From assembly GCA_036149055.1 (NCBI GenBank), contig JAYZQJ010000224.1, positions 1 to 34,127 on the forward strand: DNA of 34,127 nucleotides, given 5' to 3'. The notes beneath the pieces were generated by a model. It worked only from the letters and a program-made list of their open reading frames with translations. It ran no database searches and had not been told where the DNA came from. This document shows, piece by piece, positions 1 to 34,127 of the stretch. The position numbers and the translations under genes are program-made. This stretch comes from Myxococcota bacterium (GTDB taxonomy: Bacteria; Myxococcota_A; Polyangia; Polyangiales; Sandaracinaceae). How positions within the stretch are numbered: position 1 is the stretch's first letter; the number at the start of each line of letters is the position of its first letter.

Positions 1-72
1 GCTCGCGCCGCCGCTCGCGCCGCCGCTCGCGCCGCCGGTCGCGCCGCCGCTCGCGCCGCCGGTCGCGCCGCC
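1..72. repeat. 12-bp tandem repeat (G[C/G]TCGCGCCGCC) x6 encoding GGAS/GGAT on the minus strand
   Basis: Six consecutive units read directly at 1-72, plus a degenerate seventh at 73-84. Confidence 0.95.
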
Positions 73-483
73 GCTCGCTCCGCTCGGCGGTGAGCTGGCG
101 GGGGCGGCGGTGATCCCTCCGGGGGCCGGCGCGCTCCAGCCGTCGCTCGCGCTCCCGGTGGCGGCCGCGACCGGCGTGACGGAGACCTCGCTCGTCTCGA
201 CGCGCGCGTCGTCGACCGTGTGCACCGCCGGGGTCGCCGCCGTCGTCCAGTCGGCGCCCTCGAAGCCGGGCAGCCGCGCCTCGGCCGAGACCTCGGCGCG
301 CAGGCCGCCCTCCATCACGAAGCCGGCGCCCGGGCGCTGCTCGACGATGACGACGCCGCCCTCCGTCCGCTCGACCTGGACGGTCGCGGTGGCGGTCGGG
401 GGCTCGCCTTCGAAGAAGACGGCGCCGCAGCCGGTGGAGGCCAGCGACGCGAGAGAGGCAAGGAAGAGGGGGCGGTGGATCAT
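1..483 (-). CDS. Putative lipoprotein with Gly/Ala/Ser/Thr-rich linker, 3' end truncated by the window edge
   Basis: Translated manually (absent from ORF track): ATG at 483, GGAGG about 10 nt upstream, MIHRPLFLASLASLASTGC (lipobox-like Cys), open to position 1, ending in GGAS/GGAT repeats. Confidence 0.75.
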   Translation of the reverse strand, partial: MIHRPLFLASLASLASTGCGAVFFEGEPPTATATVQVERTEGGVVIVEQRPGAGFVMEGGLRAEVSAEARLPGFEGADWTTAATPAVHTVDDARVETSEVSVTPVAAATGSASDGWSAPAPGGITAAPASSPPSGASGGATGGASGGATGGASGGASGGAS

Positions 484-637
484 CGGGGTCGAGCCTCCAA
501 GGAAGGAACGTGCCAGCGCCGCGTCGCGCGCTTCCCGCCGGCGTGCGTGACCCGGAGTTCACTCTCGCGAGGGATCCGTGAACCGCGGATCACGGGGACG
601 GGGAGGTCGCGTTCGCGCACGTTGGATGGACGCGCGC

Positions 638-673
638 TTGACCCGTTCGATTTAAGTGTTTACCTGACACAAA
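638..673 (+). promoter_or_regulatory. Putative promoter (-35 TTGACC) with overlapping palindromic operator TAAGTGT-TTACCTG-ACACAAA (NrtR-like GT-N7-AC core)
   Basis: TTGACC at 638-643; GTGT 656-659 and ACAC 667-670 separated by 7 nt, in an AT-rich island just upstream of the ATG at 685. The -10 hexamer is weak. Confidence 0.5.
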
Positions 674-684
674 GGTTAGAGACG

Positions 685-1578
685 ATGAGCATCGAAGCCC
701 TCGCCTGTCCGCACTGCACCGCGCCGATCGCGCCCGACGGCTGGAAGTCGGCGGTGTGCGCGTACTGCCGGAGCGTGCTGGTGGGCTTGCCGCGCGCCTG
801 GTGGGCGCGACCGGTCCCGGTGCCGCCGTGGTCCGGTCGCTCGGCCGACGCCGGGGCGCCTCGGGTCCGGCTCGGTGAGCGCGCGTGGGTGCTCGGCGCG
901 CGGCTCGGGGTGGGCGCTCACTCGGAGGTGTTCCGGGCGCGTCGCGACGCGCGGCTTCCGCTGGGCGCGGTGTTGAAGGTGGCCACCGACGACGGCGAGG
1001 CCCTGCGCCGTGAGCTGCGGGTGATCCGGCGGCTGCGACAGAGCGCGGCGCGAGGGAGCGACCACTTCGTGCGGCGGCTGCCGGCGCCGGTGGCGAGCGG
1101 CGCGCTGCGCGGCGACGCGATCTCGGCTGGTGGCGCGCCGTTCGCGGTCGCCTATCGCGCGCGCCCCGGCTTCACCCGCACGCTGGCCGACGTGCGCGGC
1201 GCCGTGGATCCGCGGGTGGCCGTCTGGGTGGGCAAGCGTCTGCTCGAGCAGCTGACCTGGTTGCACGGCGCGGGCTTCGCCCATCGCGCGATCGCCGCCG
1301 AGCACGTGCTCGTGCACGAGCGCGATCACGGCGCGACGCTGATCGGCTGGTCGGAGGCCCGCTGGCTCGGCGGCGGTGACCCGGCGTCGCATCGGGCCGA
1401 CGTCGCGGCCGCGCTCGAGGTCGCCGGCGCGCTGCTCGATCGGCGGGCGCCGCGCGCGCTGCGCCGCTTCTTCCACGCCGCCGGATCGACCGACGCGTGG
1501 GCTCGTCACGCCGCGCTGGTCCGGGTGTCCGCCGAGACGCTCGGGGCGCCGCGGCACGCACCGCTGAACGCAAGCTGA
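685..1578 (+). CDS. Zn-ribbon plus protein-kinase-fold protein (probable pseudokinase)
   Basis: Start at ATG 685 (MSIEALACPHC...CAYC). Gly loop LGVGAHSEV, AVLK lysine, helix-C Glu present; catalytic loop reads HRAIAAEH and the DFG position reads IGW. Confidence 0.8.
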   Translation: MSIEALACPHCTAPIAPDGWKSAVCAYCRSVLVGLPRAWWARPVPVPPWSGRSADAGAPRVRLGERAWVLGARLGVGAHSEVFRARRDARLPLGAVLKVATDDGEALRRELRVIRRLRQSAARGSDHFVRRLPAPVASGALRGDAISAGGAPFAVAYRARPGFTRTLADVRGAVDPRVAVWVGKRLLEQLTWLHGAGFAHRAIAAEHVLVHERDHGATLIGWSEARWLGGGDPASHRADVAAALEVAGALLDRRAPRALRRFFHAAGSTDAWARHAALVRVSAETLGAPRHAPLNAS

Positions 1579-1588
1579 GGAGGTCGAC

Positions 1589-2494
1589 ATGGGATACGGG
1601 AGCTACAGCATCGACGCGCACCGCGCGCTCACCACCGCTCGGGCCAGCGCGCCGCGCGAGGTCATCTTCGAGCAGCGGGACTGCCACCCGTTGATGAACC
1701 CGAAGGGGATCCGCGTGCGCGAGAGCCGCGACAGCGAGACCCACCCCGAGTCGATCGGCGTCGTGTTCGCGCTCGACGTGACCGGCTCGATGGGCGCGAT
1801 CCCCGAGCGCCTCGCCCGCGAGGACCTGCCCACCTTGATGGAGCAGCTCCTCGCGGTCGGCGTCGAGGACCCGCAGGTGCTCTTCATGGCGGTGGGTGAC
1901 GCCACCTGCGATCGCGCGCCGCTGCAGATCGGGCAGTTCGAGTCCGAGGCCGAGCTCATGGATCAGTGGCTGACCTGGAGCTTCCTCGAGGGCGGGGGAG
2001 GGGGCGGCGATCGGGAGTCGTACGAGCTCGCGATGTACCTCGCGGCGCGTCACACCGCGATGGACTGCTGGGAGAAGCGCGGGCGGCGCGGCTACTTCTT
2101 CATGACCGGCGACGAGAACCCGTACCCGTTCGTGTCGCGACGCCAGGTCGAGGGGCTGGTCGGGGACGCGCTCGACGACGACCTGCCGGTCGAGCGGATC
2201 GTGGAGGAGCTCGCCGTGACCTACGAGCCCTTCTTCCTCATCCCGGACGCGAACCGGGCCCGCCGGTGCGGCGATCGGTGGCGCGAGCTGCTCGGCGACC
2301 ACGTGCTCGAGCTCTCGAGCCCAAAAGACACGGTGCACGTCGCGGCGGCCATCGTGTCCCTGTGCGAGGGGCGCCTCCCGAGCGTCGACGCGGTCGGGGA
2401 GCAGCTCCGCGCCGCCGGCCTGTCGCGCGCGCGGGTCGGCGGCATCGTCTCGGCGATCGCGCCGTTCGCCGACACCTGGAGCCCGGCGGCGTGA
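1589..2494 (+). CDS. von Willebrand factor A (VWA) domain protein
   Basis: GAGGAGG RBS; MIDAS-like DVTGSMG, downstream GGGGG..ESY loop and FMTGDE. Confidence 0.85.
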   Translation: MGYGSYSIDAHRALTTARASAPREVIFEQRDCHPLMNPKGIRVRESRDSETHPESIGVVFALDVTGSMGAIPERLAREDLPTLMEQLLAVGVEDPQVLFMAVGDATCDRAPLQIGQFESEAELMDQWLTWSFLEGGGGGGDRESYELAMYLAARHTAMDCWEKRGRRGYFFMTGDENPYPFVSRRQVEGLVGDALDDDLPVERIVEELAVTYEPFFLIPDANRARRCGDRWRELLGDHVLELSSPKDTVHVAAAIVSLCEGRLPSVDAVGEQLRAAGLSRARVGGIVSAIAPFADTWSPAA

Positions 2495-3837
2495 GCCGAC
2501 GCGCCTCGATCGTCGTCGACCTCGGCTTCGGCGACGCGGGCAAGGGCACGGTCGTGGACTTCCTCGTCCGCGACCGGGCCGCCTCGCTCGTGGTCCGCTT
2601 CAACGGCGGCGCCCAGGCGGGCCACGGGGTGGTGACCGACGACGGCCGGCGCCACGTCTTCGCGCAGCTCGGCGCGGGCTCCTTCGTGCCCGGGGTGCGC
2701 ACCCACCTGAGCCGCTTCGTGGTGGTGCACCCGACCGCGCTCCTGGTGGAGGCGCGGCGCCTCGCGGCGCAGGGCGTGACCGACGCGCTGGCGCGGCTGA
2801 CCCTCGACGAGCGCGCGCTCGTGACCACGCCCTACCACCAGGCGCTCTGCCGGCTCCGGGAGCTGGCCCGGGGGGACGCCGCGCACGGGACCACCGGCGT
2901 CGGCGTGGGCGAGACGATGCGGGTCGCGCTCGAGGCGCCGGCGCTCGCCCTCCGCGCGGCCGAGCTGCGCGAGGGGCCGCGTCTCCGGCGCAAGCTCGAG
3001 GCCCTCCGGGATCACGCGGCCGCCGCGCTCGACCGGCTGACGAGCGACGACCCGCGCTTCGCCGTCGAGCGCGAGGCCGTGCTCTCTCCCGCCACCCTGG
3101 ACGCGTGGATCGACGCCCTCCGCCCGCTGCGCGCGGCGCGGGTGGTCGAGGGCCCCGAGGGGTTCGCGCGGCGGCTGGCCGAGGCGCGCGAGCTCGTCTT
3201 CGAGGGCGCGCAGGGCGTCTTGCTGGACGAGTGGCGCGGCTTCCACCCGCACACCACCTGGAGCACCTGCACCGCCGACAACGCGCTGGCCCTGCTCGAC
3301 GGCTGGGACGGCGAGATCGAGCGCCTCGGCGTGCTCCGGAGCTACGCCACGCGCCACGGCCAGGGGCCGTTCCCCACCGAAGTCGACGCGCTGCGGCGGC
3401 TGCCCGAGGCCGACAACCTCGACGCGGGCTGGCAAGGCCGCTTCCGGCGCGGATGGCTCGACCTGCCGCTCCTCCGCTACGCGCTCGCGTGCTGCCCGGT
3501 CGACGGCCTCGCGCTGACCCACCTCGACCGTGTGGAGCCCGGCTGGCGCGCCTGCGTGGGCTACGTCGAGCCGGTCGACCTCACGCCGGCCGTCGACCCG
3601 CACGACCTCGATCACGTCGAGCGGCTCGGTCGCCGGCTGCGCGCGGTGACGCCGATCCTCGAGCCCACCGGACCCGACCTCGCCTCCTGGCTGTCGGAGC
3701 GCCTCGCGCCACCGATCCGCCTCACCTCGTCTTCGCCCACCGCGTCCGGCAAGCGCTGGCGACCGGTCAGCTCCGCTGGCGAAGCAGCGCCCAGAGCGCC
3801 ACGGCGACCAGGATCGTCGCCGCGCCCGCGAGCGTGA
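2491..3837 (+). CDS. Adenylosuccinate synthetase-like protein (divergent PurA-family paralog)
   Basis: GTG 2491 overlaps the VWA stop (GTGA). Motifs DLGFGDAGKG, NGGAQAGH, HGTTGVGVG, FEGAQGVLLD, YATRHGQGPFPTE, RRGWLD, LTHLD. Confidence 0.9.
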   Translation: MSRRASIVVDLGFGDAGKGTVVDFLVRDRAASLVVRFNGGAQAGHGVVTDDGRRHVFAQLGAGSFVPGVRTHLSRFVVVHPTALLVEARRLAAQGVTDALARLTLDERALVTTPYHQALCRLRELARGDAAHGTTGVGVGETMRVALEAPALALRAAELREGPRLRRKLEALRDHAAAALDRLTSDDPRFAVEREAVLSPATLDAWIDALRPLRAARVVEGPEGFARRLAEARELVFEGAQGVLLDEWRGFHPHTTWSTCTADNALALLDGWDGEIERLGVLRSYATRHGQGPFPTEVDALRRLPEADNLDAGWQGRFRRGWLDLPLLRYALACCPVDGLALTHLDRVEPGWRACVGYVEPVDLTPAVDPHDLDHVERLGRRLRAVTPILEPTGPDLASWLSERLAPPIRLTSSSPTASGKRWRPVSSAGEAAPRAPRRPGSSPRPRA

Positions 3838-5059
3838 CCAAGGGCTGGGCGGCGACCGACCACACGATCATCCAGAGCATCAGCAGCACGAAGACGAGCG
3901 GCGTGACGGGGTAGCCCCAGGCGCGGTGCGGGCGGTGCAGGCCGGGGCGCCGCCAGCGAAGCACGAAGACGCCGAGCACGGTGAGCGCGGCGAAGAGCGA
4001 GAGGGTGAACCCGATGTAGCCGAGCAGCGCCTCGAAGCTGGCCGTCAGCACCATCACCGCCGCGGCCGCGCCCTGCAGGAGCACCGACGCGGTCGGGCCT
4101 CCGCCGGTGGCGCGGCGCGCGAGGAGCGCGAGGGTCCCGTGGTCGCGCCCCATCGCCTCGAGCACCCGCGTGCCGGTCATGATCAGCGCGCCCACCGTGG
4201 CCAGCAGCCCGAAGGCGATGATCGCGCTCATCGCGGCGCCGGCGCTCGGCCCGAGCAGGGAGACCGCGGCCACGTGGCCCACCTCGACCACGCCGCGGAG
4301 CGATCCCGCCGGCGCCGCGCCGAGGAAGACGACGTTGACGGCCAGGTAGAGCAGGGTGACGAGCGCGGTGCCGGCGATGAGGGCCAGCGGGAGCGCCCGG
4401 TGCGGGTCCTCGAGCTCCCCGGCGACGTAGGCGGCGGCGTTCCACCCGCTGTAGGAGAAGGTCACGTAGATCAGCGCCACCGCGAACGCCGGCGAGAGCG
4501 TCGCCTCGAGCAGGGGGCGCTCGCCGGCCGCGAGCCGCGCCGGATCGATGCCCGCGCCGGCGAGGGCGACGAAGCCGACGACGAGCAGGATCTTGAAGGC
4601 GGTGAGCGCGTCCTGGACGAGGCTGCCCGCGCCGACCCGGAAGGCGTGCGCGGCCGACGCGAGGGCGACGAGGGCGAGGGCGGCCGGCAGCGCGGGGACG
4701 GCGGGCACGAGGGCGTGGAGGTAGCTGCCGAACGCGATCGCCGAGGCCGCGATCGGCGCCGAGAAGCCGACGACGAACGAGACCACCCCGGCCGCGAAGC
4801 CGACCGCGGGGTGATAGATCTCGCCGAGCAGCGCGTACTCTCCGCCGTTCTTCGGCAGCGCGGTGACGAGCTCCGCGTAGCTGAGCGCGCCGGTCATCGC
4901 GAGCACGCCGCCGAGCCCCCAGGCGAGCAGCACGGCGGGCGCGGAGCGGAGATCGTCGAGGAGCAGCCCGCTCGTCGTGAAGACGCCGGTCCCGACCATC
5001 GACGCCACGACCAGGAAGGTCGCGGTTCGCCCCGAGAGGCGCCGCTCGCTCGCGCTCAT
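3767..5059 (-). CDS. APC-superfamily amino acid permease
   Basis: ATG 5059 overlaps the P450 stop (ATGA). MVGTGVF, SYAEL..P.NGGEY, FSYSGW; many hydrophobic helices. The upstream part of the track ORF is spurious. Confidence 0.92.
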   Translation of the reverse strand: MSASERRLSGRTATFLVVASMVGTGVFTTSGLLLDDLRSAPAVLLAWGLGGVLAMTGALSYAELVTALPKNGGEYALLGEIYHPAVGFAAGVVSFVVGFSAPIAASAIAFGSYLHALVPAVPALPAALALVALASAAHAFRVGAGSLVQDALTAFKILLVVGFVALAGAGIDPARLAAGERPLLEATLSPAFAVALIYVTFSYSGWNAAAYVAGELEDPHRALPLALIAGTALVTLLYLAVNVVFLGAAPAGSLRGVVEVGHVAAVSLLGPSAGAAMSAIIAFGLLATVGALIMTGTRVLEAMGRDHGTLALLARRATGGGPTASVLLQGAAAAVMVLTASFEALLGYIGFTLSLFAALTVLGVFVLRWRRPGLHRPHRAWGYPVTPLVFVLLMLWMIVWSVAAQPLVTLAGAATILVAVALWALLRQRS

Positions 5060-6474
5060 GCAGCGTGGTGCACGGTCATCTTCATCCCGTGCTTGGGCCG
5101 GAGCGTGATGAGCGGCTCCATCTCCACCGGGTGTCCGGGCGCCAGGTCGAAGCGCAGCCGCCGGAGCAGGGTCGCGAGCAGGAGCTGGCCCTCCATCATG
5201 GCGAAGCCGGCGCCGATGCACATGCGCGGGCCGGCGGCGAACGGGAAGTACTGCGCGCGGTGCATGCGCTTCACCCGGTCGGGCGCGAAGCGCTCGGGGT
5301 CGAAGCCCTCGGGGTCGTCCCAGAAGCCCGGGTGTCGGTGGGTGACCCACTGCGAGAGGAACACGAGCGAGTGGGCCGGGATCCGGTAGCCGTCGACGAA
5401 GTCGTCCTCGCTCGGGCTGCGCCCCACCACCCAGACCGGCGGCCGCAGCCGCATCGACTCCTGGAGCACCTGCTTGGTGTACTGGAGCGCCTTGCAGTCG
5501 GCGGCGGTGGCCGGCCGATCGCCGAGCACCGCGATCGCCTCCTCCCGCACCCGGCGCGCGTGCTCGGGCGCGAGCGAGAGCAGATAGAGCGTCCAGGTGA
5601 GCATGTTCGCCGTGGTCTCGTGCCCGGCGAGGAACATCGTCATCACCTCGTCGCGGAGCTGGCGGTCGTCCATGCGCTCGCCGGTCTCCTCGTCCTCCGC
5701 CTCGAGCAACATCTGCAGCAGATCGTCGCGCCGCTCGCCGCGCCGCCGCTGCTCGATGATGCCGAGCACGATGTCGTCGAGCGCCCTCGCGGCCGCGCGG
5801 TAGCGGCGGTTGCGGGGCGTCGGCACCGACTCGGGCACCACCATCGGCGCGTTGATGCGGAGGTTGGCCTCGTGGAGCACGACGTCGAGCGCCTTGCCCA
5901 CCGCCTGCGCGCGGTCCGAGGGATCGGTGCTCAGCAGGGTCTCGCCGGCGATGCGGAGGGTGATCTCCATCATCTCGTGGGCGACGTCCACCGCGCTCCC
6001 GCCGTCCGCGGCCCGCGCGAGGCGCCCGACGAGCTCCTCCGCCGCCTGGACCATCACGCCGGCGAAGCCGTCGATGCGGCGCCGATGGAACGCGGGCTGG
6101 GCGATGCGCCGCTGCTTCAGCCAGAAGTCGCCCTCGCTCGTGACGAGGCCGTTGCCGAGGAACTCCCGCAGCCGCCCGTACCCGCGGGTCTGCTTGGTGT
6201 AGATGCGGTGGTTCTTCTGCAGCACCTGCTCCACCGCGTCGGGGTGCGCGAGCAAGGTGGCCTGCATGCCGAGGAAGTGGAACCGGACCACGTCGCCGTG
6301 ATCGAGGAAGGCGTTGGTGAGGAAGCCGAGCCGGTCGGTGAGCATCGGCCGGTAGTGGCCGAGCAGCGGGACGCCGGCCGGGCCGGGGGGCCACGGGTGT
6401 CCCGCGCCGTCGACCCCGCTCCGCCGGGCGCGCGCGGCCGCGAGCGCCGATCGCGCGGCGCGACCCAGCTTCAC
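5056..6474 (-). CDS. Cytochrome P450
   Basis: PPGP, AGHETT I-helix, ExxR (ESMR), PERF and heme motif FAAGPRMCIG. GTG 6474 overlaps the radical SAM stop. Confidence 0.95.
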   Translation of the reverse strand: MKLGRAARSALAAARARRSGVDGAGHPWPPGPAGVPLLGHYRPMLTDRLGFLTNAFLDHGDVVRFHFLGMQATLLAHPDAVEQVLQKNHRIYTKQTRGYGRLREFLGNGLVTSEGDFWLKQRRIAQPAFHRRRIDGFAGVMVQAAEELVGRLARAADGGSAVDVAHEMMEITLRIAGETLLSTDPSDRAQAVGKALDVVLHEANLRINAPMVVPESVPTPRNRRYRAAARALDDIVLGIIEQRRRGERRDDLLQMLLEAEDEETGERMDDRQLRDEVMTMFLAGHETTANMLTWTLYLLSLAPEHARRVREEAIAVLGDRPATAADCKALQYTKQVLQESMRLRPPVWVVGRSPSEDDFVDGYRIPAHSLVFLSQWVTHRHPGFWDDPEGFDPERFAPDRVKRMHRAQYFPFAAGPRMCIGAGFAMMEGQLLLATLLRRLRFDLAPGHPVEMEPLITLRPKHGMKMTVHHAA

Positions 6475-7943
6475 GCCGGCCTCCCGCGCAGCGCGGCGAG
6501 CGCGGCGCCGAGCCCCTCTCTCAACGCGTCGGTGGCCACCCCGTCGACATGATAGCCGCCGCGGGGGCGGCCGTCCTCGAGCGCGAGCCAGAAGGTGGCG
6601 CGCTCCCGGGCGGGGCCCCTCAGCGCGAGCTCGAGCCGCCCCGGCTGCACGTCGAGCGCCTCCCAGGTCAAGGGGCCGAAGGGCGCGCGGGCCCGCAGCC
6701 GACGGAGCGCCGCCGCGAGCTTGGCGTCGGTCGGCGCGTCGCCCAGCGGGTGCACCGGAGGTGAGATCGCCGCGAGCGCCGCCGCGAGCGCCTCGCGGTG
6801 CGCGCCCGGATCGCCGAAGACGGAGAAGGTCTCGTGGCGGGCGAGCGCGCCCTCGCCCCGGGGCCGCAGCTCGATCCAGGCGCCGTCCCGGCTGACCCGG
6901 GCGCTCTGCTCCGAGGTCTCGCGCACCGTCCACCCATCCCCGAGCGACTCCCGGAGGAGCGCGGCGCCCCAGAGCCCCAGGAGGCGGCCCCGGGGATCGA
7001 GCCGCTGGAGGGTCCGGGCGTCGATCGGCTCGAGCCCCTCGATGCCGTGGAAGCGCGCGTGATGCTCGAAGACCCCGCTGCAGCGATCGTCGAAGACGCA
7101 CGCGCGACACGTGTCGGGCTTGAGCTTGTCCCGGCGCTTCACCAGGTACTTGTTCCAGGGCCGGCTCAGCTGATCGTCGTGGTCGATCGCGATCGTCTCG
7201 GTGCGCTCGCCGTCGTGGTGGATCCAGGGGGCGAGGTCGGGCGCGGCGCAGTAGGGCAGGTTGCCCAGGTTCACGTCGAAGCCCTCGTCGAAGCCCGCGA
7301 TCATGCGCCGGAACGGCTCGGCGAGCGCCTCGAGCGAGGGCATGCTCGCCCGCAGCTCCTCCTCGGTGCGTTGCCCGGCGTCGAGCGGCCGCATCAGATC
7401 GAGGTGCAGCTGCGAGGCGCCGTGTCGGGCGAGCAGCGCGGGGAAACGATCGACGTCCTCGTAGTTGGACGTCACCACACACATGTTCACCGTGATCCGC
7501 TGACCGCGCGCCTGGAGGTTCTCCAGGGTCCGGACGATCCGTCCGAACGAGCCCGGCTTCCGGGTGGTCCGCTCGTGGCTCTCCCGGGTGGCTCCCTGAA
7601 TGGAGATACGCCAGGTGAAATTCCCTCCTGTCGCCAGGATGGCGTCCACGAATTCGGGACGCGCCGTCTTCACGCCGTTGGTGAAGATCACGATCTCCTC
7701 GAAGCCGAGGTTCACCGTTTCTTCAATGATCTCCATGAATTCCGGCTGGAGCGTGGGCTCGCCGCCGAGCAGGGTGATCTTGCGGTGGCCGAGCTCCCGG
7801 GCCTGACGGATCCGGCTGAGGATCGGCGCGACCGCCATCGGCCCCGCCTCCCCGAAGGCCGTGCGTTGACCGCTGACGCAGAAGACACAGCGGTTGTTGC
7901 ACATGTGCCCCAGCTGGATCTCGATCTGCCGGTCGGGCTCCAC
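6471..7943 (-). CDS. Radical SAM protein with SPASM/twitch-like auxiliary Cys cluster and C-terminal extension
   Basis: CNNRCVFC (CxxxCxxC), GGEP, TNG, NLPYC and CRACVFDDRC. Confidence 0.92.
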   Translation of the reverse strand: MEPDRQIEIQLGHMCNNRCVFCVSGQRTAFGEAGPMAVAPILSRIRQARELGHRKITLLGGEPTLQPEFMEIIEETVNLGFEEIVIFTNGVKTARPEFVDAILATGGNFTWRISIQGATRESHERTTRKPGSFGRIVRTLENLQARGQRITVNMCVVTSNYEDVDRFPALLARHGASQLHLDLMRPLDAGQRTEEELRASMPSLEALAEPFRRMIAGFDEGFDVNLGNLPYCAAPDLAPWIHHDGERTETIAIDHDDQLSRPWNKYLVKRRDKLKPDTCRACVFDDRCSGVFEHHARFHGIEGLEPIDARTLQRLDPRGRLLGLWGAALLRESLGDGWTVRETSEQSARVSRDGAWIELRPRGEGALARHETFSVFGDPGAHREALAAALAAISPPVHPLGDAPTDAKLAAALRRLRARAPFGPLTWEALDVQPGRLELALRGPARERATFWLALEDGRPRGGYHVDGVATDALREGLGAALAALRGRPA

Positions 7944-8143
7944 CGCACCAACCTACTTCATCGGCGCGGCGGAGAAAATGCGGGAGGCCCTCTGAAGGCG
8001 TGCAAATTCGTTGCTTTGTGGGCCGAATCGTGCAATCTGGGTCCCGCTCGTGGGGTAGGGACGGGCTAGGTCCTTTCTTTCGGGGGGTGTCAAACGCGTC
8101 ACCCCCGATGCCCCGCACGAGGCGAGCTCGGGAGAGTAGAGCC

Positions 8144-9007
8144 ATGGCCACCAGTCGTCGGGCGGGCAAGAAGACCGCGAAGAAGAAGACCGCGAAGAAG
8201 ACCGCTGCGAAGCGCGTCGCCAAGAAGGCGGCGCCCAAGAAGGCGGCCAAGAAGGCGGCACCCAAGAAGTCGACCTCGAAGAAGGCGGCGCCCAAGAAGG
8301 CGGCCAAGAAGTCGACCTCGAAGAAGACGCCCAAGAAGGCCGCGTCGAAGAAGGCGCCGGCGAAGAAGAAGACGCCGGCCAAGAAGGCGGCGTCGAAGAA
8401 GGCGGCGTCGAAGAAGGCGCCGGCCAAGAAGAGCACCTCCAAGACCGCGCCGGCCAAGAAGAGCGCGTCGAAGAAGGCGCCGGCGAAGAAGGCCAAGAGC
8501 GCCTCGAAGCCGGTCAGCAAGCCGACGCCGACCAAGCCGGCCAAGAAGAAGACGCCGGCCGCGCCCAAGGTCGACAAGGTCGAGATGGACGCCGCCACGC
8601 GTCGGCTGGCCGAGATGAAGGTCGCGGCCCACCCGGACGCCGGCCTCACCGCCAAGCAGATCACCCACCTTCACGGCAAGCTCGTCACCGAGCGCGCCCG
8701 CAAGGTGTCGGAGCTCGAGCGGCACATGCAGGAGGCTCTCGGCGAGACCAGCGTCATGCCGGACGAGACCGACATGGCGCAGCGCAGCACCGAGCAGGCC
8801 TACCTGATCCGCTTCGCGGACAAGGAGCGGAAGCTCCTCAACGAGATCGACCGCGCGCTCGAGAAGCTGCGCGTCGGCGAGTACGGCGTGTGCGAGGGGA
8901 CCGAGGAGCCGATCGGCTTCAAGCGCCTCGAGCTGCGCCCGTGGACCCGCTACAGCGTGGGCTACAAAGAGCAGATCGAGCGCGAGCGGAGCCAGCACCG
9001 CCGCTAG
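8144..9007 (+). CDS. dksA: DksA/TraR family transcription factor with histone H1-like Lys/Ala-rich N-terminus
   Basis: ATG 8144 after GGAG. (A/S)KKAP/AAKK repeats, coiled-coil tip DETDMA, and IDRALEKL..GEYGVCEGTEEPIG..RL..RP. Confidence 0.85.
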   Translation: MATSRRAGKKTAKKKTAKKTAAKRVAKKAAPKKAAKKAAPKKSTSKKAAPKKAAKKSTSKKTPKKAASKKAPAKKKTPAKKAASKKAASKKAPAKKSTSKTAPAKKSASKKAPAKKAKSASKPVSKPTPTKPAKKKTPAAPKVDKVEMDAATRRLAEMKVAAHPDAGLTAKQITHLHGKLVTERARKVSELERHMQEALGETSVMPDETDMAQRSTEQAYLIRFADKERKLLNEIDRALEKLRVGEYGVCEGTEEPIGFKRLELRPWTRYSVGYKEQIERERSQHRR

Positions 9008-9024
9008 AGGTTGCGTTCGCCCCC

Positions 9025-9047
9025 GGGTCCGCTATGACTGCGGACCC
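9025..9047 (+). promoter_or_regulatory. Inverted repeat GGGTCCGC-N7-GCGGACCC just upstream of the rpmG RBS
   Basis: Perfect 8-bp stem; the loop TATGACT is -10-like, with TTGCGT at 9011-9016. AGGAGG at 9051-9056. Confidence 0.45.
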
Positions 9048-9061
9048 CTCAGGAGGTCATG

Positions 9062-9232
9062 ATGCGGGAGCTCATCCGTTTGGTGTCCACGGCCGGCACC
9101 GGCTACCACTACTACACGTCGAAGAACAAGCGCACTCATCCGGAGAAGATGAAGATCAAGAAGTTCGATCCGGTCGCGCGCAAGCACGTGGAGTTCGTCG
9201 AGAAGAAGATGCCGTCCCCCAAGAAGAACTGA
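9062..9232 (+). CDS. rpmG: 50S ribosomal protein L33 (Cys-free form)
   Basis: Manual translation [65 protein letters not shown]. Too short for the ORF track. Confidence 0.97.
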
Positions 9233-9277
9233 TCTTCTTGGAGAACTAGCGGATCCGCACCTCGACGTGCTTTTTCG

Positions 9278-9308
9278 ACCCGGCGGGGGAAATCCCGGCC
9301 GGGTTTCG
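9278..9308 (+). terminator. Probable intrinsic terminator after rpmG
   Basis: ACCCGGC-GGGG-GAAA-TCCC-G-GCCGGGT hairpin followed by a short T run. Confidence 0.5.
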
Positions 9309-9374
9309 TGCGTCCGTCGCCCGCTCACGGTTCGATTTGATCCCGACCGCCCGATTTCTCATAGTGGCCCGCCG

Positions 9375-10502
9375 ATGAAGCTGTTGCGTCGTACCCTGTT
9401 GATCCTCTCCCTCGCCCTCGCCGTGCTCGCCGCGAGCGCGCCCGGTGAGGCCGAGGCGCAGCGCTCGCACACGGTGCGGCCGGGGCAGTCGCTCTCGCGC
9501 ATCGCCCGGCGCTACCGGGTCGACGTCTGGGATCTCGCGCTCGCCAACCGGATGCGGCGCAACGATCCGCTCCAGGCGGGGCAGACCCTCACGATCCCGC
9601 CGCGCGGCGTGACCTACGTGCGCCCGGGGCAGACCCTGAGCCACATCGCCCGCGACCATCACTGCTCGGTCGAGGAGCTCGTGCGGCTCAACCGCCTGCG
9701 CCGGCGGAGCCTCCGGGCCGGCCAGCGCCTCATCCTCCCCGGCTTCCTGCCGGAGGAGCAAGAGGAGCGCGACTGGGGCGAGCCGGACGAGCCGGGCGTG
9801 GCCCGCATCCGCCGCCGGGACGAGGTCGTCAGCGTCCGCCTCCGCGACGCCGAGGGGCGAGTGACCGAGGAGGCGCTGCAGCAGCTGGCCAGCCTGATGC
9901 GTCGCCACGACGACGATCCGCCGGAGCTGCCGCACCCGCGGCTCGCGCTCCTGCTCGCGGCCATCAGCGACGAGTTCGGGGGCCGGGAGATCCACCTGGT
10001 CAGCGGCCGGCGCGAGGCGGGCGGCTACACCCGCGAGTCGAGCCGGCACACCGAGGGCCGGGCCACCGACATCCGCGTGCGCGGCGTGCCCCGTCGCACC
10101 CTCTGGAACTACTGCCGCACGCTCCAGCAGACGGGCTGCGGCTTCTACCCGCGCAGCACCTTCGTGCACGTCGACGTGCGCGGCCGCAACGCGCAGTGGG
10201 TCGACTGGAGCCGCCCGGGCGCGCGCCCGCGCTACGGCAACCTCACCGGACCGTTCCCGCGCTTCTGCCGCAACCGCGGCCGGCGCAGTCACCGCCGCTG
10301 CGCCCGCGAGGGGCGTCGGGTGACCGCCCCGGACGCGGTGGCGACCGACGTGCAGCTGACCGAGGCCGCCCTCGCGCTGCTCCCGGAGGTCCCCGACGTG
10401 CGGGTGGACGAGACCGAGCACGTCGACGAGGAGGCGGAGTACGAGACCGCCACCGACGAGCCCGAAGAGGGCGACGCCGAGCTGACTGCCACCGCCGAGT
10501 GA
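9375..10502 (+). CDS. Secreted protein with two LysM domains and a peptidase M15/DUF882 (YcbK-like) domain
   Basis: Signal peptide MKLLRR...AEA; HTVRPGQSLSRIA and YVRPGQTLSHIA LysM repeats; SRHTEGRATD and FVHVD Zn ligands; acidic tail. Confidence 0.85.
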   Translation: MKLLRRTLLILSLALAVLAASAPGEAEAQRSHTVRPGQSLSRIARRYRVDVWDLALANRMRRNDPLQAGQTLTIPPRGVTYVRPGQTLSHIARDHHCSVEELVRLNRLRRRSLRAGQRLILPGFLPEEQEERDWGEPDEPGVARIRRRDEVVSVRLRDAEGRVTEEALQQLASLMRRHDDDPPELPHPRLALLLAAISDEFGGREIHLVSGRREAGGYTRESSRHTEGRATDIRVRGVPRRTLWNYCRTLQQTGCGFYPRSTFVHVDVRGRNAQWVDWSRPGARPRYGNLTGPFPRFCRNRGRRSHRRCAREGRRVTAPDAVATDVQLTEAALALLPEVPDVRVDETEHVDEEAEYETATDEPEEGDAELTATAE

Positions 10503-10542
10503 CCGCACGCAACGCGGGGCTCGGTTCGCCGATGGGGCGGGC

Positions 10543-11733
10543 ATGCAGAACCGACGATGCGCCTGCGGCGCAATTCTCCCCGCCCACTCCGCTCGATGCC
10601 CCTATTGCGGAGCTGTCCCGGCGGCGCCGAGCGGACGCGGCCTCGGTTGGACGCTGTTCGCGGCGATGGGCTGCGGCGGGATCGCCCTCCTCGGGGTCCT
10701 CGCCGTCGCCGCGGTGATCGTGGTCCAACGTTCCAGCCGGGCGGAGGAGCCACCTCCGGTGATGCCCATCGCGCCTCCCACGGTGGCCGCGTCGCCCGGC
10801 CCCGCCCCGTCGTCTTCGGCGCCGAGCCCCGAGCTCCCCGCGCCGCCGCCCGCGCCTGCTCCGGCTGCGGCGAGGTTCACGTCGATGGCGTGCCCGCTCG
10901 GCGACGTCGACGGCGACGGGGCGCGCGAGACCGGCGGCCTGATCGTGCGTGGGGAGGAGCGGCGAGCTCGGCTGGCGATGGTGGACGGTGCGACCGGGGC
11001 GGTGGTGTGGGAGACCGCGGCCCGCGAGCGGCAAGAGCTGGAGCCGATCTGCTTGGGCGATCGTCACTTCGGTGCGATCGACCAGCGCGCCTTCGAGCTG
11101 GTCGTCGTCCCGGTGACCGGCGTCGAAGGGGAGGTGAGGCGATCGCTCAGCGACGAGGTCGATCGCTACGGAGTGGGCCGCGACTGTCTCACGGTGCGGA
11201 CCGACGATCGGACCATCGTCCGGGCCTCGCTCGACGATCTGTCCGACGCGCGCTGCGACGCGCGCCCCCGGATCCGGCCGCACATCGAGGAGGAGAAGGC
11301 GCCCGGCTTCCAGAGGGGGATCATCAGCACGCTCCGCCGGCCGGTGGTCGCGGAGGTGGGGCCGGCCCGCTACGAGCTACGCACCCGGCGACCGGGGACG
11401 CCGTTTCTCGAGGTGTCCGCTCGGCACGGGGGCCGCGAACGCTGGAGCCGCCCCCTCGACATCGTGCCGGTGAACGGGGAGGCGATCGGGACGCTCGCGC
11501 TCGGGGCGAGCCCGGCCGGCCCGGTCGCCTTCGGCAGCCCGCGCGGGACTCGCGGGCGTGGGGCCCTCTTCATGGTCGGGCTGGACGCGGAGAGCGGCGC
11601 GGAGCGGTTCCGGCGGGAGCTCGAGGGCTACGATGTGCAGGGCGTGTTCGACAACGGGCGATTCGTGGTCGTGGCCACGCGCCGACACCTCTACGCCGTG
11701 GCGCCGGACGGTGAGATCGCCTGGCGACTCTGA
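10543..11733 (+). CDS. Hypothetical membrane-anchored protein (Zn ribbon, TM helix, Pro linker, PQQ-like beta-propeller)
   Basis: CAC...CPYC, one hydrophobic helix, GDVDGDG, DGATGAVVW, LDAESGAERF, DGEIAW. Confidence 0.65.
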   Translation: MQNRRCACGAILPAHSARCPYCGAVPAAPSGRGLGWTLFAAMGCGGIALLGVLAVAAVIVVQRSSRAEEPPPVMPIAPPTVAASPGPAPSSSAPSPELPAPPPAPAPAAARFTSMACPLGDVDGDGARETGGLIVRGEERRARLAMVDGATGAVVWETAARERQELEPICLGDRHFGAIDQRAFELVVVPVTGVEGEVRRSLSDEVDRYGVGRDCLTVRTDDRTIVRASLDDLSDARCDARPRIRPHIEEEKAPGFQRGIISTLRRPVVAEVGPARYELRTRRPGTPFLEVSARHGGRERWSRPLDIVPVNGEAIGTLALGASPAGPVAFGSPRGTRGRGALFMVGLDAESGAERFRRELEGYDVQGVFDNGRFVVVATRRHLYAVAPDGEIAWRL

Positions 11734-11738
11734 GCTCC

Positions 11739-12770
11739 TCACCGGGTGGCGCAGGCGGACTGGACGCGGGCGCGGAGCGGGCTCTGAGGGTGGGCGCGGA
11801 GGAACCGCGCCGACGCGGCCCGAGCTTCGGCCTCGCGACCGGCCCGGCAGAGGGCGACGACGCGCGCCGCCTCCCGCTCCGCCGCCATGACGCCGCTCGG
11901 GTGCTGGCTTGCGTGCTCGGCGAGGATGCGCAGGGCCGCGTCGGCGTCGCCCTGGTTGATCGCAGCCTGGGCGCGGCGGAGGAGCGCGACCTCTGCCGCC
12001 AGGCTCGAGGCGCTGGGCGCGGCCTCCGGCTCCGCGGCCTCCGGCTCCCCCGCCGGAGACACGGTGGCCGGAGACGCGGTGGCCGGGGGCACTGTCGCCG
12101 GGGGCACTGTCGCGGGGGACGCCCTGGGCGCGCGCCGCGCGTGGCTCGGCGCCGGCGGCTGCGTCGCCTCCGGGCTCGGCTCTCCGGTCTCGAGCGCTGC
12201 GGTCTCGAGCGCTGCGGGCTCGAGCGCTGCGGTCTCGAGCCGGGCGGGCTCGGGCTCGGGGCTCTCCGCGGCCTCCGGGGTGGGCGCGGGGCTCGACGGG
12301 TCGAGCCGTTCCGCCGGGCGAGCGCCGTTCGCGGTCCGCGCCTCGACGGCCTGGGCCACGTGTGACGTCGAGGCTTCGTCGGGCTCCCACGGCGCCACGG
12401 CCACCGTGCCGCCCACCGCCCCGGCGACCATCAGCGCGGCCGCGAGCTTCACGCTGGTGGCCAGCCCCGCGGTCGCGCCGCTCGCCGCGGCGGTCCCGCC
12501 GGCCGCCGCGCCAGCGGCGCCGGTGGCGGTCGTGGCGGTGGCGGTCGTGGTCGTGGCGGTCGTGGTGGTGGCCGCGCTCGTGCCAGACGCCGCCGCCGCG
12601 CTCGACGCCGCGCCCGCGGTCGCCGCCCCCGCGCCGGCGGCGATCGCCGCCATCACCGCGCGGCGGACCCGCGCGCGATCCGCCGAGGTCGGCTCGTCCC
12701 CGCCCCGCGCGCCCTCGATCAAGGCTCGCGCGTCGCTCGACAGCTCGTCGATTCCGTCGAAGTCGCTCAC
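11739..12770 (-). CDS. Putative anti-sigma factor-like membrane protein with C-terminal TPR-like helices
   Basis: GTG 12770 overlaps the sigma stop. Ala/Thr-rich region, TM helix, Pro linker, then SLAAEVALLRRAQAA...ERE..RV.ALC..GR..EA...F...P.SP. Confidence 0.7.
   Translation of the reverse strand: MSDFDGIDELSSDARALIEGARGGDEPTSADRARVRRAVMAAIAAGAGAATAGAASSAAAASGTSAATTTTATTTTATATTATGAAGAAAGGTAAASGATAGLATSVKLAAALMVAGAVGGTVAVAPWEPDEASTSHVAQAVEARTANGARPAERLDPSSPAPTPEAAESPEPEPARLETAALEPAALETAALETGEPSPEATQPPAPSHARRAPRASPATVPPATVPPATASPATVSPAGEPEAAEPEAAPSASSLAAEVALLRRAQAAINQGDADAALRILAEHASQHPSGVMAAEREAARVVALCRAGREAEARAASARFLRAHPQSPLRARVQSACATR
12052..12240. repeat. Two 15-bp coding tandem repeats (PATVP/PATAS about x4.5; LETAA/LEPAA about x3.7)
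   Basis: Units start at 12052, 12067, 12082, 12097 and at 12186, 12201, 12216, 12231. Confidence 0.85.
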
Positions 12771-13363
12771 GCGCTCGCCTCCCGCGCCCGGTGACGCTTC
12801 AGGGCCGCCTCGAACTTCTGCCGCGCCGCCCGGAGGCGCGAGTAGACCGTGTTCAGGTTCACGCCGAGGGACTCGGCCATCTCGGGCGCGGTCATCTGCT
12901 CGAGCTCCGCGAGCACGAACACCGCGCGCTTGTCTTCGTCCAGCTCGGCCAGGAGCGCGTGCAGGAGGCGCACCCGCTCGCGCTGCTCGGTGGCCGCGGC
13001 CGGGCAACCCGAGCCGTCGTCCTCGAGCACCTCCGGGAGCGGCGCGAGGCCGCCCTTTCGACGCTGGGTGCGCCGGTAGTCGGAGACCACGCGGAGCAAG
13101 ATGCCGAAGAGCCAGGTCTTCACCGAGGAGCGCCCCTCGAAGTCCGCGAGTCGTCGATGTGCCACCACGAACACTTCCTGCACCACGTCGTCCACGGACG
13201 GCTCGGGCACACCCATTCGACGCGCGCTTCGCCAGATGAAGTCGAAGCACTGCTCGTAGACGTCCTCCAGTCGGAGGTCGCTCCGAGGCGAAGACCCGGT
13301 CGCCTTCACGTCGAGCGTTGAGGCCGCAGCCGCCGCTCCCATCGACTCTGTGTGGCCGGCCAC
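12767..13363 (-). CDS. ECF RNA polymerase sigma-70 family factor
   Basis: DDVVQEVF, FEGRSSVKTWLFGI (region 2), EMAESLGVNLNTVYSRLRAAR (region 4). Exact start uncertain. Confidence 0.92.
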   Translation of the reverse strand: MAGHTESMGAAAAASTLDVKATGSSPRSDLRLEDVYEQCFDFIWRSARRMGVPEPSVDDVVQEVFVVAHRRLADFEGRSSVKTWLFGILLRVVSDYRRTQRRKGGLAPLPEVLEDDGSGCPAAATEQRERVRLLHALLAELDEDKRAVFVLAELEQMTAPEMAESLGVNLNTVYSRLRAARQKFEAALKRHRAREASA

Positions 13364-13390
13364 CTGGGGTTCCGTCGAAGAAAAAGTCCG

Positions 13391-14464
13391 TCAGAAGCGA
13401 ACGTGCGCCGACAGGCCGAAGCGGCCGGTCACCGACGGCTGGGTGAAGACCTCGATCGGCGCGCCGTCGCGGATCACGAAGAAGGTCAGCGGGTTGAAGG
13501 GCACCACGAGATCCGCCTCCAGCCCCAGATCGAACCACCGAACCGGCGACCACGCCACCGCGAGGCCGAACGAGCCGGATCCCCAGCCTCCGACCCCGAA
13601 GCTCGGATCGCTGACGCCGAAGCCCTCGCCGAAGACCGCGCCCCCGGCGACGCCGACGCAGGCGCCGACCCAGCGGGCCTCGGCCAGCGGGCGGAGGCAG
13701 CCGCGGGCCTCGAGGATGAGCGCCATCAGCTCCGCGCCGAGCTCCGGGTTGTCGGCGGAGACGCCGGCGCTCGGCGAGAGGAAGAGCGCCCGGAGCCGGC
13801 CGTCGATGAGCGGGACACCGACGCCGCCCTCGATCGCGACCCCCGGGGTCGGGTTCGGGAGCGCGCCGATGTCGAGCAGGCCCACCGCGCCCACGAAGCC
13901 CGCGAGCGTCTCCTCCGCCTCACGTCGCGGCGCGGGGCCGTCTCGCGGGGGCGCCTCGGTCCAGACCTCGACGACTCGCGGTGGCTCCACCTCGCGGTCC
14001 GGCGGGCCCTCGGCGAGCGCCGAGCCGCCCGGCGAGGTGAGCGCCTGCCCGATCCGCGTGACGGGGCCGGGCGCCAGGGGCTCCGGGCTGGGGTGGGTCA
14101 GCGGCGACGGCGCGGAGGGGGCGCGGGTCACCGCCACCGGGTCGATCATCAGCGCCACGATCAGCGCGGTGGCCGCCGCCAGCTCCTCGCAGCGCTCGCC
14201 TTCGATCACCCGCTCGCCGACCGCGCCGTCGATCTCGGTCGCGAGGGTCAGGCGGAAGCCATGCTCGGTCCGGGTGGTCGTCGCCTCGGCGAGCGCCTCC
14301 GACGGGGGCCACTCGCCGCCGAGGACCCGGGCGACCTCCGCCCGCACTGCGGCTTCGTCCGGGCACTCCGGCGGCGCGGTCCAGCGGAGCGCGCTCGGCT
14401 GGGCCCCCGCGACGGACGCGCAGAGCCAGCCGATCAGCGCCGCGGCTACCGGGAGTCCCCTCAC
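13391..14464 (-). CDS. Hypothetical exported protein, possible outer-membrane beta-barrel C-terminus
   Basis: Signal peptide, CPD...C domain, Pro linker, Gly-rich alternating strands ending in Phe (LSAHVRF). Confidence 0.65.
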   Translation of the reverse strand: MRGLPVAAALIGWLCASVAGAQPSALRWTAPPECPDEAAVRAEVARVLGGEWPPSEALAEATTTRTEHGFRLTLATEIDGAVGERVIEGERCEELAAATALIVALMIDPVAVTRAPSAPSPLTHPSPEPLAPGPVTRIGQALTSPGGSALAEGPPDREVEPPRVVEVWTEAPPRDGPAPRREAEETLAGFVGAVGLLDIGALPNPTPGVAIEGGVGVPLIDGRLRALFLSPSAGVSADNPELGAELMALILEARGCLRPLAEARWVGACVGVAGGAVFGEGFGVSDPSFGVGGWGSGSFGLAVAWSPVRWFDLGLEADLVVPFNPLTFFVIRDGAPIEVFTQPSVTGRFGLSAHVRF

Positions 14465-14547
14465 CCCGAGGTGATAGCACCCTCCAATGCGGCCGTAGAG
14501 GACGAACTCGTCCCCGACCGCGCCACCCGCTGCGCTATGGTCGGGGC

Positions 14548-15285
14548 ATGTTCCACCCCGACGGCCCGACGTTCTGGGAGCTCGCGGAGCAGGCGCTGAC
14601 CTCGACCGACCGCGGCTACGACCTCATCGCGCGCAAGTTCGACTACACGCCGTTCCGCACCCCGGATCCGGTGGTCGAGCGCTGCGCCGAGCGAGCGGCC
14701 GCGCGCGGCACCGTGCGCCGCGGGGTGGACCTCTGCTGCGGCACGGGCGCCGGTGTCCGCTGGTTCCGACCGCTGTGCGAGGAGACGATCTTCGGGATCG
14801 ATCGCTCGGCCGGCATGCTCGCCGAGGCGGAGCGGCGGCTGGTGGACGCCCCCGGCGACGCGCCCATCCGGCTCCTGCGAGGCGACGCGCTCGCGCTGCC
14901 GTTCGCGGACGAGAGCCTCGACCTCGCGACCTGCTTCGGCGCCTTCGGTCACATCCTCGAGTCGGACGAGCCGCGCTTCGTGCGCGAGATCCACCGCGTG
15001 CTCGCCCCCGGCGGGCGCTTCGTGTTCGCGACCAGCGAGGTGCCGCCGCCCTGGTCCCCCGCGCTCTGGATGGCGCGGGGCTTCAACGCCGCGATGCGCG
15101 TGCGGAACGCCCTCCTGAAGCCCGAGTTCATCATGTACTACCTCACCTTCACCTGGCCGCAGGTCGGCACGCTGCTCGAGGCGGCCGGCTTCGAGGTCAC
15201 CGTCGACCGGGGCGCGTTCGATCCGCCCTTCGGCCGGCTCATCTGGGTCAGCGCGCAGAAGCGGGCGGCGGAGGCGCGGTCGTGA
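14548..15285 (+). CDS. Class I SAM-dependent methyltransferase
   Basis: VDLCCGTG, GIDRSAGML, GDALALPF, RVLAPGG. Confidence 0.92.
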   Translation: MFHPDGPTFWELAEQALTSTDRGYDLIARKFDYTPFRTPDPVVERCAERAAARGTVRRGVDLCCGTGAGVRWFRPLCEETIFGIDRSAGMLAEAERRLVDAPGDAPIRLLRGDALALPFADESLDLATCFGAFGHILESDEPRFVREIHRVLAPGGRFVFATSEVPPPWSPALWMARGFNAAMRVRNALLKPEFIMYYLTFTWPQVGTLLEAAGFEVTVDRGAFDPPFGRLIWVSAQKRAAEARS

Positions 15286-16040
15286 GCGTCGTCGTCATCG
15301 GCATGGGCGAGATGGGCGGGGTCTTCTCGCACGGGTTCTTGCGCCTCGGGCACGCCGTGCACCCGGCGCTCCGCGGGGCCGACCTCGACGCCCTCGCCGA
15401 GGAGGTGCCCGAGCCGGAGGTGGTCCTGGTCGCGGTGGGCGAGGGCGACCTGCCGCCGCTGCTCGCGCGGGCGCCGGAGCCGTGGCGGGATCGCCTGGTC
15501 CTGCTCCAGAACGAGCTGCTGCCCGAGGACTGGAAGCGGCACGGCGTCGTCGACCCGACGGTCGCCGTCGTGTGGTTCGAGAAGAAGAAGGGGAGGGCGG
15601 TGCACGTCGTCGTGCCCACGGTGGTGACCGGGCCGAACGCCCGCTTCGTCGTGCGCGCGCTCGAGACGATGGACATCCCCGTGCGCGCGGGCGCGCCGGA
15701 CCGGCTCCTCTTCGACCTGGTCGCGAAGAACCTCTACATTCTCACCGCCAACCTCGCGGGGCTGGAGGTCGGCGGCACGGTGCGCGAGCTCTGGTCGGAG
15801 CACCGTGATCTCGCCCGCGACGTGGCGGCGGAGGTGCTCGCGCTGCAGGCGTACCGCGCCGGCGAGCCGCTTCCGCAGAAGGAGCTCGTCGCGGCGATGG
15901 TCGAGGCGTTCGACGGTGACCCGGACCACAAGTGCATGGGGCGCTCCGCGCCGGCGCGCCTCCGCCGGGCCCTCGGTCAGGCCAAGCAGGCCGAGTTGCA
16001 TTTGCCCACCCTCGAGCGGCTGGGCGAGCGGCACCTCTAG
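15282..16040 (+). CDS. Rossmann-fold protein, ketopantoate-reductase-like
   Basis: GTG overlaps the methyltransferase stop; VVIGMGEMGG and VLLQNE. Confidence 0.6.
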   Translation: MSVVVIGMGEMGGVFSHGFLRLGHAVHPALRGADLDALAEEVPEPEVVLVAVGEGDLPPLLARAPEPWRDRLVLLQNELLPEDWKRHGVVDPTVAVVWFEKKKGRAVHVVVPTVVTGPNARFVVRALETMDIPVRAGAPDRLLFDLVAKNLYILTANLAGLEVGGTVRELWSEHRDLARDVAAEVLALQAYRAGEPLPQKELVAAMVEAFDGDPDHKCMGRSAPARLRRALGQAKQAELHLPTLERLGERHL

Positions 16041-16049
16041 CTGCCAGCG

Positions 16050-17843
16050 TCAGCCCGCGAGGAGCTCGTTCACGGCGATCGCGGGGACCGGCTTCGAGAA
16101 GTAGTAGCCCTGCACCTCGTCGCAGCCGAGCGCCGCGAGCGCGTCGAGCTGGGCCTCGGTCTCCACGCCCTCGGCGAGCACCTTGAGGCCGAGGCTGTGG
16201 CCGAGCCCACAGATGGCCTGGGTGAGCGCCGACGCGCTGGAGCGGGCGGACTCCCCCTCGGCGTCGAGGTCCTTCACGAACGAGCGATCGATCTTCAGCA
16301 CGTCGACCGGCAGCCGCTGGAGGTAGGAGAGGGACGAGTAGCCGGTGCCGAAGTCGTCGACCGAGACCCGCACGCCGAGGTGACGCAGCTCGCTGAGCTT
16401 CTCCGCCGCGGCGCCGACGTCGTCCATCAGCGACGTCTCGGTGACCTCGAGCTCGAGCGCCCCGGGGGGCAAGGTCGAGCTCTTGAGCACGCGCGCGACC
16501 GTGCCGACGAAGTCGGGGCGCGAGAACTGCTGGGCCGAGACGTTGACCGAGACCGAGGGCAGCTCGACCCCCGCGCCGTGCCAGCGTCGGAGCTGGCGAC
16601 AGGACTCGAGCATCACCCAGGTGCCGATCGGCACGATCAGCTCGCTCTCCTCGGCGACCGGCAGGAACACGCCCGGGCTGACGAGCTGATCGCCGCGCTT
16701 CCAGCGGATGAGCGCCTCCACGCCGCTCCACTTGCGGGTGCGGATGTCGATCTTGGGCTGGTAGTGGAGCAGCAGCTCGCCCGCGCCGAGGGCCCGGCGG
16801 AGGTGCCGCTCGAGATCGCCGCGCCGCTCGACCGCCTCGCGCAGCTCGTCGGTGAACAGCTCGATGCGCCCGCGCTGGCGCGCCGCCTTGGCCCGGTGGA
16901 GCGCGATGCCGGCGTAGCGGAGCAGCGCGCCGACCTCCTGCGCGTGCTCCGGGAAGCGGCTGACGCCCACGGTGGCGCTCACCGACAGCTCGTAGCCCTG
17001 CACGTGGAAGGGCTCGCGGATGGCGCTGAGCACCCGGTCGGTCAACGCGAGCGCCGAGCGCCCTCCGCCGACGTCGTTGAAGACCACCACGAACTCGTCG
17101 CCGGAGCCCCGGCCGACGAGGTCGCTCTCCCCGGTCGTCTCGAGGAGGCGCTCGGCCACCTGCCGGAGCAGCTCGTCGCCGACCGAGCGGCCGAGCCAGT
17201 CGTCGATGCGGTGGAAGCGGTCGAGGGCGAAGAGCGCCACCGCGAGACCGCGGCCCTTGCGCTGCGCCCGGTCGAGCGCCACCTGCATCGGCTCGAGCAG
17301 CATCAGTCGATCGGGGAGCCCGGTGACGGCGTCGTGGTTGCCCTCGCTGAGCGGCCAGGCCGCCAGCTCCTCGGTGAGCTGGGGGAGGGCGTCGATCGGC
17401 GAGGGATGGCGCGGGCGCCCGCGGGGCGGCGTCTCGCGCGGGGTCACGACCGCGTCGGCCAGCATCGTGACCACCGTGTCCAGGGCCTCGAGATCCAGGG
17501 TGGTGAAGTCGTCGCGCCGCGCCGTGTCGGCCATCACGAGCGCGCCCACCTGGGTGCCGTCCGCGAGGAGCGGGGCGCTGACGAGGGCCGCGACCCGGAG
17601 GTCGGGCGGGAAGAAGACGCTCTCCGGCGCGGCGGGCCCGCGACCGATGACCGGCACGGCGGCGGGGGCTTCGCGGGCGAGCCGCCACGAGGGGACCTCC
17701 GCCGGCATCGAGGCGAGCGCGGTGGGGTCGCCGTGAGAGGCGACCATCGTGGCGGTCTGACCCTGCATGCGATAGAGCACCGCGAGGGGACAGCGCGCCA
17801 GCGCAGCGGCGACCCGCAACCGCTTCGCGATCGCGTCGCTCAT
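16050..17843 (-). CDS. GAF-GGDEF(degenerate)-EAL protein, probable c-di-GMP phosphodiesterase
   Basis: SGDEF, YQP, EAL, ELEVTE, DDFGTGYSS, LKID, AEGVE. Start uncertain (17843 to 17876). Confidence 0.9.
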   Translation of the reverse strand: MSDAIAKRLRVAAALARCPLAVLYRMQGQTATMVASHGDPTALASMPAEVPSWRLAREAPAAVPVIGRGPAAPESVFFPPDLRVAALVSAPLLADGTQVGALVMADTARRDDFTTLDLEALDTVVTMLADAVVTPRETPPRGRPRHPSPIDALPQLTEELAAWPLSEGNHDAVTGLPDRLMLLEPMQVALDRAQRKGRGLAVALFALDRFHRIDDWLGRSVGDELLRQVAERLLETTGESDLVGRGSGDEFVVVFNDVGGGRSALALTDRVLSAIREPFHVQGYELSVSATVGVSRFPEHAQEVGALLRYAGIALHRAKAARQRGRIELFTDELREAVERRGDLERHLRRALGAGELLLHYQPKIDIRTRKWSGVEALIRWKRGDQLVSPGVFLPVAEESELIVPIGTWVMLESCRQLRRWHGAGVELPSVSVNVSAQQFSRPDFVGTVARVLKSSTLPPGALELEVTETSLMDDVGAAAEKLSELRHLGVRVSVDDFGTGYSSLSYLQRLPVDVLKIDRSFVKDLDAEGESARSSASALTQAICGLGHSLGLKVLAEGVETEAQLDALAALGCDEVQGYYFSKPVPAIAVNELLAG

Positions 17844-17941
17844 GGGATTCGGAGGCACCACTCCGTCCCCGAGCATAGACGCTGGGTGAGGCGTTTGTCA
17901 CCGCCAGATCGGAACATTCCGTTATTTGGGCAGGATTCCGC

Positions 17942-18631
17942 TCACCAACGGATCGAGAAGACCATGCGCTGGCCGTCGCCGTCGCGGCGCCGCTCCATCA
18001 GCTCCACGCGAGGGCTCGGCGCCTCGTGGGACTCGAGCGTCCCGTGCACGATCCCGGTGAAGATGTGCTCGTAGAAGTCGGTGGGCTCCACCCGGCAGCG
18101 CCAGATCAGCTCGGTCTCCGACCTCGCCTCGCAGGCGTGCGAGTTCCACGCGACCGAGATGTTGTAGGCGTCGGCGAGCCGCTCGAGCACCCGGCGGGGC
18201 TGGTTCCCCATCAGGAGGCTCATCGTCCGACCGATCGGGCTCGCGCGGAAGGTCGGGTAGAACGTCTCGGCGACGCGCCGCATCGCCTCCGACAGCTCGA
18301 CGCGCGGGTGCAGGATCGGCGACGCGAGGAAGAAGAGCTTGTAGAAGTCGCGGTGGGGGTGGAGCGTGAACGGCAGCACGCTCGAGGGGACCTCGGCCAG
18401 CTCCGTGATCCGCTGCGTCTCGGCGTGACCGGCCACGCTGGCGACGGCGTTCACCAGGCCGACGAAGAACATGCCGCGGACCTCGCACTCGAGCGGGAAC
18501 TCGAAGAGGGTCTGCGCCACCGCCTCCCGCTCGCGCGGGCTCGCCTGGACCCGGGCCGCGAAGCTCGCCGCCTCACCCATGGTGATCGGCTTTCGGCCCC
18601 AGGTCCCCGCTTCGCCTTCCGAGAGCCCCAT
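17942..18631 (-). CDS. DUF2378 / TIGR02265-like myxobacterial protein
   Basis: VRGMFF, F..SPIGR and GIVHGTL motifs recalled for this family; alternative start at 18580. Confidence 0.65.
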   Translation of the reverse strand: MGLSEGEAGTWGRKPITMGEAASFAARVQASPREREAVAQTLFEFPLECEVRGMFFVGLVNAVASVAGHAETQRITELAEVPSSVLPFTLHPHRDFYKLFFLASPILHPRVELSEAMRRVAETFYPTFRASPIGRTMSLLMGNQPRRVLERLADAYNISVAWNSHACEARSETELIWRCRVEPTDFYEHIFTGIVHGTLESHEAPSPRVELMERRRDGDGQRMVFSIRW

Positions 18632-18652
18632 CTCCCCGGGAGAGAGAATGCC

Positions 18653-20290
18653 TCAGGGCGCGGGACGAATCCAGTGTGGGCGGCCCGCGGCGTAGCGGCG
18701 CGCGTCCAGGCGACGGAGGGGCGCGAGGATCGCCGGCTCGTGCAGGGGCATCACCTCGGCGCGGGGCGCGCTCGACCCGGTCCGATCGAGGATGCCGTTC
18801 ACCGCGCGGCGCGCCGCCTCGTTCGCCGCCTCCATGGTCGCGAGGTCGGTGAACGTGCGCACGAAGTCGGACGCGAGGAAGAGGTTCTCGATCGCGGTGA
18901 TCGCCTCGGGCCGGTGGGCCCAGGAGCCCTTCGTGTTGATCAGCAGGGGCTCGAGGTTGCTGACCGTCGAGGGGTTCGGGAACTCGATCGCGGGGTCGAG
19001 GAACCAGGTCACGAGGTTCTGGTCCATGAGATCCATGACCGCGTCGTCGTTCACCGCGCGCTTCATCTGCTCCCAGACCTCCCGGTGGATCTCGTCGGCC
19101 GAGGAGAGCTCGCGCGCCGGTTTGCCGAATATCACCCCGGGCTGGTTCCAGTCCGAGATGTCGACGCTGAGGATGCCGCGCACGTTGCCTTCCCCATAGC
19201 CGCTGAGCCGCGCCTCCCAGAACTGCGCCTGCGAGATGCTCGTGAGCGCCCACGGGCTGTCGATGAAGATCGTGTGCCCCCTCGCGAGCGGCACGTCGTC
19301 TTTCAGGTAGTACTGGATGCCGTTCATCCACTCCGTCTCGAGCAGGTGCAGCTCCCCGAGGCGCGGATCGAGCGCGATCATGTCCGGCGTCAGGAGCGGG
19401 ACGAGCCGCTCGACCGGGATGGCGCACACGTAGTGGTCGGCCACCACGCTCTGGGCGACGCCGCCGATCTCCACGTCCACCGACGCGACGCGGCCCCCCG
19501 CGAGGTGGAAGCCGGTGAGCGTCGCCTCGGTGTGCACCGTGACGCCCTGGCCCTCGAGGTGGGTGCGCCAGGGATCGATCCAGACCTCGTTCGTCGGGCC
19601 GTCGAGCACCCGATCGAGCGTCACGTTCGGGTCGCCGAGGTCCTGCAGCAGCTGGACGAGGATCACGCCGATGGTGCGCGCGCTCCCCTTCTCGGCCTTC
19701 ATCGCCACCAGCGAGCGGGTGAGGCCGGTGGCGAGGTAGCGGCGGTAGGCGAGCGTCATGTCCGACGCCCGCACGAAGTCCCACCAGCTCACGTTCTCGA
19801 GCTCGCCGAAGCGGCGCTCCTCGCTCGAGGTCATCACGTAGAGCACGCGGCCGGCGAAGAAGAGCCACTCGCTCAGGGGGATGCCGAGGTCCGAGCCGAA
19901 GAGCGTCTTCAGCGCCTTCACCAGCCCGGCCAGCGAGGTGGGCAGGCCCGCGAGGTAGGCGGGGTCGCTCTTGCCCTCCCGCGCGACGAGCACCTCGTGG
20001 GTGGGCACGAGGTTGTCGAAGACGGTCCCGCCCGGCACCCCCGGCAGGGGGATCCGCTTCATCGTGTCGTTGATGTGCTTGTAGAAGCCGGGGAAGAAGC
20101 GGAAGCCGTGCTCGCCGGGGAGCGGGCGGTTGCCGGGCGCCGGGGCTCCCGGCACGTCCAGGCTGCGCGCCTTGCCCCCCGCGCGCGGGCGCTTCTCGTA
20201 GACGGTGACGGCGAAGCCGCGCTCGATGAGCTCGTGCGCGGCGCTCAACCCTGCGACGCCTCCCCCCAGGACCGCAACGTGGTCTGCCAT
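18653..20290 (-). CDS. FAD-dependent oxidoreductase (carotenoid/hydroxysqualene desaturase, amine oxidase superfamily)
   Basis: VLGGGVAGL...E...GGKARS, EHGFRFFPGFY, NLFLASD, TMEAANEA. Confidence 0.85.
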   Translation of the reverse strand: MADHVAVLGGGVAGLSAAHELIERGFAVTVYEKRPRAGGKARSLDVPGAPAPGNRPLPGEHGFRFFPGFYKHINDTMKRIPLPGVPGGTVFDNLVPTHEVLVAREGKSDPAYLAGLPTSLAGLVKALKTLFGSDLGIPLSEWLFFAGRVLYVMTSSEERRFGELENVSWWDFVRASDMTLAYRRYLATGLTRSLVAMKAEKGSARTIGVILVQLLQDLGDPNVTLDRVLDGPTNEVWIDPWRTHLEGQGVTVHTEATLTGFHLAGGRVASVDVEIGGVAQSVVADHYVCAIPVERLVPLLTPDMIALDPRLGELHLLETEWMNGIQYYLKDDVPLARGHTIFIDSPWALTSISQAQFWEARLSGYGEGNVRGILSVDISDWNQPGVIFGKPARELSSADEIHREVWEQMKRAVNDDAVMDLMDQNLVTWFLDPAIEFPNPSTVSNLEPLLINTKGSWAHRPEAITAIENLFLASDFVRTFTDLATMEAANEAARRAVNGILDRTGSSAPRAEVMPLHEPAILAPLRRLDARRYAAGRPHWIRPAP

Positions 20291-20390
20291 GACGCGCGCG
20301 AGCTTATCAGAGCTCGCGCGATCCGTGCGCCCGACCTGGGCTCGCGCATCCGATGCGTCCGCCCGCGAGGCGACGGCTCCGGCATCACGT

Positions 20391-20407
20391 CTGGCACGAG
20401 CGGTGCT
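20391..20407 (+). promoter_or_regulatory. Sigma54 promoter
   Basis: CTGGCACG-AGCG-GTGCT, with GG (20393-4) and GC (20405-6) 10 nt apart, upstream of GGAGG and ATG 20431. Confidence 0.75.
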
Positions 20408-20430
20408 CTTCCCTCCCGAGCGGAGGACCC

Positions 20431-21351
20431 ATGCAGGACGACGCCACGCAGCCGAAGCCGTGGGAGCGAGCGCTCGCCACGCTGGATCAGAAGGGCGGGT
20501 ACTTCTACGAGGAGGAGCCGACCTGGATGTGGCAGGCGCTGCGCTCCACCACGATCCCGCCGCCCCCTCCGGAGCGCGTCGACCTCGATCGCGTGGTGAA
20601 GTCGATCACCGAGAGGCCGCCCGAGCCGCTCTGCGAGCCGCTGCCGCCGCGTCGCGCGAAGGTCGACCGCCGCGCGTTCGAGGTGTCGATGGCCATCAAC
20701 GTGGCGCTCGGGCTCGCGGTCGTCGCCTGCCTCGGCTTCGTGCTGCTCCGGCCCGAGCGGGTGGTGCACACGCCGATCATGGTCGAGGCGATCGCGCCGG
20801 GGCCGTCGGTCGAGTGGCCCGACCCGGACGAGCTCCCCGAGGGCGTGGACCCGCCGATCGCGGCCGGGGCGCTGGCGCCGCTCGGCACCGCGCTGCCGTC
20901 CTCGGTCGAGCCGGTCGAGGAGCCGACCCCGCAGCTGATCGTGATGCCTCCGGTGCGCATCCAGGTGCCGGCGACCCGGCTCGCCGCCAATCCGGCCACG
21001 AGCCAGCCCCCGGATCAGGCCGCGAGCGAGGCCGCGCCCGCCGCGCAGGCGGTGACGCCGACGCCCGCGCCGCGCGCGCCCGGGCTGCCCGAGCGCCCGA
21101 GCCGGGCGGACGTGGCGGTGGCCATGGATCGCGTCGCGCCCGGCATCCGCGCCTGCGCCGAGGGGCTGGGAGGTGAGCGCGTGCACCTCTTCTTCCACTT
21201 CCGGAGCAACGGGACGGTGCGCTCGGCCCTCGTCGAGGGGACCCGGGCGGCGCCCGACCAGCGCTCCTGCATGGCCCGCGCGGCTCGGGAGGCCAGCGTG
21301 CCCCCGTTCGCCCAGGACTCCCTGAGCGTCCGCTACCCGTTCACCCTCTGA
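20431..21351 (+). CDS. Single-pass membrane protein with Pro-rich linker and TonB-C/AgmX-like C-terminal domain
   Basis: GGAGG RBS; TM helix; C-terminal IRAC...G.V...C.AR...PPF...V.YPF. Confidence 0.65.
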   Translation: MQDDATQPKPWERALATLDQKGGYFYEEEPTWMWQALRSTTIPPPPPERVDLDRVVKSITERPPEPLCEPLPPRRAKVDRRAFEVSMAINVALGLAVVACLGFVLLRPERVVHTPIMVEAIAPGPSVEWPDPDELPEGVDPPIAAGALAPLGTALPSSVEPVEEPTPQLIVMPPVRIQVPATRLAANPATSQPPDQAASEAAPAAQAVTPTPAPRAPGLPERPSRADVAVAMDRVAPGIRACAEGLGGERVHLFFHFRSNGTVRSALVEGTRAAPDQRSCMARAAREASVPPFAQDSLSVRYPFTL

Positions 21352-21366
21352 GGGCGCCCGCCGAGG

Positions 21367-22668
21367 TCAATCGGGCGGCGCCACGCAGACGGGGGTGTCC
21401 AGCAAGAAGTAGAGCGCGATGCGCTCCATGGGCATCAGCTCGGCGTGGGAGACCAGGTCGAGCTCCGGGGTGCTGAGGAGCGCGCGTCCGCAGCCCTCGG
21501 GGGCGATCGCGACCATCGCGGGGTGGCCGCCGTGCTCCTCGAGGAGGACGCGCGGGTAGCTCGGGTCGCGCGTGGGGTCGGAGGACGGGGCGGCGCCGAG
21601 GGCCACGATCCGGGTGAGCGGGCGCTCGATGGCGAGGTCGTCGGCGACGTAGCGCCAGGTGGGGCCGTAGCCGGGGCGGATGTCGAGGACCATGTCGGGC
21701 CCGTGGGTCGCGAGGCGGTGGCTCGGCCCGACCTGCTCCTCGAGCCACGCGGCGAGCGGGCGATGCGGGATGCGCGCGCGCGGCGAGGCGGAGACGCCTT
21801 GCAGCCAGTCCTCGCGCGCGTCGGTCGGGGCGGGGATGCGCGCGGCGTCCCAGCGGCCGTTCGCCGGGTCGTACACGTCGCTCTCCACGTCGTGACCCGC
21901 GGCGAGCACGACCGACGAGGGGTAGAGCGCGTCGACGAACCGGAACGCGCGCCCGGTCGCCACCAGCACCCCGCCGGCCGCGACCCAGTCCCGGAGGTTG
22001 GCGAGGAGCGCGGGGTCGCGGGTCAGGGCGTCGTGCTCGGCTCCCGCGGCGACCAGGACGTGGTGGGCGGCGAGCCGCGCGGGGCTGCGGAGCAACTCGG
22101 CCGCGTCGACCCGCTTCACCTCCTCGAGGCCCATCTGCCGGTCGAGCCAGTCGACGCGATCGTCGCCCACCAGCGCGGCGATCCGCGGCGCCCAGCGCCC
22201 TTCGGCCGGGGCGCGCGCCGAGGGCAGGGTCGTGGCGTCCTGCTCGAGCAGGGTGAGCTGGCCCCCGCGCACCTCGACCCGCGAGTCGATTCGGAAGGGG
22301 CCGGCCTCGACTGCGAGCCAGTAGCTGCCGGGCGCGACGTCCTCGAGCACGAAGGCGCCCACCTCGTCGCTGAGCGCCGCGTACTCCCCGCTCGTCGGGA
22401 GGCAGGCGCGGCAGCTCACGCCGCTCGGCGGAGGCTCGGGGCGCCGCTCCAGCAGCCGGACGAGGGCCCCCGAGACGGGGATCTCGCGGCCGCGCGGCAC
22501 GTCACCCGGCGCGTTCCCCGGCGCCCACACGACCCCGAGCACCGACGCGTGGGGCTCTCCCTCGGCGGGGATCGGATCGGTGAGCCGCTCACCGGTGCCC
22601 GCGCTGCAGGCCGAGAGGGCCAGCGCGGCGGTGAGTGCCGGGATGTGTGCGTCCAACCTTCTCCCCAT
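21367..22668 (-). CDS. Putative lipoprotein with carboxypeptidase-regulatory-like beta domain
   Basis: ALALSAC lipobox; GVVWAP...PVSGALV...GAFVL..V.PG.Y. Start uncertain. Confidence 0.6.
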   Translation of the reverse strand: MGRRLDAHIPALTAALALSACSAGTGERLTDPIPAEGEPHASVLGVVWAPGNAPGDVPRGREIPVSGALVRLLERRPEPPPSGVSCRACLPTSGEYAALSDEVGAFVLEDVAPGSYWLAVEAGPFRIDSRVEVRGGQLTLLEQDATTLPSARAPAEGRWAPRIAALVGDDRVDWLDRQMGLEEVKRVDAAELLRSPARLAAHHVLVAAGAEHDALTRDPALLANLRDWVAAGGVLVATGRAFRFVDALYPSSVVLAAGHDVESDVYDPANGRWDAARIPAPTDAREDWLQGVSASPRARIPHRPLAAWLEEQVGPSHRLATHGPDMVLDIRPGYGPTWRYVADDLAIERPLTRIVALGAAPSSDPTRDPSYPRVLLEEHGGHPAMVAIAPEGCGRALLSTPELDLVSHAELMPMERIALYFLLDTPVCVAPPD

Positions 22669-22774
22669 CTGGGCTGGGTCGTGCGGGAGCCAGCCGATTT
22701 CCAAGGTACACCACTCGCCGCGCAATTTCCTTCGCGTGGCGTGGAGGTGCCTTCCACCCTAGATTGACCTCGCG

Positions 22775-24778
22775 GTGCGTGGGTCTCTCTCCAGGGAGTC
22801 CCTCGTCTGGCGCGCGGGTGGCGCCATGGCGGGGGCGATCGTGGTGTTCTTCGCCGTCTGGTGCTGGCAGCTGCTCCGGGACGTCGAGCGCATGCGCGCT
22901 GAGCTCGGGGCCCGCGTCGGCGCGCTCATCGCGCTCCAGGGCGCCCAGGCGGAGGTGGAGGGGGTCGACCCCGCCGGAGGGGACGGCTACGCGGCGCTCG
23001 AGCGGAGCCTGGAGGGGCTCTCCCGGGTGGCGCCGAGCCCGGCCGCGGAGCGAGCGGCCCGCGAGGGGATCGCCGCGGCGCGCGCCGGCGACGGGGACGG
23101 GGCGCTCCGCCGCTTCGACGCCGCGATCGGGGCGCTCCGCGGGGCCAACGCCGCCACCAGCCGCGCGCTCGGCGAGCGCTGGGACTCCCTCGAGATCCTG
23201 GTGGCCGCGTCGCTCGGGACCGCGGTGGCGGCGCTGCTCCTGCTCTGGCTGACCCGCCGCCTCCTCGTCCGGCTCGGGCGCGCCGAGGCGCAGCTCCGGG
23301 CCCGCCTCGAGCGCTCGGAGGGCGACTTCCGCCGCATGATCGAGGCGAGCCCGGACGGCGTGATGCTCGTGGCCGAGCGCCGGGTCGCCTACGCCAACCC
23401 GGCGATGGAGGGCATCCTCGGCTACGCGCCGGACGCGCTCGAGGAGCGCGACGTCGGCGAGCTGCTGGTGGAGGACGAGGTGCTCGAGGAGGGCGAGCGC
23501 CGCTTCCGCCGGGACACCGGGGACGTGCGCCAGCTCGAGCTGACGCGGGCGGCGTTGACCGAGCTCCGGGGCGAGCCGGTGGAGCTGTGGGTCGCGCGGG
23601 ACATCAGCGAGCGGCGCATGCTGGAGGCGCAGCTGCGGCTCGCCGATCGCCTCGCCGCGGTGGGGTCGGTCGTCGCCGGGGTCGCGCACGAGATCAACAA
23701 CCCGCTGACCTACGTGCTGAGCGGCGCCGACGGACTGGTGCAGGCGCTCGACAGCCGCGGTGAGGGCGACCCGGAGCTGCGCGCGCTCGCCGGCGACATC
23801 CAGGAGGGCGCCGTCCGGGTGCGCGACGTGGTCCGCGGGCTCAAGACGATGTCGCACCCCAGCGACGACGACCTCGGGCCGGTCTCGCTCCCGCGCGTCA
23901 TCGAGTCTTCGCTCGCCATCGCGCGGAGCGACCTCGCGCAGCGCGCCGAGGTGACGGTCGACGTGCCGGAGGACCTCCCGGCGGTCGTCGCCAACCCGGC
24001 TCGGCTCGGCCAGGTCTTCCTCAACGTGCTGGTCAACGCGGCCCAGGCGCTCGAGGAGGACGACCGCCGCGGTCGGGTGGAGGTGCGGGCGGAGGCGCGG
24101 GGCGACGCGGTGGAGATCCGGGTGCGCGACGACGGCCCCGGCATGCCCGAGGCGGTGCGGGCGCGGGTCTTCGAGCCCTTCTTCACCACCAAGCCGCTCG
24201 GGCGGGGCACCGGGCTCGGCCTGAGCATCTCGCGTCGCATCGTCGAGGGCCTCGGCGGGCGCCTCGAGATCGAGAGCGCGCCGGGGGAGGGCACCACCGT
24301 GACGGTCCGGCTCGCCGCGAGCCGGGATCCGGCGTCGCTCCGCCCCCTCGCGCCGGCCGAGGCGCGGCCGCGCTCCGCCCGGGTGCTCGTGATCGACGAC
24401 GACGTGAAGGTCGCCTCCTCGCTGCGCCGCATGCTCCGGGCGCACGACTGCACGGTGACGCACGGCGGGGAGGAGGCGCTCGAGGCGCTCCGCCAGCGTG
24501 AGTTCGACGTGGTCTTCTGCGACCTGATGATGCCCGGCACGACGGGCATGGACGTCTACGAGGCGCTCCGGGACGAGGGCCGGGGCCGCGAGGCGCGGCT
24601 CGTCTTCGTGACCGGCGGCGCGTTCACCGCCCGGGCCCGCCGGTTCGTCGCCGAGGTGGACAACCTCGTCATCGAGAAGCCGTTCACCGCCGAGGCGGTG
24701 CGCCGCGCGGTCTCAGCGGTCGAGGAGGCGCGCGAGGCCGACCACCGGCGCGAGCAGCCCGCGAGCGGCGGCGCGTAG
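22775..24778 (+). CDS. Hybrid sensor histidine kinase (TM-PAS-HisKA-HATPase-REC)
   Basis: AHEINNPL, NVLVNA, DDGPG, FFTTK, GTGLGL; receiver IDDD, CDLMMP, EKPF. Confidence 0.95.
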   Translation: MRGSLSRESLVWRAGGAMAGAIVVFFAVWCWQLLRDVERMRAELGARVGALIALQGAQAEVEGVDPAGGDGYAALERSLEGLSRVAPSPAAERAAREGIAAARAGDGDGALRRFDAAIGALRGANAATSRALGERWDSLEILVAASLGTAVAALLLLWLTRRLLVRLGRAEAQLRARLERSEGDFRRMIEASPDGVMLVAERRVAYANPAMEGILGYAPDALEERDVGELLVEDEVLEEGERRFRRDTGDVRQLELTRAALTELRGEPVELWVARDISERRMLEAQLRLADRLAAVGSVVAGVAHEINNPLTYVLSGADGLVQALDSRGEGDPELRALAGDIQEGAVRVRDVVRGLKTMSHPSDDDLGPVSLPRVIESSLAIARSDLAQRAEVTVDVPEDLPAVVANPARLGQVFLNVLVNAAQALEEDDRRGRVEVRAEARGDAVEIRVRDDGPGMPEAVRARVFEPFFTTKPLGRGTGLGLSISRRIVEGLGGRLEIESAPGEGTTVTVRLAASRDPASLRPLAPAEARPRSARVLVIDDDVKVASSLRRMLRAHDCTVTHGGEEALEALRQREFDVVFCDLMMPGTTGMDVYEALRDEGRGREARLVFVTGGAFTARARRFVAEVDNLVIEKPFTAEAVRRAVSAVEEAREADHRREQPASGGA

Positions 24779-26497
24779 CCCGTCGTCGCGCCGCACCACG
24801 TCGGCGAGGTGAGGCCCGACGGTCTCGTAGAGGCTCACCAGCCCGCGCCCCACCGCGTTCGTGCGGAGGTGGCGATCGCGCAGGCGCCGCAGCGCCCCGA
24901 TCTCCGCCGCGAGCGGCGTGCCCCAGGCGGCGGTGGCCACGAAGCACGGCGAGACGGTCGTGAACTCGATGGCCGGGGTGGTGAACTCGGCCACCGCGAT
25001 CGGGCTCGACCGGGCGCAGCGGTCGAGGGCGCGCACCGCGACGTAGAAGGTGGTCTCCGGCGAGAGCCCCCCGAAGTCGGCCTCGACCACCTCGCCCGCG
25101 GGCACGGTGGTGTCGACGGTCAGCGCCATGTGCTCGAGGCTGGCCGCCTCCGCGGGCACCGCGCGCTCGAAGCTCTCGAGGTCGGTGATGGGCTCGCGGG
25201 AGATCCGCACCTCGTAGCGCGTCACCGCGAGGTCGTCGGCGGGCGCCACGAAGCGGAGGCGCGCGTAGCGGTGCGCGTCCCGGCGCTCGTGGTGCTCCTC
25301 GACCTCGAGGCCGGTGATCGGCTCGGGCGGCGTGTTCTCGAGGCAGACCTCGGGGCCGATGACGGTCACCGCCACCCGGGCGCCCGCCGGCTCCTCCAGA
25401 AAGCGCAGCCGGTCCGCGCCGCTGCCGGGCGAGGCGTCGGGGTCGTTCGCGATGCTGCCGTCCATCTCGTGCACGGTGCCCTCCTGGCCGTGCACGGTGC
25501 CGTAGCCCCACGGGTCGCGCGCCGTCTCGGTCGCGGCGCCTCCGCCGACGGTGAACGGCACCCGGAACACCACCGACGGCTGCCCCCGGTACGGGTAGCC
25601 GTAGTTGATCGCCCAGCTGTCCCACTCGCCCTCGGGGCCGACCGGGGTCGGGAAGCGATCGGGGTTGTAGGCGTCGTTGTAGTCGCCCTCGGTGTTGACC
25701 TCGATCCAGGCGACGTACTCGCCGTCCTCCCAGTCGTCGGGGATCTGGAACGAGAGCGTCTGGGCCCGCCCGGCCTGCGGCGTGGCCATGGTGACCGCGT
25801 CGATCTCGGGCATGATCCGGCGCGCGTCGTCGGCGTAGCGCGCGACGTCGGCGTGGTCGTAGCAGGCGCCGCCGGTGCAGCGGGTCACGTCCCGGCGCGG
25901 CGGGTAGAGCGAGCCGAGCTCGAGCGCCCGCATCGTCGCCTCGCCGGGGGCCGTCTGGAACGGCTCGGCGTAGCCCGCCGCCACGTCGTCCGCGGTGAGG
26001 TACCGGCCCTTGTCGCTGTTGAAGACGCTCGGGCAGGTGACGGCGTCCAGCGCGTCGCGCGAGCTCGCCGACTGCTGGAACGAGAGGCAGAAGTACTCGT
26101 CCTCGGAGAAGTCGTTCGACGAGCGCGAGGCCCAGCCCTCGGCGGAGCGGTCCTGGAAGATGACGCGGGGGAAGGGCTCCGCGCCCGGGGCGCTCGCCCG
26201 GTGGTGCGCCCAGACCGGGAGCACGCCCTCGCGCCGGCCGTAGGGCCACTGGAAGCCGCTGTTCATCTGCGAGGCGCCGGGCCGGTTGCCGATGCCGCGC
26301 AGGGCGACCGACTGGGTGAGGCCCAGGGTCCGCGCGTAGGTGCCGTCGGCCCGCTCGATCCAGATCGCGATCTGCGCCCGGGAGGTGGGCTGGTAGGTGA
26401 TCTCCACCACCCGCGGGACCTCGTCCCCCTGCGCGGCCGTCGTCCCCGCCAGGGCGAGGACGAGCGCCATCGCGCCGATTCCGCGGAACGCTCGCAT
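24713..26497 (-). CDS. Secreted protein with FN3-like domain and C-terminal CFI-box-CTERM-like domain
   Basis: Signal peptide; GLSPETTFYVAVRA (FN3); CFVATAAWG...LRRLRD..L...GR..V..Y...GP. Confidence 0.75.
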   Translation of the reverse strand: MRAFRGIGAMALVLALAGTTAAQGDEVPRVVEITYQPTSRAQIAIWIERADGTYARTLGLTQSVALRGIGNRPGASQMNSGFQWPYGRREGVLPVWAHHRASAPGAEPFPRVIFQDRSAEGWASRSSNDFSEDEYFCLSFQQSASSRDALDAVTCPSVFNSDKGRYLTADDVAAGYAEPFQTAPGEATMRALELGSLYPPRRDVTRCTGGACYDHADVARYADDARRIMPEIDAVTMATPQAGRAQTLSFQIPDDWEDGEYVAWIEVNTEGDYNDAYNPDRFPTPVGPEGEWDSWAINYGYPYRGQPSVVFRVPFTVGGGAATETARDPWGYGTVHGQEGTVHEMDGSIANDPDASPGSGADRLRFLEEPAGARVAVTVIGPEVCLENTPPEPITGLEVEEHHERRDAHRYARLRFVAPADDLAVTRYEVRISREPITDLESFERAVPAEAASLEHMALTVDTTVPAGEVVEADFGGLSPETTFYVAVRALDRCARSSPIAVAEFTTPAIEFTTVSPCFVATAAWGTPLAAEIGALRRLRDRHLRTNAVGRGLVSLYETVGPHLADVVRRDDGLRAAARGLLAPVVGLARLLDR

Positions 26498-26565
26498 CGG
26501 GGCCAAGGTAGGCCGCCGCGCGCCGGGGGACAAGACGACCGGGAGATGTGCGATGCTCCCGCGCC

Positions 26566-27054
26566 ATGAGAGCCACCATCCTCCTCGCGCTCCTCGCCAC
26601 CCTTCCGGCCACCCTGCTCGCCTGCGGGGGCCCGGAGCGCCGCTCCTACCACGCCGACAGCGACGGCCCGACCTACGTGGACCCGCCGGACGTGCACCTC
26701 GAGGGTGACCGGATCACCATCGACGACCACATCCACTTCGCCCACGACAGCGACGAGATCCTCGAGACCTCGAGCGAGCTGCTCGACCACATCGCGGAGT
26801 TCCTCCAGCACCACGAGGAGATCACCGCGCTCCACCTGGTCGGCCACACCGACGCCACCGGGACCGCGGAGTACAACCAGGAGCTGTCCGAGCGGCGGGC
26901 GGCCGCGGTGCGCCGAGCGCTCGAGCAGCGAGGGGTGACCCAGCCCATCGACTCCCGCGGGGCCGGCCAGAGCGAGCGCCTCTGCCAGGAGGACACCGAC
27001 GCGTGTCACCGCCAGAACCGCCGGGTGGAGTTCCGCGTCGACCTGGCGACCTGA
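26566..27054 (+). CDS. OmpA-family peptidoglycan-binding lipoprotein
   Basis: LLAC lipobox; GHTD, YNQELSERRA, NRRVEF. Confidence 0.9.
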   Translation: MRATILLALLATLPATLLACGGPERRSYHADSDGPTYVDPPDVHLEGDRITIDDHIHFAHDSDEILETSSELLDHIAEFLQHHEEITALHLVGHTDATGTAEYNQELSERRAAAVRRALEQRGVTQPIDSRGAGQSERLCQEDTDACHRQNRRVEFRVDLAT

Positions 27055-27060
27055 CGCCGA

Positions 27061-28095
27061 TCAGCGGCGGTTTCGTACGGACCGACGTCGCTCCGGCACC
27101 CGCCCGGTGAGCATGTAGAGCTCGCCGGTGTCCCAGCTCGTCGTGTAGACGCGCAGGCCCGGCCCGGGGTGCATGGCGAGCCCGACGAGCCGGTGCGCGC
27201 CCGGGACCTCGTGCCGGCGATGGGTGCGCTCGACGGTGTCGATGAGGGAGACGTCGCTCGAGCCGAAGTTGGCGACCCCGACCCAGCGGCCGTCGGCGGT
27301 CACGTCGATGCTGCGCGGGTTGCGGCCGGTCGAGGCGATGCCGAAGGGCCGGCCGTGGTCCTCGGGGCGGTAGAAGCCGATGTGCCCGAGCGAGCAGGTG
27401 AGGAAGAACGCCCGCCGGTCCGGGGTCGGGAGCACGTCGCGGGGGAAGCGGCAGACCTCGAGCTGCTCGCGCTCCTGCCCGGCCGCGAACACGTGGACGC
27501 GATCCCCGCCGAACGCGGCCGCGAGCAGGGTGCCGTCGGCGAGCACCCCCATGCCGCGCGGGCGCTCGTCGGTGGCGAGGCGCGCGACCTCTCGGCCCTC
27601 CCGGAGGTCGACGACCGAGACCGACTCGTCGAAGTAGTTGGCGACGTAGAGGGTCGAGCCGTCGACCACGATCGTCTTCGGGTGGCTCCCGACCTCGATC
27701 TCGCGGCGCACCTCGAGCCGCGCGAAGTCGATCTCCTCGACCACGTGGCGCCTGAAGTTCGACACCCAGAGGGTCCGACCGTCCGCGCTGAACGCGCTCT
27801 CGACGGCGTTGCCGGGGAAGCTCACCGAGCCGACGTGCTCGAGGGTCTCGGCGTCGTACACCCAGACGTTGTCGCTGTCGGGGCGGCCGAAGTTGCAGAC
27901 CACGACCCGGCTCCCGTCGGGGCTGACGTTCACGCTCTTGGGCAGGACGCCGGTCTCGGCGACGGCCGCGACCCGGAGGCGCGGGCCGCCCCGCTCGGTC
28001 TGGAAGATCCGGGTGCGCGAGCGCTCCTGGGCGCCGGCCGCCGGGATCGCCAGGCCGGCGAGCGCGAGCAGCAGGACCGGGGCATATCGTCGCAC
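27061..28095 (-). CDS. Secreted YncE/YVTN-type beta-propeller protein
   Basis: Signal peptide from GTG 28095; repeated blades SPDGSRVVVCN, SADGRTLWVSN, LYVAN..SVSVVD, VGVAN..DVSLID. Only the last third of the 1151-aa track ORF. Confidence 0.8.
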   Translation of the reverse strand: MRRYAPVLLLALAGLAIPAAGAQERSRTRIFQTERGGPRLRVAAVAETGVLPKSVNVSPDGSRVVVCNFGRPDSDNVWVYDAETLEHVGSVSFPGNAVESAFSADGRTLWVSNFRRHVVEEIDFARLEVRREIEVGSHPKTIVVDGSTLYVANYFDESVSVVDLREGREVARLATDERPRGMGVLADGTLLAAAFGGDRVHVFAAGQEREQLEVCRFPRDVLPTPDRRAFFLTCSLGHIGFYRPEDHGRPFGIASTGRNPRSIDVTADGRWVGVANFGSSDVSLIDTVERTHRRHEVPGAHRLVGLAMHPGPGLRVYTTSWDTGELYMLTGRVPERRRSVRNRR

Positions 28096-28200
28096 GTCGG
28101 CGATGCTTTCGTGGATCTCGCCCCCTCGCAAGTTTCCAGATCGGGGTGACGCCGAGGTGACGGTGAGGCCTCCTGCCCCGCGCCCTGCTATGGTCGCGCG

Positions 28201-29208
28201 GTGGCGTCGCGAGATCCGCTCGAAGTACTGCTCGCGCTGACTCGCCTGCTCGCGGAGGAGACCTCCCTCGAGCGGGAGCTGAAGGCGACGACCGACGCCG
28301 CGCTCGAGCTGCTGCCGGCCGATCACGCGTCGCTGCGGCTCTTCGACGACGAGCGCCGCGAGCTCCTCAGCAGCGCGCGCTCGGGGCTCGGGCAGGGGCA
28401 GGCGCCGGCGACCTTCCGGGCCGGGGAGGGCGTGCTCGGGATCGTGGCCGACACCGGCAAGGCCGCGCTGGTGCTCGACACCGCGACCGACGAGCGCTTC
28501 AAGCACGCCTCGGTCGGCTTCGACGTGGGCTCGCTGGTCGCCGTGCCCCTGGTCGCGAGCGGGCAGGTGGTCGGCGTGCTGAGCGCCTCGTCGGGGGAGG
28601 CGCGCTGCTTCTCCGAGCTGCACCGGGATCTCGCGCAGCTGCTCGCGAACTGCACCGTGCCGGCGATCGAGAGCGCGCGGCTGGCTCACCTCGCGATCAC
28701 CGACGACCTCACGCGCGCCTACAACGTGCGCTACCTCGGCAACCGGCTGAGCGAGGAGGTGAGCCGGGCGCGCCGCTACGGCGACGGGTTCGCGCTCCTG
28801 ATGATGGACCTCGACCACTTCAAGCGCGTCAACGATCGCCACGGCCACCCGGTCGGCGACGAGGTGCTGCGCGGCTTCGCCGATCGGGTGCGGGCCGAGG
28901 TGCGCGGGCCCGACGTGCTCATCCGCCGCGGCGGCGAGGAGTTCCTGCTGCTCATGCCGAGCACCTCGATGCCCGAGGCCAGCGCGGTCGCCGAGCGCAT
29001 CCGGGCCGCGGTCTCGGCCGAGCCCATCCCCACCGCTGCCGGGGACGTGACCATCACCGTCTCGATCGGGGTGGCGACCTGGCAGGCCGACGAGGAGGGC
29101 GGGGCCACCGAGTCGCGCGCCGACACCGCGCTCTACCGCGCCAAGGAGACGGGCCGCGACCGGGTGGTCTCCGAGCGCGATCTCGACGAACGGCCGCCCG
29201 GGTCCTAG
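28201..29208 (+). CDS. GAF-GGDEF diguanylate cyclase
   Basis: DLDHFKRVND..GH..GD, I-site RGPD, GGEEF, SIGVA. Confidence 0.93.
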   Translation: MASRDPLEVLLALTRLLAEETSLERELKATTDAALELLPADHASLRLFDDERRELLSSARSGLGQGQAPATFRAGEGVLGIVADTGKAALVLDTATDERFKHASVGFDVGSLVAVPLVASGQVVGVLSASSGEARCFSELHRDLAQLLANCTVPAIESARLAHLAITDDLTRAYNVRYLGNRLSEEVSRARRYGDGFALLMMDLDHFKRVNDRHGHPVGDEVLRGFADRVRAEVRGPDVLIRRGGEEFLLLMPSTSMPEASAVAERIRAAVSAEPIPTAAGDVTITVSIGVATWQADEEGGATESRADTALYRAKETGRDRVVSERDLDERPPGS

Positions 29209-29217
29209 GGATCCGCC

Positions 29218-29928
29218 ATGGCCAAGCTGCAGATCGACGTCTGGTCCGACATCGCGTGCCCCTGGTGTTACGTGGGCAAGCGCCGGCTCGAGGCCGCGCT
29301 CGAGGGTTTCCCTCACGCGGACGAGGTGAGCGTCACCTGGCACTCCTTCGAGCTGGATCCGTCCTCGCCCCCCGAGGTCGACGTGGAGGCGCAGAGCTAC
29401 GCCGCCCGCCTCGCGAAGAAGTACCGGGTCCCGGTCGAGCGCGGCCAGCAGATGATCGACGGGATGACGGAGACGGCGGCCCAGGACGGCATCGAGATGC
29501 GCTTCGACGTCATCCGCCCGGGCAACACCTTCGACGCCCACCGCCTGCTCCACCTGGCGGAGACGCGCGGCCTGCAGGGCGCGCTGAAGGAGCGCTACCT
29601 GGCCGCCTATCTCTGCGAGGGCGAGCGGATCGGCGATCACGAGACCCTGGTGCGCCTCGCGGCCGAGGTCGGGCTCGACGCGGACGAGGCCCAGGGCGTG
29701 CTGGCGTCGGACGACTACGCGGCCGACGTCCGGGCCGACGAGGCGAACGCGGCCCAGCTCGGCATCCACGGCGTCCCCTTCTTCGTGTTCGACCGCAAGT
29801 ACGCGGTGCAAGGCGCGCAGCCGGCCGAGGTGGTGCGCAAGGTGCTCGACAAGGCCTGGGAGGAGGCGCAGCCGCAGCTCGTCACCCTCTCCGAGGGCGC
29901 GGTCTGCGGGCCCGACGGCTGCGAGTAG
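29218..29928 (+). CDS. DsbA-family (FrnE-like) oxidoreductase
   Basis: WSDIACPWC, GVPFF, GAQ and C-terminal CGPDGC. Confidence 0.92.
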   Translation: MAKLQIDVWSDIACPWCYVGKRRLEAALEGFPHADEVSVTWHSFELDPSSPPEVDVEAQSYAARLAKKYRVPVERGQQMIDGMTETAAQDGIEMRFDVIRPGNTFDAHRLLHLAETRGLQGALKERYLAAYLCEGERIGDHETLVRLAAEVGLDADEAQGVLASDDYAADVRADEANAAQLGIHGVPFFVFDRKYAVQGAQPAEVVRKVLDKAWEEAQPQLVTLSEGAVCGPDGCE

Positions 29929-29936
29929 AGCGGCGA

Positions 29937-30446
29937 TCACTCCGGCGCCGGCACGATCACGATCAGCGGAGCGTCGCGCCCGCGCGGATCGATCGCGGTG
30001 ACCGGGCCAGCGGCGATCCAGCCGCAGCCCACCGCGTTGCACTGGAGCTGGACCGGCATCTGCCGCCCGCAACCGACGGCCACCCGATCGTGGGCGTGCA
30101 CGCCGGCTTGCTGCCCGATCTGGCCGATGGGGCAGCGGAGCGCCCGCGCCGCCGCCTCGCCGACCGTCGGGATCCGGCGCCACTGGCAGTTCGCCCAGCG
30201 GCGGCCCCGGGACCGGCAGCGCAGGAAGTACTCGCGCGGGCCGACGCAGGTGTTGGTCACCCACAGCGTCTCTTCGATGCGGACCGGCTGCACCTCCACC
30301 GGCTGGCAGCCGCTGTCGGCGGCGGCGAGGCGGATGAGGTTGCGCTCGAAGCGCTCGACGCGCCCGGGGTCGTGCACCGGGTCGTAGTGACGCCGGCAGC
30401 CGAAGGCCGCGAGGAGCGCGAAGAGCGTGATCGCGAGGCGGGCCAT
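29937..30446 (-). CDS. Small Cys-rich putative lipoprotein
   Basis: AAFGC lipobox; multiple Cys in two loosely similar halves. Confidence 0.65.
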   Translation of the reverse strand: MARLAITLFALLAAFGCRRHYDPVHDPGRVERFERNLIRLAAADSGCQPVEVQPVRIEETLWVTNTCVGPREYFLRCRSRGRRWANCQWRRIPTVGEAAARALRCPIGQIGQQAGVHAHDRVAVGCGRQMPVQLQCNAVGCGWIAAGPVTAIDPRGRDAPLIVIVPAPE

Positions 30447-30484
30447 GTCTACGCGAGGACGTACGCACGCCTATACTCCTGGCG

Positions 30485-32260
30485 ATGCTGCGTCGCCTCT
30501 CCGCCTTCGCGCTCACCTGGCTGCTCGCCGGCCCGTCGCACGCCTACGACGCGGCGCCGCTCCTCGAGTCGCTCCGTCCGGCCGAGCGCGAGCGCGCGGT
30601 GACCCAGGCCCAGCTCGGCGCGCCGAACGCGCTGCCGTTCTATGACCTGACCATCGACGTCGAGGACGACCTGCGCGCCTTCACCCTCGAGCAGGTCGCG
30701 TGGGTCCACAACGACTCGACCCAGCCGTGGGGCTCGGTGGTCTTCCGCGTCTTCGTCAACGCGACGCGACCCGACGCGATGCGGCTCGAGGCGCTCTCCT
30801 GCGAGGGGGTCCGCTGCGATCACGAGCAGCCCGATCCCTCGGCCATCGTCGTGCGCCCCGCCTCGCCCGTGCCCCCGGGAGGCTGGCTCCAGGTGCGCCT
30901 CCGGCTGCGCGGCGCGCTGCAGGTCGTCCCGGCCGAGCGCCTCACCCTCATGGGACAGGGCCTCGAGTCGCTCGGCGCGCTGAGCGGCGGCCACGGCGGC
31001 GGGGACTACGGGCTGCTCGCCCACGGGGACGGGATCTCGTCGTTCGCCTCCTTCGTCCCGGTGCTGGCCCGACGCCGGGGCGGGCGCTGGGAGCAGAGCG
31101 ACGCGAGCACGATGGGCGACCTCGGCACCGACGCGCTCGCCCACTACCAGGCGCGCGTCCGCGTGCCCGATGGGACCCGCGTCGTGGCGACCGGCGTGGA
31201 GGACCCGCCCCGGGTGATCGGCGACCGCAGCGAGGTCCGGGTGCGGCTCGCGCTCGGCCGCGACTTCGCGTTCGCGGCCAGCCCCCGCTTCGAGCAGCGC
31301 GCGCGTCAGGTGGGCGACGTGGCCGTGCGCTCGTGGTTCCTGCGCGGGCACGAGGCGTCGGGCGTCGAGGCGCTCGAGGCGGCGGCGCACTCGGTCGGGC
31401 TCTTCGAGCGGCGGTTCGGCGCCTACCCCTACACCGAGCTCGACGTGGTCGAGGCGCCCCTCATCGGCGGGGCGGGCGGGGTCGAGTTCTCGTCGATGGT
31501 CACCGTCGCGACGATGTTCTATCGGCCGGCCGGGGCGGGCGGGCCGCTCGCGGCGCTGATGGGCGGCGGTCAGCAGCTCGAAGGGCGCCGGGCGGCGATG
31601 CTCGAGCTCGTCACCGCCCACGAGGTCGCCCACCAGTGGTGGCACGGCATCGTCGGCAGCGACTCGCGGCGCCACCCCTTCCAGGACGAGACCCTCGCCC
31701 AGTGGTCCGCGCTCCTCTACGTGCGCGACCGGCACGGCGACGCGCGGGCCGAGCAGGAGCGCGACCAGCAGGTGGTCGCCGGCTACCACATGATGCGCCT
31801 GATGGGCCGGCCGGACGGCGCGGTGGATCGCCCGGTCAGCGCCTTCCCGGACCCGCTCAGCTACGGGGGCCTGGTCTACGGCAAAGGGCCGCTCGTGTAC
31901 CCGGCGATGCGCCGCCAGCTCGGCGACCGCCGCTTCTACCGGGCGGTGCGCGCCTACGCCGACGCGCATCGCTTCCGGATCGCCCCGCCCCGCGCCCTCT
32001 TCGACCGCTTCGCGAGGGGCCGCCACGCCCCGGCGGCGCGGGCCCTCGAGCGGCGCTGGCTCGACGAGGCCCACGGCGACGCCGACCTCGGCCCGCCCAG
32101 CCTGCCCGGCCTCGGCCCCGGCGCGGGCGACCTCCACCAGGGCCTCGGCGGGGCCGACGAGGCGCAGCTCCGGCGCATGCTCGAGGGGCTCCTCGGCGGG
32201 GGCGGCCAGGCCCCCGATCTCCGGGGCCTGATGGAGATGCTGCAGGGCGCGACGCCGTGA
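30485..32260 (+). CDS. Secreted M1-family (gluzincin) metallopeptidase
   Basis: GGVE exopeptidase motif, HEVAH, downstream DE, VYGKG. Confidence 0.88.
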   Translation: MLRRLSAFALTWLLAGPSHAYDAAPLLESLRPAERERAVTQAQLGAPNALPFYDLTIDVEDDLRAFTLEQVAWVHNDSTQPWGSVVFRVFVNATRPDAMRLEALSCEGVRCDHEQPDPSAIVVRPASPVPPGGWLQVRLRLRGALQVVPAERLTLMGQGLESLGALSGGHGGGDYGLLAHGDGISSFASFVPVLARRRGGRWEQSDASTMGDLGTDALAHYQARVRVPDGTRVVATGVEDPPRVIGDRSEVRVRLALGRDFAFAASPRFEQRARQVGDVAVRSWFLRGHEASGVEALEAAAHSVGLFERRFGAYPYTELDVVEAPLIGGAGGVEFSSMVTVATMFYRPAGAGGPLAALMGGGQQLEGRRAAMLELVTAHEVAHQWWHGIVGSDSRRHPFQDETLAQWSALLYVRDRHGDARAEQERDQQVVAGYHMMRLMGRPDGAVDRPVSAFPDPLSYGGLVYGKGPLVYPAMRRQLGDRRFYRAVRAYADAHRFRIAPPRALFDRFARGRHAPAARALERRWLDEAHGDADLGPPSLPGLGPGAGDLHQGLGGADEAQLRRMLEGLLGGGGQAPDLRGLMEMLQGATP

Positions 32261-32859
32261 GCTTCGGGGCCCCGCTCACGCTCGAGGGCGGCCACACGCT
32301 GCGCGTCGGACGGCTGCCGGCCCGGCTCCGCGAGGCGATCGACTTCGAGGCGCTGTGGGCCATGCACCCCGAGCGGCCGCACCGCGTGCGCATGTACGGC
32401 CGGTGGGTCGACACCCCGCGCTACCAGGCCGCCTACGGGGCCGACTATCGCTACAGCGGCACGGTCAACCCGGCGCGTCCGGTCCCGCCCCGGCTCCAGG
32501 CGATCCGCGACTGGGCGCGCGAGGCCATCGATCCGCGGCTCGATGGGCTGCTGCTGAACTGGTACGACGCGGCCGAGGGCCACTACATGGGGCCGCACCG
32601 GGACTACGGTCGCGACCTGACCCGCGGCGCGCCCATCGTGACCGTCTCCTTCGGCGCCCCCCGGATCTTCCGGATCCGCCCCCACGGCGGCGGCCCCTTC
32701 GTCGACCTCGACGCCACCGACGGCGACGTCTTCGTGATGCCCTGGGCGACCAACCGCGCCTTCACCCACGCCGTGCCCCGGCGGGCGGCGGACCGGGGGC
32801 GGCGGGTCAGCGTGACGCTGAGAGCGTTCCGTCCCGAAGCTGCTAGGCTCGCCCGATGA
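32257..32859 (+). CDS. AlkB-family 2OG-Fe(II) dioxygenase
   Basis: GTG overlaps the peptidase stop; LLNWY, HRD, HAVP, RVSVTLR. Confidence 0.88.
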   Translation: MSFGAPLTLEGGHTLRVGRLPARLREAIDFEALWAMHPERPHRVRMYGRWVDTPRYQAAYGADYRYSGTVNPARPVPPRLQAIRDWAREAIDPRLDGLLLNWYDAAEGHYMGPHRDYGRDLTRGAPIVTVSFGAPRIFRIRPHGGGPFVDLDATDGDVFVMPWATNRAFTHAVPRRAADRGRRVSVTLRAFRPEAARLAR

Positions 32860-34022
32860 CCTCCCGGATCGCCCCCCTCGCTTGCCTGTGCGCTCTCCTC
32901 GGCTCCTGCGCCCCGGCCGACCCGCACGGAGACGAGCCCAGCATGGACGAGCTCGAGGCGCTCTTCGGGACCGCCGCGGAGCAGGTGGACGACCCGGGCA
33001 AGGTGGACGATCCGTCGTGCAACGGCGTCATCGTGCCCGACCAGAGCGGGTTCGAGCGTCGGGTCGCGCTGACCTTCGACGACGGCCCGAACCCCGCGAC
33101 CACTCCGGACGTCATGGAGGTCCTGCGGCGCCGCAACGTGCCCGCGACCTTCTTCATCAACGGCAACCGGGTCACCGGCGACGCGCACGTCGCCATCGTG
33201 GAGGACATCGTCCGCGACCCGCTCTTCCTGCTCGCGAACCACACCTGGTCGCACCCGCGGAGCCCGTTCCTCGACGAGATGGACGACGAGCGCATGGCGG
33301 CGCAGATCGACGACGTCACCGCCATCATCGAGGACGCCGGCGGAATGGCCAGCTACTTCCGCTTCCCGTTCGGCCGCGCGAAGTGCCGGACCGCCAACGC
33401 GGTGCGCGAGCGCGGCTACACCATCACCGGGTGGCACGTCGACAGCGCCGACTGGTGCTACGCGGGCGGCCGCGGCCGCTGCAGCTGGGACGGGCTCCCC
33501 GAGGCGTTCCGTGACGGCGACATGCTCGGCTACGTCATGCAGCAGGTGCGGCGCCGGAACGGCGGCATCGTGCTCTTCCACGACATCCACCGCTTCACCG
33601 CCGACGCGCTCGAGGGCGTGATCGACGCGCTCGAGGACGAGGGCTACACGTTCGTCAACGTCGACGACATCGACGCCTTCCCGCGCCTCAACGGCCTCAC
33701 GCCGCCGCCGGAGCGCTTCATCGGCGACGCCTGCACGACCGACATGGACTGCAACTTCGAGTCGGGCGCCTTCTGTCTCGACGCGGGCTTCTGCACCACC
33801 GCCTGCACCGGCTACTGTCCCGACCGCGTCGGCTACGCCGGCACCTTCTGCGTCGAGGACACGGCGGGGCTCAGCGACGTCGAGGCCTTCTGCGTGCAGC
33901 GCGCGGCCGAGGCGAACGACTATTGCGCCGCGATCGACGGCGCCGAGCTCGCGACCCGCGACCGCTACCTCGGCGAGGCCGGCATCCGCCCGTCCAGCGC
34001 CGAGGTCTGCGCGCCGCGCTGA
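32856..34022 (+). CDS. Polysaccharide deacetylase (CE4/NodB) lipoprotein with Cys-rich C-terminus
   Basis: LLGSC lipobox; TFDDGP, NHTWSH, FRFPFG, LFHD. Confidence 0.92.
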   Translation: MTSRIAPLACLCALLGSCAPADPHGDEPSMDELEALFGTAAEQVDDPGKVDDPSCNGVIVPDQSGFERRVALTFDDGPNPATTPDVMEVLRRRNVPATFFINGNRVTGDAHVAIVEDIVRDPLFLLANHTWSHPRSPFLDEMDDERMAAQIDDVTAIIEDAGGMASYFRFPFGRAKCRTANAVRERGYTITGWHVDSADWCYAGGRGRCSWDGLPEAFRDGDMLGYVMQQVRRRNGGIVLFHDIHRFTADALEGVIDALEDEGYTFVNVDDIDAFPRLNGLTPPPERFIGDACTTDMDCNFESGAFCLDAGFCTTACTGYCPDRVGYAGTFCVEDTAGLSDVEAFCVQRAAEANDYCAAIDGAELATRDRYLGEAGIRPSSAEVCAPR

Positions 34023-34027
34023 GTTTC

Positions 34028-34127
34028 TTGGAGGGTTTGGTGCAAACCCTCCCCCCATTGGGCAAAGCGCCAATGGGGCCCCCCTCCCGCTGCTTCTTGT
34101 TGGAGGGTTTGGTGCAAACCCTCCCCC
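34028..34127. repeat. REP-like structured repeat, 72-bp period, truncated by the window end
   Basis: TTGGAGGGTTTGGTGCAAACCCTCCCCC identical at 34028-34055 and 34100-34127; internal 10-bp stem; second hairpin at 34053-34078. Confidence 0.85.

Follow-up and report, generated by a model that had tools for sequence, protein, structure and literature searches.

To our knowledge, the reactions catalyzed by PurA-fold enzymes are two, AMP synthesis and formation of the Z base, both of which use aspartate. Residue roles in PurA (EC 6.3.4.4, PF00709; PDB 1ADE, 6ZXQ), including the aspartate loop (Thr-Thr-Gly-Arg), are defined in sections of PMC11276676. PurZ and PurZ0 of Z-genome phages are phage-borne PurA paralogues with changed substrates, in which the aspartate donor is kept and Ser replaces Asp13 (PMC12884076). 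A vWA protein is combined with PP2C and a Zn-ribbon Ser/Thr kinase in the TerY-P triad (PMC10542128, in part), sites with a GT-N7-AC core consensus mark NrtR regulons (PMC2330246, in part), and NARP1 and NARP2 are phage NAD reconstitution pathways (bioRxiv 10.1101/2024.02.11.579819, in part). The available sections of the last two sources contain no PurA-fold enzyme, and a term search of the available portions of PMC9503650 and PMC7824862 returned no mention of PurA. No description of the cassette presented here was found in the freely accessible literature searched.

The cassette lies in a window of 34,127 nucleotides, the whole stretch of DNA that was analyzed. An ORF read of the window showed three genes in the same orientation, close-packed or overlapping, which encode a kinase-fold protein, a vWA protein and a PurA-like protein, in that order.

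638..643, + strand: TTGACC, possible -35 hexamer, read from the sequence
653..673, no strand assigned: predicted NrtR operator, 21-bp palindrome with a GT-N7-AC core, 11 nt 5' of the first start codon
685..1578, + strand: Zn-ribbon pseudokinase, 297 aa, kinase fold with a CxxC-x13-CxxC ribbon at about 706-768
1579..1583, + strand: ribosome-binding site GGAGG, read from the sequence
1589..2494, + strand: vWA protein, 301 aa, nearest an integrin beta-I domain (AlphaFold and structural match)
2491..3837, + strand: PurA-fold ligase, 448 aa, GTG start, PF00709 E 1e-63

The arrangement described in an earlier note on this DNA, three co-oriented genes with a 10-nt gap and a GTGA overlap, was seen in full: the gap between genes 1 and 2 spans 1579-1588, with GGAGG inside it, and genes 2 and 3 overlap at 2491-2494. 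Since GC at codon position 3 is 91 to 97% in each of the three genes, all are genuine coding frames. An amino-acid permease gene converges on the cassette, and its 3' end overlaps the final 71 nt of the PurA-like gene. The neighbors of the cassette in the window are housekeeping genes, and a Pfam scan of 25 further window ORFs revealed no other pur gene, as the earlier note had said. Coverage in RNA runs (contigs only) was low and patchy over the whole stretch, neighbors included.

The third gene product was correctly recognized as a divergent adenylosuccinate synthetase paralogue, for despite its PF00709 match it scored far under the NCBIfam purA cutoffs (139.9 versus 395.55 for TIGR00184 and 177 versus 402 for NF002223) and that of the PurZ model (47.5 versus 300). 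It is 32% identical to the canonical PurA, whose gene, a proposed check, was found elsewhere in the genome. The cassette enzyme resembles PurA in fold, P-loop, catalytic Asp and His, purine-binding Gln and GTP-specificity Asp. Among the 83 homologue rows used for residue counts, Asp15, Lys18, His45 and Asp346 were invariant (83/83) and Gln241 (82/83) and Thr256 (81/83) nearly so; the family has thus retained the catalytic Asp/His, the P-loop and the GTP-binding residues of PurA. In contrast, the PurA aspartate loop and its adjoining Val are absent from the family. In place of TTGRxRR the cassette enzyme has WQGxFR, with Thr-Thr replaced by W/F314-Gln315 (Gln315 in 83/83) and a variable position 317 (Arg in 13/83), while Val is replaced by His289 (83/83) in a pocket that also carries Asn309 (81/83). 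The IMP-phosphate pocket differs as well, in that the IMP-binding Thr is Cys in 64 of the 83 rows, the inter-subunit Arg is not conserved and a new Trp/Arg257 is present. Because the catalytic and GTP residues are kept and both the aspartate and IMP-phosphate pockets are rebuilt, the enzyme looks, by its sequence, as though it performs PurA chemistry on different substrates.

The fold claimed for gene 2 was borne out by structure; searches of the protein against Pfam and, by sequence, against solved structures gave no match, and it belongs to PHROG 2971, of unknown function. The AlphaFold model (pLDDT 94) had integrin beta-6 as its top structural match (Z 16.2, rmsd 2.9 A, 193 residues aligned) and showed the Rossmann-like fold, DxSxS-type motif and downstream acidic metal ligands of an integrin beta-I-type vWA domain. 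The MIDAS-type residues are D63/T65/S67, D104, E143 and D175, of which D63, S67, E143 and D175 were each found in 83/83 aligned rows; E143 is presumably the counterpart of the integrin MIDAS Glu. A second conserved element, M-G-x-x-x-Y/W, is located at the N terminus, over whose opening residues the model is fairly ordered (pLDDT 79). The Met-Gly start is supported by the GGAGG at 1579-1583 and occurred in 121 of 130 full-length representatives, 118 of which (of the 130) had MG-x3-aromatic; Gly2 was also present in 83/83 rows of vWA alignment A3, a count that is partly circular, as the rows were picked by a profile starting with MG. The distance from this motif to the core varies, with 43-54 residues being commonest. 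A sister vWA family starts with MYSW (M1, Y2 and W4 invariant), and since that family is anchored too, N-terminal anchoring may be structural. Single-protein patterns gave no match to the sister family in viruses.

The PurA-like gene adjoined the vWA gene in 69/77 bacterial and 77/80 viral vWA loci, and 5/8 of the bacterial and 3/3 of the viral misses were at contig ends. With the PurA-like protein as bait, vWA was found in 76/79 new viral loci, all three misses again being at contig ends. Where an MG-type vWA locus had no adjacent PurA-like gene, the gene was elsewhere in the genome in 5/5 cases, and the same profile found it in 0/4 genomes with the sister vWA family only. In 43 phage loci a 113-aa gene stands in the pseudokinase's place (an atlas search with this gene gave matches below 0.9 only). 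Hence the trio proposed earlier stood as a conserved cassette but not as a three-part obligate unit: vWA plus PurA-like is the obligate core, whereas the pseudokinase can be replaced. Representative genomes gave at least 591 vWA matches and viral contigs at least 529 PurA-like matches; the cassette is widespread on bacterial chromosomes, and for the pair there were 372 IMG/VR matches and 219 GenBank phage records, cluster C mycobacteriophages being among the latter. The earlier note's mention of similar cassettes in other phyla was thereby confirmed by gene-neighborhood search, and recurrence across phyla and phages, together with the separate canonical purA elsewhere in the genome, supported a dedicated conserved module rather than a housekeeping purA. 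The cassette family is a third PurA-fold branch, in which the amine donor appears to have changed and a vWA partner is needed. Complex prediction for PurA-like plus vWA scored 0.00 with a single PurA-like copy, although PurA is a dimer, and is evidence neither way. In a covariation run of 237 paired rows (Neff ~180), the leading intra-protein pairs resembled plausible contacts; the inter-protein signal was z 6.8 versus 3.8 after shuffling, which also strips shared ancestry, and its pairs were scattered, 2 of the top 20 pairing PurA-like position 284 with vWA positions 14 and 3, which lie in the N-terminal arm.

The first gene does encode the Zn-ribbon pseudokinase that had been named, with the ribbon and a protein-kinase fold present and the catalytic Asps degenerate. 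Among 70 aligned homologues the beta-3 Lys (60/70) and alpha-C Glu (57/70) were largely kept, whereas the catalytic-loop Asp (14/70), Asn (2/70) and DFG Asp (4/70) were mostly lost, the two Asps never occurring together (0/70); the protein of this window has Ala, His and Gly at these three positions. Judged from the alignment, the kinase is degenerate across the whole family, and an active Ser/Thr protein kinase was rejected on these losses. The cassette resembles the TerY-P triad in being a three-gene block with a vWA protein and a Zn-ribbon kinase-fold protein. It differs in that its kinase is degenerate and replaceable with an N-terminal ribbon and its third member is a PurA-fold ligase; there is no room for a PP2C gene in the block, and no PP2C-like cluster was recognized among the recurring neighbors.

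The "AT-rich promoter" of the earlier note is indeed AT rich (640-684, 44% GC versus 73% for the genome); however, a sigma-70 and terminator scan gave no full sigma-70 promoter match and no terminator, and the stretch instead holds the palindrome, predicted from the DNA to be the operator of NrtR, an ADP-ribose sensor. It would overlap the spacer/-10 region behind TTGACC. The site at 653-673 is one of only three scoring 16/16 in the 9.9-Mb genome, and another, matching it, lies directly 5' of pncB-nrtR, as in NrtR regulons (PMC2330246, in part). The genome encodes two NrtR genes, so that both marks of a NrtR regulon are present, the regulator gene itself and a promoter palindrome with the GT-N7-AC core. 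The box was kept 5' of the cassette in 6 related genomes, the same motif was found 5' of pncB in 4/5 relatives (0 for a reversed-pattern control) and a box preceded microbial PARG in one relative; NrtR was encoded by 7/7 box-bearing family members versus 1/5 box-less relatives.

Genomic context further linked the cassette to pncA, pncB, nadE, nadM and NAMPT, a likeness to the NrtR regulons and, through its occurrence in phages, to NARP1/NARP2, the core of which it does not contain: its genes are outside the Adps/Namat and Nampt/Nmnat families. In Accumulibacter (L143) it is directly behind pncA-pncB-nadE-nadM/Nudix, an nrtR-like gene was adjacent in 6/8 plasmid loci inspected, and NAMPT was beside it in four phage loci (L058, L221, L255 and L260). 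The NAD link is not universal and concerns a minority of loci. An NAD gene was within the fetched flanks of only 7/77 bacterial and 5/80 and 9/79 viral loci, a box scoring at least 14 was 5' of the kinase gene in just 9/83 loci, and NrtR was present in 9/21 cassette-type genomes of a phylum sample versus 87/300 overall. NAPRTase/NAMPT was found in 12/50 large cassette-bearing phage records, a figure lacking a size-matched baseline since all 80 RecA-bait contigs were < 100 kb, and was not found in Catera or Va1.

The reading we favor, with a probability of about 0.4, is that the enzyme acts as a ligase under NAD stress, coupling a purine nucleotide to a peptide amine. The vWA protein would supply this amine, possibly in the form of its conserved N-terminal glycine. 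From the DNA, the operon is predicted to be under NrtR repression, which would be lifted by the ADP-ribose released when NAD+ is cleaved. The conserved residues suggest that the PurA-like enzyme would phosphorylate a hypoxanthine-type nucleotide at O6 with GTP-Mg, and this nucleotide may bear more than a plain 5'-phosphate. Given the changed pocket, the incoming amine would be not aspartate but a peptide amine provided by the vWA protein, the enzyme's obligate partner. The vWA protein's own N-terminal glycine, exposed by Met removal, is the best candidate; the alternative is a peptide held at the vWA metal site. The result would be protein linked through C6-N to a purine nucleotide, a covalent tag or sink that may help the cell or phage survive NAD+ loss, with the pseudokinase as a replaceable, possibly nucleotide-binding regulator. 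Against the ligase reading stand the minority share of loci with an NAD link, the anchored N terminus of the sister vWA family and the order of the opening vWA residues in the model. In addition, no means of removing or using such a tag was evident among the cassette neighbors.

A possible though doubtful alternative is metabolite repair, in which the PurA-like enzyme would re-aminate or cap deaminated adenine nucleotides (IMP, IDP-ribose, ITP/dITP or the hypoxanthine form of NAD) with a small non-aspartate amine and the vWA protein as activating subunit, rebuilding the adenine side of the NAD pool much as phage NAD reconstitution pathways do. The altered 5'-phosphate pocket (Thr to Cys, Arg lost, new Trp/Arg257) would suit a larger 5' group, and the position of the cassette inside NAD-salvage operons and beside phage NAMPT is in keeping with such a role, as is a pyruvate-kinase-like barrel between vWA and PurA-like in L333. 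Further metabolite-rebuilding phage pathways are also expected by the NARP preprint, in the sections available. Repair nevertheless leaves the obligate vWA protein with its conserved N-terminal Gly unexplained, and no lyase or amidotransferase partner recurred among the neighbor clusters. Canonical PurA plus Nudix could, moreover, already recycle IMP.

A stress-induced isozyme, still making adenylosuccinate from IMP and aspartate, is improbable. The catalytic residues are intact, the vWA protein is nearest integrin beta-I domains and the metal site of such domains binds an Asp carboxylate, so the vWA metal site could hold the aspartate carboxylate in place of the lost loop; however, the loop and Val are not merely lost but swapped for new invariant residues, a canonical purA is in the genome, and pur neighbors are absent from the recurrent clusters and the window.

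The earlier note had also suggested a role in phage attack or nucleotide depletion. The link to nucleotide stress stood (NrtR box, NAD-salvage neighbors), with signs that point to NAD+ breakdown/ADP-ribose as the trigger and not to general purine depletion. It is improbable that the cassette is an anti-phage or abortive system in which infection, sensed by the vWA/pseudokinase, would release the PurA-like enzyme to deplete GTP or purines. TerY-P vWA plus kinase triads do include stand-alone antiphage modules (PMC10542128, in part), and NrtR-type regulators head predicted anti-viral ADP-ribose modules (PMC9503650, in part). Against this, PADLOC gave no match for vWA or PurA-like and only generic, weak matches for the pseudokinase, and a purely anti-phage role is unlikely because hundreds of large phage contigs, cluster C mycobacteriophages among them, carry the cassette and the window, with its housekeeping neighbors, is no defence island. 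Finally, a PurZ-like enzyme making a modified DNA base is extremely improbable even though PurA-like and PurZ share PHROG 1211 and the Catera gene is named "2-aminooxy adenylosuccinate synthetase" in RefSeq, because Asp13 is kept (83/83; Ser in PurZ, PMC12884076) and the donor pocket changed, the PurZ model score is far below cutoff, Z-cluster genes are lacking, no DatZ/MazZ-type partners recur among the neighbor clusters, and PurA-like is widespread on bacterial chromosomes. Annotations frequently call members of the family simply adenylosuccinate synthetase or PurZ.

In its most specific form, the ligase reading would make the cassette a new protein modification in which a PurA-fold enzyme links a purine nucleotide via C6 to the vWA protein at its free N-terminal glycine, as an ADP-ribose-induced switch or sink in bacteria and large phages during NAD+ depletion; that whole statement is unlikely to be correct as it stands. 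A parallel module might be formed by the sister vWA family, which is paired with a pyruvate-kinase-like barrel in these same NAD operons. Since cluster C mycobacteriophages carry the cassette, standard M. smegmatis methods would suffice to test it. If the cassette acts in NAD+ stress, an unknown step would be added to the phage-bacteria conflict over NAD depletion, and if the amine is a protein N terminus, the reaction would be a new type of protein modification.

The three co-oriented ORFs that the earlier note had reported, with a 10-nt gap and a GTGA overlap, were all found as claimed, and since third-codon GC was 91 to 97% by codon-position composition, they were taken to be true frames.

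685..1578, + strand, kinase-fold gene
1589..2494, + strand, vWA gene
2491..3837, + strand, PurA-like gene

The GC content of this cassette (75.5%) was in line with that of the genome (73.1%), and its closest named homologues were from Sandaracinaceae. The rest of the window was ordinary in an ORF scan (permease, P450, radical SAM, GGDEF-EAL, histidine kinase and similar), with neither defense genes nor, as had been noted, pur genes among the 25 ORFs scanned. At window 3767-3837, the PurA-like C-terminal tail shares 71 nt with a convergent amino-acid permease gene, and no terminator was found at this overlap. A short tandem repeat at window 1-110 (12-16-nt units) codes for a Gly/Ala/Ser/Thr-rich linker of the divergent upstream gene.

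With the vWA alignment as bait, relatives were encoded in at least 591 representative-genome stretches and in 372 IMG/VR stretches, from which 77 bacterial and 80 viral loci were retrieved. The bacterial loci covered Myxococcota, Betaproteobacteria, Verrucomicrobiota, Chloroflexota, Planctomycetota and Acidobacteriota. The kinase gene lay upstream of the vWA gene in 74 of 77 (the three misses were contig ends), and the PurA-like gene was present in 69 of 77 bacterial loci (five misses at contig ends) and 77 of 80 viral loci (three at contig ends). The viral loci carried the kinase in 30 cases, an unrelated 113-aa gene instead in 43, neither in 7 and both in none; the 113-aa gene (at L032:6658-6996 and in 42 further viral loci), which takes the place of the kinase and never accompanies it, matched nothing in Pfam or PHROG and had no confident hit in the atlas. 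Reciprocally, the PurA-like bait gave 529 viral matches, with the vWA gene in 76 of 79 new loci (three cut upstream). Matches were also found in 21 plasmid records and in 219 GenBank phage records (200 Mycobacterium, 10 Rhizobium, 6 Vibrio); in Catera, the kinase gene is directly followed by the vWA gene, an 88-aa gene and the PurA-like gene. The cassette recurs in several bacterial phyla, IMG/VR contigs, GenBank phages and plasmids; at 30 of 301 genomes in the phylum sample, it is patchy. The vWA genes were sometimes duplicated or orphaned, and the PurA-like gene was usually single. One variant (L333:4172-9114) has the order kinase-vWA-pyruvate-kinase-like-PurA-like and a long insertion within the vWA. 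A decayed copy on a Rhodovulum plasmid (L209:4104-7029) lacks the PurA-like gene at the locus and comprises nrtR, a truncated kinase and a vWA joined to a TonB-receptor tail. In phages, the surroundings of the vWA/PurA-like pair repeatedly include TROVE/Ro60 (in 11 loci), RNA-ligase-like, HAD RNA-repair and R2K ATP-grasp genes (L034, L038, L047, L083, L099, L025 and others), which hints at a repair neighborhood.

The earlier note's AT-rich promoter does precede the cassette as an AT-rich stretch, but this holds a 21-bp palindrome (window 653-673) with a GT-N7-AC core, a predicted NrtR site. This core is the NrtR site consensus, and ADP-ribose suppresses NrtR binding (both from the available text of PMC2330246). 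With a pattern drawn from the genome itself, three sites scored 16/16: the cassette box, the site immediately ahead of pncB-nrtR and a site ahead of a Zn-dehydrogenase operon. In five relatives, the exact pattern occurred at only 1-3 distinct places per genome (reversed control, 0). Four of these genomes have it at pncB, three at the cassette and two at the dehydrogenase/amidotransferase operon; the remaining places are a microbial PARG gene, in one genome, and one unrelated gene.

G000:C143:37375 (this genome; also L347 and L349), third NrtR-type box, before the Zn-dehydrogenase gene, kept in two relatives
L358:1515-2399, microbial-type PARG gene lying immediately after the box, genome of the same genus

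In the relatives L347 and L349, the Zn-dehydrogenase gene is followed by an amidotransferase (asparagine-synthase-like) gene. Box scores of at least 14 preceded the kinase at 9 of 83 loci versus 14 of 6479 other windows, and NrtR was encoded by 7/7 box-bearing family members versus 1/5 box-less relatives, these being kin and not independent. By sequence criteria, the cassette is a predicted NrtR regulon member in this genome. Elsewhere, in Accumulibacter (L143), nrtR is transcribed away from pncA-pncB-nadE-nadM/Nudix-kinase-vWA-PurA-like, where 3 nt separate the kinase from the preceding gene; of 8 plasmid loci inspected, 6 have an nrtR-like gene next to them, the two actinobacterial ones showing a weak or absent Pfam wHTH match and their own GT-N7-AC palindrome upstream; and nrtR and NAMPT adjoin the vWA/PurA-like pair in several phages. 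These point the same way as the box, with low counts against a universal link: NAD genes were near the cassette in only 7/77 bacterial and 5/80 and 9/79 viral loci, NrtR was in 9/21 cassette-type genomes versus 87/300 overall (phylum sample; own genome and one fragment match left out), and NAPRTase/NAMPT was in 12/50 records of large carrier phages (50 of 66 chosen).

The kinase-fold protein keeps the beta-3 Lys (60/70 aligned homologues) and alpha-C Glu (57/70) and mostly lacks the catalytic Asp (kept in 14/70), Asn (2/70) and DFG Asp (4/70), and is a pseudokinase throughout the family. A Zn ribbon was present in the bacterial copies checked and absent from 19 viral copies; the Catera copy gave a weak DnaJ match.

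PF00709 had three matches in the genome: the cassette PurA-like protein, L002 and L001. The last is the separate canonical PurA that the earlier note had suggested looking for, its His motif and TTGRPRR loop both being of the usual kind; the cassette protein is 32% identical to it.

G000:C23:11160-12395 (-), L002, second full-length PurA paralogue, degenerate, catalytic His to Gln, IMP and aspartate loops altered

L002 is possibly a pseudo-enzyme. Residue roles from H. pylori PurA (available text of PMC11276676) were mapped onto the PurA-like protein through alignments. It retains Asp15, Lys18, His45, Gln241, Thr256, Arg319 and Asp346. In the aspartate loop, which is rebuilt, position 314 is W/F, Gln315 occurs in 83/83 and Arg is not kept. 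Val is replaced by His289 in 83/83, Asn309 is present in 81/83, and IMP-binding residues are changed (Asn to Gln, 83/83; Thr to Cys, 64/83); the Arg contributed by the neighboring PurA subunit is not conserved. Because the altered residues are newly invariant and not decayed, these changes indicate a putative functional enzyme that uses another amine donor; the 5' group of its substrate is probably also different.

The vWA model was confident (pLDDT 94), with integrin beta-I domains as the nearest structural match (Z 16.2) and invariant acidic metal-site residues; the clade-specific motifs RESRDSxxHP and KR were not in the sister vWA family. In 130 of 150 representative homologues, 30 residues or more precede the core motif; within this set, 121 begin Met-Gly and 118 fit MG-x3-aromatic, the linker to the core being variable in length. 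Met is normally cleaved before Gly, giving a free alpha-amine. The sister family, matched by HHalign (99.8%), has an MY start in 117/120 and lies beside nadM in 4/5 loci and beside a pyruvate-kinase-like barrel plus a nadE-like gene in three.

L324:5374-9713; L325:4651-11833; L326; L327; L129, sister vWA operons (MYSW start, usually C-terminal Zn ribbon) with nadM-like, pyruvate-kinase-barrel and glutamine-dependent nadE genes

These operons are a putative second NAD-linked vWA module. No PurA-like gene was found with the cassette profile in four of four sister-vWA genomes, and 5/5 MG-type genomes without an adjacent PurA-like gene had one elsewhere. This pattern fits a model with the vWA N-terminus as substrate of whichever enzyme accompanies the vWA; since the sister N-terminus is fixed too, a structural role is equally compatible.

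Given that these two roles fit equally, the readings of function were graded with the PurA-like protein as a peptide-amine ligase at a probability of about 0.4; that the amine is the vWA N-terminal Gly2 is doubtful. Small-molecule repair of deaminated nucleotides is a tentative, rather unlikely alternative. An ordinary PurA isozyme is improbable. The predicted chemistry is like that of PurA, but the protein falls outside PurA on the aspartate loop and curated scores. A defense system is similarly hard to credit. The layout resembles TerY-P triads (available text of PMC10542128), but PP2C and an active kinase are lacking, and comparison with the accessible part of 10.1101/2024.02.11.579819 led us to reject NARP1 and NARP2. 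DNA modification is very improbable, the PurA-like protein departing from PurZ at Asp13 (available text of PMC12884076).

A description of the cassette was not found in the literature searched, and papers or supplements beyond that set may mention it. With peptide-amine ligation as the tentatively preferred reading, the cassette is a real, conserved and apparently undescribed system, whose function we infer from sequence.
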